Shown: in pieces, positions 1-64,000 of the stretch | Layout of the letters: every line of letters starts with the position of its first letter | How positions within the stretch are numbered: the stretch's first letter is position 1 | Program-made: the position numbers and the translations under genes | Notes under the pieces: generated by a model | The model's database searches: none | Told to the model about the DNA's origin: nothing | The model's input: only the letters and a program-made list of their open reading frames with translations | Origin: Minisyncoccota bacterium | GTDB taxonomy: Bacteria; Patescibacteriota; Minisyncoccia; Phycocordibacterales; Phycocordibacteraceae | Assembly: GCA_035627655.1 (NCBI GenBank) | Contig: DASPLI010000001.1 | Span: forward strand, 398,217-462,216 | DNA length: 64,000 bases | Direction of reading: 5' to 3'

Positions 1-893
1 ATCGCCTTGATCACTTTGGCGTCTTCCGTTCGATCGTCATCCTCATCCTCGCGACTGGCGTAGATGGCCTCGATATCGAGGCCTCTCTCAACGCGCAGCA
101 GCCGGTTGTTGGTGTTGGTGAGAAAGCCTTTGAGCGTCCGGTAGTCGTCGCGCGCGCTCCGCAGGCTGCCGCCGATACCGTACCCGCTTGCGCCGGTACG
201 GACCGAAATTAGCATGCGAAGCTCGTCGATGCCGAGCGCCCGATCGATCGCTTCTTTTGCGATGGTGATCTGCAGCTTCGGGTCCTTGGTGCTTTTGGCG
301 ATATCGATTGCCGCAGTCACTGTCAGTTTTTCGCTGGCCGGACGAGCCGGGTCCATAAGCTGCTTCACCTGGAAGGGGAGCGCATTGAGCTTCAGGTAGT
401 TCTTCACGTGCGATGACGATTTGCGCGCCGTCGCAGCAATTTGATCCACCTTAGCCGAAAACGAAATTGGTTCCTTGATGTCGTTAAACAGTCGCTGATA
501 CGCGGCCGCCTCATCAAGGGGGACCAGATCTTCCCGTTGCAGGTTATGCAGAAGCGCTTTCTTGAAGTGGTGCGCTTCGTCATTCACCATGTCGACCCAC
601 GCAAGCATGATCGGGTCGGTGCCCGTCTGCTCGCCAATGAGGCCGAATGCCCGCCAGCGGCGTTCACCGCCAATGAGCACGAAGACATCGGATTGACGCG
701 AGTGCTTGCAGAGTTTTACCGGTTCTTGCTGACCTTCCGTTCTGATGCTGTGCGCGAGCTCCTCGATCCCTTTCGGATCGAAATAGCGCCGCGGTTGGCC
801 TTCATACGGGATGATCTTGCTGCGCCGAATCGGCAGGGGTTGACCCAACTGTTCGGCTTCCCGGGGCTCGAGTTTTCGAGCGGACTGTCCCAT
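1..893 (-). CDS. ParB/Spo0J-like (ParB N-terminal/sulfiredoxin-type) DNA-binding protein, partial (C-terminus beyond window start)
   Basis: Minus-strand ORF not in the track because it has no stop in the window. ATG at 893 follows AAAGGAGAG. Translation MGQSARKLEPREAEQLGQPLPIRRSKIIPYEGQPRRYFDPKGIEELAHSIRTEGQQEPVKL...VFVLIGGERRWRAFGLIG carries the ParB-box GERRWRA motif. The listed + ORF 441..896 is its antisense shadow. Confidence 0.6.
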   Translation of the reverse strand, partial: MGQSARKLEPREAEQLGQPLPIRRSKIIPYEGQPRRYFDPKGIEELAHSIRTEGQQEPVKLCKHSRQSDVFVLIGGERRWRAFGLIGEQTGTDPIMLAWVDMVNDEAHHFKKALLHNLQREDLVPLDEAAAYQRLFNDIKEPISFSAKVDQIAATARKSSSHVKNYLKLNALPFQVKQLMDPARPASEKLTVTAAIDIAKSTKDPKLQITIAKEAIDRALGIDELRMLISVRTGASGYGIGGSLRSARDDYRTLKGFLTNTNNRLLRVERGLDIEAIYASREDEDDDRTEDAKVIKA

Positions 894-1003
894 TGATCTC
901 TCCTTTCGTTGTTTGGGGCGTCAAGGTACAGCTAGAAAGGATAGTGGCACACTCCTTTCTTCACAGCAACTTCTTGGACTCTGTTTGATATACTAGGGGT
1001 CAT

Positions 1004-1528
1004 ATGCGGCTTGTCGGCCTCCTCATTATTGTGCTCCTCCTCGCGCTTGGGGCAGGGTATCTATTTACGGAAAAGACGAATGCGCCGGTCGTCACGCCGG
1101 AAAACTCCTATGCCAACGATCGGTACGGCATTTCTTTCTCATATCCAACGAACTACACGCTGACCGAAAATCGTACTGATGCTGACGGCGTACAGTACGC
1201 GATCGTGCTCACGCGAAGCGGCGAAACGCTGCCGGTCAACGGCGAAGGACCGACGACGGTCACGATCACGGTCTTTGAAGACGCAACGCTTGATGAGTGG
1301 CTCGAGAGTCCGCGCTCAAACCTCATGCTTGGTAGCGGTGAGACCGAGCCTTCGATGGTCGGCGACATGGCCGCCGTTACGTTCCGCTGGTCAGGACTCT
1401 ATGAGGGAGAAACGACTGCGTTCCAGCACGGCGAGAACGTCATCGCGATTTCCAAAACCTGGATTGCGGAGGACGACGATACGCATGACGTCTACGTCTC
1501 AGTCCTCAACTCGTTTTCCTTTCGCTAA
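1004..1528 (+). CDS. hypothetical membrane-anchored protein (N-terminal TM, extracytoplasmic domain)
   Basis: Listed ORF of 174 aa. N-terminal hydrophobic helix LVGLLIIVLLLALGAGYLF. No recognisable catalytic motif. Confidence 0.45.
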   Translation: MRLVGLLIIVLLLALGAGYLFTEKTNAPVVTPENSYANDRYGISFSYPTNYTLTENRTDADGVQYAIVLTRSGETLPVNGEGPTTVTITVFEDATLDEWLESPRSNLMLGSGETEPSMVGDMAAVTFRWSGLYEGETTAFQHGENVIAISKTWIAEDDDTHDVYVSVLNSFSFR

Positions 1529-1534
1529 CACCCC

Positions 1535-2305
1535 ATGAAGGAACATCACGTCTGGGCGTGGAAAGGAATGGGCGCCACGCTCATGGTGTTTGCGCTTGCC
1601 GTCCTGATCGGCGCATACGTGCTCCATCGTCCAACGCCAGACCGCAGCATCGAGGCGACTGATCTTTTGACGGCGTTCGGAGCAGAACTCAAAGATGTTG
1701 CGCTTCTTGGAAGCCCGGAAACTGTTTCCGCTTCGCTTGCACAAGAGTACGGCGCATACCTTGCGCCCGAGTTGCTTGCTGCGTGGCAGGCGGATCCGTC
1801 GCTTGCGCCGGGACGCTTGACCTCAAGCCCGTGGCCAGACCGCATCGACGTGGTGTCGGTAACGCAAGTGCTTGAAGATCGTGCATACCAGGCGGAGGTA
1901 AACGTGATTGAAGTGGCACATGGTGTTTCGGGCGAAGAAGAGGTGTCTCGCTATCCGGCAAGCGTTCGTATTGAAGAGCGTGCAGGAAAGCTCCTGATTG
2001 CTGAATTTCAGAAGGGTGAATACACCAACCTCCCGGCGCGCATGGTCGTAGAGGGCGAATACATCTGCCTGCCACACCGAAACCAGGAAGGACCGCAGAC
2101 GCTTGAGTGTGCGTTTGGACTTCAGGGAGACGACGGCAGCTACTATGCGCTCAGCTTCATGTTGCTCTCGTCGACTGACTGGACGAGCCTCTCGTCCGGC
2201 AGCCGCATTCGCGTTGAAGGGCCGTATGCACCTGACGACGGCACGTCCCGCTATCCGATAGTGGGAACGATCAGCGTTACAAGCTTGGAATTGCTTGATC
2301 AGTAA
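1535..2305 (+). CDS. hypothetical membrane-anchored protein
   Basis: Listed ORF of 256 aa, 6 nt after the previous gene. N-terminal TM helix GATLMVFALAVLIGAYVL. Confidence 0.45.
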   Translation: MKEHHVWAWKGMGATLMVFALAVLIGAYVLHRPTPDRSIEATDLLTAFGAELKDVALLGSPETVSASLAQEYGAYLAPELLAAWQADPSLAPGRLTSSPWPDRIDVVSVTQVLEDRAYQAEVNVIEVAHGVSGEEEVSRYPASVRIEERAGKLLIAEFQKGEYTNLPARMVVEGEYICLPHRNQEGPQTLECAFGLQGDDGSYYALSFMLLSSTDWTSLSSGSRIRVEGPYAPDDGTSRYPIVGTISVTSLELLDQ

Positions 2306-2329
2306 TTACACCTACTCACTTTCTTATTT

Positions 2330-2749
2330 ATGGAACCAGTCAATATTGCTGCTGTTATTGCTGCCGCAGCCGCCTCATTCGTCATCGGCATGCTGTGGTA
2401 CGGACCGCTGTTTGGAAAGGTGTGGATGAAGATGATGGGCTTCACCGCAGAGAGCATGAAAGCAATGAAGCTCTCGCCTGTGACCGCAATGGTGATCGGC
2501 GCGATCACGACGCTGCTTACCGCATATGTACTTGCGCATGGCATTGTGTTTGGGAACATCGCAACCGGCATGTTTGGCGTTGGGGGCGGACTCACGGGCG
2601 CGTTCTGGTACTGGCTCGGGTTTGCCGTTCCACTGTCTGCCGGCGCGTTTCTATGGGAAGGAAAGAGCTTTAAGCTCTGGGCTTTCAACGCCGCCTACTA
2701 TCTCGTCTCCTTCCTGGTAATGGGAGCGATACTGGGTGCGTGGGCGTAG
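2330..2749 (+). CDS. DUF1761 family membrane protein
   Basis: 139 aa, four predicted TM helices. N-terminus IAAVIAAAAASFVIGMLWYGPLFGKVWMKMMG is typical of DUF1761. Confidence 0.6.
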   Translation: MEPVNIAAVIAAAAASFVIGMLWYGPLFGKVWMKMMGFTAESMKAMKLSPVTAMVIGAITTLLTAYVLAHGIVFGNIATGMFGVGGGLTGAFWYWLGFAVPLSAGAFLWEGKSFKLWAFNAAYYLVSFLVMGAILGAWA

Positions 2750-3347
2750 GAATACTTCGCGGCAGTGTTCGAAACGTAATGGAGTAGCGAAGGGTCTCCA
2801 CCTTCGGAATGGAGTGCTGGTACTTCCAGCGGCTGTCTTTCTGCATGCAATAGGCGGAGCGCGGTTCAAGCGGAAGCGCGATGACGTCTTTCGGGTTTCG
2901 GTAGATGCCTGTCCGCTGTAGAGGTCGCAGCCGCATGCGGCACCAGCCAGCAAGTGAAATGCCGATAATGGAATCAAATGATTCGTTATCGCGGTGCCAG
3001 CCGATTGCAGACCCTGGCTGGTATTCAGTGACGAGCGCTTCAACGACGCGCGCCGGCGGTATATCAAGCCACTTGCCGATCTTTCGCTGCAGCGGCCGGA
3101 GGAACGGCGGCAACGGCGGGCCGGGAATCAGTTTCTCTTTCGCAAAGTCATAGCCCCAGCCAAACCCGATAATACGTCGCTTCGCGACGTATTCGCCAAG
3201 CCGGGAGTGGCTGAAGGGAAGGTCTTCAAAATATCCGAGCAGCTCCGTTTCTTCCTCAGGCGTCAGGAAGTCGGGGCGGTACACAAATCCGTTGGGAAGC
3301 GAAGTTCCCGTATCAAGGAGAGTGAGCTGGCTTCCGGCGCGCGGCAT
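2685..3347 (-). CDS. AlkB-family Fe(II)/2-oxoglutarate-dependent dioxygenase (alkylation repair-like)
   Basis: 220 aa. Contains GWHRD (HxD iron ligands), ALPLEPRSAYCM and ITFRTL as in the AlkB core. A basic, Pro-rich C-terminal tail overlaps the convergent DUF1761 gene by about 65 nt. Confidence 0.6.
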   Translation of the reverse strand: MPRAGSQLTLLDTGTSLPNGFVYRPDFLTPEEETELLGYFEDLPFSHSRLGEYVAKRRIIGFGWGYDFAKEKLIPGPPLPPFLRPLQRKIGKWLDIPPARVVEALVTEYQPGSAIGWHRDNESFDSIIGISLAGWCRMRLRPLQRTGIYRNPKDVIALPLEPRSAYCMQKDSRWKYQHSIPKVETLRYSITFRTLPRSIPTPTHPVSLPLPGRRRDSRRR

Positions 3348-3412
3348 ATAAAGACGCTAGCAAATGGCTATCCCCGCACCCTACACAAGTGTGAGGGTAT
3401 ACTGAGGGGCAT

Positions 3413-3910
3413 ATGACCACCCCGCAAACGAAAAGCATGTACCTGCGTAACTTTGTCTTCGGCGTCGAAGACAGTCTTGTTTCGACCGTCGGTCTTCTTT
3501 CCGGCGTCGCAATTGGCGGCATGGCGCAGAAAGAAATTCTCCTCACTGGTATCGTGCTTATTTTCGTCGAGGCTATCTCCATGGCTGCCGGCTCCTTCCT
3601 GTCCGAATCGTCTGCGGAAGAATATGAAACGCGACAGGACACGAACGGCGGCCGCGGATACCCAAGTGCCGCGATCATGTTCATCTCGTATTTCCTTTCC
3701 GGATTTATTCCGCTTGCGCCGTACGTGTTTCTCCCGATTACACAGGCCTTCCCGACGTCGATCGTGCTTTCGATCATTTCACTTGCACTTCTTGGTATGT
3801 TTGCTGCACGGCTGTCCGGCACGCGTCCGGTTGGCAGCATGATCCGCATGGCGCTCATTGGCGGACTGGCGATCGCGGTTGGTGTGCTTGCTGGCGCACT
3901 GATCGGTTAG
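3413..3910 (+). CDS. VIT1/CCC1 family (DUF125) iron/manganese transporter
   Basis: 165 aa. FGVEDSLVSTVGLLSGVAIGG matches the VIT family signature GxxDGLVSxxxLxxGVAG. Multiple TM helices. Confidence 0.65.
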   Translation: MTTPQTKSMYLRNFVFGVEDSLVSTVGLLSGVAIGGMAQKEILLTGIVLIFVEAISMAAGSFLSESSAEEYETRQDTNGGRGYPSAAIMFISYFLSGFIPLAPYVFLPITQAFPTSIVLSIISLALLGMFAARLSGTRPVGSMIRMALIGGLAIAVGVLAGALIG

Positions 3911-3952
3911 TTCATCCATCAGTCATAGAGAACGTCGTACGCTTTCGTGCAT

Positions 3953-4135
3953 ATGGCACGAAAATACGGACCAGCAGCAAGCAAGAAAGTAGAGAAGGCG
4001 GTGCATGAAATGAAACGCGGCCGCCTCAAAAGCGGGCGAAGCGGCAAGAAAGTCACGAGCCGCAAGCAAGCGGTCGCCATCGGCCTGTCCCAGGCACGCA
4101 AGCGCGGCGCAAAAGTGCCGCGGAAGCGAAGCTAA
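3953..4135 (+). CDS. small basic conserved protein (about 60 aa, Lys/Arg-rich; possible nucleic-acid binding)
   Basis: MARKYGPAASKKVEKAVHEMKRGRLKSGRSGKKVTSRKQAVAIGLSQARKRGAKVPRKRS. No hydrophobic segment. The listed ORF starts 6 nt earlier at 3947 (MHM...). Confidence 0.4.
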   Translation: MARKYGPAASKKVEKAVHEMKRGRLKSGRSGKKVTSRKQAVAIGLSQARKRGAKVPRKRS

Positions 4136-4398
4136 CTTCACTTTTTCTTCAGTGCGTATACGCGAGACTGCGCATGTATGCACGCATCACCACACACCGG
4201 AGATTTTTGTTTGTGCTTGTCGTGCCGCGGAGGCACGGCAGCCGTCAATACATTTGAACGATTTACCAGCGTTTTGCACCAGCGGTCATTTCGAGACACG
4301 GACGGTCGTCTATATAGGGGTCGGGACTCGTTCTCGGCACGTCGATATTATCAACCCTCATTCGGCGCGTTTCCGTTTGGGGCGCGCCCAAAAACGGG

Positions 4399-4872
4399 AT
4401 GACCCTCTCTAAGACACTACTTGTTCTCATTGCCGCATTTACTGTTGCGACTCCGATCGCACTTGCCGAATCGCCTTACAAGTCGTTTGGGACGCCAACG
4501 GTCGCTATCGGTGCGAGCGGCACTGCGCTGGTGCGCGGCGCCATCGTACGCTCCGTCTCCGATACCACGATCGTTGCCCGAACCAGCTGGAGTGGGGCAG
4601 AGCTCGACTGGACCCTTCGTACGGACAGCAACACGGATTTCCTCGCCAAGAACGGAAATGACGAAGAGCTCTCTGATATTGCCGTCGGCGACCTCATCAG
4701 TTTCTCTGGTGATCTAGACGGTAACCTAGTGGTTGACGTAGATACGGTGCGTGAATGGCCAGCCTCCGATGATAGTGTGAATGAGAACAACGACAAGGAT
4801 GCCAAGGATCATGAGCGCGGCCCTTGGCGTCCCTTCCTCAAGTTCTGGGAGCGTATCAGTCTTAACTTCTAA
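4399..4872 (+). CDS. secreted hypothetical protein (signal peptide)
   Basis: 157 aa. N-terminal signal peptide LLVLIAAFTVATPIALAESP. Asp-rich C-terminus. Confidence 0.5.
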   Translation: MTLSKTLLVLIAAFTVATPIALAESPYKSFGTPTVAIGASGTALVRGAIVRSVSDTTIVARTSWSGAELDWTLRTDSNTDFLAKNGNDEELSDIAVGDLISFSGDLDGNLVVDVDTVREWPASDDSVNENNDKDAKDHERGPWRPFLKFWERISLNF

Positions 4873-4890
4873 GCACTCCTAACGCCCCAA

Positions 4891-4922
4891 GAAGTGCCCT
4901 GCCACCCGGCAGGGTGCTTCTT
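4891..4922 (+). terminator. weak intrinsic terminator-like hairpin after the 4399-4872 gene
   Basis: gaagtgccctgcc-accc-ggcagggtgcttc forms a 13-bp stem with two G-U pairs, followed by TT. Confidence 0.3.
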
Positions 4923-4980
4923 ATGCCCTCACCGGCTCTTAACCAAACTCGTAATATAGGTCATAGTAAATCGTTAATAT

Positions 4981-5490
4981 ATGCGGAGCAGCACGGACCA
5001 GGCGGCATTCCTCGAGGCGTACGACCAGTACGCCGATACCATCTTTCGCCTGTGCTACGGCAAGACGGGGAATCGTGAAGAGGCCAAGGATATGGCCCAG
5101 GAGGTGTTTGTCCGTGTCTGGGAGCGGCTCGGGAAGGAGGGTCAGGAAATTGAGAATTTGCGCGCGTTTCTCTTTACGGTCGCACGCAACCTCATCAAGG
5201 ACTACTACAAAAAGAAGAAGCCTATCCTTGAGCGCGACCTTCCCGAAGGGGCCATGGAAGCGATGCCGGTTGAAGGAGATCATGTCCTTCAGAGCGAGAC
5301 GAAGCTCGCCCTGAAAGCTCTCCAAGAACTTTCCGACCCGTATCGCGAAGCGCTCACGCTCCATCTCGTCGAGGGACTGCCGATCGGCGAGATTGCGAAG
5401 CTGCTCGGCGAGCGGCCGAACACCATTTCAGTCCGGGTAAAGCGTGGCATTGAGAAGGTGCGCGTCACGCTCAAAATAGACACACTATGA
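4981..5490 (+). CDS. RNA polymerase sigma-70 family ECF sigma factor
   Basis: 169 aa with a region-2 helix (DMAQEVFVRVWERL) and a region-4 HTH (GLPIGEIAKLLGERPNTISVRVKRG). Overlaps the downstream gene by 4 nt (ATGA). Confidence 0.8.
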   Translation: MRSSTDQAAFLEAYDQYADTIFRLCYGKTGNREEAKDMAQEVFVRVWERLGKEGQEIENLRAFLFTVARNLIKDYYKKKKPILERDLPEGAMEAMPVEGDHVLQSETKLALKALQELSDPYREALTLHLVEGLPIGEIAKLLGERPNTISVRVKRGIEKVRVTLKIDTL

Positions 5491-6629
5491 AAGATATAAA
5501 AAACATTTTCATACAAGCACGCCAGGACCTCGAGCTTACGCCGGAGGAGCGTTCGCATATGCGAAGCGAGATCATGCGTGCCATGCATACGCCGGAAACC
5601 GTGCTCGTCGCCGTTCCGTCGCCGTTTGTCTTTTTGTTCAAGCCAGCATATGCGCTTGCTGCGCTCATGCTAGTGATCGTAGTTGGCGGCGGTTCGGCTG
5701 CGGCTGCAGCAGAAGAAGCGCTCCCGGGAGATACGCTCTACGGCATCAAGCTTGCGGTGAACGAGCGACTTGAACGCGCAGTTGCCGTAACGCCAGAAGC
5801 GCGCGCAACCGTGGAAGTGCGTCAGGCACAGGAACGCTTGCAGGAAGTTGAGCTTCTTGCGGCGGTCGGTGACGTTGAAGAAACGACGCTCGATGAGGCT
5901 GCAGCAAAGGTGGAAGAGCATATTGCGCGCGTCGATGAGGTTGCACAGGAATTGCTTGAAGAGGGGGATGAGACCGCGGCAGATGCGGTGCATGCTAAGC
6001 TCACCGCCGCGCTTGCAACGCACGCAGACATTCTCCATGCGCAGTCTGAAGATGCAGACGAGGATGAGCAGCGAAGCCTGCGCCTTCTGGCGCTTACGGT
6101 TCGCAACGCTGCAGGCCAGGCGCTTGAAGCGCAGGACGAAGCCATTCCGCGTGCTGACCAGGACGAAGAGCGTTCGGAACGGCTTGCGACCGCGCGCAAG
6201 GAAAGCGTTGAGCGCAGCATGGAGAAGCTTGCTGAAGGTTTGCGCGATGACGGCATTGCGCCGGAGAGTCAGGAAGAATTGTCTGCCGAGTATCTTGAGC
6301 TTGAGGGGGAGATGGCAGAAGCGCTCGCATTTTATGAATCAGGCGAGTTCCGCCAGGCGGCAAATGCGTACGAAAAGATTGATGCACGTGCCTCACGCAC
6401 CCTAATCCTCTTCGCGTCTGCCAAGCGCATCGAGGAACATACCGATAAGGAAGTATTGATCACGCTTGAGAAGATAGTGCCGGTTGCTGCAACAGAAGAG
6501 GCAGCACCCATGCTTATGATGGAAGCGGCAACCTTTGATACCCGCATGATGAAGGCTCCAGAGGAAGATGAGCCGGAAATGCGAAGGCAGGAGTTCCGGT
6601 TCCGCGTGAGGGATCGAGACCAAGACTAG
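5487..6629 (+). CDS. putative anti-sigma factor, single TM, long Glu/Ala-rich coiled-coil extracytoplasmic domain
   Basis: 380 aa, translationally coupled to the ECF sigma gene. Short cytoplasmic N-terminus, then TM helix YALAALMLVIVVGGG, then a highly acidic helical domain. Confidence 0.5.
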   Translation: MKDIKNIFIQARQDLELTPEERSHMRSEIMRAMHTPETVLVAVPSPFVFLFKPAYALAALMLVIVVGGGSAAAAAEEALPGDTLYGIKLAVNERLERAVAVTPEARATVEVRQAQERLQEVELLAAVGDVEETTLDEAAAKVEEHIARVDEVAQELLEEGDETAADAVHAKLTAALATHADILHAQSEDADEDEQRSLRLLALTVRNAAGQALEAQDEAIPRADQDEERSERLATARKESVERSMEKLAEGLRDDGIAPESQEELSAEYLELEGEMAEALAFYESGEFRQAANAYEKIDARASRTLILFASAKRIEEHTDKEVLITLEKIVPVAATEEAAPMLMMEAATFDTRMMKAPEEDEPEMRRQEFRFRVRDRDQD

Positions 6630-6636
6630 CAACAAG

Positions 6637-6669
6637 AAACCGCGCCCTTTTGGAAGGGGCGCGGTTTTG
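6637..6669. terminator. bidirectional intrinsic terminator
   Basis: aaaccgcgccc-ttttggaa-ggggcgcggtttt sits between the convergent anti-sigma gene (+) and the 6691-7062 gene (-). Confidence 0.7.
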
Positions 6670-6690
6670 TATTGTTCGCAACGCTCACTC

Positions 6691-7062
6691 CTAGGGAGTG
6701 ATTTGCCGGCTCGACCACAGCAGCACGGACGCTGAGGCGCCGAGCATGAGCGCATAGAGCACGTTCGGCAGAGCCATGCCGCCGACCGGATTGACGAGCA
6801 GTACGCTGCTAAACGCAAGCAGCACCAGTGCCGCGATCCCGAGCGGGATCGCATCGGTGGTGTTGAGCGAGAAGGCGAGCGCGATGAATCCGGTCAGACC
6901 GCCGGCTGCAGCAAGCACGCCGATAGCGTACATGACATGCTCCGGCTCGACGCCGATAGCGAAGAGCCAGTCGAAGGGGCCGATCGGTCCGAAGAATACG
7001 AACACCCCGGTGAGCGCAGCTGCCAAACCAATCACGAAGAGAACAAACTTCAAAAAACCCAT
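6691..7062 (-). CDS. small integral membrane protein (three or four TM helices)
   Basis: 123 aa, entirely hydrophobic helices. Confidence 0.4.
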   Translation of the reverse strand: MGFLKFVLFVIGLAAALTGVFVFFGPIGPFDWLFAIGVEPEHVMYAIGVLAAAGGLTGFIALAFSLNTTDAIPLGIAALVLLAFSSVLLVNPVGGMALPNVLYALMLGASASVLLWSSRQITP

Positions 7063-7142
7063 CTGGATTGCTCCGTCTATGAGTATGACCCCATCCCAAC
7101 ACGGGTGGGCTGGATATAACTATACGATACTAACTATTTCTG

Positions 7143-10100
7143 TCAACTAAGCCGCACGTATCGGTCTTTGACCGCTTTCCCAGGATGACGGTAGTAGAGG
7201 ACAGGGATAAGGATGAGGGTGAGCACCATAGACCAGGCAAGGCCGAACATGATGGCGAAGGCCAGGGGACCCCAGATTTCAGAGGCAAACGAGAGCGGGA
7301 TCATACCAACGACGGTTGTGATGGTGGTGAGGACAATCGGACGGAAGCGCGAGGAAGCTGCTTCGATCACTACTTCTTCAAGCGAATGGTCCGGCTGTTC
7401 GCGTCCAATACGCGCGATCGAGTCCATGAGAATGATCGCGTGGTTGATGATGACGCCGGCAAGCGCGATCACGCCGAGCATCGACGGGAATGAGAGCGGA
7501 GCGCCGGTAATCATCAGGCCGACAAGCACGCCGATAAGGGAAAGCGGAATGATGGAAAGCAGGTAGAACGAGTGGCGGAACGAGTTGAACTCAAGCACGA
7601 GAATACAAAGCATGAGCGCTGCACCTGCAAGCAGGGCAATACCCATTTCCGCAAATGATTTATTGACGTCCTCGCTCTCGCCGCCCACTTTGAGAGCAAC
7701 GCCTTCTGGGAGTCCGGCTTCGCGGACGCGCGTCTGGAGATCCGCAGAAATCTGCAGCGCGTTTGCGCCTGCTGCCACGTCGCTTGAGACGGTCGCGATG
7801 CGCTCGCCGTCTTCGTGGCGGATAACGCTCGCTGCCGGCTCATACGTGATCGTTGCGATAGAGGACAGCGGCACGAATCCGCGAGTGCCCGGGATAAGGA
7901 GCGCACGCACCGCATCAATCGTTGCGTGTGTCGTTTGCGACGGATCAGCGTAGGCGGCATTGAGATCAAGCTTCGTGCGAATCTCAATGTCCTGCTCTCC
8001 GGAGCGAATTGAGGCAGCCTTGGTGCTATAAAGTGCGCCGCGCAATATTTCAGACACGCTTGCCGGTGAGACGCCAAGCGATGCAGCCTTTGCGCGGTCA
8101 AGCGTCACGACAAATTCCGGCGCGTCGTTTCGCGTCGAGGTGGTGACGTTTACCGCTCCTGGCATGTCCGCGAGAATACGCGCTGCCCCTTCTGCCGCTT
8201 CGGTAAGCGATGCCATATCTTCGCCGCTAAAGGTAAGCGAGATTGGCGTACCAGACGGCGGGCCACCTGCGGGTTCTGAGACGCGAAGCGTTGCTGAGGT
8301 GATATCGGCAAGGCGTTCGCGCAACTGTGCAACCACTTCCGAGCTTGGCTTATGGTCATCGGCGAGGTTCACGGTGATGTTTGCCGTCTTGCTGCCGCTA
8401 CCGCCCGAGGCGCCGAAGTAGCTTGCTGCGCCGACTTCAGATACGAAGGAGGCAATCTGCGGATCTCCATAAAGGCGCTCTTCAATCTCACGCACAGCAA
8501 GGTCGGTCGCTTCAAGCGTGGATCCCTGCTGCTTTTCTATATCGATATAGATAAAATCGGAATTTTCACCCGGGAAGAAGATCGTTTTCACTGCGCCGGT
8601 TGCCGGGAGAATGATTGCAAGCACGAAGAGACCTACCATGCTCCAGATGAAGCGGTTGGCTTTCTTTGGATTGTCCAAGAGGTCCTTGAGGAATCGCTCG
8701 TACCAAGCACGTGCCTTGCGGTTGTATTCCTCCTGCAGGTGCTGGGTTTTGGAGTGCGACGGGCGGATGATGTACATCGCAAATAGCGGCACGAGACCAA
8801 GCGCGACGAAGATGGAGGCAAGCAACACGAAAATAACCGTAAACGGAATAGATGCGACGAACTTGCCGACAATGCCGGAGAGGAAGAAGAGCGGGACGAA
8901 TACCGCGATTGTGGTGAAGGTGCCGGCAGTCAGCGGCGTTGCGTACTCGCGAATGGCGTTGATGGCCGCAGCGCGCTTGTCGCCGGTTGCGATAAAGCGG
9001 GTATGGATCGCCTCAACAACTACGATGCCGGTATCCACCAAGATGCCGATTGCGAGAATCAGGGAGAAGAGGGAAATGAAGTTGATGGTATTGCCGGAGG
9101 CATAGATGCCCATGAAGGCAATAAGGAACGAGAGCGGAATGGAAATTGCTGCGGCGATTGATTCGCGCCAGCCGATCGTTGCGATGAGCATCAGCATCAC
9201 GAGCGCAACCGTCTCAAAGCCAACGCGCGAGAGCTCGGTGAGATCATGCTCGACGTACTCCGCCGCGTCGTAGGAGATTACCGTCTGCGTACCGGCAAGA
9301 ACGGAGGACTCCAGTTCCTTGAGCTTTTCTTTTACCGCGTTGCCTGTATCGACCACATTGCCGCCGCGGCTCTTGAAGACGGAAAGGGTGAGGGCTGGCT
9401 GTGAGGGTGCGCCATTTACGGAGACGCGCGAGAAGCTGGTCGGATCTGAGAGGCCATCTACCACGTCTGCAACATCGCCGACGCGAATCGGGGTGCCGTT
9501 TGGTCCGGCAATCGGAACGTTGCGGACGTCATCGGTGTCCGTGATACCGGCATCAAGGCGAACGGCGTACGTAATGTCGTCAACGACGATCGTGCCAGCC
9601 GGGCTTCCCGTTCCCGCGCTCATAAGGGCGCGCGTTACGTCTCCAAGCGAAAGGCCATACTGACGCAGGCGCTCCTGGCGTACGATGACCTGCACTTGGC
9701 GATCGCGAACGCCCGAGAGGCGCACTTCGGAAATTCCGGCGAGCCGTTCGATCTCGTCTTTCACCTCAATGCCGACCGCAGTCAGCTCCGCAGGAGAGAA
9801 GTCGCCTGAAATAGAAGCGATCATGATCGGCTGATCTGCAAAGTTCACGTCAGTCACGATCGGGTCTTCCGCATCTTCCGGCAGCTCGCCCTGCACCTTC
9901 TCAACTTCGTCCTTCAAGAGCTGGATGGACGCTTCGATATCTGCGGAAGCGGAAAATTCTACTGAAATAGAGGACACGCCCTCGCCGGACGTCGAAGTCA
10001 CTTTCGATACGTTTTCAACGCCAAGAATGCGGTCCTCGATCTTGTCGGTCACTAGGCGTTCAACGTCCTCGCTTGAAGCGCCCGGGAGAATCGTTGTGAC

Positions 10101-10241
10101 GATGCCAACCGGAATCTGAATCTCCGGCGAGCTTTCCTTTGGAATGGCAAGCATCGCGATGAAGCCGCCAATCGTCAGCACGATGGTCAGGAGAATCGTG
10201 AAGTGGTGCCGATCAAGGAAGAAAGTCCAGAACCTAGTCAT
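7143..10241 (-). CDS. RND family efflux transporter permease (AcrB/HAE1-like)
   Basis: 1032 aa. N-terminus FFLDRHHFTILLTIVLTIGGFIAMLAIPKESSPEIQIPVGIVTTILPGASSEDVE is typical of RND pumps. Twelve TM helices and two large loops. Confidence 0.9.
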   Translation of the reverse strand: MTRFWTFFLDRHHFTILLTIVLTIGGFIAMLAIPKESSPEIQIPVGIVTTILPGASSEDVERLVTDKIEDRILGVENVSKVTSTSGEGVSSISVEFSASADIEASIQLLKDEVEKVQGELPEDAEDPIVTDVNFADQPIMIASISGDFSPAELTAVGIEVKDEIERLAGISEVRLSGVRDRQVQVIVRQERLRQYGLSLGDVTRALMSAGTGSPAGTIVVDDITYAVRLDAGITDTDDVRNVPIAGPNGTPIRVGDVADVVDGLSDPTSFSRVSVNGAPSQPALTLSVFKSRGGNVVDTGNAVKEKLKELESSVLAGTQTVISYDAAEYVEHDLTELSRVGFETVALVMLMLIATIGWRESIAAAISIPLSFLIAFMGIYASGNTINFISLFSLILAIGILVDTGIVVVEAIHTRFIATGDKRAAAINAIREYATPLTAGTFTTIAVFVPLFFLSGIVGKFVASIPFTVIFVLLASIFVALGLVPLFAMYIIRPSHSKTQHLQEEYNRKARAWYERFLKDLLDNPKKANRFIWSMVGLFVLAIILPATGAVKTIFFPGENSDFIYIDIEKQQGSTLEATDLAVREIEERLYGDPQIASFVSEVGAASYFGASGGSGSKTANITVNLADDHKPSSEVVAQLRERLADITSATLRVSEPAGGPPSGTPISLTFSGEDMASLTEAAEGAARILADMPGAVNVTTSTRNDAPEFVVTLDRAKAASLGVSPASVSEILRGALYSTKAASIRSGEQDIEIRTKLDLNAAYADPSQTTHATIDAVRALLIPGTRGFVPLSSIATITYEPAASVIRHEDGERIATVSSDVAAGANALQISADLQTRVREAGLPEGVALKVGGESEDVNKSFAEMGIALLAGAALMLCILVLEFNSFRHSFYLLSIIPLSLIGVLVGLMITGAPLSFPSMLGVIALAGVIINHAIILMDSIARIGREQPDHSLEEVVIEAASSRFRPIVLTTITTVVGMIPLSFASEIWGPLAFAIMFGLAWSMVLTLILIPVLYYRHPGKAVKDRYVRLS

Positions 10242-10247
10242 GGGCGG

Positions 10248-11765
10248 TTAGGGCGCAAGCCGGACGCGTTCGCCTTCGGCAAGTCCGCGCGCGTCAGAGA
10301 CGATGCGCAGATCCTGCGCAAGCTCAGTTTTGATTTCAATGCGATCGCCAAGCACATTGCCGGTTTCGACGACGGTCGCAACAAGGCGGTTATCAGGGTC
10401 AACGCTAAAGATGACGCGGTCGTTTGCGCGCAGCTTCACTGCAGCAAGCGGCAAGTAGAGCGGTCCATCAGACGGCGTCGCGCTCTCAAGGGCTTCAGGA
10501 AGATCGACGCGAACAGATTGTCCGTTGACGAGGCCGCTTCCTTGGTCAGCAGAGATGTGAACTTCAATCTGCTTCGTGATCGGATCGAGTGCCGGAGCGA
10601 TCGACGTGATGACGCCGGCATGTTCGCCGTCGATAAGCACGCGCATGCCGACCGAGAGGGATTCGCGCCCTTCTTCGGAAACGTACGCAACGATTTCAAG
10701 CGCGGAGTTTTCCGCAACGGTCGCTACGTGCGAGAGGGAAGAGACATAGTCGCCGACGCGAAACGGGAAGAAGTTTACGGTTCCGCCGATGGGCGCGCGG
10801 ATGAGCGTCTTCTCAAGGTTTGCTTCCGCGAGTCGAAGCGAGCCGAGTGCCTGCTTCACTGTTGCATCAGCACCAGCAGTTGCGCCGGTCGAGCCGCTGC
10901 GCCAGGTGCTTATTGCGCTCGTGATGCTTGCGTTTGCCGCGTCTACGGTCGAGCGAGCGGTAATGACGGCAGAAACCTGCGCGTCTGTCGCGTTTGAATC
11001 GGGCTGATTCACCTCGCGAGAGAGTTCCGTCAAAAGGTCAGTGAAGTGTGTAAGTACGGTGCTAGCTTCGTTGAGATAGCTTTCCGGATCGCGCGCATCG
11101 ACGGAATCCAGGTTGCGGCGCCAGGCGTTCATATCATCGGTCAGCACTTCGCGTTTTATGGAAAGGCGCGTATCTTCGTCGGTGCTGAATGCTGGCGCAG
11201 GGCCGTAGGTGCTTCGGCCGCCAAAGAGCTGGTCGATGTACACCTCAAGCGCGGTATCCAGGTCGGTGAACGCGCTCACATAGGCATTCTTCGCAGATGC
11301 TTCTTTGTCTTCTATAGACACGCCGCTGCGCGCTGCAATTGCAGCGTCGTATGCGCCTTGCGCCTGAAGGAGCGCCGCTCGCTCACTGGCGTTCTCAAGC
11401 TCAGCAAGAATAGAGCCAGCGCCGACGCGACCGCCAAGGCTCGTATGTACGGCAGTTACAGTGCCGCCATTCTCCGCGAAAATAGCCGCTTCTGAGCGCG
11501 CGCGGACGCTACCGAACATGGTGCCGCTGGTGGCGTTTCCAGAAAGTTCCGCAACGGTGCGTAGTGATACGGCGCGGAGGTTCTCACTCGTTTTCGGAGA
11601 CTCGGCATGCAGGAACGCAAAAAGGGCGATGATGAGTGCGACGAGGATCGCGCCAATAATCCACTGGAAGATAGGACGAAGTGCGCGAAAACGGCGCCAA
11701 ATACCCCCAAGGGTTTTTGCGACAACAGAAACGGCTCCGCGGAGCGCGGCGAGAATTGATTGCAT
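10248..11765 (-). CDS. RND efflux periplasmic adaptor (membrane fusion protein, HlyD-like) with long helical hairpin
   Basis: Lies immediately upstream of the RND permease (6-nt gap). The track ORF begins at a TTG at 11891 and would overlap the divergent mltG gene. I place the start at the ATG at 11765 (MQSILAALRG...), which leaves a short cytoplasmic tail, TM helix IFQWIIGAILVALIIALFAFL, and lipoyl/beta-barrel-like C-terminal segments. Confidence 0.65.
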   Translation of the reverse strand: MQSILAALRGAVSVVAKTLGGIWRRFRALRPIFQWIIGAILVALIIALFAFLHAESPKTSENLRAVSLRTVAELSGNATSGTMFGSVRARSEAAIFAENGGTVTAVHTSLGGRVGAGSILAELENASERAALLQAQGAYDAAIAARSGVSIEDKEASAKNAYVSAFTDLDTALEVYIDQLFGGRSTYGPAPAFSTDEDTRLSIKREVLTDDMNAWRRNLDSVDARDPESYLNEASTVLTHFTDLLTELSREVNQPDSNATDAQVSAVITARSTVDAANASITSAISTWRSGSTGATAGADATVKQALGSLRLAEANLEKTLIRAPIGGTVNFFPFRVGDYVSSLSHVATVAENSALEIVAYVSEEGRESLSVGMRVLIDGEHAGVITSIAPALDPITKQIEVHISADQGSGLVNGQSVRVDLPEALESATPSDGPLYLPLAAVKLRANDRVIFSVDPDNRLVATVVETGNVLGDRIEIKTELAQDLRIVSDARGLAEGERVRLAP

Positions 11766-11833
11766 ATTGAAAAAAATTATAACATGCGAGTGATTTTTTA
11801 TCCATAGCGCACCTCTATACGGTATACTTGGTG

Positions 11834-12871
11834 CAAATGAGCATGCGTGTGCATGAAAAAATGCGTTCTTTACTTGCCTCACGAGAGGCAATGCTTGGCA
11901 GATGGGGGCGAAGAATCGCCCTGGTGTTTGGCGGTGTCGCGATGGTTGTCGTACTGGTGACCCTTGGATTTGCGCATTTGTTTGGTCCGCCGGGCGTCTA
12001 CGAGAAGCGTCCGGAGTTCATCGTGCATCCAAATGATTCGGTTGCCTCAATCGGCAAGGCGCTCGAAGAGCAGGGGTTTGTGCGCTACGGCGGCGCGTTT
12101 GCGGTGGCGTACCAGCTGACCCGTGGGGAAACCAGTATTCGTCCGGGTGGATACACACTGACGCCGGATATGGACGCGCTTGCGGTTGCTAAGAAGCTTG
12201 GCGAAGCACCCTACCTTTCTTGGGTGGTTATTCCGGAGGGTCGACGCAAGGAGGAAGTTGCTGCTCTGCTCGCCGAATCGCTTGGATGGACTGCAGAGCA
12301 AAAGGAGGAATGGCTGCAGGCAACGGTCGCAAGTTCAACACCGTCAGACGGCGTCTATTTTGCTGACACCTATCTTATTCCGTCAGACCAAGAACCGGCA
12401 CAGGTCGCCGCTCGTTTGCGCGATCGTTTTCAGGAAGCTGTTGCGGTATACGCTGCTGACATAACCAATAGCCCGTTTTCGTACGAGGAAATCATCACGC
12501 TCGCGTCATTGGTAGAGCGAGAGGCGGCTAAGAACGATAAGGCGCTCGTTGCCGGCATTCTCGTCAACCGCATTAAGCGCGGCATGCTCTTGCAAGTAGA
12601 CGCAACACTCCAATATATAGAAGGAAAGGAGGGGGCGTGGTGGCCTGCACCCGATCCTGATGATAAGGATCACGAATCGCCCTATAACACGTATCGCCAC
12701 ACCGGACTGCCACCCGCGCCAATCGCAACGCCAAGTCTCGCGTCAATTGAGGCGGTACTCGCACCACAGAAGACAAGCTGCCTCTACTATCTCCATGACG
12801 AGAACGGACGCATACACTGCTCCACGAACTACCAAGCACACGTCGCAAACGTAAACCGCTACCTTCGATAG
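11834..12871 (+). CDS. mltG: endolytic murein transglycosylase MltG (YceG family)
   Basis: N-terminal TM followed by a YceG-like domain (VVIPEGRRKEEVAALL, LASLVEREAAKNDKALVAGILVNRIKRGMLLQVDATLQY). The track starts at a GTG at 11828; the first ATG is at 11834. Confidence 0.75.
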   Translation, partial: QMSMRVHEKMRSLLASREAMLGRWGRRIALVFGGVAMVVVLVTLGFAHLFGPPGVYEKRPEFIVHPNDSVASIGKALEEQGFVRYGGAFAVAYQLTRGETSIRPGGYTLTPDMDALAVAKKLGEAPYLSWVVIPEGRRKEEVAALLAESLGWTAEQKEEWLQATVASSTPSDGVYFADTYLIPSDQEPAQVAARLRDRFQEAVAVYAADITNSPFSYEEIITLASLVEREAAKNDKALVAGILVNRIKRGMLLQVDATLQYIEGKEGAWWPAPDPDDKDHESPYNTYRHTGLPPAPIATPSLASIEAVLAPQKTSCLYYLHDENGRIHCSTNYQAHVANVNRYLR

Positions 12872-12933
12872 ACGAATAGCACTGGGAAGCGTATAGTCCC
12901 GCGAGCTACGTTCTTTAGAGAGAAAGGCTATAC

Positions 12934-13575
12934 ATGACCGAAGAGGAGGAGCGGGCGATCGCGCTTGAGGCCGAGACGCTTCGTTTCTACACCGACCACG
13001 GCGACCTTTTCAGCAATGAAGAGTTCTCGCACCATCCGAATTTCCTGACGGATCTGCTCTATCTTGCAAGCCTGCTGGAGCCAGATCCCATCTTGCTTGA
13101 TGTTGGTTGCGGCTCCGGCCGCTGCTATAGCGACATGCGAGAGTTCGGCCGATATATCGGCTTTGATCCGTCGTCAAAAGCGATAGAGCAAGCGCGGGAG
13201 AAGTACCCGGACGGCGATTTTCGCGTCGGTAACATGCATGCGATCAAGGAGTGTGTGACGGAGGTTTGCGATCTCTTTATTTCGCAGACCAGCCTCATGC
13301 ACATTCCGCCTGCCCGTATGCCAAGCGCGCTTCAGAATATTCGAAGCGTTATGCGCACTGGCGGATTCGGCAATATTCTCTTGCCGATTGGCGACAGCGA
13401 AGTCGTTTCGACGCATGAGAGTATCTCGGAAATGCCGCCAGGGTACAGTGTGTACTCGAAATCATGGACGCTCGAAGAGCTTGCTTCCTATCTCACAGAA
13501 GCGCGCTTCGAGATCATTCGGCCAACCGATAACACGTTCTTCTCAGGACTCACTGTATCGGTGCGGGCCATCTAA
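12934..13575 (+). CDS. class I SAM-dependent methyltransferase
   Basis: Motif I LLDVGCGSGR. RBS agaaagg upstream of the ATG. Confidence 0.7.
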   Translation: MTEEEERAIALEAETLRFYTDHGDLFSNEEFSHHPNFLTDLLYLASLLEPDPILLDVGCGSGRCYSDMREFGRYIGFDPSSKAIEQAREKYPDGDFRVGNMHAIKECVTEVCDLFISQTSLMHIPPARMPSALQNIRSVMRTGGFGNILLPIGDSEVVSTHESISEMPPGYSVYSKSWTLEELASYLTEARFEIIRPTDNTFFSGLTVSVRAI

Positions 13576-13576
13576 C

Positions 13577-13608
13577 AAAAACGCCGCTGGAACATTCCGG
13601 CGGCGTTT
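13577..13608. terminator. bidirectional intrinsic terminator
   Basis: aaaaacgccgc-tggaacattcc-ggcggcgttt sits between the convergent methyltransferase (+) and trmB-like (-) genes. Confidence 0.65.
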
Positions 13609-14374
13609 AGTATTTCTCTCCCGCTTCCCACAACGCCGAGAAGAGCGCGGTGAGCATTGCGTGCGCTTCTTTTGAGGTGATGAGCACCGCAGAGGGTTTT
13701 TTGAACGAGGAGATGATCGCTACTTTATCGTCAAAGAGAATCAGCATCGATTTGAATTTTCCTTCCATAGACGCAGGCATGAAGCGGGGGTTTCGCAGCT
13801 CCTGGTCTTCTGCGGAAAGTCGGCGGTCGCTGTCTTTGCGCTCCCACAGTGTTCGAGAAACGATGCCGCGTTGTTTACGCGTCTTGAGGTAGTAGGCGGC
13901 ATAAGCAGGATCAAAGTCGCGCAGGAAGTTATCAACGGGCGCGATGATGTCCCAAGCGCGCGAGCGGCAATACAGCGCCTCATCAATGACTGCCTTCACG
14001 CCTTCGATGCCGTCATACTGTGCCGCTTCCACCTGCTTGCCAGCGGCGCTTGGCGAGAGTTCAGACAAAAGAGGAATGAGTGCGTCGATTCCCGCTTCGC
14101 GCTTTTTCAACTCTTCGCGTTCGTTTCGGACCGTTTCTCGCAAATGGTCCGGAGACGCCATAGAGAAACGAATCTTTCCGTTTTCTTTTCGCTCGGCTAC
14201 CAGTCCCTTTTGCGAGAGGGTAGAGAGCGCGTGATACACGGTCGGACGCTTGATAAGCGTTTCTCGCGCCAGTTCCTGTGCGGTCAGCGGACCGTTTTTA
14301 AGGCCAGCCAGATAGATCCGGCTTTCGGTTGTCGTGAGTCCCAAGGCCTCAAGCGAGGACTGCAGGTTCTTCAT
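13607..14374 (-). CDS. TrmB-family transcriptional regulator (winged HTH, sugar-responsive family)
   Basis: 255 aa. N-terminal wHTH LGLTTTESRIYLAGLKNGPLTAQELARETLIKRPTVYHALSTLSQKGLV, plus a C-terminal effector-binding-like domain. Confidence 0.7.
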   Translation of the reverse strand: MKNLQSSLEALGLTTTESRIYLAGLKNGPLTAQELARETLIKRPTVYHALSTLSQKGLVAERKENGKIRFSMASPDHLRETVRNEREELKKREAGIDALIPLLSELSPSAAGKQVEAAQYDGIEGVKAVIDEALYCRSRAWDIIAPVDNFLRDFDPAYAAYYLKTRKQRGIVSRTLWERKDSDRRLSAEDQELRNPRFMPASMEGKFKSMLILFDDKVAIISSFKKPSAVLITSKEAHAMLTALFSALWEAGEKY

Positions 14375-14459
14375 TGCTGGGGAGGATACGGCAGAACGGG
14401 TTATATGTCAATGATGGATCATAATGAAATAGCAAGTAAATACACTCTATTTATAAGCT

Positions 14460-14479
14460 GTTTATATATGATTATAAAC
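14460..14479. promoter_or_regulatory. candidate TrmB operator: inverted repeat GTTTATA-N6-TATAAAC in the divergent promoter region
   Basis: 7-6-7 palindrome gtttatatatgattataaac inside the AT-rich 180-nt region between the trmB-like gene (-) and the CoaB-like/aldolase gene (+). A TTGACA at 14493 follows. Confidence 0.4.
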
Positions 14480-14555
14480 ATGCTTTGACAGTATTCCTTG
14501 CACGCTGCATGCTCGTTCACAGAGCAAGGACGCTCTTTATAGAAGGAGATACGGT

Positions 14556-15815
14556 ATGGACCGCAAACAAGTCCACGTTGTCGGCGGCGGCACGGTCAGT
14601 CATGTTCGCCCGCATCTGGCGCTGTCTGCTCCCGCGTATGGCGGGACGGCGCGCAAGCTTGCAGAACTTTGCAAGGCGCACGACGAGACCATGGGCGTGC
14701 AACTGCACCTCACCAAGATGGCTGACCACACGAGCCGGGTTGAAACGAATGACGACCTGCGCGAGTTTGCGCTCGCGCTTGTCGACGATCCGAGAACGAA
14801 GATCGTTTTCTGGAATCCCGCGGTCGTCGATTTCGACGGTCACGTCGGCAACGGCGTTGAAAAGAAACGCCTCCGGACGACACTTCCTGACGGGAAGACC
14901 GTCGGCTACTACGACATGGTCATCACGCCGACCGACAAGATCGTTTCGATCTTGCGGCAAGGCAGTGAGGGGCGCACGCCGCGGAAGGACATCTTCCTGG
15001 TTGCGTTTAAAGCGACCGCCGGCGAAACCGCTGAAGAGCAGTATCGCCAAGGTCTCGACATGTTGAAACGGGTGAGTGCGAACCTCGTGCTCGCTAACGA
15101 CGTCGAAACAGGACGCAACATGATCATCACGCCGGAGGAAGCTTGCTACAGCGATACCTTCGACCGTGATGCGGCACTTCGCGAACTGGTCGAGATGGCC
15201 TACCTCCGCTCGCACCTCACCTTTACGAGGAGCACGGTGGTCGCAGGCGAGCCGGTGCCATGGGATTCGTCCTTGGTGCCTGCAACGCTGCGTACGGTCG
15301 TCGACTACTGCATCGGCAAGAGCGCGTACAAGCGCGTTCGCGGCGTCACTGCCGGCCACTTTGCGGTAAAGCTCGACGAGCAAACCTTCCTCACCTCACG
15401 CCGGAAGACGGACTTCAACGATATGAAGAACGTCGGACTCGTGAAAGTGAAGACCGATGGCCCTGATTCGGTGATTGCGTACGGCAGCCGCCCCTCTGTG
15501 GGCGGACAGTCGCAGCGGATCGTCTTCAAGGAACATCCGGACACGGATTGCATCGTGCACTTCCACTGTCCGAAGAAGGAAGGATCCCCGGTGCCGACCG
15601 TCTCGCAGCGCGAGTACGAGTGCGGCAGCCACGAGTGCGGCAAGAACACCTCGCGTGGTCTTACGCGCTTCGGGAATCTGTACGCCGTCTACCTCGACCA
15701 TCACGGCCCGAACATCGTCTTCTCGAAAGACATTGATCCTCAGGAAGTTATCGACTTCATCGAGGAGCACTTCGACCTTTCGCTGAAGACCGGTGGCTAT
15801 CAGGTCGCTGCGTAA
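14556..15815 (+). CDS. fusion protein: N-terminal CoaB-like (DFP/phosphopantothenate-cysteine ligase fold) domain plus C-terminal class II aldolase/adducin-like domain
   Basis: RBS ggagatacggt before the ATG. Three N-terminal stretches align to conserved E. coli Dfp CoaB-half blocks. First, VHVVGGGTVSHVRPHLALSAPAYGGTARKLAE aligns to [32 protein letters not shown]. Second, KIVFWNPAVVDFDGHV aligns to NIFIGCAAVADYRA. Third, FLVAFKATAGETAEEQYRQGLDMLKRVSANLVLANDV aligns to [32 protein letters not shown]. The C-terminal region (GHFAVKLDEQTFLTS, SRPSVGGQSQRIVFKEHPDTDCIVHFHCP) fits the class II aldolase pattern GNxSxR / FLITPSG / KPSSE / AVVHTHS. Confidence 0.6.
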   Translation: MDRKQVHVVGGGTVSHVRPHLALSAPAYGGTARKLAELCKAHDETMGVQLHLTKMADHTSRVETNDDLREFALALVDDPRTKIVFWNPAVVDFDGHVGNGVEKKRLRTTLPDGKTVGYYDMVITPTDKIVSILRQGSEGRTPRKDIFLVAFKATAGETAEEQYRQGLDMLKRVSANLVLANDVETGRNMIITPEEACYSDTFDRDAALRELVEMAYLRSHLTFTRSTVVAGEPVPWDSSLVPATLRTVVDYCIGKSAYKRVRGVTAGHFAVKLDEQTFLTSRRKTDFNDMKNVGLVKVKTDGPDSVIAYGSRPSVGGQSQRIVFKEHPDTDCIVHFHCPKKEGSPVPTVSQREYECGSHECGKNTSRGLTRFGNLYAVYLDHHGPNIVFSKDIDPQEVIDFIEEHFDLSLKTGGYQVAA

Positions 15816-15907
15816 CTTCTTGATCGCCCCCGCTTGGGGGCGATCTCTTTTATTCGTACGCCCGCTATGGCATTGTGGCGGCAGTCGTTCTTCACAAGGA
15901 GCACTAC

Positions 15908-16468
15908 ATGACTATCACCTGGCCGCTTCCCGGACTGGATGTGGCGATACCGCAAGAGCCGGATCATCCTGGCAGCTTTGCGGCGGTACGAAAGTACGAC
16001 ATCCATACCGGCGTTGATCTGTATGCACCAGAAGGGCAGCAGGTCGTCGCGATCGAGGACGGCGTCGTTGTCTTTATCGATCGGATGTTCACTGGCGGCG
16101 AAGATACGCCCAAGGGCGAAGACGGAGAACCGGTGTGGCTGCAGACCGCAGCCATCGGCATTTCTGGAAAGTCGGGCGTCATCCTCTACGGCGAGCTCAC
16201 GCTGGTCGAAAAAGACTCGTGTGGCTTTGATCTCGATCTCGGGTCGCCCTTCAAAGCGGGCGACGTGATCGGCACCGTGAAGCGGGTCCTCAAAGACAAG
16301 CCGGACGGGCGAACATTCCAAAATCCTGCGGAAAGTCCGTCCATGCTCCACCTCGAGCTGTATCGTCCGCGCTCGCCGTATGCCGCCTGGTGGCGTCACG
16401 GCGAGCCGCGTCCGAGAGGGCTTCGCGATCCGACCGAGCTTCTCCTTAAGGCTCGTGAACGGATGTAG
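15908..16468 (+). CDS. M23/LytM-like peptidase domain protein (variant second motif)
   Basis: Start at the ATG preceded by AAGGAG with a 6-nt spacer; the track used a GTG at 15875. Contains HTGVDLYAPEGQQVVAIEDGVVVF (HxxxD motif). In place of the canonical HLHxE there is MLHLE, so one His is replaced. Confidence 0.5.
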   Translation: MTITWPLPGLDVAIPQEPDHPGSFAAVRKYDIHTGVDLYAPEGQQVVAIEDGVVVFIDRMFTGGEDTPKGEDGEPVWLQTAAIGISGKSGVILYGELTLVEKDSCGFDLDLGSPFKAGDVIGTVKRVLKDKPDGRTFQNPAESPSMLHLELYRPRSPYAAWWRHGEPRPRGLRDPTELLLKARERM

Positions 16469-16474
16469 TTCGTT

Positions 16475-16506
16475 GAACCCCGCACTCCAGTGCGGGGTTC
16501 TTCATT
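16475..16506 (+). terminator. intrinsic terminator after the M23-like gene
   Basis: gaaccccgcactccagtgcggggttc followed by ttcatt. Confidence 0.65.
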
Positions 16507-16533
16507 GACGCTCATCCTGTTTCAACGTACTCT
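16505..16533 (+). promoter_or_regulatory. sigma-70-like promoter candidate for typA (TTGACG-17-TACTCT)
   Basis: Hexamers at 16505-16510 and 16528-16533 with a 17-nt spacer. A small hairpin plus T-run (ggccgttcggcc attttt) lies just before the typA ATG. Confidence 0.35.
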
Positions 16534-16567
16534 GAGCAGTAACCGGCCGTTCGGCCATTTTTATTTC

Positions 16568-18355
16568 ATGGATATCCGAAATATCGCCATTATCGCGCAC
16601 GTCGACCACGGCAAGACTACCTTGACCGACGCTCTGCTTCGCCAAACCGGCGCGGCAGCGGAAGGTGTGTCTATGGATTCCAATACGCTTGAAAAGGAGC
16701 GTGGCATCACCATCTATTCCAAGAATGCCGCAGTGGAATACAAGGGAACGAAGATCAATATCGTCGACACGCCCGGCCACGCGGACTTCGGCAGCGAAGT
16801 AGAGCGCGTGCTTCGCTCAATTGATTCCGTGCTCCTTGTAGTCGACGCACAGGAAGGCCCGATGCCGCAGACACGCTTCGTACTTAAAAAGTCGCTTGAG
16901 CTTGGCCTCAAGCCAATCGTCGTGCTCAACAAAATCGATAAGCCTGCCGCAGATCCGGCGCGCGCCGAAGAGCAGGTACTCGAACTCTTCCTTGAGCTTG
17001 GCGCATCAGATGATCAGGCAAACTTTACGACGGTGTACGCAATCGGCCGCGAAGGCGTTGCTATGTGCAAGCTCGATGACGAGCGCAAGGATCTCACGCC
17101 ACTCCTCGATGTCATTCTTGAGCAGGTCCCGGCTGCCTCCTCAGATGAGAAAACGGCAAAGCCGCTTCGTCTGCAGCCGTTCAATCTTGCATACGATAAC
17201 TTCCTTGGACGTCTCGCGATCGGTCGCGTGTACGAAGGTGTCGTTCGTGCAGGTGAGAACGTTACCGTCAAGAAGCCGGATGGCTCGACGCGCACTGGCA
17301 AGCTCACCAAGATCTTCTCCTTTAAGGGTCTTGAGCGCGTTGAGGCGCAGGAAGCGCAGGCAGGCGACATTGTGATTATTGCCGGTCTTCCCGACATTTT
17401 CATCGGCGAGACCGTTACTACGGATCCGTCTGTCGAGCCCCTTCCTGCAATCGCCATTGACGAGCCGACCATCACGCTCAACTTCCTTGTGAACAACTCG
17501 CCGTTTGCCGGCAAGGAAGGAAAGTACGTAACGAGCCGTCAGCTGCGCGAATACCTTGAGCGCGAGCTTGAAGTGAACGTTGGTTTGAAGATCGACTTCG
17601 TCTCCCCGGAATCATTCAAGGTGTCTGGCCGCGGAGAACTCCACATCGCCATTTTGCTTGAAAACATGCGCCGCTCTGGCTACGAACTGCAGGTCTCCCA
17701 GCCGCAGGTCATCATTCGCGAAGAGGAAGGACAGAAGCTTGAGCCGTTTGAAGAAGTCATTATTGATACGCCATCTGAATTCCAGGGCACTATTATCGAG
17801 AAGCTTGGACAGCGCGCGTTCATCCTCCAGAACCTGGTACAGCACGACAATCTCGTTCGTCTCACGCTTGAAGGCCCAACGCGCGGACTTCTTGGCTACC
17901 GCTCGCAGTTCGTGATTGATACGAAGGGTGAAGGCATTCTTTCTTCGCGCGTAATCGGCTTCAAGCCATACGCTGGTGACATCAAGAAGCGCCAGGTCGG
18001 CTCGATGATCTCCATGGCAACCGGCAAAGCACTCGGCTACTCGCTGTGGACGCTCCAGGATCGCGGCATGCTCTACATCACGCCAGCAACCGATGTGTAC
18101 GAAGGTATGGTGATCGGCAACACCTCAAAGGGAGAGGAGATGACCGTCAACCCGACGAAGAACAAGAACCTCACGAACGTGCGCGCATCTGGCTCTGACG
18201 AAGCTATTACGCTTGTGCCGCCGTACGTACTCACTATCGAGCGCGGACTTGAAGTCATGGCGGAAGACGAGTATCTCGAAATCACGCCAGAATCAGTTCG
18301 TCTACGCAAGCAGCAGCTTACCGAAAGCGAGCGAGCAAAGGCGCGCCGCGCGTAA
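16568..18355 (+). CDS. typA: translational GTPase TypA/BipA
   Basis: MDIRNIAIIAHVDHGKTTLTDALL (G1), DTPGHADF (G3), NKID (G4), and the TypA-specific C-terminal domain. The track start at 16490 is an N-terminal over-extension. Confidence 0.9.
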   Translation: MDIRNIAIIAHVDHGKTTLTDALLRQTGAAAEGVSMDSNTLEKERGITIYSKNAAVEYKGTKINIVDTPGHADFGSEVERVLRSIDSVLLVVDAQEGPMPQTRFVLKKSLELGLKPIVVLNKIDKPAADPARAEEQVLELFLELGASDDQANFTTVYAIGREGVAMCKLDDERKDLTPLLDVILEQVPAASSDEKTAKPLRLQPFNLAYDNFLGRLAIGRVYEGVVRAGENVTVKKPDGSTRTGKLTKIFSFKGLERVEAQEAQAGDIVIIAGLPDIFIGETVTTDPSVEPLPAIAIDEPTITLNFLVNNSPFAGKEGKYVTSRQLREYLERELEVNVGLKIDFVSPESFKVSGRGELHIAILLENMRRSGYELQVSQPQVIIREEEGQKLEPFEEVIIDTPSEFQGTIIEKLGQRAFILQNLVQHDNLVRLTLEGPTRGLLGYRSQFVIDTKGEGILSSRVIGFKPYAGDIKKRQVGSMISMATGKALGYSLWTLQDRGMLYITPATDVYEGMVIGNTSKGEEMTVNPTKNKNLTNVRASGSDEAITLVPPYVLTIERGLEVMAEDEYLEITPESVRLRKQQLTESERAKARRA

Positions 18356-18414
18356 TTGCGTCTTCAAACTCCTGTGCTACGCTGCCATCCGTCCGCAGCT
18401 CTTTGGAGGTAGCA

Positions 18415-18606
18415 ATGCGAGGACTCGCAACAGGGCTTACGGCCCTAGCGTTCGGTGGCGGTATTACCGCCTGCGTCATGACGGACAACGTCGAGCACGT
18501 TCCCATCATCGCGTTTTTCGGGTTTCTTACCTGCGTCATTGTCGGCGCATTCGACCTGCTTGGAGCATCGGCACCACCACGCCGGAGCGCAGGACGGCAT
18601 GGCTAA
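18415..18606 (+). CDS. small membrane protein (about 63 aa, two TM helices)
   Basis: GGAGG followed by a 5-nt spacer and the ATG (MRGLATGLTALAFGGGITACVMTD...). Confidence 0.4.
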   Translation: MRGLATGLTALAFGGGITACVMTDNVEHVPIIAFFGFLTCVIVGAFDLLGASAPPRRSAGRHG

Positions 18607-18612
18607 TGCCAA

Positions 18613-18642
18613 AAAGCGGAGACTTCGGTCTCCGCTTTTTTT
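18613..18642 (+). terminator. strong intrinsic terminator
   Basis: aagcggagac-ttcg-gtctccgctt followed by tttttt. Confidence 0.8.
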
Positions 18643-18657
18643 GTGTATGATGCCCCT

Positions 18658-19332
18658 ATGACCGTCTTTATGTTTGAGGCGCTCGCACTCCTAGCGCTTG
18701 TTCTCGTTAATCGTCTCGGGTTTATCTACGTCGTGAATCGACGCTTGCATCTGACGTTTGCAAAAAATCCGATGCTGACCTTCCTCTATTTCCTCGGGAT
18801 GGCGCTCCTCATCATTCTCTTGTTCCCCGCATACGCAGCCCAATTGTTTGGAGGCGCCGGCATTTTCACGGTTCTGTTTTTCCTCTTTGTGCTCGTCGTT
18901 ATCAATCCGTGGATCTATCGAATGCTCAAGGAGAATGAACACGTGCCGCGTCGTCTTGCGAAAGCAAATCCTGAACAGCAGTTTCTGCTGATTGACGAAG
19001 GATATCTGTTTTCAAAAACAGGGGATGTCATCTTCCAGCAAGTAGCGATTGGCATACTGATGCTCATCTTCCTTGCAGCCGGGATGCCGTTTGAACAGCT
19101 CGTGCCGTTGTTTGCCGTCATCTTTGGCGCGCTCCATTTCCACCTCTTCTTTTCCGCCAAGCGCGTCTGGGCGGCGTACTTCACGGTCTGCGCGGCCGCG
19201 GCTGGGTTTATGTTTCCGTTCATCATCCTCCTGATCCCAGGCGGCGTGTATTTCGCCATCGTGCTGCACATGCTTTGGTACGTCGGGAGTGGCGCACTGT
19301 TCGGACTTGTCGAGACAGATCGGAAGGCGTAA
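18658..19332 (+). CDS. polytopic membrane protein (possible divergent CPBP-like intramembrane protease; FGALH motif)
   Basis: Start moved to the ATG at 18658, because the track's GTG at 18643 sits in the terminator T-run. Six or seven TM helices. The FxxxH-like motif FGALHFH is the only CPBP-like feature, so that assignment is weak. Confidence 0.45.
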   Translation: MTVFMFEALALLALVLVNRLGFIYVVNRRLHLTFAKNPMLTFLYFLGMALLIILLFPAYAAQLFGGAGIFTVLFFLFVLVVINPWIYRMLKENEHVPRRLAKANPEQQFLLIDEGYLFSKTGDVIFQQVAIGILMLIFLAAGMPFEQLVPLFAVIFGALHFHLFFSAKRVWAAYFTVCAAAAGFMFPFIILLIPGGVYFAIVLHMLWYVGSGALFGLVETDRKA

Positions 19333-19359
19333 GGTTCGGACAGAGGAAAGGAGGCGCAC

Positions 19360-19704
19360 GTGCAGCCACGACGCTACAACGACCTTACGCCGCGTACGTC
19401 ATTCGTGATTGTTACATCACTGGTGACGGGCACCCAACGCATCTTGAAGTTGGCACCGGACGGGAAGCTTTACATCCTCTTTCGTGTCGACCAAAAGAGT
19501 GTCCAGTATTGGCCCGCCGGCGACGGCGTGACCGCTCTGCTTCAGAAGCACAATCCGTCCGTCATTCCCGTCGATTTCTATCGAGATTCCAGACTCGCTG
19601 AAGTCTACCTCGAGAAGGAATCGCTGGTCGGGTACCTGCTTATGGAACCGGTCGGGCTTATGCTTGCGGCAGTTATTGCCGATGCTGAGCTTGGCGTTCA
19701 CTAA
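19360..19704 (+). CDS. hypothetical protein
   Basis: GTG start preceded by AAAGGAGG with a 5-nt spacer. 114 aa, no recognisable motif. Confidence 0.45.
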   Translation: MQPRRYNDLTPRTSFVIVTSLVTGTQRILKLAPDGKLYILFRVDQKSVQYWPAGDGVTALLQKHNPSVIPVDFYRDSRLAEVYLEKESLVGYLLMEPVGLMLAAVIADAELGVH

Positions 19705-19710
19705 TACGAC

Positions 19711-19745
19711 GAGCCGCTCCCACGGGGAGCGGCTCACTCATTCTT
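19711..19745 (+). terminator. intrinsic terminator
   Basis: gagccgctcccc-acg-gggagcggctc followed by a T-containing tail. Confidence 0.55.
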
Positions 19746-19797
19746 CACGGCAGGGGCGCTAGGGTAAAAGTCTTATTACTAATCAATATTTCCCGAC

Positions 19798-19950
19798 ATG
19801 CTGCTCACTATCGCCGTCCTATTGTTGATCCTTTGGGGTCTCGGACTCGTTACCTCCTATACGCTTGGAGGATTCATCCATCTCCTCCTTGTGGTAGCGA
19901 TCATCATGGTGCTGGTTCGCATTATTCAGGGAAGGAATCCTGTTTCCTAA
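19798..19950 (+). CDS. lmo0937-family small membrane protein (50 aa)
   Basis: Not in the ORF track because it is under 60 aa. MLLTIAVLLLILWGLGLVTSYTLGGFIHLLLVVAIIMVLVRIIQGRNPVS matches the widespread roughly 50-aa lmo0937 family (the LLVxW...GGxIHxLLVxAIIxxxxxxxxGRR pattern). Confidence 0.55.
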   Translation: MLLTIAVLLLILWGLGLVTSYTLGGFIHLLLVVAIIMVLVRIIQGRNPVS

Positions 19951-19974
19951 TCCTGCGTGATTCGAGAACGCATC

Positions 19975-20050
19975 CATAGATAGCCGTGTTGCGCACGGCT
20001 ATCTATTCCTGAAACCCGGACTACCGGTCCGGGTTTCTTGTTGTATTTCC
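19975..20050 (+). terminator. tandem hairpins; the second is a rho-independent terminator
   Basis: atagatagccgtg-ttgcg-cacggctatctat, then aaacccggac-tacc-ggtccgggttt followed by cttgttgtatttcc. Confidence 0.65.
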
Positions 20051-20209
20051 AAAATCGTGCTATTCTATCTATACAACGAACCTCCTTTAGGTTTTTCGTC
20101 TTGAGAGATTCTCAAGACCGCCCAGTGAAACTCACATACATGAAGGGGCGAAACTCTCGAGGCGTTGGCCTTATTACGGCGCATCTGCGCCACCCTTAGA
20201 CATTTAGCA

Positions 20210-21514
20210 ATGGCAACAACTTATATCGTGCGTAAAAATACCCGAAACGACCTTCGGGACCGACCAGGCTACGAGCGTTTCGCAAGCAAGACTGGCGGCA
20301 ATCGTCGTCCGGGCAAGGGTCGCAAGCGCGGCCCAGGCGGTCACGGCGGCGGCAATGCCCGCTTCAGCCGACCCCGCAAGAAGAGCGGACGCCAGGAAAT
20401 GGCGGTCGACCTCTCGCGACTTATCAACAAAGCAAAGCCGCAGGAAGCGGAAGCGCCGTTTGTGCCCACGCATCAGTTCCTCGATTTTCCGATCGATGCG
20501 CAGCTGAAGGAAAACCTCGTTTCCCGACACTACAAGATCCCAACCCCGATTCAGGACGCCGCGATTCCGGAAGTCCTCAAGGGAAAGGATGTTGTGGGGC
20601 TTGCAAACACAGGTACCGGAAAGACGGCAACCTTCCTTGTGCCTCTTATCGACAAGGTAGTGAAGCTTCGCGCCCTTGGCGAGAAGGAGCGCGTCTTGGT
20701 CATGGTGCCGACCCGCGAGCTTGCAATTCAGATTGAGGCAGAGTTCTGGGGCTTTGCGAAGAAGCTTCTCCTCAACGCAGTGGTCTGCGTTGGCGGCGCT
20801 TCAATCGACCCGCAGATTCGCGTGCTTCGCCGTGATCCGGCATTCGTCATCGGTACGCCGGGACGCCTGAAGGATCTTATGGAGCGACGCGAACTCGATC
20901 TCTCGAAGTTCCGCACCGTCGTGCTTGATGAGGCAGACCGTATGCTTGATATGGGCTTCATCGACGACATGCGCTTCATTCTCGGCAAGATGCCGACACC
21001 GCGCCATACGCTCTTCTTCTCGGCAACGATGGGACGAGATATTGAGAAGCTGATCGGCGATTTCCTCACGGATCCGGTTCAGATCTCCGTAAAGACGCGC
21101 GACACGGCTGCAACGATTGATCAGGACGTCGTTCGCGTTACCCGCGACACGAAGTTCTCTACGCTCGTGGATCTTCTGAAGTCTCCCGGCTTTGATAAGA
21201 CCCTAGTCTTCGGACGGACGAAGCATGGCGTCGAGCGTCTTGCACGCGATCTCTCGCGCGCAGGCATCAAGGCTGAATCTATCCACGGTGACAAGACACA
21301 CGGCAAGCGCCAGAAGGCCCTCGGCCTCTTCAAGCAAAACCATGTGTCTGTCCTCGTTGCGACAGACGTGGCGGCGCGCGGACTCGATATTTCCGGCGTT
21401 TCGCATGTAATTAACTACGATCTCCCAGCGACGTACGAAGATTACACGCACCGCATCGGACGTACCGGACGCGCCGGCAAGACCGGACAGGCGCTTACAT
21501 TTATCGAACAGTAA
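20210..21514 (+). CDS. DEAD-box ATP-dependent RNA helicase with RG-rich basic N-terminal extension
   Basis: Q-motif FLDFPIDAQL...IPTPIQ, motif I ANTGTGKT, motif II VLDEADRMLDMGF, SAT, and HRIGRTGRAG. The first roughly 65 residues are Arg/Gly/Lys-rich (GNRRPGKGRKRGPGGHGGGNARFSRPRKK). I call the start at the ATG at 20210; the track begins at 20165. Confidence 0.9.
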   Translation: MATTYIVRKNTRNDLRDRPGYERFASKTGGNRRPGKGRKRGPGGHGGGNARFSRPRKKSGRQEMAVDLSRLINKAKPQEAEAPFVPTHQFLDFPIDAQLKENLVSRHYKIPTPIQDAAIPEVLKGKDVVGLANTGTGKTATFLVPLIDKVVKLRALGEKERVLVMVPTRELAIQIEAEFWGFAKKLLLNAVVCVGGASIDPQIRVLRRDPAFVIGTPGRLKDLMERRELDLSKFRTVVLDEADRMLDMGFIDDMRFILGKMPTPRHTLFFSATMGRDIEKLIGDFLTDPVQISVKTRDTAATIDQDVVRVTRDTKFSTLVDLLKSPGFDKTLVFGRTKHGVERLARDLSRAGIKAESIHGDKTHGKRQKALGLFKQNHVSVLVATDVAARGLDISGVSHVINYDLPATYEDYTHRIGRTGRAGKTGQALTFIEQ

Positions 21515-21518
21515 GCAG

Positions 21519-21550
21519 ACAACAAACGCCGCGAATGCGGCGTTTGTTGT
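21519..21550. terminator. bidirectional intrinsic terminator
   Basis: acaacaaacgccgc-gaat-gcggcgtttgttgt sits between the helicase (+) and the PQ-loop gene (-). Confidence 0.75.
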
Positions 21551-21895
21551 TTATGAGTAGATGAGAATGCCGAACACGACGAGTCCCTGCAAAACGAAGT
21601 AGGCAATGTTTGCAAAGAGAATCGGTTTCTCTTTGTGCACGTAGCCGTAGTAGATCCAGACAATGGCAAGCAGTGTCCAGAGGCTCCAGGTTGTGAGCGA
21701 TAGTCCAGATGCGCTTTGGCGTGCGAACACGTCATACACCTGTGGCAGCATGGCTACTGGCCCGATAAGCGAGATAAACACCATGATCCGGTCGAGCGAA
21801 CGGACGGAGAGGTGTGGGTGAGGGTACGGCTCGAGCTTCTTATAGGCACGTCTGCGGACGCTCAAGTGGTGATTTCCCGTGTGATGCTGCATCAC
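21551..21895 (-). CDS. PQ-loop / SemiSWEET-like small sugar transporter (three TM helices)
   Basis: PQ motif VAMLPQVYDVF in the first TM helix; three TM helices in the last roughly 80 residues. The N-terminal roughly 37 aa of the listed ORF may not be translated (the true start may be internal, near 21784). Confidence 0.5.
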   Translation of the reverse strand: MMQHHTGNHHLSVRRRAYKKLEPYPHPHLSVRSLDRIMVFISLIGPVAMLPQVYDVFARQSASGLSLTTWSLWTLLAIVWIYYGYVHKEKPILFANIAYFVLQGLVVFGILIYS

Positions 21896-21965
21896 CCTAT
21901 CTTAACAGACCGAACGCCACACTGTAGGAACTCCTCCACATAAGGAGTAAGACACTACATACCTA

Positions 21966-22142
21966 TGAACGAAAACAACAACACCGGTACTATCGTGCTG
22001 ATCATTATTCTCGTGCTGTTGGTCGGATTTGGCGTCTGGTACTTCACGGCCGGGCAGGGTCCTGCGCCTGCAGCGCCAGCGACCGGCATTGAGCTCAATG
22101 TCGGGGGTGGTGACGGAGGCGGCGGAGGGGGTGGACAATAGT
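21966..22142 (+). CDS. possible small TM protein (58 aa) with Gly-rich tail
   Basis: MNENNNTGTIVLIIILVLLVGFGVWYF...GGGDGGGGGGGQ. An AAGGAG lies 18 nt upstream, which is a long spacer. Low confidence. Confidence 0.25.
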
Positions 22143-22206
22143 CCGCTTGGCAGCGTCCTCCCCTTAGCGGTATGCTGTACCTCATTAGTTAGCTAATGAT
22201 TCGTCT

Positions 22207-22911
22207 ATGGCAGAGACATCGGGAGGAACGTTTGCAGACAAGTACCTGACACCGCTTGCGGTGCTTGTCGGTCTTATCTTGATTGCAGTTGCGATCGCTT
22301 TTGGCGGGAAGGGCATCGCTGATAATCGCGAAGGCGCTCCGCAGGGAGGTGCAGTGGATATTCAAAACGTACAAACGGATGCATCACCATATGTCGGCGA
22401 GGAAAACGCGCCGGTGGTGATCGCTGTGTGGTTTGATTATCAGTGCCCGTTCTGCAAGCGCTTCGAGCTTGAAACGCTCTCACGCATCTACGACGAGTAC
22501 GTGACCAACGGTCAGGTACGCATCGTCTACAAGGACTATCAGTTCCTCGGCCCAGATTCCGCAACAGCAGCACTCTACGCGCGCGCGGTATGGGAAGCAT
22601 ATCCGGACCGCTTCTACGAGTGGTTTGTCGCTATGGCAGAAGCGCAGGATGAGGAGCATGGTGGCTTTGGCGACCTTGCAAGCATTACCGAGCTCACCAA
22701 GAATCTCGGCGGCATGGACACGGACCGCATCAGCCGTCTCATGTCTGAGAACAAGAGCGAGTACGAGGCAGCGATTACTGCAGACCGTGCTGAGGGCGCT
22801 TCCTTTGGCATCAACGGTACGCCAGGCGCTATCGTCGGCACTTCACTTATCGCAGGCGCACAGCCCTACGAGAAAGTGAAGGCACTCGTCGACGCAGAGC
22901 TCGCGAAGTAG
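22207..22911 (+). CDS. DsbA-family thiol:disulfide oxidoreductase, membrane-anchored
   Basis: N-terminal TM helix, then a thioredoxin fold with CPFC active site (VWFDYQCPFCKRF). Confidence 0.75.
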   Translation: MAETSGGTFADKYLTPLAVLVGLILIAVAIAFGGKGIADNREGAPQGGAVDIQNVQTDASPYVGEENAPVVIAVWFDYQCPFCKRFELETLSRIYDEYVTNGQVRIVYKDYQFLGPDSATAALYARAVWEAYPDRFYEWFVAMAEAQDEEHGGFGDLASITELTKNLGGMDTDRISRLMSENKSEYEAAITADRAEGASFGINGTPGAIVGTSLIAGAQPYEKVKALVDAELAK

Positions 22912-22924
22912 TTCGGTTCAGAGA

Positions 22925-22953
22925 TGAACACCGCTCCGCTACGGAGCGGTGTT
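22925..22953. terminator. bidirectional intrinsic terminator
   Basis: gaacaccgctccg-ctac-ggagcggtgttc followed by tcttt, between the convergent dsbA-like and dedA genes. Confidence 0.7.
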
Positions 22954-23571
22954 CTCTTTAAGTTCTTTGCGCGCCTTGAAGTACTCCCAGACAACGGACA
23001 GTGTTGAAATGAGGATGACCACCAGAAGCACCGGCATAATGTAGTGGTCGATGTTGGGTATGACGGAGCCCAGGTAGTAGCCAAGCAGGGTAACGGAGAT
23101 GCCCCAGAAGAATGCGCCGCTTACGTTGTAGATAAGGAAAGAGTGGTAGGGCATGCGCACAACGCCGGCAAAGAGCGGCACGAGCGTACGGAAGAGTGGA
23201 AGGAATCGGGCAAGAATGATGGCTTTACCGCCGTGCTTTTCGTAGAAGCGGCGGGTGCGCTCCAAATTCCGCTTGTTGAGAAAGAGCGCTTTCTCTTTCT
23301 CAAAGAGTCGCGTACCAAACTTCGCGCCAAACCAGTAGCCGGCGCTATCGCCAAGTATTGCGCCGACGATAATAACCGCGAGGAGCGGCACGAGATCAAA
23401 GACGGAGGTTGCAGCAAGAAAGCCAGCAGAGAAGAGGAGTGTGTCCCCCGGAAGCGGAAGCACGAGGCCGATCGGAATGCCCGACTCGATAAACACGATG
23501 ACAAAGACGCCGAGGTACCCGATGCTCTGAATGAGTTCGGGGAGGGTCATCGACAGAAAGGGTATGTCCAT
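22939..23571 (-). CDS. DedA family (SNARE-associated) membrane protein
   Basis: 210 aa. FIESGIPIGLVLPLPGDTLLFSAGFLAA and ARFLPLFRTLVPLFAGV are characteristic DedA motifs. Confidence 0.8.
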   Translation of the reverse strand: MDIPFLSMTLPELIQSIGYLGVFVIVFIESGIPIGLVLPLPGDTLLFSAGFLAATSVFDLVPLLAVIIVGAILGDSAGYWFGAKFGTRLFEKEKALFLNKRNLERTRRFYEKHGGKAIILARFLPLFRTLVPLFAGVVRMPYHSFLIYNVSGAFFWGISVTLLGYYLGSVIPNIDHYIMPVLLVVILISTLSVVWEYFKARKELKENTAP

Positions 23572-23594
23572 GAAAAGCCAGTATACTAGCCTTC

Positions 23595-24014
23595 ATGACA
23601 GAAGCGGAATTCAACGCCATCGTACAAGCGGAGTGGAACGCCGTTCCGCCGCAATTTGCGGGCAAGATCGACAACGTCGCGCTCCTCATTGAAGACGAGC
23701 CGAGCGAAGAGCTTCGAAGAGAAGAAGGGCTTGAGCCGGGGGAGACGCTCCTTGGTCACTATCACGGCATTCCAAATACGGCGCGCGGGAGCGAGTACGG
23801 TATTGGCGCGACGCTTCCGGACACCATCACGCTCTATCGTCTGCCGATACTCGCGCAAGCGCAGGAAGATACGGATGATGCAACGAGCATGTTTCCAGAG
23901 ATGGTACGCCGCGTCGTGCGCGAGACGATCTGGCACGAGCTTGGACACTACTTCGGCTATGACGAAGAGCCGATACAAAAAAGAGAGGGAGAGGGGACGA
24001 ACAGGTTTGAATAA
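23595..24014 (+). CDS. zincin-like metallopeptidase family protein (HExxH; DUF1025/Zincin_1-like)
   Basis: 139 aa. HELGHYFG motif near the C-terminus. Confidence 0.6.
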   Translation: MTEAEFNAIVQAEWNAVPPQFAGKIDNVALLIEDEPSEELRREEGLEPGETLLGHYHGIPNTARGSEYGIGATLPDTITLYRLPILAQAQEDTDDATSMFPEMVRRVVRETIWHELGHYFGYDEEPIQKREGEGTNRFE

Positions 24015-24072
24015 AAAGATCGGCCCCGCGGTGTTATCCGCAGGGCCAGTTTCCTTTGCTTGAAAATCTGAG

Positions 24073-24630
24073 CTAGCTGTTCAGCGCGGCCAGAATGAAG
24101 AAAGAGACGAGTCCGGCTAGCACAATCCAGCCAAACATAGACAGTCCGCCGCCTTCACGTTTTGGAGGTTCTTCCTCAGGCCATCGCCACTGCGAATTAA
24201 TGATTGTTGCAGTGAGTGCCCTTGGATCCACAACCCATCTTCCGGCGCCCAGCTCGCAGACGAATGTCTTGTCAGCTGAGTTGTAGCTGATGGAGTGGAA
24301 GCCGGTGAGAGTTCTGGTTTCCGTGTAGGGCTGAGGATCTTTGACCTCGAGCAGTGGAACCAGATCGATGTAGGTACCGCCTGGCTGGATCTGCAGTATG
24401 GTCGAGATCCCGCCAAGCTTACCGACGATGTAGCGATAGCCGTCCAATTCAAGGTAGGGAAACGGATTGAAGAAGTCATGGTAGTCGGGCCCAAGCGGCT
24501 CGTTGTCTTCCGACAACAAGCACACGCAAGCGCCGCCCCGCGAGCCCAGTATGTATGACTTGCCGCCAGGACCCTCGAAGGTCCCGACCGCGCGCCAAGG
24601 GCCTCGGGTCGCTGCAGAAGCGTTCATGAT
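24073..24630 (-). CDS. hypothetical protein with C-terminal TM anchor
   Basis: Start at the ATG preceded by GGGAG with a 7-nt spacer (MNASAATRGPW...). C-terminal helix MFGWIVLAGLVSFFILAAL. No signal peptide. The track extends the ORF 16 codons upstream. Confidence 0.45.
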   Translation of the reverse strand: MMNASAATRGPWRAVGTFEGPGGKSYILGSRGGACVCLLSEDNEPLGPDYHDFFNPFPYLELDGYRYIVGKLGGISTILQIQPGGTYIDLVPLLEVKDPQPYTETRTLTGFHSISYNSADKTFVCELGAGRWVVDPRALTATIINSQWRWPEEEPPKREGGGLSMFGWIVLAGLVSFFILAALNS

Positions 24631-24846
24631 TTTTCTCCCGAATACACCCGTAAAACACGGATGCTCTAAAATAAACAATTACATCATTGTATGATTATGT
24701 CAAGATATGTGGTTTCAATTGGACGGGCTCTAACTATGATTCCTAGTTTATTTGCCCTATCCACACGCCTCCGTCTAGTTCATGCTGGGAGGCTATACTT
24801 ATAGGGTTGGCTCCTTCGGGAGCCCGCTTACCACCTAACCTCTCGT

Positions 24847-25242
24847 ATGGCTAAAAAGCTTGCGTACGTGTTCGGTATTATCTTCGTGCTTGTTGGTCTT
24901 CTTGGCTTTGTACCAAATCCGATCGTCGGACCAGGTGCACTCTTTGAGACTGACCTTCTGCACAACCTCGTGCACTTGATCATCGGTATCGTCCTTCTTG
25001 GTGTTGCAATGAAGGCTCCGGCGAAGTCTGCGCTTTGGCTCAAGATCTTCGGCGTGATCTACCTCATTCTCGCCATTCTCGGCTTCCTTATGGTTCCGGA
25101 AGGTGGCGAACTGCTTGGTCTTGTTGCAACGAATCACGCAGATCACTGGCTCCATGTCGTGCTTGCAATCGTGCTCCTTGCCGCTGGTTTCATGGGCAAG
25201 GGCGGTGCAAAGCCGACGCCGACTGCTGCGCCGATGGCGTAA
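24847..25242 (+). CDS. DUF4383 domain membrane protein (internally duplicated 2+2 TM)
   Basis: 131 aa. The two halves are similar: VFGIIFVLVGLLGFVP...LHNLVHLIIGIVLLGVA versus IFGVIYLILAILGFLMVP...DHWLHVVLAIVLLAAG. Confidence 0.6.
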   Translation: MAKKLAYVFGIIFVLVGLLGFVPNPIVGPGALFETDLLHNLVHLIIGIVLLGVAMKAPAKSALWLKIFGVIYLILAILGFLMVPEGGELLGLVATNHADHWLHVVLAIVLLAAGFMGKGGAKPTPTAAPMA

Positions 25243-25257
25243 ACAGGGCGTTCTTGG

Positions 25258-25288
25258 AAACAGTCCCACAGGGGACTGTTTTCATTTT
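25258..25288. terminator. bidirectional intrinsic terminator
   Basis: aaacagtccc-aca-ggggactgttt followed by tcatttt, between DUF4383 (+) and msrA (-). Confidence 0.75.
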
Positions 25289-25815
25289 AAAAGCTCGGCA
25301 AATTCCTGCTGCACCTTCTGCAGCTTGGGCGCGATGATGATTTGGCAGTAGCCGCGCGTCTGGTTCTTTGCGTAATAGTCGCGGTGATACTCCTCGGCAG
25401 GATAAAAGTCGGGGAGCGGCTCGACCGTAGTTGCAATCGGGTCTCCCTCGGCGGATGACCGCTCAAGTTCTTGAATGAAAGCTTCCGCCTCCGCCTTCTG
25501 AGCGGGAGTCGTGTAAAAGATGACGGATCGATACTGCGTTCCAACATCGTTACCTTGTCGGTTTACCTGTGTTGCGTCGTGCGAAGCGAAAAAGATGGTG
25601 AGGAGTGTGCGGTAGGGGAGCTCCTCAGGATCGTAGGTAACTTCTACGACCTCCACATGGTCTGTATCTCCGCCGCATACCTGCTCATAGGTGGGGTTCG
25701 GGATACTGCCGCCGGCGTAGCCGGGCATGACCGAAACGACTCCCTTGAGCGACTTAAAAACCGCCTCTGTGCACCAGAAGCATCCGCCACCAAAGACCGC
25801 TGTTTCAGGGCTCAT
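25282..25815 (-). CDS. msrA: peptide-methionine (S)-S-oxide reductase MsrA
   Basis: Active-site GGCFWC near the N-terminus. 177 aa. Confidence 0.9.
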   Translation of the reverse strand: MSPETAVFGGGCFWCTEAVFKSLKGVVSVMPGYAGGSIPNPTYEQVCGGDTDHVEVVEVTYDPEELPYRTLLTIFFASHDATQVNRQGNDVGTQYRSVIFYTTPAQKAEAEAFIQELERSSAEGDPIATTVEPLPDFYPAEEYHRDYYAKNQTRGYCQIIIAPKLQKVQQEFAELLK

Positions 25816-25918
25816 ATACGTAGTATTTCATAGCATGAGGGGTATTGACCTTTCATGAACTTTGTGATATAAGAGTAAACGGGCAAAACTGTGCCCTTTG
25901 CAAAGTGGAGTAACACAG

Positions 25919-26563
25919 ATGAGCAAATACCTTGGGTGGGCCGTGCTTGGCGCGGTCATTCTCTTCTTGTTCGTCGGTTGCGGCGCCTACACGTCAAACG
26001 TGCAAGCCCGCAACAACGTCGACGCCAAGATGGGCAACATCCAGCAGAGCCTGCAGCAGCGCAACGACCTGATCCCGAACCTCGTGGAAACGGTCCGTGG
26101 CGCCGCCGCGCAGAACCAGGTCTTCGTTCAGATCGCTGAAGCCCGTGCGGGCCTGACGCCGTTCCTGCAAATGGACCCGGCGCAGCTTTCGACGAACCCG
26201 GAACTCATGTCGCAGTTCGCGGCGGCGCAAGCTGCCATGACCCGCGCCATGTCGGCGCAGAACTTCCGCATCGTCACCGAAGCGTATCCCGAGCTCCGCT
26301 CGAACGAGAACTTCCTGACGCTGCAGAGCCAGATCGAAGGCATGGAAAACCGGATTGGGACGGCCCGCCGCGACTACAACGAAGCGGTGCGCCTCTACAA
26401 CAATCAGGTCCAAACGCCTCCGGGCATGTTCTTCGCGCCGCTGTGCGGCTGCACGCCTCGCCAGTCCTATCAGGCGAGCGCTGCCAACGTCGAAGTTGCG
26501 CCGCGCGTCTCGTTTGACGCGCCGGCGACGCAACAACCGCAGCCTGCGCCGGCCACTCCGTAA
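25919..26563 (+). CDS. LemA family protein (copy 1; elevated GC)
   Basis: GGAG with an 8-nt spacer before the ATG (MSKYLGWAVLGAVILFLFVG...). LemA core: QQRNDLIPNLVETVRGAAAQN, EAYPELRSNENFLTLQSQIEGMENRIGTARRDYNEAV. Confidence 0.8.
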   Translation: MSKYLGWAVLGAVILFLFVGCGAYTSNVQARNNVDAKMGNIQQSLQQRNDLIPNLVETVRGAAAQNQVFVQIAEARAGLTPFLQMDPAQLSTNPELMSQFAAAQAAMTRAMSAQNFRIVTEAYPELRSNENFLTLQSQIEGMENRIGTARRDYNEAVRLYNNQVQTPPGMFFAPLCGCTPRQSYQASAANVEVAPRVSFDAPATQQPQPAPATP

Positions 26564-26581
26564 CACAACACGGAGGTGGCC

Positions 26582-27538
26582 ATGAAATGGCTTGTTCGTC
26601 TGGCGGTGGCCTGCGCAGCCCTCGTGGCTGCGTGCGGTCCGTCGCCGGACACGGCTCGCCGAGAAAGCGAGCCTGCTCAACAGGAGTTGCGCGTCCCCGC
26701 ACTTACGGGACGCGTCAACGACTATGCGAACGTCCTGACTCCGGACCAAGAGGCGGCGCTTACGCGCCGTCTCGAGGCCATCGAGACTGGGACGCCGCTC
26801 CACGATCAAGTAGTCATCCTCACCACGCCTAATCTTGGTGGGTATGACATGGAATTGTATGCCAACACCGTTGCCAGAGCATGGCAGATCGGTCAGCGTG
26901 AACATAACAATGGCATGCTGATCGTTCTCTCGTTGGATCCGCGACGGATCCGCTTCGAGACGGCTGGCGGCGTACAAGACCGAATGACTGATGCGCGATC
27001 GTTCCTCATCCAACGACGCGAGATGATTCCTCATCTTGCCGAAGGGGAAGAGAACTACTTCGCGGCGCTCGACGCCGCGGCGGTCGCGACTGATGCGGTC
27101 CTTAGGGGCACAAGCACGGGCGATACGGCGATTGACTCTGGTCAAGATCCGTCCGTCCAGGTAGCCGGCCAACCACGCCGGTCACCGCTTGCCAACCTTC
27201 CACCGGGCGTCAGCATGGTGCTGGTCATCGGGGGTCTTATCACGATCCTTGTGGCCTTTGCATCCGGCTGGATTAGTCCGGTGACGGGCGCGGCTACCGG
27301 CGCTGTCGCTGCGGGTATCGGGGGATCTCTTGCCCTTGGTGCTCTTGCGGCTGGCGCAGGTATCGGCCTTGCGGTTGGTGCTCTTATTGGCCTCCTGGTC
27401 GCAGGAATGCGAGCAGGCGTCATTGACCCCTTTATGCTTCTGCAAATCTTCTTGAGTGGAGGTGGCGGAGGCGGCGGAGGATTCTCCGGCGGGGGTGGTG
27501 GCGACTTCAGTGGCGGCGGCGCATCGTCGAACTACTAG
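26582..27538 (+). CDS. TPM-domain (YgcG/TLP18.3-like) lipoprotein with C-terminal TM helix and poly-Gly tail
   Basis: GGAGG with a 5-nt spacer before the ATG. Lipobox LVAACG. The TPM domain contains RVNDYANVLTPDQEAALTRRLEAIETGT..VVILTT. TM helix MVLVIGGLITILVAF, then GGGGGGGGFSGGGGGDFSGGGASSNY. Confidence 0.7.
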   Translation: MKWLVRLAVACAALVAACGPSPDTARRESEPAQQELRVPALTGRVNDYANVLTPDQEAALTRRLEAIETGTPLHDQVVILTTPNLGGYDMELYANTVARAWQIGQREHNNGMLIVLSLDPRRIRFETAGGVQDRMTDARSFLIQRREMIPHLAEGEENYFAALDAAAVATDAVLRGTSTGDTAIDSGQDPSVQVAGQPRRSPLANLPPGVSMVLVIGGLITILVAFASGWISPVTGAATGAVAAGIGGSLALGALAAGAGIGLAVGALIGLLVAGMRAGVIDPFMLLQIFLSGGGGGGGGFSGGGGGDFSGGGASSNY

Positions 27539-27556
27539 GTCTATTTCCACAACAGC

Positions 27557-27595
27557 GGGCCGGAGCATTACTACGCTCCGGCTCGTTTCTTTTTA
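27557..27595 (+). terminator. intrinsic terminator after the TPM gene
   Basis: gccggagc-attactac-gctccggc followed by tcgtttcttttt. Confidence 0.75.
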
Positions 27596-27596
27596 A

Positions 27597-27622
27597 AAGG
27601 ATGATCCCGCGCGAGGCGGGAT
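27597..27622 (-). terminator. intrinsic terminator on the minus strand, about 200 nt downstream of the msrB stop
   Basis: The minus strand reads ggatcccgcctcgcgcgggatc followed by atcctttt. Confidence 0.5.
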
Positions 27623-27829
27623 CGGTGCCATACTATTTGCAACGGCGTCTTCAGACTGCCGCATAGTACTTACGGCGGCACGACTTCCGGCGATAAAGCA
27701 ACGTGTGGGACTATGCGCAGCCCATTGGATCCACCACACCGCTTCTTTGTATCAAGACGCCATCGCGTGGCGCCTGGAGCCATTGGATCCCGGGCGTGCT
27801 AGCGACTATACGACAGGGATGCACGTTCC

Positions 27830-28267
27830 TCAAGCGCCGGTATCTTTTTCAAATGAGAGACAGACCGAGTTGATGCAGTAGTGCTTCTGCACTGCACCGT
27901 CGCGTTTTTCATCAAATACGTGCCCGAGATGTCCGCCGCAGTGCTTGCAATACACTTCGGTTCGATGCATGCCGTAGGAGTCGTCCGGCCGTGTGCCGAT
28001 ATTCTCGGCAACCGCCGGATCGGAGAAGGACGGCCATCCTTGGAATCCCGGATCGCTGTCGGATGAGTCGAGTTTCTGTTTGGAGGTAAAGAGGATGGTG
28101 CCGCAGCCTTTACAGCGATAGACGCCTTCGTCAGTCGTATTGAGATACGCGCCGGAGAAGGGGGCCTCGGTCCCTTGTTCTCGAAGCACCGTGTACTCCT
28201 CAGGCGAGAGCTCTCGCTTCCAGTCCTCCTCGGTTTTCTGGAGGGGGTCCATAAAAATAGTGTACAC
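27830..28267 (-). CDS. msrB: peptide-methionine (R)-S-oxide reductase MsrB
   Basis: Two CxxC zinc motifs (CKGCGT and CKHCGGHLGHVF) and the SelR fold signature. 145 aa. Confidence 0.85.
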   Translation of the reverse strand: MYTIFMDPLQKTEEDWKRELSPEEYTVLREQGTEAPFSGAYLNTTDEGVYRCKGCGTILFTSKQKLDSSDSDPGFQGWPSFSDPAVAENIGTRPDDSYGMHRTEVYCKHCGGHLGHVFDEKRDGAVQKHYCINSVCLSFEKDTGA

Positions 28268-28277
28268 TACCGAAGTA

Positions 28278-28709
28278 ATGACTCGTCAGATTATTCTTGC
28301 GATCCTGATTGTGCTTGCCCTGATCGGTCTTGGCGATACCATCTATCTCTCCCTCAGCGCAGCAAGCGACGCCCCGCTCGTGTGCGATATTGGCGCCGGG
28401 CTTGATGGATGCAACATTGTTGCGCAGAGTCCGTATTCGCGCGTATTCGGGATTCCGCTCGCAGCAATTGGTGTCGTGTTCTACGCGCTCCTACTCGTGG
28501 TGTCTGCTGTACTTACGCGCCTCCAGCATCCGCTGTTGGAGCGAGGGCTTCGCTGGCTCACGATCGTCGGTTCCATCCTCTCTGTCGGCTTCCTCTATAT
28601 ACAGTTTGCGCTGATTCAGGCGCTCTGCATTTACTGCATCCTCTCCGCACTCCTCTCGTTTGCGGCCGTATGGCTTGCGCATCAGCTGAAGCCACCCGTG
28701 CTACCATAA
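28278..28709 (+). CDS. vitamin K epoxide reductase (VKOR) family protein
   Basis: Start at the ATG at 28278 (MTRQIILAILIV...). The track's earlier start would overlap msrB. Loop cysteine pair CDIGAGLDGC, CxxC active site CIYC in the last TM helix. Four TM helices. Confidence 0.75.
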   Translation: MTRQIILAILIVLALIGLGDTIYLSLSAASDAPLVCDIGAGLDGCNIVAQSPYSRVFGIPLAAIGVVFYALLLVVSAVLTRLQHPLLERGLRWLTIVGSILSVGFLYIQFALIQALCIYCILSALLSFAAVWLAHQLKPPVLP

Positions 28710-28715
28710 GCCCAT

Positions 28716-29849
28716 ATGGCGCGCCTGCTGCTCATCGCGCTCTCGCTCGGACTCCTGCCGATCTTCTCCTATGCCGCAACATTGCAAGCAGACGAGTCGG
28801 TAGCTGTTTCCGTTTCTCCGGCAGATAACGCCTACTTGTTTGGCGCGGACGTGCAGGTTTCCGCTCCGCTGCCCGCCGACCTGCTGGCGCTTGCAGGAGA
28901 GCTCGTGGTCGCTGCGCCGGTTGCAGGAGACGCGCTTCTTGGGGGAGGGTCGGTTTCAGTCTCTGCTCCGGTTGATGGAGATATCCGTGCGCTTGGAGGC
29001 CGGCTCTCGCTTGCCGCAAATGCCGGCGGCGACATTGCCGCGCTTGGCGGAACTATTTCGATCACCGGTGCCGCTGAAGAAGTGCAAGCAGCCGGCGGTC
29101 GGGTTGAGGTAACGGGTGGTGCGCGCGGTCCGGTAACTGTCTACGGCGGGGTGGTATCTCTTGGCGGCACGTTTGACGGAAACGTACGCGTGGTCGCATC
29201 AGACCGTGTGACGCTTATCGAAGGAACGGTCATCAATGGAACGTTTGAATACAACGCGCCGCAAGAAGCAGCGATTCCCGCTTCCGCCACGATTGCTGGC
29301 GGCGCTCGTTATATCGGCTCCTCATCATTCTTGCCGTCTGCAGAAGAGGCGCGTACGTTTGCGCTTGCGGGAGTCGGCGTGCTCTTTTTGGTACGCGTCG
29401 TTGCTGGCGTACTTGCCGCTGGCTTGCTGGTCGGCCTCTTCCCGAAATTGGCAACCATGATCGTTGAGCCGACGCTTGGAACACTGAACGAGTTTATGCG
29501 CCGGTTCCTTATCGGATTTGGCGCGCTCGTGCTCACGCCCATCTTAGTCATTCTCCTACTCGCCTCATTCGTTGGTATTGGTATTGCTGCAGTCGTAGGT
29601 GCGGCATACCTCCTCCTACTTCTCTTGTCTTACCTCTATGCTGCCGCGCTTCTCGGCGCACTCCTCCTTAAGGTTGCAGGCCGCTCGCTTCGCGCGTCCT
29701 GGAAGAGCACCATTGCTGGCGTCGTGCTCCTCTACCTCCTCGGCCTTGTGCCAGGCTTTGGGTTCTTCATCGCATTCTTGCTCCTTTCTGCCGCACTCGG
29801 CGCACTCTTGTCCGTTGGGTATACGGCAGCCTTTAGTAATCGTTCCTGA
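28716..29849 (+). CDS. secreted and membrane-anchored repeat protein (bactofilin-like beta-helical repeats; C-terminal polytopic TM region)
   Basis: Signal peptide, then about eight imperfect roughly 20-aa repeats (VSAPLPADLLALAGELVVAAPVAGDALLGGGSVSVSAPVDGDIRALGG...), then four or five TM helices. Confidence 0.5.
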   Translation: MARLLLIALSLGLLPIFSYAATLQADESVAVSVSPADNAYLFGADVQVSAPLPADLLALAGELVVAAPVAGDALLGGGSVSVSAPVDGDIRALGGRLSLAANAGGDIAALGGTISITGAAEEVQAAGGRVEVTGGARGPVTVYGGVVSLGGTFDGNVRVVASDRVTLIEGTVINGTFEYNAPQEAAIPASATIAGGARYIGSSSFLPSAEEARTFALAGVGVLFLVRVVAGVLAAGLLVGLFPKLATMIVEPTLGTLNEFMRRFLIGFGALVLTPILVILLLASFVGIGIAAVVGAAYLLLLLLSYLYAAALLGALLLKVAGRSLRASWKSTIAGVVLLYLLGLVPGFGFFIAFLLLSAALGALLSVGYTAAFSNRS

Positions 29850-29854
29850 GATAC

Positions 29855-30523
29855 ATGGCACGCGCGAAGCAGGCAGAGCGTCAGGCACGCGCACGAAAGA
29901 TAGTTGCGTACCTGAAGAAGGCATACCCGAACCCAAAGACGGAGCTTGTGTACATGACTCCGTTTCAGCTCGTGGCATCTGTCATGCTCTCTGCTCAGTG
30001 CACGGACAAGACAGTGAACCGGGTGACGGAACCGCTATGGAAGAAGTACAAGACGCCAAAGGATTTTGCGAAGCTTTCGCCTGCCGCATTTGATAAGGAA
30101 ATAGCTTCGATATCATTCCATCGCAACAAGGCAAAGGCAGTTATTGCTGCCGCAAAGCTCCTTGAGAAAGAATTCGGAGGAAAGGTGCCAAAAACGGAGA
30201 AGGAACTGGTTCGGCTTCCGGGCGTTGCATACAAGACGGCGCACGTAATACTGGGCGAGCTGTATGATAGTTGGGAAGGCATTCCCACCGATACACATGT
30301 ACGGCGATTCGCGCTTCGCTTCGATCTCACTGATCACACGGAGCTCACGAAAATCTCCAAAGACCTTGAGGCACTAATCCCAAAGAAAGACTGGCGGTAC
30401 GTGAACAATGGACTCGTACTCTATGGTCGCTATGTATGTCCCGCGCGGCCGCATGAGTGTCTTGCGCACCCACTCACCAAGCTCTGGCCGCAGGCTGCCA
30501 AGCGCTGGCCGAAGGCGAAATAG
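29855..30523 (+). CDS. nth: endonuclease III-like HhH-GPD DNA glycosylase, apparently lacking the 4Fe-4S cluster cysteines
   Basis: HhH motif LVRLPGVAYKTAHVILG (catalytic Lys) and the IPTDTHVRR Asp. The C-terminus has only two Cys (CPARPHEC) instead of Cx6Cx2Cx5C. Confidence 0.75.
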   Translation: MARAKQAERQARARKIVAYLKKAYPNPKTELVYMTPFQLVASVMLSAQCTDKTVNRVTEPLWKKYKTPKDFAKLSPAAFDKEIASISFHRNKAKAVIAAAKLLEKEFGGKVPKTEKELVRLPGVAYKTAHVILGELYDSWEGIPTDTHVRRFALRFDLTDHTELTKISKDLEALIPKKDWRYVNNGLVLYGRYVCPARPHECLAHPLTKLWPQAAKRWPKAK

Positions 30524-30826
30524 TACCAAGCAGCATTTGACGCTCCTGACGCACAGGAGTACGCTTACACTCAGTAAGTCCCAGCCCAGAGCAGGTCCCT
30601 TGCGGAACTCTATCGGGGGCGCCTGTAGTATCACCCGGATGTTCTCCCCGGAACTCCTAAAGTGATCTCGGGTGCATATAGATGAAGCACTGACACACCA
30701 CACGCTGGTGCGTCATTCTTGCCAGAGCTACAACTTCTGGAGCCTGCCCTCGGGCTGGGACTGAACCTTCTGATCTTTTTGAGGAAGCGCCTTATGGGCG
30801 CTTTTCTTATTTGCTACCATGGAGAC

Positions 30827-31516
30827 ATGGACCCTCGCCCCGTGGCCGTGTTCGATATAGACGGCACTCTGTTTCGCTCATCGCTCGTACTTGAGCTCAC
30901 CGAAGAACTTATCCAGCGCGGCATTTTCCCGCACGAAGCACGCTCCATTTACGAGGGCGCGAAAGAAGACTGGCAGAACCGCAAAGGGGAGTATGAACCG
31001 TTTATTCGAAACGTTGTGAAAGCGTTTGCTACCTATGCTAAGGGCGCATTGTTTGAAGAGGTATCCAATATCGCGGGAGAAATCATTGAATCGCACAAAG
31101 ATCGCGTCTATCGCTACACTCGCGACCTGGCGCACGCATACAAAGACAAAGGGTATTACCTGCTTGCCATTTCGCACTCGCCCAAGTTTATTGTCGACGG
31201 GTTTGCTTTTGAGCTCGGGTTCGATAAATCGTACGGCACCTACTATGAGACCGGCGCCTCGGATCGGTTTACCGGCACCATTCTCGACGAGCACCTCATC
31301 ATGAATAAGGCGAACATCCTCAAGCGCGCCGTCGAGAAGCATGAGCTTTCGCTTCACGGGTCTGTCGGCGTCGGAGATACGGAAAGCGACATCTCCATGC
31401 TCACTATGGTTGAAACACCTATCGCGTTCAATCCAAACCGCGCGCTCTATCGCCACGCGCTTCAGCACAACTGGAAGATCGTCGTCGAGAGAAAGGATGT
31501 CATCTACGAACTCTAA
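30827..31516 (+). CDS. HAD-IB family hydrolase (phosphoserine phosphatase-like)
   Basis: Start at the in-frame ATG; the track begins 36 codons upstream at 30719 (listed Met, implying GTG/TTG). Motif I VAVFDIDGTLF and motif IV GDTESD. Confidence 0.7.
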   Translation: MDPRPVAVFDIDGTLFRSSLVLELTEELIQRGIFPHEARSIYEGAKEDWQNRKGEYEPFIRNVVKAFATYAKGALFEEVSNIAGEIIESHKDRVYRYTRDLAHAYKDKGYYLLAISHSPKFIVDGFAFELGFDKSYGTYYETGASDRFTGTILDEHLIMNKANILKRAVEKHELSLHGSVGVGDTESDISMLTMVETPIAFNPNRALYRHALQHNWKIVVERKDVIYEL

Positions 31517-32321
31517 AGTACTCCGATTCCGAGAGACAGTACTCGACCACTACAAACGCCTCGGGCGTCATGCGCTCCCGTGGCGGAAGCATCATGATCC
31601 ATATCGCGTACTCGTCTCGGAGGTTATGCTGCAGCAAACGCAGGTAGAGCGCGTCATTCCGTACTTTGAGGAGTGGTTCCGTCTCTTTCCGACCGTTGAG
31701 ACGCTTGCTAAGGCTCCGCTCGCCAAAGTACTGCGAGCTTGGCAAGGTCTCGGCTACAACCGCCGCGCCAAGCATCTCCACGCCGCAGCAAAAGCGGTCG
31801 TGAAGGACCATAAGGGTGTCTTTCCGAAAACGCCGGAAGAGCTTGAAGCTCTTCCCGGGATCGGGCCGTATACCGCACGCGCGGTAGCGGCTTTCGCGTA
31901 TAACCAGGACGTGGTGTTTATTGAAACGAATATCCGCACGGTAGTGACGCATCATTTCTTTCCTGGTGCGGGGAAGGTGGACGACAAAGAGATCATGCCG
32001 CTTCTCCAAGAGGCACTCCCGAAGGGTCGTGCACGCGAATGGTATTCAGCGCTCATGGACTACGGAAGCCATCTGAAGCGCTCCGGTATTCGTATCAATG
32101 CTCGCGCCAAGTCGTACACCAAGCAGTCCACTTTTGCCGGAAGTAGCCGCGAAGCGCGTGGCGCCATTCTCAAAGCGCTTGCCAAGGGTCCGCGAGATAG
32201 CGCCTTTCTTATAGAAATTCTTGGCCCGTCACGGCGGACACAGGTGAAGAGTCAGCTGGCGACACTTACCAAAGAGGGAATGATCGAGCTTGCGGGAGGG
32301 AGGTTTCGCCTTCCACGATAA
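31497..32321 (+). CDS. MutY-like adenine DNA glycosylase catalytic domain (HhH-GPD), no Fe-S cluster motif, no NUDIX-like C-terminal domain
   Basis: Start at the ATG at 31497, overlapping the HAD gene's last 20 nt. MSSTNSKVLRFRETVLDHYKRLGRHALPWRKHHDPYRVLVSEVMLQQTQVERV matches the MutY N-terminus. HhH LEALPGIGPYTARAVAAFAY. No cysteines in the C-terminal region. Confidence 0.65.
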   Translation: MSSTNSKVLRFRETVLDHYKRLGRHALPWRKHHDPYRVLVSEVMLQQTQVERVIPYFEEWFRLFPTVETLAKAPLAKVLRAWQGLGYNRRAKHLHAAAKAVVKDHKGVFPKTPEELEALPGIGPYTARAVAAFAYNQDVVFIETNIRTVVTHHFFPGAGKVDDKEIMPLLQEALPKGRAREWYSALMDYGSHLKRSGIRINARAKSYTKQSTFAGSSREARGAILKALAKGPRDSAFLIEILGPSRRTQVKSQLATLTKEGMIELAGGRFRLPR

Positions 32322-32356
32322 GAAAGCGCGGCGTCCAGGGGACGCCGCGCCGTAGT

Positions 32357-32554
32357 TCAGGAGATCTCAACGACATTTATGTCGATCGACTCGATGTCGT
32401 AGACACCTTCGTCGTCGGTCATGTCAGGATCGCCGCCATCATCCTCGTCTTTGCCAACAACGTTGACTATGATGAGGTCTTTCAGGCGTTGCGGGTTTGT
32501 TTCAACCCACGATTTGATGAGATCAAACGCTTGTTCTTCAAGCGACTTGGCCAT
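32357..32554 (-). CDS. small acidic hypothetical protein (65 aa)
   Basis: AAGGAGG with a 5-nt spacer before the ATG (MAKSLEEQAFDLIKSWVETNPQ...). Asp/Glu-rich C-terminus. Confidence 0.4.
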   Translation of the reverse strand: MAKSLEEQAFDLIKSWVETNPQRLKDLIIVNVVGKDEDDGGDPDMTDDEGVYDIESIDINVVEIS

Positions 32555-32649
32555 GCATGCCTCCTTTCCTACGTGCTGAATATACCACATAAATATATAA
32601 AAAGCAAGCCGCCGCTTGGGGCGGCGACGTGCTTGTGTGATAGATCTGG

Positions 32650-34536
32650 TTAGACGCCGATCAGTACCGGGATCACCATCGGTGCTTTATTGGTCCTCGA
32701 GAAGAGGAAGCCAGCCATGGTGTCGGTAAGCTGATTCTTCACGTAGTCGAGATCGACTGGGTTCATGCCGCGGGTCGTGTCTTCGACGGTCTTCTTGATG
32801 AGAAGACGAGCCTGATTCAACAGGTCCTGCGATTCGCGCAGATACACGAAGCCGCGGGAAATGATGTCCGGCGACTTCCGGAGCTTGCCGGTCTTCAGGT
32901 GCACGGTTGCAATGATGACGAACATGCCGTCCTTCGCGAGCGCCTGACGATCGCGGATCACTACCTCCTGCATATCGCCGATAGCAAAGCCGTCAACGAT
33001 AAGCGGGGAAGATGGAACCTTCTCCTTGTGGATGTTGAGGGTCTTGCCTTCGATCATGTCGATCACCATGCCGTTATCGGCAACGATGATTTCTTCGCGC
33101 GGGCGCCCGGCCTGCTCGACTGCCTTTGCGTGGCATGAGGTCATCGAGTAGTAGCCGTAGGCAGGCATGAAGAACTTCGCGCCGACCTGCTGGTTGATCC
33201 AGACGAGCTCGCCTGAGTTTCCGTGTCCGGTCGAGTGCACGTCGGATGAGCGGTAGTGGATTAGGGTGACGCCGTTGCGGTAGAGGTTGTCCTTGAGGCG
33301 CTGCACGTTGATCTCGTTGCCGGGAATCACGGACGAGGAGAGCACGATCGTGTCGCGATTGGTAAGCGTGATCGACTTGTGCTGCTTGGTTGCGATGCGC
33401 ATAAGCGCGGCAAATTCCTCGCCCTGCGCGCCGGTCGCAAGAATTACGATCTTGTCGGCAGGGTAGTCGCCGATTTCCTGTGCGGGAATAACGGTCGACT
33501 TATCAACCTTCAAGAGACCGGTCTTCTGTGCGATCTCAAGGTTCGTGCGGATCGAGCGGCCTTCAAGCACGACCTTCTTACCAAGCTTCTCGGAAACCTG
33601 GATGATGTGCACCATGCGCTCAAACTGAGACGCAAAGGTGCCGATAATGAGACGTCCCGAGACCGTCTTGATGATGTCTTCAAGCGTCTGGTGGACTTTC
33701 TTTTCCGGTACGGAGAAGCCGTCGCGTTCCGCATTCGTGGAGTCGGCGATGAAGATAAGGTTGTTGTCCTTACCGATCTCGCCCCACTTCTTCGCTTCAT
33801 GCTCGGCAGGAACCCCATTCTCGTGGTCGAGCTTGAGGTCGCCGGTTGCAACGACGTTGCCCCACGGCGTCTCAATTGAGATGCCCATGGAATCTGGAAT
33901 CGAGTGGGTCACCGGGAAGAACTTCACGCGATGCGATCCGATGGTGACCGTTGAGTTTGGCTCAACGACGCGCAGATCGAGTTTCGGCATCTCAGGATAT
34001 TCTTCTTGGCGCTTGGCGATCATGACCGCAGAAAGGTTCTGGGTGTAGATCGGCGGATTGCCGAAGCGGCCCATTAGAAATGGAATGCCGCCGATATGGT
34101 CGAGGTGGCCGTGCGTGATGAAGACTGCGCGGACGCGATCCTGGTTCACCTCAAGATACTTCGTGTTCGGGAGTACGTAGTCGATACCCGGGTTGGAGTC
34201 TTCTGATACGAACTGGAAGCCCGCATCGCAGACGAAGATGTCATTGCCGCTTTCAACGGCGAACATGTTGCGACCCACTTCCTCAACGCCACCAAGTGGA
34301 ATGACGCGCACCGTCTTTTCATCGACGGGTGCAGGGAAGTAGTCGGCACGAGGCTTCGGAGCCGCCGTATTGCTTGGCGGGCGGCGCATGCCGCGATCCC
34401 GTCCGCCGCGACCGCGACCGCGTGAGCGATCACGAGAGCCGCGTCCTGGACGGCGATCTCCATCACGCCGTGGTGGGCGTGAGCTGGGGGCTGGCCGCGA
34501 CATCGGGGCCGGAGCCGGAGCTGGTGCTGGAGTCAT
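32650..34536 (-). CDS. rnj: ribonuclease J (metallo-beta-lactamase/beta-CASP) with RG-rich N-terminal extension
   Basis: HGHLDHIGG motif, beta-CASP and C-terminal domains. The N-terminal roughly 55 aa are MTPAPAPAPAPMSRPAPSSRPPRRDGDRRPGRGSRDRSRGRGRGGRDRGMRRPP. Confidence 0.9.
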   Translation of the reverse strand: MTPAPAPAPAPMSRPAPSSRPPRRDGDRRPGRGSRDRSRGRGRGGRDRGMRRPPSNTAAPKPRADYFPAPVDEKTVRVIPLGGVEEVGRNMFAVESGNDIFVCDAGFQFVSEDSNPGIDYVLPNTKYLEVNQDRVRAVFITHGHLDHIGGIPFLMGRFGNPPIYTQNLSAVMIAKRQEEYPEMPKLDLRVVEPNSTVTIGSHRVKFFPVTHSIPDSMGISIETPWGNVVATGDLKLDHENGVPAEHEAKKWGEIGKDNNLIFIADSTNAERDGFSVPEKKVHQTLEDIIKTVSGRLIIGTFASQFERMVHIIQVSEKLGKKVVLEGRSIRTNLEIAQKTGLLKVDKSTVIPAQEIGDYPADKIVILATGAQGEEFAALMRIATKQHKSITLTNRDTIVLSSSVIPGNEINVQRLKDNLYRNGVTLIHYRSSDVHSTGHGNSGELVWINQQVGAKFFMPAYGYYSMTSCHAKAVEQAGRPREEIIVADNGMVIDMIEGKTLNIHKEKVPSSPLIVDGFAIGDMQEVVIRDRQALAKDGMFVIIATVHLKTGKLRKSPDIISRGFVYLRESQDLLNQARLLIKKTVEDTTRGMNPVDLDYVKNQLTDTMAGFLFSRTNKAPMVIPVLIGV

Positions 34537-34633
34537 AAACCTAAATAAAGTTTAATTCTTACTAATTGTTTGCACATGCACTGACGTGCAATCGATAACC
34601 CAGAGCTACTCGTACTATACCAGTAGCCCCGCG

Positions 34634-36331
34634 CTAGCGACTATTCGCCAGAAACGGCCATACCGCTTCCGTATGCCGATACCAGAACGCCGCAGTCAGG
34701 AACCGGTCGGACGGTTCTGAAACGGTACCCAGCACCACCCCCTGCACATCCTCTGGAAGCGAATAGAGGAAGGCCGGCGCATGGGTGAATGCGGCAGGGT
34801 AGTCAGCGGCAATGAGATCGTTGAGTTCTTGCAGGTCGTGCGCTCTTGTGGCCGGATCCGTATCGGTCCGGATTTTCTCAAGCAAGTCATCAACCGATCG
34901 ATTAGCATACAGTGCCACATTAAGGCCTGGGTCATTGCGCTGAGATGAATCCCAAAACGCGAAGAGATCCTGGTCTTTCCCAACTACCATACCAAACAGC
35001 AGTGCTTCGTAGTTGCGCGGACGAATCACGTTCACGATGAGGTCGTTCGGATCGTGCAGCTCGACGGTAGTTTCAATGCCGACCTGCTCGAAGTCGGAAC
35101 GTACCTGTTCGGCAATCGCGCGAAGCTCGGGCACGTTTGCCGTTGCAAGCGTTACCGAAAGCGTTGCTCCATCATTCGTCCAGGCGCGTGCCGCAGCATC
35201 ATAGTTCCAGTCATTACGCTCAAGGGTATCGGCCGCAAGCGTGGTCGGGTCTCCTTCCGGAGTGGTTGTTGCGGAGATAAGGCCGGGCGGCACCGGTCCA
35301 GTTGCAACCTGGCCATACCCGCCAAGCATCTGTGCGATCAGTGCCTCTCGATCAATGGCTTGGGAAAGCGCTTTACGTACTTCGATCTTCTGGAAATTCG
35401 GATTCTTCGACGCGTTGAAGAAGATACCGAAGACGCGTGAGTACGGTGCGGTGCGCGCCTCAGGTCCCGGAATACCCTGTGCGCTTTCAACGCGTCCGCG
35501 AAGCAGTGCTTCGCGCAGATCCTCTTCCGTATCGAAGTACACGAACGTCATGCGTGAGAGATACGGGTGTCCAAGCGCGTAGAAGCGGTTGGCAGCAAGC
35601 TCGTACCGCTCGATGATGCCATTCTTGTCGCGTATAACGCCCACAACCTTGAAGGGTCCTGCGCCCACCGGTTCCGTCATGTACGGCGAGAACGGAAATT
35701 CCTCGTTCGTAATATTTCTCCAGATGCGCGCCGGCAGGATGCCGAGCGTCGCGTCTTCAAGAAACGGCGCGTACGCTTTCGGAAGCGTGAATCGCACGGT
35801 GCGCGCATCAACCGCCTCAGCGCGGATATTCGCCCAGTCGGCGAGGCGCGGAGACAGGAGTCCCGGATCCTGTGCTTTCATAACCGTGAACACCACGTCG
35901 TCTGCCGTTACCGGCGTGCCGTCAGAGAAGCGGACCGTATCTCGAAGGCGGAAGGTATACACCTTGCCGTCCTCAGAGATTTCGTAGCTTTCCGCAAGCA
36001 CGGGAGCGAGAACGCCATCCTGGTCGTAGCCCATAAGACCGGCGTATGTGAGCGTGGCAAGATCGCGGTCTGCATCCGTAAGCGCAAGCAGCGGATTGAT
36101 AAATCGCGGATGCCCTTCAACACCTTCGGTCAGCTGTCCGCCCCGGCTTGGCACATCAACGAGAAACTGCCGCTCAAACGCATAAACGCCTGCAAGCGCG
36201 ATACCGGCAAGCACAAGCGCAAGCACGCCTGCGATTAGGCGGTCACCCGGAGACAATGACGCAACGCGCGACGAGAGCTTCGTGGGTAGTTTCGGAGTGC
36301 GAAAGGTAGGGAGGTCGGGAAGCCGCCTCAT
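34634..36331 (-). CDS. ABC transporter substrate-binding protein, family 5 (OppA/DppA/NikA-like), membrane-anchored, no adjacent permease genes
   Basis: 565 aa. N-terminal TM anchor, then an SBP_bac_5-like domain (LTYAGLMGYDQDGVLAPVLAESYEISEDGKVYTFRLRDTVRFSDGTPVTADDVVFT). Confidence 0.7.
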   Translation of the reverse strand: MRRLPDLPTFRTPKLPTKLSSRVASLSPGDRLIAGVLALVLAGIALAGVYAFERQFLVDVPSRGGQLTEGVEGHPRFINPLLALTDADRDLATLTYAGLMGYDQDGVLAPVLAESYEISEDGKVYTFRLRDTVRFSDGTPVTADDVVFTVMKAQDPGLLSPRLADWANIRAEAVDARTVRFTLPKAYAPFLEDATLGILPARIWRNITNEEFPFSPYMTEPVGAGPFKVVGVIRDKNGIIERYELAANRFYALGHPYLSRMTFVYFDTEEDLREALLRGRVESAQGIPGPEARTAPYSRVFGIFFNASKNPNFQKIEVRKALSQAIDREALIAQMLGGYGQVATGPVPPGLISATTTPEGDPTTLAADTLERNDWNYDAAARAWTNDGATLSVTLATANVPELRAIAEQVRSDFEQVGIETTVELHDPNDLIVNVIRPRNYEALLFGMVVGKDQDLFAFWDSSQRNDPGLNVALYANRSVDDLLEKIRTDTDPATRAHDLQELNDLIAADYPAAFTHAPAFLYSLPEDVQGVVLGTVSEPSDRFLTAAFWYRHTEAVWPFLANSR

Positions 36332-36342
36332 AAGAGTGGGTT

Positions 36343-36573
36343 CTAGATGAGGAACCCGGCAATAGCGGTAAGTACGAAGAGTACGGCGATCACTATGGTC
36401 GCCTGGAAAAGGAATTTTTCAGCGCCCCGGCGCTTGTAAAACGTCGAAGCGAAGTTGTCGCCTCCAAAAGCTCCTCCAAGGGATGCGCCGCGGTTTTGCA
36501 GCACAATACCTGCGATGAGGAGAAGGGAGAGGACGATCTCTGCGTACGGCAATATTGCCTTGAGTGTCTCCAT
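36343..36573 (-). CDS. secG: preprotein translocase subunit SecG
   Basis: Start at the ATG at 36573 (METLKAILPYAEIVLSLLLIAGIVLQNRGASLGGAFGG...). Two TM helices, 76 aa. The track ORF extends 18 codons upstream. Confidence 0.7.
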   Translation of the reverse strand: METLKAILPYAEIVLSLLLIAGIVLQNRGASLGGAFGGDNFASTFYKRRGAEKFLFQATIVIAVLFVLTAIAGFLI

Positions 36574-36626
36574 CTGTAGCCGGAAGCATAGCATACCGGG
36601 GTCAGGGGAGGCAATTACCCCACACA

Positions 36627-36654
36627 TTGACTTATATAAATAAGTATGTATACT
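36627..36654 (+). promoter_or_regulatory. sigma-70-like promoter TTGACT-16-TATACT upstream of paralog A
   Basis: Hexamers at 36627-36632 and 36649-36654. A 5-prime UTR hairpin ttcggaacg/cgttccgga follows. Confidence 0.45.
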
Positions 36655-36704
36655 ATTACGGGTTTCGGAACGACCGTTCCGGACGGAAACAGAGGGAAAA
36701 GAGA

Positions 36705-37001
36705 ATGGCCGAGTTGATACTCATCGGTGTCTTGGGCTTCGTCGGAGGACTCTCGTTCTTCGCGATGGTCGAGGCAATGGATGACATCTCGTTTGCAAAA
36801 GGAATCCTGCTCGCCGCGCTCATGCTATGCGCGGTCGGCGCCGCCGCTTCGCTGACGACACTCCATATCGTCAACGGCGGAGCAGTGCACACCTTCCTGC
36901 TCCCGATCCTCACTATGATCGCGGGCTTCATCCTCAACGCCACCGTGTTCACCAATATCGCGTTCTGGCTCAAGCATCGCGCCCCCTGGGCGCGCTACTA
37001 A
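36705..37001 (+). CDS. small membrane protein, paralog A of a tandem three-gene family (98 aa, three TM helices)
   Basis: ATG at 36705 (MAELILIGVLGFVGGLSFFAMVEA...). The track starts at 36564. Confidence 0.5.
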   Translation: MAELILIGVLGFVGGLSFFAMVEAMDDISFAKGILLAALMLCAVGAAASLTTLHIVNGGAVHTFLLPILTMIAGFILNATVFTNIAFWLKHRAPWARY

Positions 37002-37023
37002 GGCTTCTGACGCACAACCCGCA

Positions 37024-37054
37024 AAACGGGCGCCCCCAAGGCGCCCGTTTCTTT
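37024..37054 (+). terminator. intrinsic terminator after paralog A
   Basis: aaacgggcgcc-cccaag-gcgcccgttt followed by cttt. Confidence 0.6.
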
Positions 37055-37066
37055 ATCCCTACGCAC

Positions 37067-37095
37067 TTGACAGCATATTATAAATATGGTAGCAT
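37067..37095 (+). promoter_or_regulatory. promoter candidate (TTGACA-17-TAGCAT) with near-palindrome CATAT-N5-ATATG upstream of paralog B
   Basis: TTGACA at 37067-37072. Palindrome at 37074-37088. AT-rich run catatata. Confidence 0.35.
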
Positions 37096-37147
37096 ATATA
37101 CAGCCTGCCCCAGGATAAAGGGGGTGTTCCAACCAGAGGAGGGTCTC

Positions 37148-37465
37148 ATGACTCTTGCTGAAATTGTTGCTTCTTGGCCAATCCTGACGGCGTTCGCCAT
37201 CTCCGGCGGCGCCCTGCTTGTGACCGGCATTCGCCTGCTGACGCATCCGCCCGATGTCATCTGGGCCCACCTTGGGTGGTTCCTGATCGGTGTCGTGGCG
37301 GCGGTCGTCGGCGGCGTGCAGATGGACACGTTCTATCAATCGTTCGGCCTGTTCGCGATCGGCCTCTCGGTCGCCGCGTTCATGGCTGGCATGATCGTGA
37401 TGGTCGTGTTCGGTCTCATCTGGGACGTCGCCGCGGAATTTGTCGCGGACCGTCTGCCAGGCTAG
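37148..37465 (+). CDS. small membrane protein, paralog B (105 aa, three TM helices)
   Basis: GAGGAGGG with a 5-nt spacer before the ATG (MTLAEIVASWPILTAFAISGGALLVTG...). Confidence 0.5.
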   Translation: MTLAEIVASWPILTAFAISGGALLVTGIRLLTHPPDVIWAHLGWFLIGVVAAVVGGVQMDTFYQSFGLFAIGLSVAAFMAGMIVMVVFGLIWDVAAEFVADRLPG

Positions 37466-37496
37466 TCGGCTAAAACGGCAACGTATGGAATAACAA

Positions 37497-37530
37497 GGCG
37501 CCCCAGACTACCGGGGCGCCTTTTCGTATT
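37497..37530 (+). terminator. intrinsic terminator after paralog B; the same 24-nt hairpin recurs inverted at 41303-41326
   Basis: ggcgccccag-actac-cggggcgcc followed by ttttcgtattt. Confidence 0.65.
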
Positions 37531-37560
37531 TGACATATATACGATACTGTGGTATCGTAT
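37530..37560 (+). promoter_or_regulatory. promoter candidate TTGACA-17-TATCGT overlapping the perfect palindrome ATACGATAC-TGTG-GTATCGTAT, upstream of paralog C
   Basis: TTGACA at 37530-37535. 9-4-9 inverted repeat at 37539-37560. Confidence 0.4.
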
Positions 37561-37608
37561 TACCGACGTCCCAAGCTATGGGGACCTGTCCTTCAGAAGG
37601 GGAAATAC

Positions 37609-37920
37609 ATGACTCCTGAAAGTATGCAGGTGTTTGCTGTCGTAGGCGGTGCTGTCGCGACCATCCATGGGTGGTTTGCTCTGACGACGTTTTTCCCTTC
37701 AACGGGGAAATCGGCGCCGGGGCTCGCGGGAATGTTCACCATCGCGGGCATCTTCGTGATGCTCGCGGCACTCAATACGACGAAAGAGCTTTCGGACGCG
37801 CCCATGTACATGATTATGGGCGCGCTCATCGGCTCGGCGATCTTCGTCGCGATCTATGCGGCTGTGCACAGCGCATCGCCATATTCGCGTCGCGAACGTC
37901 GCCCGCGCAAGCGTAACTAA
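37609..37920 (+). CDS. small membrane protein, paralog C (103 aa, three TM helices, basic C-terminal tail)
   Basis: ATG at 37609 (MTPESMQVFAVVGGAVATIHGWFALTT...). The track starts at 37549. Confidence 0.5.
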   Translation: MTPESMQVFAVVGGAVATIHGWFALTTFFPSTGKSAPGLAGMFTIAGIFVMLAALNTTKELSDAPMYMIMGALIGSAIFVAIYAAVHSASPYSRRERRPRKRN

Positions 37921-38047
37921 CTGCAGAAGGAGAGAAGCGGCTGTCCGAACCCCGGGCGGCCGCTTTTTGCTTTCCGCTACATTTGATACACTCCATCCGC
38001 TACCGGCGGGCAGCCGGATTATTTAGAAATTTTACGTCTCGATATCT

Positions 38048-39989
<1,942 letters not shown>

Positions 39990-40003
39990 CCTATAAACGA
40001 GTG

Positions 40004-40050
40004 AAGGGCCGGGATCCTGTGTAGGATTCCCGGCCCTTTGCCGTTTTATT
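40004..40050. terminator. bidirectional intrinsic terminator after groEL
   Basis: aagggccgggatcc-tgtgt-aggattcccggccctt followed by tgccgttttatt. Confidence 0.8.
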
Positions 40051-40654
40051 GCTGCGGCCCTTCCACTTCGCCCGTCTGGAGACTGGCGACCTGGACGGTC
40101 GGAGCTGTTGCCACTTGTTCAGGCGACTGCGCCGGTTGCGGCGGCTGGACGAAGGTTGCATTGCCGACGCGAGCCATCGCTTGCGCCCGCATGTACGCTT
40201 CCTCGATGCCCGGGATGTTCATCCGCGCGTACTCGACAGCCGTCTGTCGCATGATCGGGTCGTTTTGAAACGCGCCGGCGATCACGCGAATGATCTCAAG
40301 ATCTTGGCAGAGCTTGTCGATCCGTCCGCCGCCATAGCTGGCGCCGACGTAGATCATACTGAAGCCGCCGCCGCGTGTGACCACGCACTGTGCCGTTGGT
40401 TGCGGGACTTCTCCCGATACCATCGGCGCCGAGTGAATCGTCAGCGTGTCCGGAGACTCTGGAGCCTCGAAGGTTGTGATGACGTCCCCCGTTGCAGCGA
40501 ATGCGCCTGATTCAGAGTCGGCCGCAGCATCTGCGTCCGCTTCGGCTTCAGCCGCGGTATCGCCGCCGATCACGAGTTGCGCGTGAGCGTCGGGAGTGAA
40601 CATAAGCGCGCCGAGCATCAAGGATGCCGACACGAAGAATGCAGTTCGTTTCAT
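40046..40654 (-). CDS. secreted hypothetical protein (signal peptide, Ala/Asp-rich region; GC-elevated islet)
   Basis: Signal peptide MKRTAFFVSASLMLGALMFTPDAHA. Confidence 0.45.
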   Translation of the reverse strand: MKRTAFFVSASLMLGALMFTPDAHAQLVIGGDTAAEAEADADAAADSESGAFAATGDVITTFEAPESPDTLTIHSAPMVSGEVPQPTAQCVVTRGGGFSMIYVGASYGGGRIDKLCQDLEIIRVIAGAFQNDPIMRQTAVEYARMNIPGIEEAYMRAQAMARVGNATFVQPPQPAQSPEQVATAPTVQVASLQTGEVEGPQQ

Positions 40655-40734
40655 TTCCGTACCTCATAGATGTTGTGGAAGCGAAATGGGCCGCGGCGTT
40701 GCCGCCGCGGCCCTCGTCGACGTAGTCCGAAGTT

Positions 40735-41106
40735 TTAGCGGCGGCGAGTGCGCGAGCGCGCTCGCTGGTTGCCGGTATATTCGGAGCCGCCTTCGACGCC
40801 GGCGTCAGCATTGCCATACGCGCCGGAGACGTTCACGCCGCTCGCCGAACCGTAGCCGTACGTATTGACGATGGCGTTGTTGCGGTTGACATAGGCGTTG
40901 GCGCCGTTTTGGACGTCGGACGATTGATACCCGTAGGAGCCGGCGATGCTGCCCGAGCCCGGGCCTGCGGCCGATCCTTGGGTCTGTCCACCAGATACGC
41001 TGGAGTTGGCGCCGGCTTGTCCCGTCCATTGCGATTGCGCTGAAGCAGGAGTGGCCAGAGCGGCCACGGCGAGAGCCGCGCAAGCGGCGAACAACATACG
41101 TTTCAT
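40735..41106 (-). CDS. secreted Gly/Ser/Asn/Tyr-rich low-complexity protein
   Basis: Start at the ATG at 41106 (MKRMLFAACAALAVAALATPASA signal peptide). Mature part rich in G, S, N, Y, Q. Basic C-terminal tail RARSRTRRR. Confidence 0.45.
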   Translation of the reverse strand: MKRMLFAACAALAVAALATPASAQSQWTGQAGANSSVSGGQTQGSAAGPGSGSIAGSYGYQSSDVQNGANAYVNRNNAIVNTYGYGSASGVNVSGAYGNADAGVEGGSEYTGNQRARSRTRRR

Positions 41107-41302
41107 GTGGTTTGTCCTTTGTGACAACGTGACCATTCCCCCTGGTCACTATGGGGATTCGCAGATCCACCCCGAGGAATTTCGAGATAGGCCTGCCAAT
41201 AGGGTTAAAAAGAGCAACACCAGGACGCAAAAAAAGCGCCGTGGCGCGTTGATTCAACCTAACCCGGGTATGGAAAAGTGTCAATAGCGGGGAAACGCAA
41301 AC

Positions 41303-41326
41303 GGCGCCCCGGTAGTCTGGGGCGCC
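41303..41326 (-). terminator. hairpin ggcgccccggtagtctggggcgcc, exact reverse complement of the 37497-37520 hairpin; terminator for the 41345-41626 gene
   Basis: Identical 24-nt inverted-repeat element found at two loci. Confidence 0.5.
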
Positions 41327-41344
41327 GAAAGAATGTCGTGTTGA

Positions 41345-41626
41345 TTAGAAGTCCTTGAACGCTGGCTCGTCCGCGGCGCCGGAGCGATTGGCGGCGTAGT
41401 CGAGGCTGATCTGGCGATCGGCGTTCCGGAGGATCTGGTTGGCGATGACGGCTGCGATGAACGGCACGACAAGGCCAGCGATGATGATCCACCAGGAGAC
41501 GCCGATGACGTTGAACGCAGCGAGACCTGCGACAACGGCCGCGACCAGGAAGACGTCGACCGCGTGATTGCTCACGAACGACGAGACGGGGCAACGAACA
41601 CGGGCTTCTTCAAACATCACACTCAT
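41345..41626 (-). CDS. small membrane protein (two TM helices)
   Basis: 93 aa. TM helices VDVFLVAAVVAGLAAFNVIGVSWWIIIAGLVVPFIAAVIA. Confidence 0.4.
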   Translation of the reverse strand: MSVMFEEARVRCPVSSFVSNHAVDVFLVAAVVAGLAAFNVIGVSWWIIIAGLVVPFIAAVIANQILRNADRQISLDYAANRSGAADEPAFKDF

Positions 41627-41757
41627 GGAATGAACTCCAGTTGCGGTTGTGGCCTTTCGGCCGGACCGATACTACTGTACCATAAAGTATATAAAAAGTC
41701 AATAGTCTGGCCTGATATGCAAAAGGCGACGTACCGCGAGGGTACGCCGCCCGTTGT

Positions 41758-42021
41758 TTAGTAGCGCAGCTGCCGTCTGGCTGGTCGTCGTCCGAAGACA
41801 AACCACCAGAACCACACGAGCGGCGTGGCAATGACTGAAGCGATCGGTCCGAGAATGCCAAGCACCATCGTGCCAGCTTGCACAAAGAGTTCGGCGATAG
41901 CGATTGCCATCACCGCCACAATCTCCATGTAGATGATGAACAGCGCAGCGCCGAGGATGGCGCCGATGATCACCAGGATCGGGAGCAGAGTCGATAGGCT
42001 GGTCAGGTCGTAATGGGACAC
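41758..42021 (-). CDS. small membrane protein (two TM helices)
   Basis: GTG start with AAAGGAGGG 10 nt upstream. A hairpin terminator lies downstream on the minus strand at about 41720-41750. Confidence 0.4.
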   Translation of the reverse strand: MSHYDLTSLSTLLPILVIIGAILGAALFIIYMEIVAVMAIAIAELFVQAGTMVLGILGPIASVIATPLVWFWWFVFGRRPARRQLRY

Positions 42022-42084
42022 CTAAAAAGGCCCTCCTTTCTGCGCCGCACTTTATGACAGATTCCTAAAACCGCAAGTGGGCGT

Positions 42085-42663
42085 ATGCTATACTGCATTC
42101 CTATGATGACTCTATACATTGTCCTTGCGATTGTCGTTGTTATTGTGCTCTGGCTCGTCTTTACCTATAACGGATTCGTCTCGCTCGTAAACCGCGCGAA
42201 GGAGGCGTGGAGCGATATCGAGGTGCAACTCAAGCGTCGCTACGATCTCATCCCGAATCTCGTAGAAACTGTCAAAGGCTATGCTGCGCACGAGCGACAG
42301 GCGTTTGAAAGCGTGACGGAAGCTCGTTCCGCAGCGATGGGTGCATCTTCGGTTGCCGATCATGCAAAGGCAGAGAACATGCTCACCGGCGCATTGAAGT
42401 CACTCTTTGCAGTTGCTGAGGCGTATCCGGACCTCAAGGCAAACGCAAACTTCCTTGAGCTCCAGCGCGAACTCTCTGATACGGAAAATAAGATTCAGGC
42501 GTCTCGCCGCTTCTACAACCAGAACGTTATGTCGCTCAACACCGGTCTTGAGCAATTTCCTGGAAACATCATCGGCGGCATGTTTGGCTTCCAGAAGCGC
42601 GAGTTCTTCGAGCTTGCGGAAGGAGAGGAGGCAGCGCGCCAGCCGGTAAAGGTGGCGTTCTAG
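42085..42663 (+). CDS. LemA family protein (copy 2; ordinary GC for this window)
   Basis: N-terminal TM helix, then RRYDLIPNLVETVKGYAAHE, EAYPDLKANANFLELQRELSDTENKIQASRRFYNQNV. The start may instead be 42103. Confidence 0.75.
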   Translation: MLYCIPMMTLYIVLAIVVVIVLWLVFTYNGFVSLVNRAKEAWSDIEVQLKRRYDLIPNLVETVKGYAAHERQAFESVTEARSAAMGASSVADHAKAENMLTGALKSLFAVAEAYPDLKANANFLELQRELSDTENKIQASRRFYNQNVMSLNTGLEQFPGNIIGGMFGFQKREFFELAEGEEAARQPVKVAF

Positions 42664-42747
42664 TGATGAGCGTGGGGCGGAATGCTCCACTGACCTACGA
42701 CTTCGAAACGTATGCCAAACCTGTATCAAGAACGTTCTAGCAACCTG

Positions 42748-43599
42748 ATGCGTACCTGGATCTTGATGATCGGGTTTTTCCTCGTGGTCATTGCGCTTGG
42801 ATTCTTGATCGCGCAGTACTACGGCGATCCATCCATTCTCTACATTGCCGTTGCGATCGCGATCGCAATGAATGTTGGCAGCTACTGGTTCTCCGATAAG
42901 CTGGTGCTCTCCATGACCGGCGCCAAGCCAGCAAGCAGGGAAGAGTTCTTCGACCTCTATACCGTCACCGAGAACTTGGCGATTACCGCCGGTCTTCCGA
43001 TGCCCAAGCTCTACGTTATCAATGATCCAGCGCCAAACGCGTTTGCAACCGGGCGCGACGAGAAACACGCCGTGGTTGCAGCAACGACCGGACTTCTCTC
43101 TGTGCTTGATCGAACCGAACTTGAAGGCGTGATTGCGCATGAGCTTTCGCACATCAAGAATCGCGACATGCTCGTGATGACGGTTGCCGTCGTGCTTGCA
43201 GGATTCGTCGCGATCATCGCTGATATTTTCCTTCGCATGTCCATGGTTGGCGGAAACCGCGACAATGATCGCGGCGGGGCGCTTCTAGCAGTGCTCGCTA
43301 TTGTCGGCGTTATCCTGGCGCCGATTGCCGCACAGCTTATCCAGCTCGCTATCTCGCGCCGTCGCGAGTATCTTGCGGATGCTTCTGGCGCGCTTCTGAC
43401 GCGTTATCCTGAAGGGCTTGCGTCTGCTCTTCGAAAGATCTCGAGCTACGGCGCGCCCATGAAGCGGGCCAATACCGCAACCGCACACCTCTTTATCAGC
43501 AATCCGTTTGGTCCGCGCATGAAGGGCATCACAAATCTCTTTGCGACCCATCCGCCAGTGGAGGATCGCATTCGCCGCCTGACTGGGAGTTCGGAGTAG
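42748..43599 (+). CDS. htpX: protease HtpX (M48 family zinc metalloprotease)
   Basis: HELSHIKNRD (HExxH), four TM helices. Start at the ATG at 42748 (MRTWILMIGFFLVV). The track starts 12 codons earlier. Confidence 0.8.
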   Translation: MRTWILMIGFFLVVIALGFLIAQYYGDPSILYIAVAIAIAMNVGSYWFSDKLVLSMTGAKPASREEFFDLYTVTENLAITAGLPMPKLYVINDPAPNAFATGRDEKHAVVAATTGLLSVLDRTELEGVIAHELSHIKNRDMLVMTVAVVLAGFVAIIADIFLRMSMVGGNRDNDRGGALLAVLAIVGVILAPIAAQLIQLAISRRREYLADASGALLTRYPEGLASALRKISSYGAPMKRANTATAHLFISNPFGPRMKGITNLFATHPPVEDRIRRLTGSSE

Positions 43600-43624
43600 T
43601 TCTGTGCTATAACAGTCGGGTTAC

Positions 43625-43714
43625 GGAGGCGTCGCATAGTGGTCTAGTGCACCGCCTTGGAAAGGCGGCAGGCTCGAAAGGGTCTCGAGAGTTCGAATCT
43701 CTCCGCCTCCGCCA
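43625..43714 (+). tRNA. tRNA-Ser (anticodon GGA), long variable arm, CCA encoded
   Basis: Acceptor ggaggcg/cgcctcc. Anticodon stem ccgcc/ggcgg with loop ttGGAaa. T-arm gagag-ttcgaat-ctctc. Discriminator G followed by CCA. Confidence 0.8.
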
Positions 43715-44367
43715 TGAGTAAAGCTGCTGAAAAGATCATGTACTTCGTTCGGCACGGGCAAAGCGAAGGCAACGTCTCTCCCGTGTTTCAGTCGACTGAT
43801 TCGCCGCTCAACGAGTCGGGACTTGCGCAGGCGGAGAAAGTTGCTGACCGCATCTCAAAGCTTTCGTTTGATACCTTGATCGCCAGTCCGCTCACACGAG
43901 CGAAAGAAACCGCTACCGCGATCGCAAACAAAACTGGCAAAGAGCCCGAGTATTCGGACCTGTTTGTTGAGCGCGTAAAGCCGACACAGATCATCGGGAA
44001 GTCGTACGAGGACGAATCAGCAAACGCCCTCTGGGAAACGTGGGAGAAGAGTCTTCATACGCCTGGTCTTCGCGCTGAAGATGGAGAAAACTTCGACGAT
44101 CTGGTTGCGCGAGCAGACAAAGCGCTTGCCTTTCTTGCAGCGCGCGATGAAGCATCGTTGGTCGTGGTGACGCACGGATATTTCTTGCGCACGATCGTCG
44201 CGCGCGTCCTGCTTGGCTCCACGCTTACGGGCGGAGCATTTCAGAACTTCCAGGCGCGCATTGCTATGGAAAATACGGGTATAACGGTTCTTAAATACAC
44301 TGACGGATGGGACGGCATGGCGTGGCGCTTGTGGATCTATAACGATCACGCGCATCTCGGCGACTAA
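43714..44367 (+). CDS. histidine phosphatase family protein (phosphoglycerate mutase-like)
   Basis: RHGQSEGN catalytic motif near the N-terminus. This ATG shares its A with the tRNA's terminal CCA. The start may instead be 43738 (MYFVRHG). Confidence 0.6.
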   Translation: MSKAAEKIMYFVRHGQSEGNVSPVFQSTDSPLNESGLAQAEKVADRISKLSFDTLIASPLTRAKETATAIANKTGKEPEYSDLFVERVKPTQIIGKSYEDESANALWETWEKSLHTPGLRAEDGENFDDLVARADKALAFLAARDEASLVVVTHGYFLRTIVARVLLGSTLTGGAFQNFQARIAMENTGITVLKYTDGWDGMAWRLWIYNDHAHLGD

Positions 44368-44375
44368 TAACAAGA

Positions 44376-44406
44376 GGCCCAGAAACGCATGTGCGTTTCT
44401 GGGCCC
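44376..44406. terminator. bidirectional intrinsic terminator
   Basis: ggcccagaaacgc-atgt-gcgtttctgggcc sits between the convergent histidine-phosphatase and HD-domain genes. Confidence 0.7.
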
Positions 44407-44413
44407 TGGTTCG

Positions 44414-45079
44414 TCAGGCAGCTGCCGCAGGGGGTTCAAGAATGTCGAGCAGCGCTTTCGCTTCCGCAATTTTGGCGTCGATCGCCGATTGCGGGTAGCG
44501 CTTGTGCGCCCACTCGGTCAGGAACGACAGGTTCTGCATGAACACTACCTCCTTCTTGAGCATTTCAAGCGGCGTGACGTTGAGCTCGGCCGAGAGGCCG
44601 AATACCACGTCTTGAAGCCAAACGTAGGAAAGTGCTTGGGAGAGGTCGGCATCCCGCAAAATCTTTGCGGAAAGATCCAACTGCTCGCCGGGCACTTGAT
44701 GTGGATATTCGGTCGTACGAACGAGCCGTGCGATTTCGCCAAAGTCATCTCCGTCTTCAAGGTGTTGCGCAAGTGCGCGGATTGCAATGCTGATGTTGAA
44801 TTCGTCGTTGCCGGGGCGTCCGGCGTGGTCGAAGTCATGGAACAGCGCAGCAATCAGAAGATGACGGATCTGCCGTGGAGAGAGTTCGCCCGCGTGATAC
44901 GCGCATGCGTCGTAGCACTGCACCATCACATGGCACATGTGACGGAAGTTGTGGTACGGGTGCCGCACGTTCGGCGCGGTGAAGGCGAGCCGGAAGTAGT
45001 GTTCCAGGTCGCCCTCATAGAGACCTTCGTGGTTGCGGACAATAAGTGGAAGCCGTCCGCACACCGGTTTGTCAGTCAT
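44414..45079 (-). CDS. HD-domain phosphohydrolase family protein
   Basis: 221 aa. His/Asp metal ligands: HNFRH...FHDFDHAG...D. Confidence 0.6.
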   Translation of the reverse strand: MTDKPVCGRLPLIVRNHEGLYEGDLEHYFRLAFTAPNVRHPYHNFRHMCHVMVQCYDACAYHAGELSPRQIRHLLIAALFHDFDHAGRPGNDEFNISIAIRALAQHLEDGDDFGEIARLVRTTEYPHQVPGEQLDLSAKILRDADLSQALSYVWLQDVVFGLSAELNVTPLEMLKKEVVFMQNLSFLTEWAHKRYPQSAIDAKIAEAKALLDILEPPAAAA

Positions 45080-45161
45080 TATGGTGCCTTTCTGTGAAGT
45101 GCTCCCAGATACATAGTTACATACATAGATAGAATGTCAATAAATGTTAGGCTAGGGATAT

Positions 45162-45608
45162 ATGCGCCTGAATCACACCCTGATTCGCTACATCGTTATC
45201 GCTCTCTTGGCCGTGCTCGCCGTTTTGAGCGCGACCGCGTTCCTCAATCCTCCGCGCAGTAATGAGGCTGCGTATTCGCTTTCAACAATTGAAGTAGCGC
45301 GCACGCCGGAAGCTCGCGAGCAAGGACTCTCCGGACGACTTTCCGTACCGCCTGAATACGGCCTCCTCTTTGTGTTTCCAACCGCAGGCAAGTACGGCTT
45401 CTGGATGAAAGATATGCAGGTGTCTATCGACATCATCTGGCTTTCTGACGACGGCACCATTATCGGCATTGAAGAGTCAGTTGCGCCAGAGACGTATCCA
45501 GACGTGTTCTATCCTCCAGCACCGGTACGCTACGTGCTTGAGGTTGCTGCGGGAGAAGCGAAGACGCACGGATGGTCGATCGGGACGAAGCTCGAGCTTC
45601 CGCTCTAA
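45162..45608 (+). CDS. DUF192 domain protein (secreted or membrane-anchored)
   Basis: N-terminal TM helix. The domain contains GLSGRLS..GLLFVF....GFWMKDMQVSIDIIWLSDDGTIIGI. Confidence 0.6.
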   Translation: MRLNHTLIRYIVIALLAVLAVLSATAFLNPPRSNEAAYSLSTIEVARTPEAREQGLSGRLSVPPEYGLLFVFPTAGKYGFWMKDMQVSIDIIWLSDDGTIIGIEESVAPETYPDVFYPPAPVRYVLEVAAGEAKTHGWSIGTKLELPL

Positions 45609-45632
45609 GCGGATTTGTGCTATAGTGACGAC

Positions 45633-45945
45633 AGACCAGCGTAGGCGATCGCTCTGACAATTTGTCAGGGAGGAAAGTCCGAACACAGGCAGGAAACTGC
45701 AGCAGGGTAGCGGGTAACCCCCGTCCGCCGCGAGGCGCGAGGTGCGAACAGTGACGTCGCGAGCGAAAGCAGTGCGACATCCCCTGAGGATGAACTTCAC
45801 TGAAAGGTGAAGATGAAACGGCAAAATCCTTACCTCTGTGCAAGGCCGTGCCCCAGATCTGGGGAGCGCCGCTCGAGCTCTGCAGCAATGCAGGGCCCAG
45901 ATAGATGATCGTCCACGACAGAATTCGGCTTACCGCGCTGGTCTA
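45633..45945 (+). ncRNA. rnpB: RNase P RNA (rnpB), bacterial type, compact (about 313 nt)
   Basis: P1 formed by agaccagcg (5-prime) and cgctggtct (3-prime). P4 strands GGAGGAAAGTCCGAACACAG and ACAGAATTCGGCTTACCG. GGGTAACCCCC-type loop. A terminator hairpin follows immediately. Listed minus-strand ORFs 45460-45888 and 45477-45824 are spurious. Confidence 0.75.
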
Positions 45946-45950
45946 CAAAC

Positions 45951-45980
45951 ATGCGAATGCCCGCCTCACGGCGGGCATTC
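45951..45980 (+). terminator. intrinsic terminator after rnpB
   Basis: gcgaatgcccgcc-tcac-ggcgggcattcgc. Confidence 0.7.
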
Positions 45981-46061
45981 GCCTATCCACGCAACGAAGG
46001 AAGTTCGCGAGCCTCCTTTGTTATACTTGTGCTATTAGCAGGGCAATTTGAACGGCATTTT

Positions 46062-48425
46062 ATGCAAGATACTCCCGCACGTCCGCGTTTTTCTTTCGAT
46101 CTCGCCTCCACGTGGCTGCTGTGCGCAACAGCCGTTCTCTCGATCGTTGTGCTGGTCCCGACAGCAACGCTCTCACAGTACGGTCTCAAGACGTTTGTGC
46201 TTGGATTTGGCGCCGTGCTCACGCTGATTGCGTTTATTATCGCTCGCCTGGTTCGAAGCAGTCTCCCCGTCCCGCCGCTTCGTCTGCTTGGCGCGCTGTG
46301 GCTCATTCCGCTTGCCTACCTTCTCTCCACGCTTTTCTCCGGTGTGCACCCAGTTGCCGCGGCGTTTGGCGTCGAGTTTGAAACCGATACGCTTGGATTT
46401 GTGCTGATTCTCGCATTTCTCGCGACGCTCTCGGCTCTCGTGATCCGACGACGTGAAGATTTCAAAGCGCTCGCGCTTGCGCTTGGCGCTGGCATTGCGC
46501 TTATGCTGGTCGCGCAGGCGGTCATTATTGTTGCTGCACGCTTTGTTCCGTCGCTCGCCCCGACAACAAACCTCATTGGAACATTCTCTGACTTCGGCAT
46601 GCTTGCCGGTCTTGGGGCAGTGTTCGCGCTTCTTGCACTCCGCATCCTTCCGCTCTCGCGCCGCATGCGCATTGTGACGTGGGTCGTGCTTGCGCTCTCC
46701 CTCGTTGCGCTCATTCTCGTGAATATTGTTCCAGCATGGGTGCTGGTTGGCATTCTTGCGCTCGGACTGTTCGTGGAATCTCTCATGCACCGACGCGGTG
46801 ATCAGCAAGCAACGTTTCCAACGACCGAGGCGCGGGGCAAGAAAATTATTATCTCGTCTGCCGTTACGCTCCTTATTACTATCTTCTTCTTGATCGGCAG
46901 CAGCACGATCGGCAGCGCCATTGCTTCCTCGCTTGGCATCAACACGCTTGATGTTCGTCCGTCCTGGCAGTCCACCTTCCTTATCGGCAGCCACACCTAC
47001 GCATCTTCGCCGCTCTTTGGCTCAGGACCAGGCACGTTTAGCGAGCAGTGGCTTAAGTTCCGCGATCGCGGCCTCAATGACACTATTTTCTGGAGCGTTG
47101 ATTTTGGCGCGGGTATCGGCCACATTCCGACGTCCATGGTGACGACAGGACTCCTCGGCGCAATCGCTTGGCTGGTGTTCCTCGGACTCTTTATTTATGC
47201 GGGCGTACGCACACTGCTCTTCCATCTTCCTGAAGAGCACTGGCTACGCTTTGCAACCATCGGATCATTTGCCGGAGCTTCATACCTGCTCTTGCTTGCG
47301 CTCTTTGCGGTGCCAGGCCCCGTTATGCTCGCGCTCGGGTTCATACTCATCGGCGCCTTTATTTCTGCCGGCCGTTTCGCTAGTGGACGGGGAGAGGCAA
47401 CGCTTGAATTTGCGAAGAGTCCGCGCATTGGGTTTGCAGTGGTGTTCTTCCTCACGCTCCTCTTGCTCGCGTCTGTCGTAGCCGGTTATCTCGTGCTAGA
47501 ACGCTTCCTTGCAGGCGCATACTACGGACAGGCAACCAGTTCGCTTCGTGCTGGCGACCTTGATCGGGCAGATGCTGCAGTCGTACGGTCGCTCACCTTT
47601 GCGCCAACCGAGCGCGCCTACCGTCTTGCAGCAGCCGTCGGTATTGAACGCATGCGCCGTATTGCAAGCGATACGTCGTTGCCGGTCAGTACTGCGCAAC
47701 AGCAGTTCCAAGAAGCGCTCACGCGCAGCATAAGCGCTGGTCTTGAAGCGACCCGCCTCGGACAGACTGATTACCAGAACTGGAGCGTACTGGCTACGGT
47801 CTATCAGAGCGTCGCTGCGCTTCAGGTGGAGGGTGCGTACGAAGAGGCAAAGGCAAGCTATGAACGGGCGCTCGCGCTCAACCCCTCAAACCCTGCGCTT
47901 CCGTACGCACTTGCGCAGCTTGAGATAATCGAAGGAAACACCGAAGCGGCAGAGGAGCTCCTTCTCTCATCGATCAACCTCAAGCGCGACTATATCCCTG
48001 CCATTTTGCTTCTGTCTCAGCTCGAGATTCAGTCTGGAAAGGCGACCGAAGCGCTTCAGGCAGCCGAAGCAGCAGCGTACTTCGCTCCAAACGATCCGGC
48101 GGTACTCTTCCAGGTTGGCCTCCTTCGCTCGGGTATTGGAGATGTTGACGGCGCAATTACCGCGCTTGCGCGTGCGGTTGAACTCAACCCACAGTATGCA
48201 AACGCGCGCTTCTTCCTCAGCGCCATGTACGCGACCAAGGGTCAGTACACTGAGGCGCTCACCGAACTGCGCGCAGTTGCTTCGTTCTCTGAAGAGAACG
48301 CAGCAGCGGTTGCCGACGACATTGCTGCGCTTGAGCAGGGTACGAATCCATTCCCGACCACGCGCCTGCGCTCGCTTGGCATCCCGCAGCCACCCGTTAC
48401 TGAGCCGGCGGCACCCGCCAACTAA
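46062..48425 (+). CDS. O-antigen ligase/polymerase family (Wzy_C-like) polytopic membrane protein with C-terminal TPR repeat domain
   Basis: Start at the ATG at 46062; the track start overlaps the rnpB terminator. About twelve TM helices with a large loop containing SSPLFGSGPGTFSEQW. C-terminal 250 aa contain TPR-like repeats (EAKASYERALALNPSNPALPYALAQL, ARAVELNPQYANARFFLSAMYATKGQYTEAL). Confidence 0.7.
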   Translation: MQDTPARPRFSFDLASTWLLCATAVLSIVVLVPTATLSQYGLKTFVLGFGAVLTLIAFIIARLVRSSLPVPPLRLLGALWLIPLAYLLSTLFSGVHPVAAAFGVEFETDTLGFVLILAFLATLSALVIRRREDFKALALALGAGIALMLVAQAVIIVAARFVPSLAPTTNLIGTFSDFGMLAGLGAVFALLALRILPLSRRMRIVTWVVLALSLVALILVNIVPAWVLVGILALGLFVESLMHRRGDQQATFPTTEARGKKIIISSAVTLLITIFFLIGSSTIGSAIASSLGINTLDVRPSWQSTFLIGSHTYASSPLFGSGPGTFSEQWLKFRDRGLNDTIFWSVDFGAGIGHIPTSMVTTGLLGAIAWLVFLGLFIYAGVRTLLFHLPEEHWLRFATIGSFAGASYLLLLALFAVPGPVMLALGFILIGAFISAGRFASGRGEATLEFAKSPRIGFAVVFFLTLLLLASVVAGYLVLERFLAGAYYGQATSSLRAGDLDRADAAVVRSLTFAPTERAYRLAAAVGIERMRRIASDTSLPVSTAQQQFQEALTRSISAGLEATRLGQTDYQNWSVLATVYQSVAALQVEGAYEEAKASYERALALNPSNPALPYALAQLEIIEGNTEAAEELLLSSINLKRDYIPAILLLSQLEIQSGKATEALQAAEAAAYFAPNDPAVLFQVGLLRSGIGDVDGAITALARAVELNPQYANARFFLSAMYATKGQYTEALTELRAVASFSEENAAAVADDIAALEQGTNPFPTTRLRSLGIPQPPVTEPAAPAN

Positions 48426-48428
48426 TAC

Positions 48429-50103
48429 GATGGTGCAGGGCATACTTCGCTCCCTTACAACATCGATACGCGGCCTTCACCAGGCCGCGTATCTCTTGGC
48501 GGGTCTCACGCTTGCGTCACAGATCCTGTCGTTGCTTCGCGACCGTATCTTTGCTGATGCGTTTGGCGCGAGCATAACGCTCGATCTGTATTACGCGGCG
48601 TTCCGCATTCCGGATCTCGTGTTTGCGCTGATCGCATCGCTTGTCTCTGCATACGTGCTTATTCCGCGCATTGCGGCAAAGAATCAGGCAGCGTCCCAAT
48701 CGCTCTTATCAAACGCGGCATCGTTTTTGGTGCTCGGCGGCGGTGTATTTGCGCTCGTGCTTGCAGTATGGATGCCACAATTGCTCGCACTCTTCTTCCC
48801 GGGTCTTGCAGGAACGGAAGGGTTTGTAGATCTTGCACGCATTCTCCTCTTGCAGCCGATCCTCTTGGGGCTATCTGGTATTTTCACGAGCGTAACGCAG
48901 GTAGAGCGGCGGTTCGTACTCTTCGCGCTCTCGCCGGTGCTCTATAACGTCGGCATCATCTTCGGAACGGTCTTCCTCTACCCGGCCTATGGACTTCCTG
49001 GTATTGGCGTCGGTGTCGTTTTAGGAGCACTTGCGCATCTCTTGATCCATATTCCTGTCGTGGCTGGCGCAAAACTGATGCCAAAGCCGGTTATCCCCGA
49101 CACAGGCATCATGTGGTCGGTCGTGAAGGATTCGGTACCACGCTCGCTCGCGCTCTCCTTTGGTGCGTTCACCACGCTTGCGCTTACCGCCATTGCCGCA
49201 ACAACCGGAGAGGGTGGCGTATCAGTCTACACGCTTGCCGGGAACCTGGCAGCAGTGCCGCTCGCACTCATCGGTGCTTCCTACGCTACTGCAGCTTTCC
49301 CGGTTCTGGCTGAAGAAGCGCAGGGCAATCGCATGGATTCCTTTAAGGCAACACTCTCAGCGGCAGCCCGCCATCTTATTTTCTGGTCCGTCACGGCAGC
49401 GCTCCTCACGATCGTGCTCCGTGCGCATTTGGTACGCGTGATTCTTGGTAGTGGCGCTTTTGACTGGGACGCGACGCGGCTCACCGCAGCGATTCTTGGC
49501 GTGTTGATCGTCGGTCTTGTTGCGCAGGGTCTGGTGCTGCTTGCTTCCCGCGCGTTTTATGCAGCACGCCGCTCCTGGAATCCGCTTGCCATTCAAGTTA
49601 TTGGTCTTGCGATCTCAGCAGCAGGCGCACTTTTCTTCCTCGCGCTTTCTCGAGAAGTGCCGCTCTTCAAAGATTTTATCGAGGCACTCCTTCGCGTTGA
49701 GGGAATTGCCGGAACTTCGATTTTGTTTGTTGCGCTTGGCGCAACTGTCGGACAGCTCTTTATGGGTGCGCTCGCGCTTGCAACGCTCGGCCGGGTAGCG
49801 CCGGGAGTTGCCGCTTCGCTTGTTCGTCCGCTCTTTGAAGGCGCGGGTGCGGGCATGGTGGGCGCGTCTGCCGCCTATAGCGTGCTTGCCGTTGCAGGCA
49901 ATATCGCGCCACTCACCACGGTCCTGAGCGTCTTCACGCAAGGACTTGTGGCTGGTATGGTGGGTCTTGCAGCATCGGCAGCAGTCCTTGTCCTTCTTGA
50001 AAATAGGGAATTCCGGGACCTGTATGCGTCCTTGCGGCGGCTTACGAGCGCCCGAGCCCTTACGCCTGCCGGTACTGTCTTGAATGACCAGGCAAATCCG
50101 TAA
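48429..50103 (+). CDS. murJ: lipid II flippase MurJ (MviN)
   Basis: Start at the ATG 4 nt after the previous stop (MVQGILRSLTTSIRGLHQAAYLLAGLTLASQILSLLRDRIFADAFGAS..DLYYAAFRIPD). Fourteen TM helices. The 662-aa track ORF is an out-of-frame over-extension into the upstream gene. Confidence 0.85.
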
Positions 50104-51886
50104 CTTTTCCATAATTGCACACATCGATCACGGCAAGTCCACGCTTGCCGACCGTTTGCTTGAACGAACAGGCACGATTGAGGCGCGCAAAATGCGCGAC
50201 CAGGTGCTCGACTCCATGGAGCTTGAGCGCGAGCGCGGCATCACCATCAAGATGCAGCCGGCCCGCATGCGCTATACCGCAACCAACGGCGAAGCGTACA
50301 CCCTTAACCTTATCGATACGCCCGGGCATATCGACTTTGCGTACGAAGTGTCCCGCGCACTTTCCGCCGTCGAAGGCGTGATTCTTCTGGTCGATTCGAC
50401 TCAGGGCGTACAGGCGCAGACGCTTACAACGTTGTCTATGGCCAAGGCAGCCGGTTGCGTCATTATTCCCGTCATTTCAAAGATCGACTCGCCCTATGCG
50501 CGTCCCGATGATGTGCGTCTTGAACTTGCGACACTGCTTGATGTTGATGAGAGCACAATTCTTCCCGTGTCTGGCCGAACCGGCGAAGGCGTTGAAGCGC
50601 TGCTTGAAGCGATCGTCGAGCGCGTGCCACCGCCACGAAACGAAGAAAAGAGCGAACCGCGCTCACTCATCTTCGACTTCTCCTACTCCACCCATCGCGG
50701 TGTTGCTGTGTACGTGCGCGTCTTTGACGGAACGATCAAGAAGGGAGACTTACTTGAATTTCGCGCTGCTGGGAAGCGCTTCACCGCGCTTGAGGTGGGA
50801 ACCTTCATGCCTGCGGAAACACCAGTTGAGTCTCTGGGCCCGGGACAGATCGGCTACATCGTAACGGGCATCAAAGAGCCGGGTGTTGTCGCGGTCGGCG
50901 ATACGATTGGTCTTCAGAACGGCTCACTTCCAGCGCTCTCCGGATTTGCTCGTCCGCGTCCAGTGGTGTGGGCATCCATCTATCCCGAAAGTCAGGATGA
51001 TCTGGCCGACCTCAAGCAAGCGCTTGAACGTCTTCGCCTGACCGACTCCTCGCTCTCGTTTGAAGAAGAATCGTCCGGCGTGCTTGGTCGCGGGTTCCGT
51101 TGCGGATTTTTGGGCATGCTTCACTTGGAAATCGTGACCGAGCGACTTCGCCGGGAATTCTCGTTGACGCTCGTCGTGACCATTCCAACGATTGAATACG
51201 TGGTGACCGATAAGAAAGGCAAGACAGAGACGGTGTATACGCCTTCGAAATTTCCGCTCCATGGCGATATTGAATCCATTGAAGAGCCATGGGCAAAGCT
51301 GACACTCATCACGCCGGCTGACTACCTTTCTGGATTGCTCCAGCTCCTGCATGATCACGAGGCGATTGTCGGCGATACGAATGCCTATGCAGATACACGT
51401 ATCGAACTTACCGCTGAAATCCCACTTCGCGAGCTCATGCGTGGCTTCTTTGACCGGGTGAAGAACGTCTCTTCAGGCTATGCCTCGCTCTCCTACGAGC
51501 TTCTCGCGCCGCGACCTGCAGATGTGGTTCGACTGGATATTCTGGTTGCAGAGGAAGAGGTGCCGGCGTTTGCCCGCATCGTCTCTCGTCGCAGGGTCCA
51601 GGAAGAAGGGGAGCGTATGGTGGAGAAGCTGTACGGCATTCTTCCCAAGCAGCTCCATGTAACAAAGATTCAGGCGCAGGCGCTCGGCCGCATCATCTCC
51701 TCACGCACCCTCTCGGCGCTTCGTAAGGACGTGACCGGCTACCTGTATGGCGGCGACGTTTCGCGCAAGCAAAAGCTCCTCCAGAAGCAGAAAAAGGGAA
51801 AGAAATTCCGCTCGCAGTTCGATAAGAACCGTGTTGAGATTCCCGAGGACGTGTTCATGAAAATGGTGCAGGAAAGCGAGCGATAG
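50084..51886 (+). CDS. lepA: elongation factor 4 (LepA)
   Basis: MTRQIRNFSIIAHIDHGKSTLADRLL, DTPGHIDF, LepA C-terminal domain. Overlaps murJ by 20 nt. Confidence 0.95.
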   Translation: MTRQIRNFSIIAHIDHGKSTLADRLLERTGTIEARKMRDQVLDSMELERERGITIKMQPARMRYTATNGEAYTLNLIDTPGHIDFAYEVSRALSAVEGVILLVDSTQGVQAQTLTTLSMAKAAGCVIIPVISKIDSPYARPDDVRLELATLLDVDESTILPVSGRTGEGVEALLEAIVERVPPPRNEEKSEPRSLIFDFSYSTHRGVAVYVRVFDGTIKKGDLLEFRAAGKRFTALEVGTFMPAETPVESLGPGQIGYIVTGIKEPGVVAVGDTIGLQNGSLPALSGFARPRPVVWASIYPESQDDLADLKQALERLRLTDSSLSFEEESSGVLGRGFRCGFLGMLHLEIVTERLRREFSLTLVVTIPTIEYVVTDKKGKTETVYTPSKFPLHGDIESIEEPWAKLTLITPADYLSGLLQLLHDHEAIVGDTNAYADTRIELTAEIPLRELMRGFFDRVKNVSSGYASLSYELLAPRPADVVRLDILVAEEEVPAFARIVSRRRVQEEGERMVEKLYGILPKQLHVTKIQAQALGRIISSRTLSALRKDVTGYLYGGDVSRKQKLLQKQKKGKKFRSQFDKNRVEIPEDVFMKMVQESER

Positions 51887-51906
51887 ACTCTTGGTATAGT
51901 AGGTGC

Positions 51907-52257
51907 ATGCGACGAAAGCGCCGTCCACCACGCGACTACATTATTGCGGGCGTTTTGTGTGTGGTCCTTCTTTGGCTTCTCTGGCTCGTCTGGGGCATTT
52001 TCCAGAAAGAAGAGCGCGCTCGTCACGCGGCAGAAGAAGCGCAGGCACAACTTGAAGCGCTCACCGAGCGCGAAGCGACCCTGCGAGCGAATCTTGCAGA
52101 TTTGCGTACTGAACGCGGGCAGGAAGCCTCGTTTCGAGAAACATACGGCGTTGCGCGCCCGGGGGAAGAGGTTATCATCGTGGTACCTCCGGGTGAGGGA
52201 GAGGACTTGGGCGAGCTGCCGTGGTGGCGAACGTTTCTCGGTTGGTTTGGTCTGTAG
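51907..52257 (+). CDS. septum formation initiator family protein (FtsB/DivIC-like)
   Basis: Basic N-terminus, TM helix IIAGVLCVVLLWLLWLVWGIF, then a coiled coil (EEAQAQLEALTEREATLRANLADLRTE). Confidence 0.6.
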   Translation: MRRKRRPPRDYIIAGVLCVVLLWLLWLVWGIFQKEERARHAAEEAQAQLEALTEREATLRANLADLRTERGQEASFRETYGVARPGEEVIIVVPPGEGEDLGELPWWRTFLGWFGL

Positions 52258-52328
52258 CGGATATAGTTTAGTGGCAGAACTGCTGCTTCCCAAGCAGCAA
52301 GCGGGAGTTCGATTCTCCCTATCCGCAC
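52258..52328 (+). tRNA. tRNA-Gly (anticodon CCC), CCA not encoded
   Basis: Acceptor gcggata/tatccgc. Anticodon stem gctgc/gcagc with loop ttCCCaa. T-arm gggag-ttcgatt-ctccc. Discriminator A, which is unusual for Gly. Starts immediately after the ftsB-like stop. Confidence 0.65.
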
Positions 52329-52334
52329 AAAAAA

Positions 52335-52363
52335 GAAGGCGCACGAATGAATCGTGCGCCTTC
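52335..52363. terminator. bidirectional intrinsic terminator
   Basis: gaaggcgcacg-aatgaat-cgtgcgccttc. A T-run follows on the minus strand (terminating the ABC gene) and an A-run on the plus strand. Confidence 0.8.
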
Positions 52364-52370
52364 GAAGGTG

Positions 52371-54221
52371 CTAGGAAACGATGCCTTGATCTGCGGCAAT
52401 CTTGCGGAAGGTCGGCGAAGAAGCGAAAAGCTCTTCAAACGATCGGCCGATTGCCTCAATCTGCATATCCTGGCCATCCAATTGTTCAAGCGGACGCAGA
52501 ACTACAAATCGATTACAGAGGTCGCGAACCGTCGAGAGACGGTGCGTGACGATGAGCGCGCCGACGCCGGGTCCCAGGATATCCCGGAGGCCGTCGTGGA
52601 CGAGTCGCTCGGTGGTTGCATCGAGGCTCGACGTCGCTTCGTCGATGATCATGAACTTCGGTCGTTTGATTGCCGCCGCTCCAATCATTAGACGCTGTGC
52701 TTGTCCGCCGGAAAGCTTTATGCCGTTTCTGCCGACAACTGTGTCGAGTCCGTCGGTGAGACGCTCGCCAAAGTCAATCTGCAGGTCGCGTGCAAGCTTC
52801 CAGACTTCCTCGTCGGTAAGTGCCGTCGGATCTTCAAGAGCATAGCGGAGGTTCTCTCCGACCGTGCCGTCAAAGATCTGCGCATGTTGGGGAATGTAGC
52901 CCACCACACGCATCCAGTCGTCTAGGTTGACGTCCCGGAGATCCATTCCATTGACGCAGATGCGTCCACGGTCTGGATCCATATAGCGAAGCGCAAGGCG
53001 CATCAGGGTCGTTTTACCGGCACCTGAGGGGCCAATGAGCGCCGCTTTTTCTCCCGGTTCGATCGAGAAGGAGACGGACGAGAGGATCGGCACGGAGCCG
53101 TTTCCGTTGACGAACCCGTGCCCGACTCCGTCAAACGTGAGCCGGATTGGTTCCTCGGCGGATACGCGTGCCGGATGTTCTGCATGCACGATGTCCGGCG
53201 GCATGAGAAGCGTCTCGCGAAGCTTCTTGACCGACGGAATGTTGCGCATGATGGTTCGAGTCGTGTGCGAGAGCTGGTCAAGCTCCGCTTTCGTCGAGTA
53301 CATGAGCGCAAACGCCGTATACAGTACGCCAACCGCGATCGCTCCGTCTTTGAGAGACAAGAGCGCGGCAAACATGACTAACACAGCGCTCACGTGCATG
53401 AGCCAGCCACGGAACATGAATCCGTCGATGGCTTTGACCCATACGTCACGGTCCATAGTGAGCCACGTGTTGGCTTCCAGGTCGATCCGTTCGAGTTCTC
53501 GAGCGGCCGCGCCAGACGTCTTCACGCGTTCAGCTTTGTCCCAGCGGTCGCGCTGGTAGCGGCGCATAGCGCGCGCTTTCTCGTCGATAACTTCCCCCTG
53601 CTCAATGAGGTGCCGGTTCATCACAATCGTCCAGAGCATATGCACAAGGACGGCGACGCAGGCGATAGTCCCACCAAGCGGGAAGACCGCGATGAGTGCG
53701 ATCGGGAACATGACGAGCATGACGAGTTCCGGGATCAAGTTCATGATCCAGAGCTCGCGCACGAAGAATGCAGCAGCCTGCCCTCGCTCGAGGTTTCCGA
53801 CCGTTAGGCGGGAACCCTCTTGTAGGTGTTGGCCAACCGATTTCTCAAAGAGAAGTGTGGAGATGCGGTCTTCGATGATCCGCATTCCGAGTCCCCAGAG
53901 CCATTCTCGTGCCTGGCCCGCGCAGCGATGGAAGAATTCCTGCGCCAGCGCGAGTACCAATACGAGACCGATGAGCCAATAGGCGGCTTCAAAGTCAGCG
54001 CGTGCCGCGGCCGTAATCACAAGTCCGATGGTGATCGGAAAGATTGCGTTTATGCCGATAGCAAGCGCTAGCCACGCCAAGAACCGAAACCACCAGCGCA
54101 TCAGCTCTGGGGTATTCATGTCGATGGTGACCCATTTGCTGACCGTGAGTGTTTCGTTGAGTGCTTCCCGATATCCGCGTAGCGCGGATAACAGGGAAGT
54201 CTTGGGCATGTCCTGTGCCAT
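52371..54221 (-). CDS. ABC transporter, fused permease/ATP-binding protein (type I exporter, MsbA-like)
   Basis: Six-TM N-terminal domain. Walker A GPSGAGKT, signature LSGGQAQR, Walker B MIIDEATSSLD. Confidence 0.85.
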   Translation of the reverse strand: MAQDMPKTSLLSALRGYREALNETLTVSKWVTIDMNTPELMRWWFRFLAWLALAIGINAIFPITIGLVITAAARADFEAAYWLIGLVLVLALAQEFFHRCAGQAREWLWGLGMRIIEDRISTLLFEKSVGQHLQEGSRLTVGNLERGQAAAFFVRELWIMNLIPELVMLVMFPIALIAVFPLGGTIACVAVLVHMLWTIVMNRHLIEQGEVIDEKARAMRRYQRDRWDKAERVKTSGAAARELERIDLEANTWLTMDRDVWVKAIDGFMFRGWLMHVSAVLVMFAALLSLKDGAIAVGVLYTAFALMYSTKAELDQLSHTTRTIMRNIPSVKKLRETLLMPPDIVHAEHPARVSAEEPIRLTFDGVGHGFVNGNGSVPILSSVSFSIEPGEKAALIGPSGAGKTTLMRLALRYMDPDRGRICVNGMDLRDVNLDDWMRVVGYIPQHAQIFDGTVGENLRYALEDPTALTDEEVWKLARDLQIDFGERLTDGLDTVVGRNGIKLSGGQAQRLMIGAAAIKRPKFMIIDEATSSLDATTERLVHDGLRDILGPGVGALIVTHRLSTVRDLCNRFVVLRPLEQLDGQDMQIEAIGRSFEELFASSPTFRKIAADQGIVS

Positions 54222-54253
54222 TGTTGCTTCCTTTCTCTACTGACAAAGAACAA

Positions 54254-54272
54254 CCCCGCCTCGTGAGCGGGG
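54254..54272 (-). promoter_or_regulatory. leader hairpin in the 5-prime UTR of the ABC exporter (attenuator-like)
   Basis: On the minus strand, ccccgctcacgaggcgggg is followed by a U-rich tract, then the RBS gaaaggaag and the ATG. Confidence 0.3.
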
Positions 54273-54508
54273 TGTTTCAGGACACAAGGAATGCTTCCTT
54301 ATGTGCTCTGCACACCGCCCACGCCAGGTACCTCGCGAGTCATACGCGAGATACGGGTGTACGCGCCAAGGCGCGCGAAAACGCGCGTCGGGACGTTGAA
54401 CTGGTGTGCAGTGCTCTGCATGAGCGGGATAGTACTCCGATCTTCATCATCTGTCAAGTTCTGGGGACAAACAGACATGCTATACTTGCTCTACTAATCA
54501 AAGAATAT

Positions 54509-54766
54509 ATGGACAAGTCAGTCACCATTTACACCACACCAACCTGCCACTTCTGCCAGATGAGCAAGGAGTTCTTCACTGCAAATAACGTGCAGTACAC
54601 CGAGTACAATGTTGCAGCAGATCAGGAGAAGCGCGCTGAAATGATCGACAAGAGCGGCCAGATGGGTGTGCCGGTTATCTTTGTCGGCAGCGAAATGGTC
54701 ATCGGCTTTGATAGGAGGCGCCTCTCGGAGCTTCTTGGCATTGCAGAGAGCGCACCAGCGGTCTAA
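54509..54766 (+). CDS. glutaredoxin-like protein (NrdH/YruB type, CxxC)
   Basis: MDKSVTIYTTPTCHFCQMSKEFF..VPVIFVG has a thioredoxin-fold CxxC active site. The track ORF starts 116 codons upstream. Confidence 0.7.
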   Translation: MDKSVTIYTTPTCHFCQMSKEFFTANNVQYTEYNVAADQEKRAEMIDKSGQMGVPVIFVGSEMVIGFDRRRLSELLGIAESAPAV

Positions 54767-54780
54767 CGGGAGATACACTG

Positions 54781-54810
54781 AAACCCTGCCGGCTGATGCT
54801 GGCAGGGTTT
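54781..54810 (+). terminator. intrinsic terminator after the glutaredoxin-like gene
   Basis: aaaccctgcc-ggctgatgct-ggcagggttt. Confidence 0.6.
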
Positions 54811-54831
54811 CGTGCTAGTCTCTCGCGTATA

Positions 54832-54903
54832 GCCCTCGTAGTTCAATGGATAGAACATCTCACTCCTAACGAGATAATGTAGGTTCGATTCCTACCGAGG
54901 GCA
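54832..54903 (+). tRNA. tRNA-Arg (anticodon CCT), CCA not encoded
   Basis: Acceptor gccctcg/cgagggc. D-arm gttc-aatggata-gaac. Anticodon loop containing tCCTa. T-arm gtagg-ttcgatt-cctac. Discriminator A. Confidence 0.75.
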
Positions 54904-55010
54904 CAAAACTTGACTCTTAGTATAAAACGTTCTATTATACCGTTGTTCTAGGCGACCCGTTCGCGTGGGACACGGTCCTTTTCAACAACCAGCGAACAGA
55001 GAGGTGACGG

Positions 55011-55361
55011 GTGAATATCTACCGCCTGTTGGCAAACGCCACATTCTGGTTCCATATGCTTTGGGTGGCAATTCTGCTCGCCGGCCTTCCGTTGAGCGCC
55101 TTCTATCCGTGGTACCGACCAATCCACGGCATAGTAGTGCTGACGACGGTCGCGTCGCAGATTATTTGGCTCGGATGCCCGCTCACCATGATCGAGTGCG
55201 CGTTCCGTGCTAAATACGACCCCAGCACTTCCTTCACGGGATCGTTCGTAACCTACTATCTCAAAAAGTGGTTCAACGTGACGGTCCCCGCAAAGGTTGT
55301 GGTTATTCAGCTGCTTGTGATGTTGGCGCTTTCCATCGTCTTCGTCTTAAAGACCAGCTGA
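55011..55361 (+). CDS. DUF2784 family membrane protein
   Basis: GTG start after GAGAGG. MNIYRLLANATFWFHMLWVAILLAGLP is typical of DUF2784. Three or four TM helices. Confidence 0.5.
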   Translation: MNIYRLLANATFWFHMLWVAILLAGLPLSAFYPWYRPIHGIVVLTTVASQIIWLGCPLTMIECAFRAKYDPSTSFTGSFVTYYLKKWFNVTVPAKVVVIQLLVMLALSIVFVLKTS

Positions 55362-55378
55362 TAGAGAGTCTCGTGTCG

Positions 55379-55702
55379 ATGCGTATCGGCTCGAGACTCT
55401 TCTTGTATATGGTACGTTATACTTTTTTCATGGAACTACATCCACAGAATGATTTACGCGATCTTCTAGAAGAGAATCTCGAAGTTGCGCGAGAGAATAA
55501 CCGGCTTTTGAAAGCCATGCGTCGAGATGCATTGATTGGCAGCATCGTAAAAATGCTGGTCTGGGTCGTATTGATTGGAGCCTCATTCTATTTCTCCATG
55601 CAGTTTTTGGAGCCGTACCTCGGTATGCTTGAGGGCGTCCAGGGGCAGGGAACGGACTGGCAGCAGGTTCTCGAGTTCTATCAAGGCCAGCTCGGGCAAT
55701 GA
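55379..55702 (+). CDS. hypothetical protein with one TM segment (start uncertain; may be 55409 or 55430)
   Basis: A coiled-coil-like N-terminal region, then TM helix MLVWVVLIGASFYFSM. No clear RBS. Confidence 0.35.
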   Translation: MRIGSRLFLYMVRYTFFMELHPQNDLRDLLEENLEVARENNRLLKAMRRDALIGSIVKMLVWVVLIGASFYFSMQFLEPYLGMLEGVQGQGTDWQQVLEFYQGQLGQ

Positions 55703-55739
55703 TGAAAGAAATGGGCTGCTGTGCTACCATGGCGGAAAC

Positions 55740-55812
55740 GCTTGGATAGCTCAGTTGGTAGAGCACTTCCCTGAAGAGGAAGGGGTCCCCGGTTCGAGCC
55801 CGGGTCCAAGCA
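55740..55812 (+). tRNA. tRNA-Phe (anticodon GAA)
   Basis: gcttgga-ta-gctc-agttggtag-agc-a-cttcc-ctGAAga-ggaag-gggtc-cccgg-ttcgagc-ccggg-tccaagc-a. Listed ORFs 55428-55841 (-) and 55575-55922 (+) across it are spurious. Confidence 0.85.
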
Positions 55813-55816
55813 CCCG

Positions 55817-56905
55817 ATGCAGCTCCCTGCTTTTGTCTCAAGGGCGCTCTCTTTTGCAGCTCGCAACGAGCGTCCGCTTGGTGCGGTCCTCTTTGCCTTC
55901 GGTTTTATCACCGACCTCCTGACGTTCGGCCTCCTGCCGATCGGGATCGTCAATATTTTCTTCCTGAGCTACCTCGCGCTTGCTGCGGTCTGTACATTCG
56001 GGACGCATCTGATTTCTGTCTATAAAGAGCGCGACGTGTGGTGGCGGAAAGTGCTTGCGGTTGTCTTTCCGCTTGGGGCGCAGTATGCGTTCGGCGGTAT
56101 CTTTTCCGGCTTTGTCGTTTTCTACACTAAGAGCTCAGTATTGGCCGTCTCTTGGCCGTTTATCGTGCTGCTCGCACTCGTGTATTTCGGCAACGAATAC
56201 TTTCGCATGCATAAGGCACACCTCGTGTATCAAACGGCGCTCTTCTTCTTTGCGTTTTATGCCTATGCTATTTTTGCGCTCCCGCTCTTCGTGCACACTA
56301 TCGGTCCGTGGGTGTTTCTCGGTAGCACCGCGCTTGCAATAGTGGTCATTGGATTTTTCTTGTGGCTCTTGCGCCGGGTGAATAAGACGCGCTTTTCAGA
56401 AAATGCCCGTTCCATTTTCGCCTCCTGTGGCGTGATCGTTATCTTGGTGTGCGGCTCCTACTTCGGGGGCTTGATACCGCCTATTCCGCTTGCACTCACC
56501 GATGGTGGCGCTTATCACTCACTTATGAAAGTACCGGGCGGCTATCGCGTGGAGACGGAAGCGCCACGGCCCTGGTGGGACATTCGTACGCCCGTGCTGC
56601 ACGTGACGCCGGGATCTCCGGTATACGCCTATAGTGCGGTTGGCGCACCGATCTCGTTCTCAAGTACGGTCGTGCATCGCTGGGAGCACTATCGGCAAGG
56701 TAAGTGGGTGACGGAAGGACGCATCTCGTTTCCTATCTCAGGAGGCAGGGTCGGCGGGTACCGCGGCTACTCGGTCAAAGAGAATCTGGCACCAGGAAAG
56801 TGGATGGTCTCGGTAGAGACGCCGAGCGGACAGGTGATTGGCCGGATTCGGTTCGATATTGAAAACGCCGACCAGCGGCCGGCGCTTCAAGAAGAAATTC
56901 TTTAG
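55817..56905 (+). CDS. polytopic membrane protein with C-terminal DUF2914-like extracytoplasmic domain
   Basis: Six or seven TM helices, then a soluble C-terminal domain (GGYRVETEAPRPWWDIRTPVLHVTPG...WMVSVETPSGQVIGRIRFDI). Starts 4 nt after tRNA-Phe, so the start codon is uncertain. Confidence 0.5.
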   Translation: MQLPAFVSRALSFAARNERPLGAVLFAFGFITDLLTFGLLPIGIVNIFFLSYLALAAVCTFGTHLISVYKERDVWWRKVLAVVFPLGAQYAFGGIFSGFVVFYTKSSVLAVSWPFIVLLALVYFGNEYFRMHKAHLVYQTALFFFAFYAYAIFALPLFVHTIGPWVFLGSTALAIVVIGFFLWLLRRVNKTRFSENARSIFASCGVIVILVCGSYFGGLIPPIPLALTDGGAYHSLMKVPGGYRVETEAPRPWWDIRTPVLHVTPGSPVYAYSAVGAPISFSSTVVHRWEHYRQGKWVTEGRISFPISGGRVGGYRGYSVKENLAPGKWMVSVETPSGQVIGRIRFDIENADQRPALQEEIL

Positions 56906-57357
56906 CTTGATTTGACGCGCAACTTCGTCTGGCGAGCGCGATCAAGCTTCGGCAAGACGATCGTCAAAAGGCCATCCTTAGAGGTCGCGGTCGCGCCATC
57001 GACGTCTACTTCCTGGGGAAGCATGACCGTGCGAGAGAAGGCACCCCAAAAGAGTTCCTGATTGAAATAGTCTGGTCCAGATGCTTCGCTGCGCTCTTCG
57101 CGAGAACCCTCGATAACCACCATGTCGCGACTGATGGAGACGTTCATGTCCTCGGGGCGAACGCCAGCAACAAACGTGCGTACGACGATCTCGGTCGGTG
57201 TCTGGTACATGTCGACCGGAAGATGTCCTTCCGTGCGTTCAGGTGCAACTGCAGGAATCTGGCGCTTTGCGTCGTGCGGAGCAAACTCCTCCTCAAATTC
57301 GTAGTCATCGTCAGGAGAGGAGCCGGAAAGTCGCTGCAGAAGGGAACGCTTTTTCAT
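56902..57357 (-). CDS. Hsp20/alpha-crystallin family small heat shock protein
   Basis: Alpha-crystallin domain (PVDMYQTPTEIVVRTFVAGVRPEDMNVSI...GLLTIVLPK). Confidence 0.85.
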   Translation of the reverse strand: MKKRSLLQRLSGSSPDDDYEFEEEFAPHDAKRQIPAVAPERTEGHLPVDMYQTPTEIVVRTFVAGVRPEDMNVSISRDMVVIEGSREERSEASGPDYFNQELFWGAFSRTVMLPQEVDVDGATATSKDGLLTIVLPKLDRARQTKLRVKSS

Positions 57358-57366
57358 ATAAAGTTA

Positions 57367-58077
57367 CTAACAAGTATTTTTTGGTAAATTGCGGTCTCGG
57401 AAGTATTTCAGAATCTCAAAGGCCGCAAAGAAGACGATCGCTGCGGTCCAGACCGTGAAGAAGGCGAGGATGGTGTACGAACCACCTTGCTGAATTATAA
57501 AAAAGTTGAAGAGGGCGTGCAATCCGATTGCGAGGATAAGTCCGAATGACGCAGCGAGTACGCGAACCGTTCGACTCGCCTGATAGCTAAACGCGAGCGC
57601 AAAACCAATCGCAGATGAGGCAACAACATGGAGCAGTGTTGCGCCGATAAAGCGGAGGTTGTTGGTGACCAAGCCGGCAAGGAATCTGCCTTGAGAGAGC
57701 GGCTCAAGCAGGAAGAGAGCATTCTCAAGTGCAGCAAAACCAAGCGCAACCGTAAGCATTGTCGCGACGATATCGAGCGGGTTGCGGATGGCGGCTCGTC
57801 GCCAGAGCACTGCAGCGGCAGCGACCAGGTATTTGAGCGTCTCTTCAGCGGTAGCCCACGCGATAATGACGGGAATGCCGCCAGGGAGGAGACGTACCGC
57901 CAAATCTTCAAGCGGGAGAACGAGTGGCACGGCAAGCATACCCACCATGAAGGCGTAGAAGACGACCCAGCGCGGTTGCGGGCAGCGCCCCTCCTCTTTG
58001 AGGAGGAAATAGAGCCAGGCAAGGGCAGGAAGGAGGCCGCCGACGAAGGCATAGCCTATAGTCTCAAGCGGAGGCAT
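57367..58077 (-). CDS. PrsW-family intramembrane metalloprotease
   Basis: 236 aa, six TM helices. Motifs ATAEETLKY (EExxK), LAALENALF, HVVAS, HALFN. Confidence 0.65.
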   Translation of the reverse strand: MPPLETIGYAFVGGLLPALAWLYFLLKEEGRCPQPRWVVFYAFMVGMLAVPLVLPLEDLAVRLLPGGIPVIIAWATAEETLKYLVAAAAVLWRRAAIRNPLDIVATMLTVALGFAALENALFLLEPLSQGRFLAGLVTNNLRFIGATLLHVVASSAIGFALAFSYQASRTVRVLAASFGLILAIGLHALFNFFIIQQGGSYTILAFFTVWTAAIVFFAAFEILKYFRDRNLPKNTC

Positions 58078-58093
58078 GCCCCTATTCTAGCAG

Positions 58094-60199
58094 CTATTTG
58101 GGCCACGCGGTGACCATCAGGTAGTTTTTCTTTGCGGGAATCGAGCTCCAGATCTCTTCGGTGACAAACGGCATGAACGGATGCAGTAGGGCGAGCAAAT
58201 CGGCAAGCGTGCTATGGAGAAAGGCGCTTCGAGACGCTTTCGCTGCTTCGTCGGTTCCAAGGAAAATAGGCTTTGACTCTTCAAGGATGACGTCGGCAAG
58301 GCGGTGCCACGCGTACTGGTAGAGCTTTTCCGCCGCCATATGCATGCGGTACTCGTCCATGTCCGTAGTCACGTCGGCAACAAGCTCTTTAAACTCCTGC
58401 TGGAGCGCCAGATCCGTTTCATTGAGAGTCGCATCGCTGACCGGTGCGTTCTCGAGAATGAATCGAGTAATGTTCCAGAGCTTGTTGGCAAAATGCTTGT
58501 AGCCCTTCACCTTGTCCTCGCGAAGTGCGAGGTCGGTACCGGGAGCGTTTCCAACCACAAGCGCCATGCGAAGCGCATCGGTACCGTACTTATTCGTAAG
58601 GTCGAGCGGATTCACCACATTACCTTTCGATTTACTCATCTTCTTTCCGTGCGCGTCGTTTACCAAGCCGTGGAGGTAGACGGTGTGGAATGGCGGCTGG
58701 TCGGAGAGGTAGAGACCGAAAATAACCATGCGCGGCACCCACTTAAAGATGAGGTCGTGGCCCGTCTCCATGACATCGCTCGGATAGTAGGTAGGGAAGT
58801 CACTGCCGTTCGGGTAGCCGGCAGTAAGAAGCGGCCACTGTCCGGATGAGAACCAGGTATCAAACGTATCCTCGTCCTTCACCCAGCCCTCGCCAGGAGA
58901 TGTGAGGCTTGCGCGCCACTCGCCATCTTTTTCCCAAGCAGGGATTGAGATACCCCAGACGATCTGTCGGGAAATATTCCAATCAATCGCATTTTCCATC
59001 CAGTAGCGGAAGATCTTCTCAAAGTTATCCGGAATGAAGCGAATGTCGCCCTTATTGACCGCGGTAACGGCCATTGCGGCAAGCGGTGCCATCTTCACGA
59101 ACCACTGGTCTTTGACCTGCGGCTCGATCACGGTCTGGCACTTGTAGCAGCGCTTAACGACATTCTTGTAGTTTTCATCAACGGATACCAAAAGACCCTT
59201 CTCTTTCAGCTTCTCAACGATCTTCGGTCGCGCGTCACGGATGTTGATGCCGGCAAATTCCTGCGCGATCGGAAGGAGCTTACCGCGCCAGTCGATAATC
59301 TGCTCCATCGGGAGGCTGTGACGCTGGGCAATCTCGAAGTCGATCTGGGAGTGCCATGGTGTAATCGTCATGACGCCGGTACCAAACTCCATATCGACTG
59401 CCGAATCCTTGATGACGGTAGCGGTAATTGGTCCGTTGATCCATTCAACCTCGAGCGTCTGGCCATGCTTCCAGTCCTTGTAACGAGCATCGTCTGGGTG
59501 CATAACGACGTACTTGTCGCCAAACTTTGTTTCAGGGCGCACCGTACCGATTTCAAACGGTCCGTAGCGGAAGGTATAAAACGGCGTCACCTCCTCCGAG
59601 TTTTCTGTCTCCACATCCGAAAGAGAAGTCTGATGCTTGTAGCACCAGTTTACGGTTCGCTTGCCGCGGTACACGAGTCCGTCTTCAAACATCTTGATGA
59701 ACGTCTTCTGCACTTTCTCAACGACATCCGGATCAAGCGTGAACTTCTCGCGCGACCAGTCGCAGGATGCGCCAAGCGAGCGAACTTGTGCTTCCATGTT
59801 CTTCTTATTCTCAAGCGTAAAGGCAAGAATCTCGTTGTAGAGCTCCTGCGGGTCCATCCCAAAACGAGATCGGCCTTCCTTCTCAAGCTTCTTCTCATAC
59901 ACCACCTGGGTTTCAAAGCCTGCATGATCTGCGCCTGGGAGCCACAGTGATCGATAGCCGCGCATGCGCTTATAGCGAGTCAAAATGTCTTCAAGCGTAA
60001 TAAAGAGGGCGTGACCGGCGTGGAGATTGCCGTTTGCGTTAGGTGGCGGCATGACGATCGTGAATGCCTTGCCCTCGGTTGCCGCAAGGAGGTCGGCTGG
60101 CAGGTTGTCAGGGTTGAAGTAGCCGCTCTGCTCCCACGCTTCGTAAATACGCGGCTCGGTTGCCGCTGGGTCGTAGGGTTTTTTGAACTTCTCGTCCAT
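58094..60199 (-). CDS. valS: valine--tRNA ligase (short form, about 700 aa, lacking C-terminal coiled-coil domain)
   Basis: PPPNANGNLHAGHA (HIGH region), KMSKSKGN, CP1 editing insertion and an anticodon-binding domain. Start at the ATG at 60199 (MDEKFKKPYDP); the track uses a TTG at 60229. Confidence 0.85.
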   Translation of the reverse strand: MDEKFKKPYDPAATEPRIYEAWEQSGYFNPDNLPADLLAATEGKAFTIVMPPPNANGNLHAGHALFITLEDILTRYKRMRGYRSLWLPGADHAGFETQVVYEKKLEKEGRSRFGMDPQELYNEILAFTLENKKNMEAQVRSLGASCDWSREKFTLDPDVVEKVQKTFIKMFEDGLVYRGKRTVNWCYKHQTSLSDVETENSEEVTPFYTFRYGPFEIGTVRPETKFGDKYVVMHPDDARYKDWKHGQTLEVEWINGPITATVIKDSAVDMEFGTGVMTITPWHSQIDFEIAQRHSLPMEQIIDWRGKLLPIAQEFAGINIRDARPKIVEKLKEKGLLVSVDENYKNVVKRCYKCQTVIEPQVKDQWFVKMAPLAAMAVTAVNKGDIRFIPDNFEKIFRYWMENAIDWNISRQIVWGISIPAWEKDGEWRASLTSPGEGWVKDEDTFDTWFSSGQWPLLTAGYPNGSDFPTYYPSDVMETGHDLIFKWVPRMVIFGLYLSDQPPFHTVYLHGLVNDAHGKKMSKSKGNVVNPLDLTNKYGTDALRMALVVGNAPGTDLALREDKVKGYKHFANKLWNITRFILENAPVSDATLNETDLALQQEFKELVADVTTDMDEYRMHMAAEKLYQYAWHRLADVILEESKPIFLGTDEAAKASRSAFLHSTLADLLALLHPFMPFVTEEIWSSIPAKKNYLMVTAWPK

Positions 60200-60225
60200 T
60201 TGGGGAATATAGCAGAAATACGGCC

Positions 60226-61422
60226 TCAAGCGAGCCGCAGATTGCCGTTTGCCTTGATGTCGCTCGCGTACTCTTTCCGAAGCGCGCGCAGGTAGCCGGC
60301 GATGCCGATCATGACGGCATTATCGGTCGTCAGGTCAGCGGTCGGGATGCGAAGTGATACGCCTGGATGCTCGGCAATGTTTCTCGTAAAGACACGTTGA
60401 ATGTGTTTGTTAGCGGAGACGCCGCCGCCAAGCACGAGTGTCTGCGCACCCGTTTCTTCAAGCGCTTTTGCGGATTTCTTCCACAACACGTCTGCTGCTG
60501 CGTCTTCAAACGCGCGCGCAAGTTGCTCCTTTTCTAGCTCGCCAAGCTCGCGATCTTTCACCTCATACAGTACGGCAGTCTTAAGGCCGCTAAAGGAGAA
60601 ATCGAGGTCTGGACTGTCGACCATGGGACGAGGAAGGGAGAAGGGATTGGTGCGCTCATCCTCGCGATCTCGCTCGGCAAGCTTCGATACTTCAGGACCG
60701 CCCGGATACGGAAGATGCAGCATGCGCGCAACCTTATCGAAGGCTTCTCCGACCGCATCATCTCGTGTTGCGCCAAGTAGTTCATAGGAGAGCCAGTCTT
60801 TCATCAAAACAAGTTCCGTATGCCCGCCTGAAATAAGGAGTGCGAGTACGGGGAATGCCACATCTTTAAGTTCGAGCACTTCAGTATTCTTGAGCGACTC
60901 TTTCCGTTCATCACTTCCAGCATGTACGGAAAGGCCGGAGAGAAGATGGCCTTCCATATGATTGACCGGTACGACCGGAATGTTCCAGGCAGCAGAAAGT
61001 GCTTGAGCGAAATTCACACCAACCCAGAGGGCTGGTTCAAGGCCGGGGCCTGCGGTAACGGCAATGGCATCGATCTTGGGCGGGGTATGCACTTCAACAA
61101 ATCGTATGAACGCCTCGGTGAGTCCTGGTTCCCGCTGGAGGAGATCGCCCCACTGACTATAGCGTTCAGGCGGAAAGACCTGTGCGTCTTCTTCAATCAT
61201 TTCTGCTTCGGCGAGTGCTTCGTAGAGAATGGGAACGAGGTTCTTGGCGTGTTCGCGCTTGGCAACGGCAGGGAAAACACCGCCATACTCTTTATGAATA
61301 TCGATCTGGGAAAGCAGTGCGTTTCCTATGACGCGGAAGCGCGCACTCGTCTCATCGCCGTCGCATTCAAGGATGGCGATCGCTGTCTCATCGCACGAGG
61401 TTTCAATCGCGAGAAGTTTCAT
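60226..61422 (-). CDS. tsaD: tRNA N6-adenosine threonylcarbamoyltransferase TsaD/Kae1 family
   Basis: MKLLAIETSCDETAIAI..., metal-binding HMEGH, GGGVSAN. 398 aa with insertions. Confidence 0.85.
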   Translation of the reverse strand: MKLLAIETSCDETAIAILECDGDETSARFRVIGNALLSQIDIHKEYGGVFPAVAKREHAKNLVPILYEALAEAEMIEEDAQVFPPERYSQWGDLLQREPGLTEAFIRFVEVHTPPKIDAIAVTAGPGLEPALWVGVNFAQALSAAWNIPVVPVNHMEGHLLSGLSVHAGSDERKESLKNTEVLELKDVAFPVLALLISGGHTELVLMKDWLSYELLGATRDDAVGEAFDKVARMLHLPYPGGPEVSKLAERDREDERTNPFSLPRPMVDSPDLDFSFSGLKTAVLYEVKDRELGELEKEQLARAFEDAAADVLWKKSAKALEETGAQTLVLGGGVSANKHIQRVFTRNIAEHPGVSLRIPTADLTTDNAVMIGIAGYLRALRKEYASDIKANGNLRLA

Positions 61423-62263
61423 CGTCTAGAAGCGTCCAGGGAAACGGCCCTTCGCGCGGAATCAGAAAGCCCGCTGCGTCGTGATGCCCGTTACCGCCAA
61501 ACCGGCTTGCAATCTCTGCAACATCCACTGACCCGTCGCCGCGGATAGAGACACCGTATCCGTCGGGATGCGCGGAAACCACCAGTGCAAAAGGACCGTG
61601 TTTGCGCGCAAGAATATTACCAACCAGAGACTTCATAGACTTCAGCGGATGTGCTGTTCCGTAATAAATTTCGTACCCTTCGAAAGAAACGAGTTTTGCA
61701 TGATCTGCTGCAAGCTGGGCGAGATGCTCGAAGTACTCGGCGTATATCGTTGCGCGCTCATACATCGATGTGTAAGACGCCGGATTATCAAACTTCTTGA
61801 TGATGTCGTCCCACACGGCAAAGTCGTATGGCTGCACTTCAATATACGTACCGATCGCGCGAGTTTCAGGATATTTAAAACGGAACAGATCTCCATCCTC
61901 GATGTAGTCAAGTAATTTTGGTCGGGGAGTTCCTGGATGAAAGTAGTCCCAAGCGATTCCTGCGCCAGAGCGATCTTTGTCGTAGACAAACTCCGGCATG
62001 CTCTCGATGACATCTCGTACGCCGTAGTGGTGATCAAGAACGACCAGGCGCTCTGCTGTTTCGGCAAAACGGTCCATGATGTCTTTGGGGTAACAAAAAT
62101 CGAGGAAATACGCAGTGGCGCCACGAACCGCTTCAATGGACGGTTCGTCCCCGCGGCCAAGAGCAATATATTCAGCAGCGTCGCCAAATTTTTTCCATGC
62201 TGCATAGGCAGCCGCAAAACCGTCTGGGCAGCCGCTACCGTGATACAGAATGACGGTTTTCAT
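61403..62263 (-). CDS. DHH/DHHA1 family phosphoesterase (NrnA-like oligoribonuclease/pAp phosphatase candidate)
   Basis: Start at the ATG at 62263 (MKTVILYHGSGCPDGFAAAYAAW). DHH motif VLDHHY. DHHA1 GGNGHHDAAGF. Overlaps the tsaD start by 20 nt. Confidence 0.7.
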   Translation of the reverse strand: MKTVILYHGSGCPDGFAAAYAAWKKFGDAAEYIALGRGDEPSIEAVRGATAYFLDFCYPKDIMDRFAETAERLVVLDHHYGVRDVIESMPEFVYDKDRSGAGIAWDYFHPGTPRPKLLDYIEDGDLFRFKYPETRAIGTYIEVQPYDFAVWDDIIKKFDNPASYTSMYERATIYAEYFEHLAQLAADHAKLVSFEGYEIYYGTAHPLKSMKSLVGNILARKHGPFALVVSAHPDGYGVSIRGDGSVDVAEIASRFGGNGHHDAAGFLIPREGPFPWTLLDDETSRD

Positions 62264-62277
62264 ATAGTCGTTATACC

Positions 62278-62715
62278 TTAGGCGCTTACTTCGTTCAAAA
62301 ATATGCCGCTCTTCCACGCATCAAGCGAGGCTTGGCTTGGCGCAAAGATGGGCGAGGGAAGCGCATCTTTGTCGTACCACTGCCAATTGCGAGACTTTTC
62401 CGGTTCCGGATTCGTTGGTTCTCCGCTCTTACATTCAACAACGAACGTGAGGTTCACATAATGCTTTCCATACACACGCTCGTTATTGAGCGAGACGATT
62501 CCTTTGAACTCAAGATCGGTCAGGCCAGTTTCTTCGCGCACTTCATCGCGCGCTGTGTCTTCAAAGCTCTTTCCAAACTCCATATGTCCGCCAGGAATCT
62601 GATAGGTGCCTGCGCCATGAGAACCAAGTCGCTCTCCAAGGAGTACTTTCCCTTCGGCGTTCAGGATAATGACGCCGACAGCGACGAGCGGACGATCAGC
62701 GGATGGTTGAGTCAT
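62278..62715 (-). CDS. NUDIX hydrolase
   Basis: Nudix box GGHMEFGKSFEDTARDEVREETGL. Confidence 0.8.
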   Translation of the reverse strand: MTQPSADRPLVAVGVIILNAEGKVLLGERLGSHGAGTYQIPGGHMEFGKSFEDTARDEVREETGLTDLEFKGIVSLNNERVYGKHYVNLTFVVECKSGEPTNPEPEKSRNWQWYDKDALPSPIFAPSQASLDAWKSGIFLNEVSA

Positions 62716-63569
62716 AGGCTAAAGCGTACATACATGCCGGATGGCAAGAGCCGGCCACTCTTCTCTTCAATACGCAGCTCGCCGTATTCGGCGTCTACCG
62801 TTCCAAAAACGCTCTCAACGAGCTGCAGGAACGACTGTGGCGCGTAGCCAGCAGCGTAGCCGTTAAGGAGGAAGAATGAGCCGGGAGCGTCTGAGAGGAG
62901 TTCCTTCAAAAGCTCAATAAGCGGGAGAAGATCTTCCTCGATCTTCCACACTTCGTCTTTTGCGCCGCGACCGAATGCAGGAGGGTCAAGCAAAATGCCT
63001 TCGTACTTAGCGCCACGGCGTATCTCGCGCTTCACAAACGAGCGCGCGTCTTCAACGATATAGCGGATAGCGCCTTCAGGAACGCCGGAGCGCTCGGCAT
63101 TTTCCTTAGCCCAGGTAACGCTCGATTTTGAAGAATCGACATGCGTGACCTGCGCACCTGCCTGCGCTGCGGCAATGGATGCAGCGCCGGTGTAGCCGAA
63201 GAGGTTGAGGATCTGCGGCTCCTTGAGCGCCTGTATCTTTCCCGCGGTCCATTCCCAGTTGGGGGACTGCTCAGGAAAGATACCGGTATGTTTGAAAGAG
63301 GTAAGGCGGGTGGAGAGCGTCATACTGCCAAACGACACGTCCCACATATCCGGGAGATCTCCGTTCTTCTCCCACGCGCCTTTTGCGCCGTCGCGAGAAA
63401 AGACTGCTGCAGCCTTCTCCCAGAGCGACGCATCAGACTTTCGCCAGATCGCCTGCGTATCGGGACGGGCAAGCACGTAGTCTCCATATCGTTCAAGCTT
63501 CAGGTGATCTCCCGAGTCGAGGAGTTCGTACCCGTCAGACGCACGAGTGGAGAGGTGGCGTTCGATCAT
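62712..63569 (-). CDS. class I SAM-dependent rRNA methyltransferase (RlmI/RlmK-like, PUA-like N-terminus)
   Basis: NLFGYTGAASIAAAQAGAQVTHVDSS and ILLDPPAFGRG motifs. 4-nt overlap with the flanking genes. Confidence 0.7.
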   Translation of the reverse strand: MIERHLSTRASDGYELLDSGDHLKLERYGDYVLARPDTQAIWRKSDASLWEKAAAVFSRDGAKGAWEKNGDLPDMWDVSFGSMTLSTRLTSFKHTGIFPEQSPNWEWTAGKIQALKEPQILNLFGYTGAASIAAAQAGAQVTHVDSSKSSVTWAKENAERSGVPEGAIRYIVEDARSFVKREIRRGAKYEGILLDPPAFGRGAKDEVWKIEEDLLPLIELLKELLSDAPGSFFLLNGYAAGYAPQSFLQLVESVFGTVDAEYGELRIEEKSGRLLPSGMYVRFSL

Positions 63570-64000
63570 GCATTGAGTGCGCCAGGATGTTTACGGCTCC
63601 AGGCGGAAAATACGACGCCTGCGGACACGGCGACGTTGAGCGATTCGCAGCGGGGATGCATGGGAATAGAGAGTGCGATATCGCAGGTCTCAAGCGTCTT
63701 CTCCCGGAGCCCTGCTCCTTCGTTCCCAAGCACAAACACACTCGGCTTTTCAAAACCTTCCGCATCAAGCGGAATTGATCCTTCCATTGCAAGGCCGTAT
63801 ACCCAAAAGCCACGCTCTTTGAGGTCGCGAAGCGTATCGTTCACGTTTCCAATTGAGACGAGCGGAACGCGAAACGCCATGCCAGCAGATGTCTTGATTA
63901 CCGTTCCTGTTACGGGTGCCTGGTTGTGCGCAGGGATAAGCACGCCTGCGAGTCCGAACGCTGCGGCTGATCGGATGATAGCGCCTACGTTATGCGGATC
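63566..64000 (-). CDS. SpoU/TrmH-family RNA 2-prime-O-methyltransferase, partial (N-terminus beyond window end)
   Basis: Reading continues upstream of the listed Met (...DPHNVGAIIRSAAAFGLAGVLIPAHN...). SPOUT motifs VFVLGNEGAGL and LNVAVSAGVV. Confidence 0.7.
   Translation of the reverse strand, partial: DPHNVGAIIRSAAAFGLAGVLIPAHNQAPVTGTVIKTSAGMAFRVPLVSIGNVNDTLRDLKERGFWVYGLAMEGSIPLDAEGFEKPSVFVLGNEGAGLREKTLETCDIALSIPMHPRCESLNVAVSAGVVFSAWSRKHPGALNA

Follow-up and report, generated by a model that had tools for sequence, protein, structure and literature searches.

A mobile family of proteins fusing a CoaB-like domain to a class II aldolase-fold domain in CPR bacteria and phages, with a possible link to pantothenate/CoA metabolism

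A gene in the 64,000-nucleotide stretch of Minisyncoccota DNA analysed here (the window) encodes a 419-aa protein that, judged from its sequence, is a bifunctional enzyme of an uncharacterised mobile family. It joins an N-terminal domain of the CoaB fold (N-domain) to a C-terminal domain of the class II aldolase fold (C-domain). We tentatively read it as a mobile enzyme that combines NTP-dependent acyl activation with an interchangeable second module, probably in pantothenate/CoA metabolism. The locus has the following features:

13607..14374, minus strand: TrmB-like winged-helix regulator, 255 aa, divergent to the fusion gene (PF01978 TrmB, E 5.4e-15, residues 8-75 only)
14459..14480, no strand: candidate operator, 8-6-8 palindrome TGTTTATA-N6-TATAAACA, inside the 181-nt intergenic region between the regulator and fusion genes
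14556-15815, plus strand: 419-aa fusion ORF, with AAGGAG 7 nt upstream of its ATG
14556..15215, plus strand: CoaB-fold domain, residues 1-220, predicted NTP-dependent activating module
15258..15815, plus strand: aldolase-fold metal domain (PF00596), residues 235-419 and stop codon
15822..15845, plus strand: intrinsic-terminator-like hairpin directly after the fusion gene (10-bp stem, 8 G-C pairs, 4-nt loop, tail TCTTTTATTC)
15908..16468, plus strand: M23/LytM-like protein (PF01551), 186 aa, putatively cytoplasmic, starting 92 nt 3' of the fusion gene, in agreement with the source gene call
16484..16498, plus strand: weak terminator-like hairpin following the M23-like gene (5-bp stem, consensus match only)

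The initial annotation had proposed the fusion of a CoaB-like to a class II aldolase domain, and its ORF coordinates and motifs proved accurate throughout. Both folds and the fusion are real: the N-domain has the CoaB Rossmann-type fold and matches the PF04127 HMM, and the C-domain has the PF00596 fold and matches that family's HMM, with about half of the Pfam profile covered. We found 3,291 fusion homologues, which come from CPR genomes, at least 147 viral contigs (including ones of 200-570 kb), and other MAGs. The best 120 of these are full length at 61-75% identity, clustering at 50% yields 532 clusters, and the fusion is retained down to about 33% identity; the fusion is thus neither a one-off nor an assembly artefact. 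CPR and phage copies are intermixed in the comparison, at 60-70% identity. The family is largely carried by phages and plasmids and is horizontally mobile, and it is common also to CPR bacteria. The CPR copies lie amid housekeeping genes, have a regulator of their own, and match the local base composition, and base composition gave no signal of a recent acquisition in this genome.

The fusion also appears to be new, as had been suggested. Neither it nor the pairing of the N-domain with an ArgC-like protein described below was found in the literature, and no solved structure combines both domains (best TM-score normalised to the query, 0.40). A PDB sequence search with the single 419-aa protein returned only noise, and a BFVD viral fold search returned nothing significant. 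PADLOC, whose library holds defence and not anti-defence models, had no match for the fusion or the M23-like protein. Fusion genes are currently annotated only as 'class II aldolase/adducin family protein', and one source labels a homologue 'phosphopantothenoylcysteine decarboxylase'.

By alignment, the N-domain is a CoaB homologue that retains the nucleotide scaffold and the cation-binding Asp. Its D92 aligns with D279 of Escherichia coli CoaB (D281 in Mycobacterium smegmatis) and is invariant in one alignment (A1) and at least 90% conserved in another (A2). E. coli R206 and N210, which E. coli mutant studies place in the second half-reaction of CoaB, correspond to L21 and A25, and S212/S213 correspond to A27/Y28, in an ungapped register anchored at G214 = G29. 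Of 43 sequences, 35 have Ala at position 25 and 4 have Ser. The N-domain thus lacks the residues that serve CoaB's cysteine-ligation half-reaction. In CoaB itself, the Asp equivalent to D92 is a ligand of the catalytic cation together with the NTP triphosphate, the KxKK loop binds the CTP triphosphate, and R206/N210 (R207/N211 in M. smegmatis) and the SSGK loop are located in the active site (PMC7794376). The N-domain has no KxKK; its flap reads (K)xxxR105-L106-x-[TS], with only R105 and L106 conserved, in a region where the alignment is uncertain. The replacement of the Ser-Ser-Gly-Lys motif, noticed at the outset, is genuine, and the altered substrate loop implies that the protein is not a standard PPCS. 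Genuine CoaB, CoaC, or CoaBC lie alongside the fusion in five loci (L060, L069, L075, L077, and L078), so it is not the sole PPCS there, nor the cell's PPCS.

The C-domain keeps the metal site of its superfamily. The FucA ligands H92, H94, and H155 correspond to H335, H337, and H383, which are invariant even at 28-55% identity. The FucA catalytic acid/base Glu73 aligns with G316, which is invariant in both alignments, and aldol or epimerase chemistry on phosphosugars is unlikely because this Glu is missing. The FucA phosphate pocket (Asn29, Thr43, Gly44, Ser71, and Ser72) becomes H268, R283, K284, S314, and V315, so that one Ser is kept; the site is rich in Arg/Lys, and the basic replacements could still bind an anion. 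Across the whole protein, the core that is invariant at 28-55% identity comprises H20, R134, E194, R218, T265, G267, H268, R283, G316, H335, H337, Q351, C356, G357, C361, H383, and G384, and thus includes a Cys pair in the C-domain. A fixed Cys3His second zinc site (C338, C356, H359, and C361) was rejected, as C338 and H359 vary in divergent members.

In a sister family from cultured Betaproteobacteria, the N-domain stands alone and is paired with an ArgC-type reductase, not with an aldolase-fold domain. The N-domain gene overlaps the ArgC-like gene by 4-8 nt in Variovorax, Burkholderia ubonensis, Paraburkholderia, and Novimethylophilus, and the ArgC-like proteins retain the NPGC and HRHxPE motifs. 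ArgC-type enzymes accept an activated acyl group on a cysteine. No fusion locus contains an ArgC-like gene, and the ArgC-like protein is never accompanied by the aldolase-fold domain. PGAP calls the stand-alone N-domain 'phosphopantothenoylcysteine decarboxylase', which is misleading. Caulobacter Bertelyvirus phages encode both a stand-alone N-domain and a genuine PPAT; the idea that the latter is the NMN adenylyltransferase of an NAD-salvage pair was rejected, since it scores 137 bits against the CoaD equivalog (cut-off 103) and 34 against NMNAT models. A Nampt gene lies 4 kb from this PPAT. The gene after the stand-alone N-domain of phage CcrBL9 was considered as the C-domain gene of a split fusion and rejected. 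Culturable relatives are available on Variovorax, Burkholderia, and Paraburkholderia replicons, in Caulobacter phages CcrBL9 and C2, and in Pseudomonas phages of the phiPsa374 group. The stand-alone N-domain is WP_068677301.1 in Variovorax and gp053 in CcrBL9, and a Pseudomonas Otagovirus also has an N-domain gene. OY970327.1 and JACKGF010000001.1 are examples of complete genomes with the gene.

The fusion is associated with CoA genes in several related loci. CoaBC, CoaB and CoaC, or PPAT-DPCK genes lie near it in 8 of about 240 loci, at position +1 or -1 in six of the eight, and these loci represent about four to six independent events. CoaBC is divergent and adjacent in L060 and L069 (424 bits, cut-off 220), L077 and L078 have the order fusion-CoaB-CoaC-TrmB, and L075 has the order NUDIX-CoaB-fusion. 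On the viral contig L146, a PPAT-DPCK gene above both equivalog cut-offs ends 40 nt before the fusion gene, and L083 has a second PPAT-DPCK 2 kb away. The initial statement that no other CoA-pathway genes are present is true of the window; in related loci they stand beside the fusion, which points back to CoA metabolism. Neither L001-L168 nor the whole window yielded a type I PanK, PanC, or PanD. A second sample of 80 metagenome loci added no CoA adjacency, and no CoA gene lies closer than 20 kb to the full-length copy of a 595-kb phage. The phage PPAT-DPCK, used as a query in viral contigs, recovered only itself, in a single-sequence search that reaches close relatives only.

The regulator has the N-terminal winged helix of the TrmB type. 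Past about residue 140 it has no Pfam, NCBIfam, or PDB sequence match, and no C-terminal sugar-binding effector domain was detected; TrmB equivalog models score 23-32 bits against cut-offs of 500-650. Its description as carbohydrate-responsive derived from the family name and is not upheld, the winged helix being the only part that matches TrmB. Control of the fusion gene by this regulator remains plausible. Divergent TrmB-like homologues lie immediately upstream of the fusion in 37 of 166 loci, with gaps of 58-240 nt, and in 6 further metagenome loci; all 43 are cellular, and the arrangement is absent from 80 of 80 viral loci. The palindrome in the shared promoter, first reported as 7-6-7, is real and has 8-nt arms. 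It occurs once in the window (chance expectation 0.01). The closest locus with a divergent TrmB-like gene (L001) has a nearly identical operator, TGTTTATA-N5-TATAAACA, at a similar distance to the ATG. L032 has TGTATATA-N5-TATATACA, and the palindromes of other loci are different. An MltG gene lies upstream within the window.

The M23-like neighbour, correctly described earlier as having a degenerate HxH motif, is a recurrent partner. The window's ORF matches PF01551 only marginally (28.9 bits, cut-off 28.7), and its orthologues cover the whole profile at 37 bits. Orthologues with 40% identity lie downstream of the fusion in 10 other loci, the orthologous group recurring in another clade, and one follows the N-domain and ArgC-like pair (L259). 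The orthologous group shows no variation at the Zn ligands H33, D37, and H148 (the last assigned by eye). Zoocin A and other M23 structures align over the HxxxD region, and the HMMER alignments end before HxH. The catalytic His of YxH is replaced by an invariant Y94-G95-E96, and H-L-H-F-E of M23 proteins corresponds, when mapped by eye, to M146-L-H148-L-E150, so that M146 replaces the first His of HxH. A transcript shared with the fusion gene, as had been suggested, is doubtful because the strong terminator-like hairpin at 15822-15845 lies between the two genes.

We propose, tentatively, that the N-domain would use an NTP to activate a carboxylate to a mixed anhydride (acyl-NMP or acyl-phosphate). 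The second module, in this protein the metal/Cys aldolase-fold domain, would then receive the acyl group. In the cell the enzyme would probably act on a metabolite of the pantothenate/CoA pathway. Supply of 4'-phosphopantothenate or 4'-phosphopantetheine is the most economical guess, because genuine enzymes of CoA steps 2-5 adjoin the fusion and a step-1 enzyme, looked for as type I PanK, was not recognised there. It might do so by ligating phosphopantoate to beta-alanine, mirroring the chemistry of CoaB, or as a functional stand-in for pantothenate kinase. In CPR bacteria, a dedicated divergent TrmB-like repressor may bind the palindrome and control the gene, and the M23-like protein and a small protein, c2, may be optional accessory parts. 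Several observations weigh against acyl activation in CoA metabolism. With KxKK, R206, and N210 altered, the chemistry could be a different one, for instance phosphoryl transfer, or the role could be confined to binding. CoA genes occur at only 8 of the roughly 240 loci, and the ArgC-type reductase has no obvious place in CoA synthesis. Most phage copies, moreover, lie in islands of mixed nucleotide, RNA-repair, and anti-defence genes with NUDIX, CYTH, Macro, ADP-ribosylglycohydrolase, HD, Tad6, ThyX, and RNA ligase families. A normal CoA pathway is expected in the Betaproteobacteria that have the N-domain and ArgC-like pair.

A somewhat unlikely alternative is that the protein is a counter-defence or host-takeover enzyme of mobile elements. 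It would modify or remove a carboxylate-bearing host molecule (an immune signal, nucleotide derivative, or peptide) without any tie to the supply of CoA, and domesticated phage genes would account for the CPR copies. The viral copies (at least 147, including those in the 200-570-kb contigs) and their interleaving with CPR copies at 60-70% identity are consistent with such a role. The neighbours that favour counter-defence are Tad6 (a Thoeris inhibitor), NUDIX, Macro, CYTH, ADP-ribosylglycohydrolase, an HD_4 hydrolase, and a histidine phosphatase, and the N-domain and ArgC-like pair lies on conjugative replicons amid TraN, TraG, ART-PolyVal, and ClpP-like genes. However, when 132 non-redundant +1/-1 neighbours were scanned in batch against Pfam, they fell into 78 families, nearly every one seen a single time, so that no consistent phage operon partner was found. 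The lack of a PADLOC match (among defence models), the housekeeping surroundings, regulator, and local base composition of the CPR copies, and the CoA genes at +1 and -1, which counter-defence leaves unexplained, also count against it.

It is unlikely, in our estimate, that the family is an unrecognised entry point to CoA synthesis, namely a CoaB-derived maker of 4'-phosphopantothenate or 4'-phosphopantetheine. It would then be a new pantothenate- or pantetheine-phosphorylating enzyme, or would do in bacteria and phages what phosphopantothenate synthetase does in archaea. Carrying it would let phages, conjugative plasmids, and host-dependent CPR bacteria bypass the host's feedback-controlled pantothenate kinase, and the aldolase-fold and ArgC-like modules would be alternative ways to produce or process the acid.

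We regard as improbable that the fusion is a non-orthologous CoaBC, in which the N-domain makes 4'-phosphopantothenoylcysteine and the metal domain replaces the flavin-dependent decarboxylase CoaC. The architecture parallels that of Dfp (ligase and decarboxylase), some members of the class II aldolase superfamily are decarboxylases (the best NCBIfam match, a weak one, is 3-oxo-tetronate 4-phosphate decarboxylase), the fusion and PPAT-DPCK in L146 and L083 would cover steps 2-5, and one homologue carries the decarboxylase name. Yet such an enzyme would be redundant in the five loci where genuine CoaB, CoaC, or CoaBC adjoins it, R206 and N210 of CoaB are lost, and the N-domain also occurs alone or paired with an ArgC-like protein. 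Moreover, thiol oxidation is required to decarboxylate the cysteine moiety, and a His3 metal site is not known to perform it.

Modification of peptides or peptidoglycan precursors is a similarly long shot. The carboxylate activated by the N-domain would then belong to a stem peptide or a C-terminus, and binding or trimming of the peptide would fall to the M23-like protein. One M23-like orthologous group follows both the fusion and the N-domain and ArgC-like pair, MltG is encoded upstream in the window, PBP1-type genes flank the fusion in L057, L058, and L066, and acid activation followed by ArgC-type reduction would yield a peptide aldehyde. On the other hand, only about 13 loci carry the M23-like gene, its product has lost both catalytic histidines and shows no N-terminal hydrophobic segment in its translation by eye, and most loci have no cell-wall gene nearby. 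The two-step sugar-acid pathway first proposed (ligation, then aldolase, epimerase, or dehydratase action on a phosphosugar under a carbohydrate-sensing TrmB) agrees with the domain families, the TrmB-type HTH, and the partly kept phosphate-binding Ser (S314), but is highly improbable, given that there is no indication of a sugar acid, the Glu73 position is an invariant Gly, no sugar-metabolism gene recurs nearby, the TrmB sugar-binding domain was not detected, and the contexts favour CoA and nucleotide metabolism.

If acyl activation in CoA metabolism is the function, a common phage, plasmid, and CPR gene would encode an acyl activator of a new kind whose second module can be exchanged. It might represent an early step on the way to CoA, either a missing one or an alternative. 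Such a function would account for the way in which episymbionts with reduced genomes, and large phages, secure or manipulate a universal cofactor. It would also give two well-studied folds a new type of reaction and correct misleading annotations such as that given by PGAP to the stand-alone domain.

The fusion differs from its known relatives in both halves. CoaB/PPCS proteins (PF04127; E. coli Dfp residues 181-406, Streptococcus pneumoniae 2gk4, M. smegmatis 6TH2) have SSGK where the fusion has APAYG, and the N-domain has invariant residues of its own (H20, R134, E194, and R218) and another fusion partner. The class II aldolase/adducin head family (FucA, RhaD, AraD, MtnB, the decarboxylase OtnC, and pyruvic oxime dioxygenase) has Glu73, whereas the fusion has an invariant Gly-Gly followed by QSQR; an invariant ECGSxEC takes the place of the ATFGTREL segment of FucA, and the C-terminal helices are shortened and lead to a conserved KTGGY tail. 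Like the fusion, Dfp/CoaBC has two domains, one of them of CoaB type, and the fusion is associated with CoA genes; its CoaB-like domain comes first, in reversed order, a metal-dependent aldolase fold stands in place of the FMN-dependent CoaC, and it occurs alongside true CoaBC, not as its replacement. The archaeal PPS/PoK route and PanK types I-III offer a hypothetical analogy for non-canonical making of 4'-phosphopantothenate, the single CoA step that was missing next to the fusion; the fusion has no sequence or fold relationship to any of these, and the analogy comes from gene context and from the resemblance of CoaB chemistry to phosphopantoate and beta-alanine ligation. ArgB-ArgC, LysZ-LysY, and carboxylic acid reductases activate an acid and then reduce it, and in the sister family the N-domain occupies the activating slot before an ArgC-type gene. 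That partner is translationally coupled and keeps the catalytic Cys and His motifs, as in ArgC/LysY-type reductases. The activating enzyme is of CoaB type in the sister family and an amino-acid kinase or ANL adenylase in the known systems, and the window's protein has an aldolase-fold domain in place of their reductase.

The 419-aa protein joins an N-terminal CoaB-fold domain (N-domain, residues 1-220) to a C-terminal class II aldolase-fold domain (C-domain, residues 235-419), and both domains of this fusion are real. Pfam profiles recover the two families named in the initial annotation above their cut-offs: DFP (24.2 bits vs 22) over almost its entire length, and Aldolase_II (35.2 bits vs 22.2) over profile positions 16-93 of 183 only. 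Homology of the N-domain to CoaB is also independently detectable, as the fusion family profile matches 2gk4 (E 4.6e-6) and genuine CoaB proteins of related loci match the N-domain in phmmer searches (E 3e-7 to 9e-5). An AlphaFold2 model built from 43 homologues has a mean pLDDT of 86.6, and a Foldseek search found no solved chain spanning both domains (best TM-score normalised to the query, 0.40). The inter-domain linker SHLTFTRSTV...W (window 15210-15260, residues 219-236), which is near-invariant among close homologues and is the model's least confident part (pLDDT <50 at residues 224-227), may be mobile and important for function.

Judged by its predicted active-site residues, numbered after E. 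coli Dfp and FucA, the fusion qualifies as neither CoaB nor aldolase. Like CoaB, the N-domain keeps the Gly-rich loop G10-G11-G12-T13, A89 and D92 (aligned with Dfp A276 and D279), and the GFK and ANDV motifs. Unlike CoaB, it has L21 and A25 in place of Dfp R206 and N210, A-P-A-Y-G in place of the SSGK loop, and R105-L106-x-T/S in place of K-X-K-K, in a region of uncertain register. According to PMC7794376, the Asp equivalent to D279 coordinates a cation jointly with the CTP triphosphate, which is itself bound by the K-X-K-K loop, and the active site includes R207 and N211 (M. smegmatis numbering). The C-domain keeps the FucA metal ligands H92, H94, and H155 as invariant H335, H337, and H383, but the catalytic acid/base E73 is replaced by an invariant G316, and the phosphate pocket residues N29, T43, G44, and S71 correspond to H268, R283, K284, and S314. 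Across a divergent alignment of 45 members (28-55% identity), the invariant core comprises H20, R134, E194, and R218 in the N-domain and T265, G267, H268, R283, G316, H335, H337, Q351, C356, G357, C361, H383, and G384 in the C-domain. A fixed Cys3His site in the C-domain was rejected because C338 and H359 vary among these members.

The N-domain is a self-contained module whose partner can be exchanged. As a stand-alone protein (phrog_35624, function unknown in the database) it is found in two phage groups, the Pseudomonas Otagovirus phages, where it adjoins ThyX, RNR, and glutaredoxin genes, and the Caulobacter Bertelyvirus phages. Replicons from cultured Variovorax, Burkholderia ubonensis, Paraburkholderia, and Novimethylophilus likewise encode it on its own, and in all four the next gene encodes an ArgC-type semialdehyde dehydrogenase that overlaps it by 4-8 nt and is translationally coupled to it (L256:8959-10531, L257:7001-8493, L258:7001-8490, and L259:7001-9035). 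The name given by PGAP to the stand-alone gene, phosphopantothenoylcysteine decarboxylase, looks wrong. The ArgC-like proteins have intact NPGC and HRHxPE motifs, and that of Variovorax scores above the argC_other equivalog cut-off. These pairs reside on megaplasmids or conjugative regions amid TraN/TraG, ART-PolyVal, ClpP-like, and HAD_SAK_2 genes; no fusion-bearing locus has an ArgC-like gene. In ArgC-type enzymes, an activated acyl group is transferred to a cysteine and then reduced, from which we infer that the N-domain would supply such a group in the form of acyl-NMP or acyl-phosphate. The aldolase-fold domain has an invariant Cys pair and a His3 metal site and could then be an alternative acyl acceptor or processor.

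The ORFs of the fusion locus are exactly those initially described; together with the elements between them, they are:

13579-13608: strong terminator-like hairpin (13-bp stem with 8 G-C pairs) separating the methyltransferase gene from the convergent TrmB-like gene
13607-14374, minus strand: TrmB-like gene, 255 aa (ORF)
181 nt between the TrmB-like and fusion genes: AT-rich intergenic region
14556-15815, plus strand: fusion gene, 419 aa (ORF), with AAGGAG 7 nt 5' of the ATG
15822-15845: strong terminator-like hairpin separating the fusion and M23-like genes
From 15908, 92 nt 3' of the fusion gene: M23-like gene, 186 aa, in agreement with the source's own gene call

The first hairpin probably serves both the methyltransferase and the TrmB-like genes. 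The hairpin between the co-oriented fusion and M23-like genes makes it doubtful that they share a transcript. The flanks are ordinary (RND transporter, MltG/YceG, and SAM methyltransferase, with TypA/BipA downstream) and match the fusion region in base composition. The RND (ACR_tran) transporter and its upstream 505-547-aa partner (7143-11891, minus strand) lie 2.7 kb from the fusion, and RND homologues occur within ~6 kb of it in L001, L053, L060, L067, L069, and L081, which may reflect chance or a functional link.

ORFs called and clustered across 166 loci revealed that both proposed neighbourhoods recur. In 37 of the 166 loci and in 6 of 80 further metagenome loci, and in none of 80 viral loci, the fusion is directly preceded by a divergent TrmB-like gene. 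The palindrome TGTTTATA-N6-TATAAACA is unique within the window; the closest TrmB-bearing locus has the same arms (TGTTTATA-N5-TATAAACA), and other loci have different palindromes. M23-like genes follow the fusion in ten loci of a separate clade, and their products form one orthologous group. The Zn ligands are kept, but the catalytic histidines are replaced by Glu96 and, in the degenerate HxH motif noted earlier, by Met146 (H148 as Zn ligand and Met146 mapped by eye). In Novimethylophilus, an M23-like gene comes after the N-domain/ArgC pair, and its product is 55-57% identical to those following the fusion. A small protein (c2, 109-145 aa) with the conserved motif EGRRLRW...HNLxxHPL is encoded 3' of the fusion or M23-like gene in 35 loci (e.g., L062:1830-2225 and L075:4253-4582); it matches no Pfam or NCBIfam family, and the window lacks it.

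The 419-aa protein has 3,291 homologues, of which the best 120 are full length with 61-75% identity; clustering at 50% gives 532 clusters, in which the fusion is retained down to ~33% identity. The genome collection yielded 95 loci, mostly from Saccharibacteria, Paceibacterota, and other CPR groups, the remainder from MAGs labelled Alphaproteobacteria, Polyangiaceae, Bdellovibrionales, and others. At least 147 viral loci were confirmed in IMG/VR, some of them on contigs 200-570 kb long, and deposited phages contributed one full-length copy (595-kb record LR756511.1). CPR and phage copies are interleaved within one sequence cluster at 60-70% identity, so the family moves horizontally. M23-linked copies (L057-L069) share 83-97% identity under the MAG labels Alphaproteobacteria, Micavibrio, Bdellovibrionales, and Arsenicibacter, and further copies belong to bins assigned to Methanosarcinales, Methanobacterium, and Actinomycetes. 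This points to mis-binning of contigs or to very recent transfer. Phage neighbours are very diverse, with 78 Pfam families among 132 non-redundant neighbours, including NUDIX, CYTH, Macro, ADP-ribosylglycohydrolase, HD_4, His_Phos_1, ThyX, RNA ligase, Thg1, and Tad6. A gene for Tad6, a type I Thoeris inhibitor, lies directly upstream of the fusion at L002:5677-5982 (= L017; JAFDWS010000002.1, a 1.36-Mb 'Armatimonadota' contig), in a stretch with HNH and NUDIX genes and many small ORFs without assigned function that looks like a prophage or phage-derived island.

Eight of ~240 loci link the fusion to genuine CoA-pathway genes, in several arrangements that are independent of each other:

L060, L069: CoaBC adjacent and divergent (424 bits vs cut-off 220)
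L077, L078 (Saccharibacteria): gene order fusion-CoaB-CoaC-TrmB
L075: TrmB / NUDIX-CoaB-fusion-c2
L146:6792-7961 (IMGVR_UViG_3300017766_004476, 113-kb viral contig): PPAT-DPCK ending 40 nt 5' of the fusion, above both NCBIfam equivalog cut-offs
L083: second PPAT-DPCK, 2 kb away (100 bits vs cut-off 103)
L107: CoaD-like gene, 7 kb away (90 bits vs cut-off 103)

The CoA gene is at +1 or -1 in six of the eight; by our own estimates, ~0.2 adjacent CoA genes are expected by chance, and the positional concentration has p ~0.006 with related loci allowed for. A second sample of 80 metagenome loci added no CoA adjacency, and no CoA gene lies within 20 kb of the copy in the 595-kb phage. In Bertelyvirus phages, the stand-alone N-domain is accompanied by a genuine PPAT (137 bits vs 103). 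Together the fusion's neighbours cover CoA steps 2-5, and a search of L001-L168 and the 64-kb window for type I pantothenate kinase, PanC, and PanD found none, a pattern suggesting that the entry step may be supplied by the fusion family.

Lak phages, Brevundimonas and Caulobacter jumbo phages, Myxococcus phage Mx1, and Microcystis phage MaAM05 have CoaD-like genes as well, and Caulobacter phage C2 (L260:1-5489) has nicotinamide phosphoribosyltransferase, ATP-dependent DNA-ligase-like, and genuine PPAT genes within 5 kb, with an RNA ligase gene near. A URC1-type protein (GTP_CH_N + GTP_cyclohydro2) is encoded near the fusion at L060:8964-12346, L069:10052-11374, and L054:8430-11714; L060 and L054 also encode a uracil phosphoribosyltransferase, and L060 additionally a DUF1826 protein. 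This cluster, close to CoaBC and the fusion in L060 and L069, resembles those for pyrimidine degradation (URC-type).

The mobile-element contexts fit a role in counter-defence or host takeover about as well as one in CoA synthesis, in which the ArgC-like partnership has no obvious place. Given these contexts, that partnership, and the 8 of ~240 loci with no new cases in 80, we hold with moderate confidence that the general mechanism is NTP-dependent acyl activation coupled to an interchangeable second module, and with lower confidence that the fusion belongs to CoA metabolism.

Databases carry the family only under generic or misleading names; the exact 419-aa protein is recorded under 'Candidatus Paceibacterota bacterium' (CPR) solely as 'class II aldolase/adducin family protein'. 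Consistent with the initial view that the fusion is undescribed, the literature and structure libraries searched hold no account of its architecture or of the N-domain/ArgC pair. We therefore class both the family and its combination of modules as new, with catalytic residues altered in both domains, but, since both folds are well known, do not regard it as a categorically new system.

Follow-up and report, generated by a model that had tools for sequence, protein, structure and literature searches.

Introduction

Class I holins, typified by lambda S, are proteins of about 100 residues with three transmembrane (TM) helices arranged N-out/C-in, a charged C-terminal tail, and two close starts. 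The GlsB/YeaQ/YmgE family (PF04226, Transgly_assoc) comprises small, glycine-rich, multi-helix membrane proteins associated with stress. In type I toxin-antitoxin systems, a hydrophobic toxin, usually under 60 residues with one helix, is accompanied by an overlapping antisense RNA. The protein families enriched in CPR bacteria are mostly poorly annotated, with at least one TM helix in 76 of 106, and proteins that are small and evolve fast are missed by clustering (Meheust et al. 2019, PMC6744442). Our literature search surfaced nothing specific on small CPR membrane proteins with high expression or on studies of CPR promoters.

Here we describe three small open reading frames, A, B and C, that occupy the interval between secG and groES in a Candidatus Paceibacterota (CPR/Patescibacteria) chromosome, within an analyzed stretch of 64,000 nucleotides (the window). 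As in the GlsB/YeaQ/YmgE family, the predicted products are small, glycine-rich and multi-helix, and are encoded by stand-alone genes. A preliminary description of the locus had proposed a tandem array of near-identical, paralogous miniproteins under individual operator control. Our analysis instead points to three separate single-gene units for lineage-specific, three-helix membrane proteins of ~100 amino acids, most likely fast-evolving accessory proteins of the CPR envelope.

Results

The three genes lie in a row on the plus strand between secG (36343..36570, minus strand; PF03840), which is divergent to gene A, and groES (38048..38356, plus strand; PF00166), which is followed by groEL (PF00118). 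Gene A (36705..37001) encodes 98 amino acids with a weakly basic C-terminal tail, gene B (37148..37465) encodes 105 amino acids with an acidic tail, and gene C (37609..37920) encodes 103 amino acids with a strongly basic tail, RRERRPRKRN, and carries an in-frame second ATG at codon 6, giving starts M1 and M6. Each protein contains three hydrophobic segments, so open reading frame calls and hydrophobicity bear out the original view of three ~100-residue, three-TM proteins. An AlphaFold single-sequence model of C alone placed helices at residues 3–28, 36–56 and 64–88, at low confidence (pLDDT 66.6).

Codon usage gave log-odds per codon of 0.39 for A, 0.42 for B and 0.29 for C, and in each case none of the other five frames scored as high as the annotated one; groES scored 0.38 and secG was comparable. 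GC3 ranged from 0.69 to 0.80, the GC1/GC2/GC3 pattern was gene-like, and a Shine-Dalgarno site preceded each start at the proper distance. Two further sequences of the locus, L001 and L002, were identical to the window. In the strain variants L018 and L019, C carried three substitutions, two of them synonymous and one an R-to-H change.

Upstream of each gene lies a putative sigma-70 type promoter with near-consensus hexamers: P1 at 36627..36654 (TTGACT-16-TATACT), P2 at 37067..37095 (TTGACA-17-TAGCAT) and P3 at 37530..37558 (TTGACA-17-TATCGT), all on the plus strand and all scoring 10/12. A TG precedes the -10 hexamer in P2 and P3, giving both an extended -10. These were the top three of seven promoter-like sites in 7 kb (shuffles, 3.1 ± 1.8), and no promoter-like site was seen on the minus strand across 36600–37950. 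The core of P1 is conserved at the orthologous position of the related locus L009 (local DNA score z = 5.8), and P3 is unchanged in L018 and L019. The -35 hexamers start 440 and 463 bp apart, for a unit length of ~440–463 bp, and each leader of ~44–46 nt ends in the Shine-Dalgarno site.

On the 3′ side, each gene is followed by a predicted intrinsic terminator on the plus strand. The terminator of unit A (37024..37058) has a perfect 11-bp stem, a 5-nt loop and a T-run (-21.0 kcal/mol, z = -5.0); that of unit B (37495..37530) has a 10-bp stem and an 8-nt loop, with a T-run that abuts the -35 hexamer of P3 (-21.5 kcal/mol, z = -5.1); and that of unit C (37932..37977) has a ~16-bp stem that includes G-U pairs, a 5-nt loop and a T-run (-28 kcal/mol, z = -4.4). 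None of 200 shuffles was as stable as the hairpins themselves (37024–37050, 37495–37522 and 37932–37968). The 24-nt core of the unit B hairpin, GGCGCCCCAGACTACCGGGGCGCC (37497–37520), recurs identically on the minus strand at 41303–41326. Consensus scores and folding energies thus agree with the proposal that every gene has its own promoter and terminator. The leaders themselves each contain a 5′-proximal hairpin whose energy is no better than that of shuffles (z from +1.2 to -1.6), and we rejected a conserved RNA element there on that ground; an Rfam search of the region gave only sub-threshold chance matches on the terminators.

Inverted repeats overlap all three promoters. P1 overlaps the 6-4-6 palindrome ACTTAT-ATAA-ATAAGT (36630–36645; p about 0.17 against shuffles of its own promoter), P2 contains the 6-3-6 palindrome CATATT-ATA-AATATG within its spacer (37074–37088; p about 0.11 by the same comparison), and P3 carries a perfect 9-4-9 palindrome, ATACGATAC-TGTG-GTATCGTAT, across its spacer and -10 hexamer (37539..37560; p about 0.001 against own-promoter shuffles), which makes it a candidate operator. 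The repeats previously noted at the second and third promoters therefore both exist, but the second is within chance and only the third exceeds it. The orthologous L009 promoter lacks the P1 palindrome, and a strain-level A-to-T substitution at 37077 disrupts the P2 palindrome. Individual operator control is at best plausible, and for P3 only. Arm lengths of 6, 6 and 9 in the trio compare with at most 4 in the nine further promoters of this class, and these larger palindromes could mean that regulation is underrated.

A motif search, proposed in the preliminary description as a check on the palindromes, found one half-site of the P3 repeat at 7122–7130, inside another promoter of the same class, and no second full copy in the 64-kb window. 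A scan of metagenome contigs returned 105 matches to the P3 palindrome, all in unrelated contexts and none from this lineage. With one extra half-site in the window and metagenome matches of that kind, we rejected a regulon for this sequence. The few HTH proteins of the genome include a TrmB-like one encoded at 13607–14374.

Searches of A, B and C against Pfam, NCBIfam, PHROGs and PADLOC returned no family above threshold, consistent with the initial verdict that no family could be assigned. A kinship to stress-induced, toxin-like or bacteriocin-immunity-like proteins, also suggested at the outset, found no backing: families of toxins, holins, immunity proteins and defence proteins all went unmatched. 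When 5.8 billion proteins were searched by word seeding, each of the three matched itself or its own species only: the sole database match of A was itself, named by NCBI a hypothetical protein of Candidatus Paceibacterota, and the matches of C came from the same species. An exhaustive phmmer (HMMER) search with B only, against 1.84 billion representatives, returned B alone. PDB sequences gave nothing for any of the three, and tblastn against 50,697 phage genomes gave no match at E up to 1. Among related loci, the one positional orthologue was a weak one of A, at L009 5055–5402 (32% identity over 75 residues, E = 7e-4), with none found for B or C. GroES is 76% identical between the window and L009, against that 32% for A.

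We then compared the three proteins with one another. BLASTP gave E = 0.8 for A/B and E = 5.7 for A/C. The B/C pair reached E = 0.002 over 39 residues, but out of register, matching TM2–TM3 of B to TM1–TM2 of C; in a 13-protein panel this match dropped to E = 0.026, and unrelated small membrane proteins scored comparably. Smith-Waterman alignment of B and C gave z = 6.2 against simple shuffles, which overrate similarity between transmembrane segments. Profile comparison by hhalign, with a profile of A and its L009 orthologue, gave B and C a probability under 1%, and DNA alignments of the whole units were mostly near shuffle level (z = 1.8–3.0). As a tandem family, therefore, the trio shows shared architecture and unit layout without significant in-register similarity in any pair, by BLASTP, profile comparison or DNA alignment. 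The preliminary description had itself named a lack of significant mutual similarity as what would refute it, and on that finding neither "paralogous" nor "near-identical" can stand.

The unit design is not confined to the trio. The pattern TTGAC(A/T)-N16–18-TAnnnT with an AT-rich spacer, a filter chosen post hoc and applied to a single 64-kb window plus a few relatives, occurs six times in the window, in 6/6 cases upstream of an open reading frame of 93–123 codons with 2–4 hydrophobic segments, and a GC-rich hairpin lies 3′ of the open reading frame in all five such units whose downstream sequence was viewed. Outside the trio, the promoter class thus precedes three small membrane-protein genes of the window, and the same pattern appears in L009, L010 and L014. 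This recurrence marks the layout as a genomic style and not as the property of a special array.

Profile searches identified the neighbors as secG, an SBP_bac_5 protein, RNase J and groES/groEL, together with lemA and an M48 (HtpX-like) protease. We compared the interval by tblastn across nine related genomes, all of which keep the order RNase J–SBP–secG | groES–groEL, with secG as the left edge of the variable slot and groES as its right edge. Four have an empty gap of 130–250 bp (L008, L010, L015 and L017), three have one to three different small membrane-protein open reading frames, and two have other content or nothing obvious. The L009 gap holds two units of the same promoter–gene–terminator design as the trio; L014 has two small 3-TM genes and a third small open reading frame on the opposite strand; and L013 has one small 3-TM open reading frame. 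Since zero to three such open reading frames fill this gap in relatives, the earlier view of the region as a variable cassette of small membrane proteins is well founded. An element upstream of groES, CTATACT...ACAC, is kept in most relatives with inserts present or absent, and the window has a diverged form, CTACATT...ACAC.

A further array, mirroring that of the slot, sits downstream of groEL.

Discussion

Our favored reading is that A, B and C are probably accessory proteins of the cell envelope, each expressed from a unit of its own, a physiological role that we infer from composition and context. A near-consensus promoter with an AT-rich spacer would drive each unit, and each terminator would insulate its unit from the next, or from groES. 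Judged by promoter consensus, transcription may be strong and largely constitutive; a repressor acting on the 9-4-9 palindrome over the -10 hexamer of P3 would be the sole credible layer of additional control. The Gly/Ala-rich helices suggest that the proteins could self-associate or associate with larger membrane complexes. The genes are real yet not detectably related, which makes the locus an ordinary, though tidy, case of fast-evolving orphan genes.

Divergence past recognition of duplicates from a single family would make A, B and C true tandem paralogues, a possibility we take seriously but find doubtful. Their similar size (98–105 residues), three-helix architecture, unit length, leader length and layout are what it can point to, as are the weak local B/C match, the ATGACTC(T/C)TG start common to B and C, and the two units of L009, which by eye share a ribosome-binding region and an MDL(S/T)..F N-terminus and so suggest that duplication occurs in the slot. 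Moreover, if A keeps so little identity to its orthologue while GroES remains well conserved, older duplicates would be undetectable. The shared layout is not diagnostic, however, because unrelated small membrane-protein genes in the window have it too, and no pair aligns significantly in register. The B/C match pairs different helices and weakens in the larger panel, its z-score was taken against simple shuffles, which overrate TM-segment matches, the A-orthologue profile fails to recover B or C, and the unit DNA alignments mostly stay near shuffle level. A more far-reaching and, in our view, unlikely possibility is a diversity-generating locus, a miniature variable-surface-protein system, made up of the slot together with the mirror-image array on the downstream side of groEL. 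In that case, small envelope proteins with strong expression would undergo recurrent duplication and replacement, and interactions of the episymbiotic CPR bacterium with its host cell or with phages would drive their divergence; the 9-4-9 palindrome would give one member individual control.

The remaining alternatives assign the units a dedicated function or deny that they are translated. A stress or heat-shock module tied to groESL, with dimeric repressors released from the palindromes under stress, would draw on the inverted repeats over the spacer or -10 hexamer of all three promoters, that of P3 being perfect, and on the proximity of groES/groEL, lemA and the M48 (HtpX-like) protease. It is nonetheless quite improbable: the three palindromes have no half-site in common, so that a 742-kb contig, probably the bulk of a small genome, would have to accommodate three regulators; two of the palindromes do not exceed chance, with that of P1 lost in L009 and that of P2 broken by a strain SNP; metagenome matches to the third fall in unrelated contexts only; and nine other promoters of the class have arms of at most 4. 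No CIRCE-like element was seen on reading the sequence, and in most relatives groES has its own upstream element with or without the inserts. We give very little credence to the notion that one or more of the proteins, C especially, is a holin-like or toxic pore-former, whether a remnant lysis gene, a toxin or of bacteriocin-immunity type. Although C, with 103 residues, three helices, a highly basic tail and starts at M1 and M6, resembles class I holins, and a PADLOC 2TM effector profile matched at a non-significant E = 0.048, all PHROG, Pfam and PADLOC families fell below significance and the phage genomes searched by tblastn yielded nothing. Endolysin, phage, bacteriocin and ABC-exporter genes are absent within 6 kb, codon usage matches the host chromosome, no antisense promoter was seen in the region, and a holin expressed without regulation from a near-consensus constitutive promoter would kill the cell. 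Lastly, the units might be non-coding RNAs, or A, B and C chance open reading frames flanked by promoter- and terminator-like sites. Where homologues are lacking, conservation cannot confirm coding, and the only variation seen was the three substitutions in C. Yet this is extremely improbable in the face of a frame-specific codon signal, best of six frames, that matches groES and secG, a GC1/GC2/GC3 pattern like that of genes, well-placed Shine-Dalgarno sites, open reading frames that each span the whole promoter–terminator interval, regular hydrophobic helices in 3/3, Rfam families all below threshold, and a weak, in-register positional orthologue for A.

The main value of this work is one of correction: what had appeared to be an array of near-identical, regulated genes is better described as three orphan genes in textbook autonomous transcription units. 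In this lineage, promoters and terminators are most clearly consensus-like around genes for small orphan membrane proteins, which flags these proteins as probably abundant and offers ready-made strong expression parts. The secG–groES gap, for its part, could mark rapid gene turnover or serve as a neutral insertion site. Current understanding would change only if expression and function data tied the proteins to the episymbiotic lifestyle.

Set beside the systems introduced above, the trio could be placed in none. We rejected membership in PF04226, where residues 69–87 of C scored 9.8 bits (E = 1.3) against a cut-off of 25.3 and A and B had no match. Type I toxin-antitoxin systems were set aside for proteins of 98–105 residues with three helices, with no minus-strand promoter-like site and no Rfam match, and bacteriocin immunity with no bacteriocin precursor or export genes within 6 kb and no family match. 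Membership among class I holins likewise found no support, with no significant PHROG or Pfam match and no lysis cassette beside the genes. C shares with them a length of ~100 residues, three helices, a strongly basic tail and two closely spaced starts, whereas the tail of A is weakly basic and that of B acidic. C also differs in having no match to a phage family or genome and no endolysin or phage neighbors, in its chromosomal codon usage, and in its constitutive-looking promoter.

The closest likeness in design lies within the window itself. The other units there, such as the DUF2784 gene at 55011–55361, have TTGAC(A/T), an AT-rich spacer of 16–17 nt and TAnnnT, and, as in the trio, a leader of 41–66 nt, an open reading frame of 93–123 codons, 2–4 helices and a GC-rich hairpin. 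They differ in that they do not stand three in a row, and the DUF2784 gene is assigned to a widespread Pfam family (E = 5.9e-12), whereas none of A, B and C falls in such a family. The CPR-enriched membrane protein families of PMC6744442 span many CPR genomes, while A, B and C come from one species, with a single weak orthologue for A; like the proteins of those families, they are small, unannotated, equipped with TM helices and encoded in a reduced CPR genome.

Results

The window, which lies within the 742-kb metagenomic contig ENA ERZ27252484 k141_498263 and has a G+C content of 56%, carries RNase J, an SBP_bac_5 protein and secG in that order on the minus strand, followed on the plus strand by three small genes, A, B and C, and then by groES and groEL. 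A second sample holds an identical 12.3-kb stretch, and protein A is recorded in NCBI as a hypothetical protein of Candidatus Paceibacterota bacterium (CPR/Patescibacteria). The three ORFs were found where a preliminary description had placed them, A at 36705–37001 (98 aa), B at 37148–37465 (105 aa) and C at 37609–37920 (103 aa), and the three hydrophobic stretches in each product bear out its claim of three transmembrane segments. A low-confidence, single-sequence AlphaFold model of C (pLDDT 66.6) puts helices at residues 3–28, 36–56 and 64–88. GC3 ranges from 0.69 to 0.80 and GC2 from 0.41 to 0.52, and a purine-rich Shine-Dalgarno-like site precedes each start codon. Scored by codon-usage log-odds trained on 15 long genes of the window, the annotated frame was highest for all three (A 0.39, B 0.42 and C 0.29 per codon), at the level of groES (0.38) and secG (0.43). 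By these measures, A, B and C look like real genes. The neighboring RNase J (32650–34536, minus strand) carries a conserved N-terminal extension, seen also in L008, L009, L011, L012, L014 and L015 among related genomes, made up of an initial Ala-Pro repeat (TPAPAPAPAP) and then an Arg/Gly-rich low-complexity stretch of ~50–80 aa.

Upstream of the genes, all on the plus strand, lie the promoter-like sites P1 (−35 from 36627, TTGACT-16-TATACT), P2 (37067, TTGACA-17-TAGCAT) and P3 (37530, TTGACA-17-TATCGT), the latter two with an extended −10 TG; together they are the top three sigma-70 matches within the surrounding 7 kb. Downstream of each gene, a hairpin with a 3′ T-run folds at −21.0, −21.5 and −28.0 kcal/mol for A, B and C (z = −5.0, −5.1 and −4.4; as stable in 0 of 200 shuffles), and the T-run after B directly abuts the −35 of P3. 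With its own promoter and terminator, as had been proposed, each gene is framed as a separate unit of ~440–460 bp. A short, 5′-proximal hairpin is present in every predicted leader of the class (41–66 nt, including 36660–36704, 37101–37147 and 37564–37608); its folding energy was no better than that of shuffles (z from +1.2 to −1.6), and it may be only a G+C effect.

The same layout recurs elsewhere in the window. TTGAC-N-(16-18)-TAnnnT sites number 11, and the spacer is at least 65% A+T in six, a filter chosen after seeing the data. All six lie 41–66 nt upstream of ORFs of 93–123 aa with 2–4 hydrophobic segments, and a GC-rich hairpin then follows in all five units whose downstream sequence was inspected, an association drawn from one 64-kb window and a few relatives. 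Besides A, B and C, the genes concerned are an orphan ORF of 123 aa and four hydrophobic segments (6691–7062, minus; TTGACA-16-TATAGT at 7146, GC-hairpin terminator), a 93-aa, two-TM ORF (41345–41626, minus; consensus promoter at 41702) and a 116-aa DUF2784 small membrane protein (55011–55361, plus; Pfam E = 5.9e-12). Because it recurs at small membrane-protein genes outside the trio, we read this layout as the customary design of genes for small envelope proteins in the lineage. The DUF2784 unit (54910–55361, plus) has TTGACT-17-TATTAT immediately after a tRNA-Arg gene (54832–54904); tRNA genes lie at 43625, 52257, 54832 and 55740, and a class A RNase P RNA at 45633–45948 (plus, 129 bits). 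Within 4981–6629 (plus), an ECF-type sigma factor gene with Sigma70_r2 and r4_2 domains overlaps the start of a gene for a 380-aa DUF5667 membrane protein, its likely anti-sigma partner.

Just past groEL and convergent with it, a second row of single-gene units (40046–42021, minus) encodes small membrane or secreted orphans: an 87-aa membrane ORF (41758–42021), the 93-aa ORF, a secreted Gly/Ser/Asn-rich protein of ~123 aa (40735–41104) and a 202-aa secreted protein (40046–40654), all on the minus strand. Hairpin and T-run terminators separate the genes, and searches of their products against Pfam gave nothing significant. The 24-nt terminator hairpin GGCGCCCCAGACTACCGGGGCGCC is identical after B (37497–37520, plus) and after the unrelated 93-aa gene (41303–41326, minus), where chance predicts zero copies; it could reflect inter-unit recombination or a dispersed terminator repeat.

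Among ten GTDB relatives fetched (GroES identity 54–76%), nine keep the RNase J–SBP–secG / groES–groEL order. The slot between secG and groES differs in content from none to three units, in agreement with the suggestion of a variable cassette. It spans 1477 bp with three units in the window, and 1142 bp in L009, with two units (115 and 112 aa, 3–4 hydrophobic segments each), both of which combine a TTGACT promoter, its −10 extended by TGG, with an SD site and end in a GC-hairpin terminator. L014 (1436 bp) has two small three-TM genes (94 and 87 aa) with the same promoter class on the opposite strand and an additional 103-aa ORF; L013 (540 bp) has one ORF of 86 aa, in which three hydrophobic segments were picked out by eye; L012 (~830 bp) has two unrelated non-membrane genes; L011 (~720 bp) has nothing obvious; and L008, L010, L015 and L017 (130–250 bp) are empty. 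No ORF of the relatives matched B or C. A matched the first L009 gene weakly and in register (32% identity over 75 aa, E = 7e-4), and the promoters of the two genes show clear similarity across their first 32 nt (z = 5.8). GroES identity for this same pair is 76%, so the small proteins evolve at several times the pace of core proteins.

P1, P2 and P3 contain palindromes at 36630–36645 (ACTTAT-ATAA-ATAAGT), 37074–37088 (CATATT-ATA-AATATG) and 37539–37560 (a perfect 9-4-9, ATACGATAC-TGTG-GTATCGTAT). The repeats described earlier at P2 and P3 are thus present, that at P2 being longer than the 5-5-5 reported. Shuffling each promoter's own bases, which asks whether AT-richness alone suffices, gave an equally long repeat in 17% of cases for P1, 11% for P2 and 0.1% for P3. 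The P1 repeat is lost in the orthologous L009 promoter, and a strain SNP at 37077 breaks that of P2; both are best treated as chance. Pointing the other way, arms are at most 4 in nine other collected promoters of the class, which sets the trio apart as a group. Within the window, GTATCGTAT, the half-site of P3, has one further occurrence, at 7122–7130 inside another promoter of the class, that of the 123-aa ORF (unit 6691–7146, minus strand). A metagenome scan for the P3 palindrome returned 105 matches, all in unrelated contexts and none in this lineage. The 9-4-9 repeat is a candidate operator. Elsewhere, an AT-rich 8-6-8 palindrome (14459–14480, TGTTTATA-TATGAT-TATAAACA) in the divergent promoter region between a TrmB-family regulator gene (13607–14374, minus; PF01978 E = 5e-15) and a DFP/aldolase-II-domain gene (14556–15815) looks like an autoregulatory operator.

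The three proteins had been called near-identical tandem paralogues. Near-identity is wrong: BLASTP gave E = 0.8 for A/B, 5.7 for A/C and 0.002 for B/C, the last over 39 residues and aligning TM2–TM3 of B with TM1–TM2 of C. When the comparison was widened to 13 small membrane proteins, drawn from the window and related genomes, the B/C match fell to E = 0.026, and similar scores arose between clearly different proteins. A profile of A and its orthologue matched neither B nor C (probability <1%), and whole-unit DNA alignments were mostly near shuffle level, so that none of these comparisons supports paralogy. Diverged, ancient tandem paralogues are the main rival to our reading and compatible with most other findings; given how fast these proteins evolve, we rate this origin as improbable but not remote. 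In L009, the two units (at 5030–5110 and 5535–5615) have in common, by eye, a ribosome-binding region (GAAAAGGA(G/A)GATC..ATGGATCT) and an N-terminus, MDL(S/T)..F..(I/F)P(F/Y), with the remainder of the proteins dissimilar, which hints at tandem duplication and then fast divergence.

A CTATACT...ACAC element lies 40–110 nt upstream of groES in most relatives whether the insert is present or absent, and in the window as the diverged form CTACATT...ACAC; inserts independent of groES expression would fit. The groES start context TATGGCAA is conserved in most relatives. In the region upstream of groES in the window (37975–38050), L009, L010, L013 and L015, we saw no obvious Shine-Dalgarno sequence, TTGACA-type promoter or CIRCE-like repeat. 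We regard it as unlikely that the trio forms a groESL-linked module under stress or operator control. Searches with A, B and C gave no hit at threshold in Pfam, NCBIfam, PHROGs or PADLOC and no match among PDB sequences or 50,697 phage genomes; among 5.8 billion proteins they matched only themselves or same-species variants, and exhaustive phmmer of B against 1.84 billion representatives returned B only. In overall outline C is like a class I holin, but a holin, toxin or immunity role is very unlikely for proteins with host codon usage and neither family match nor phage context. Non-coding or spurious ORFs are less credible still, being contradicted by the frame-specific codon signal.

Discussion

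The preliminary description holds for the most part as an observation. Of its interpretation, separate units and variable cassettes stand; paralogy and near-identity do not. A, B and C are three autonomous units whose sequence has the marks of strong housekeeping promoters and of intrinsic terminators that work efficiently; the predicted products are small membrane proteins of three helices, their codon usage is the resident one, and the slot that houses them turns over among relatives. Judged from sequence, expression would be strong, largely constitutive and monocistronic, with possible repression of P3 through its 9-4-9 palindrome. More speculatively, the proteins may be accessory envelope components. 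Their helices, rich in Gly/Ala and with small-xxx-small motifs to be seen in the sequences, might assemble into oligomers or dock onto larger complexes, and the rapid divergence may reflect loose constraint or host/phage pressure.

C resembles a class I holin in general shape and differs from it in family match and phage context. In the published picture, most CPR-specific proteins lack annotation and are associated with the membrane (PMC6744442); A, B and C agree with it. They are new, family-less examples of a well-known type: small membrane proteins specific to a lineage, here encoded in a CPR genome.
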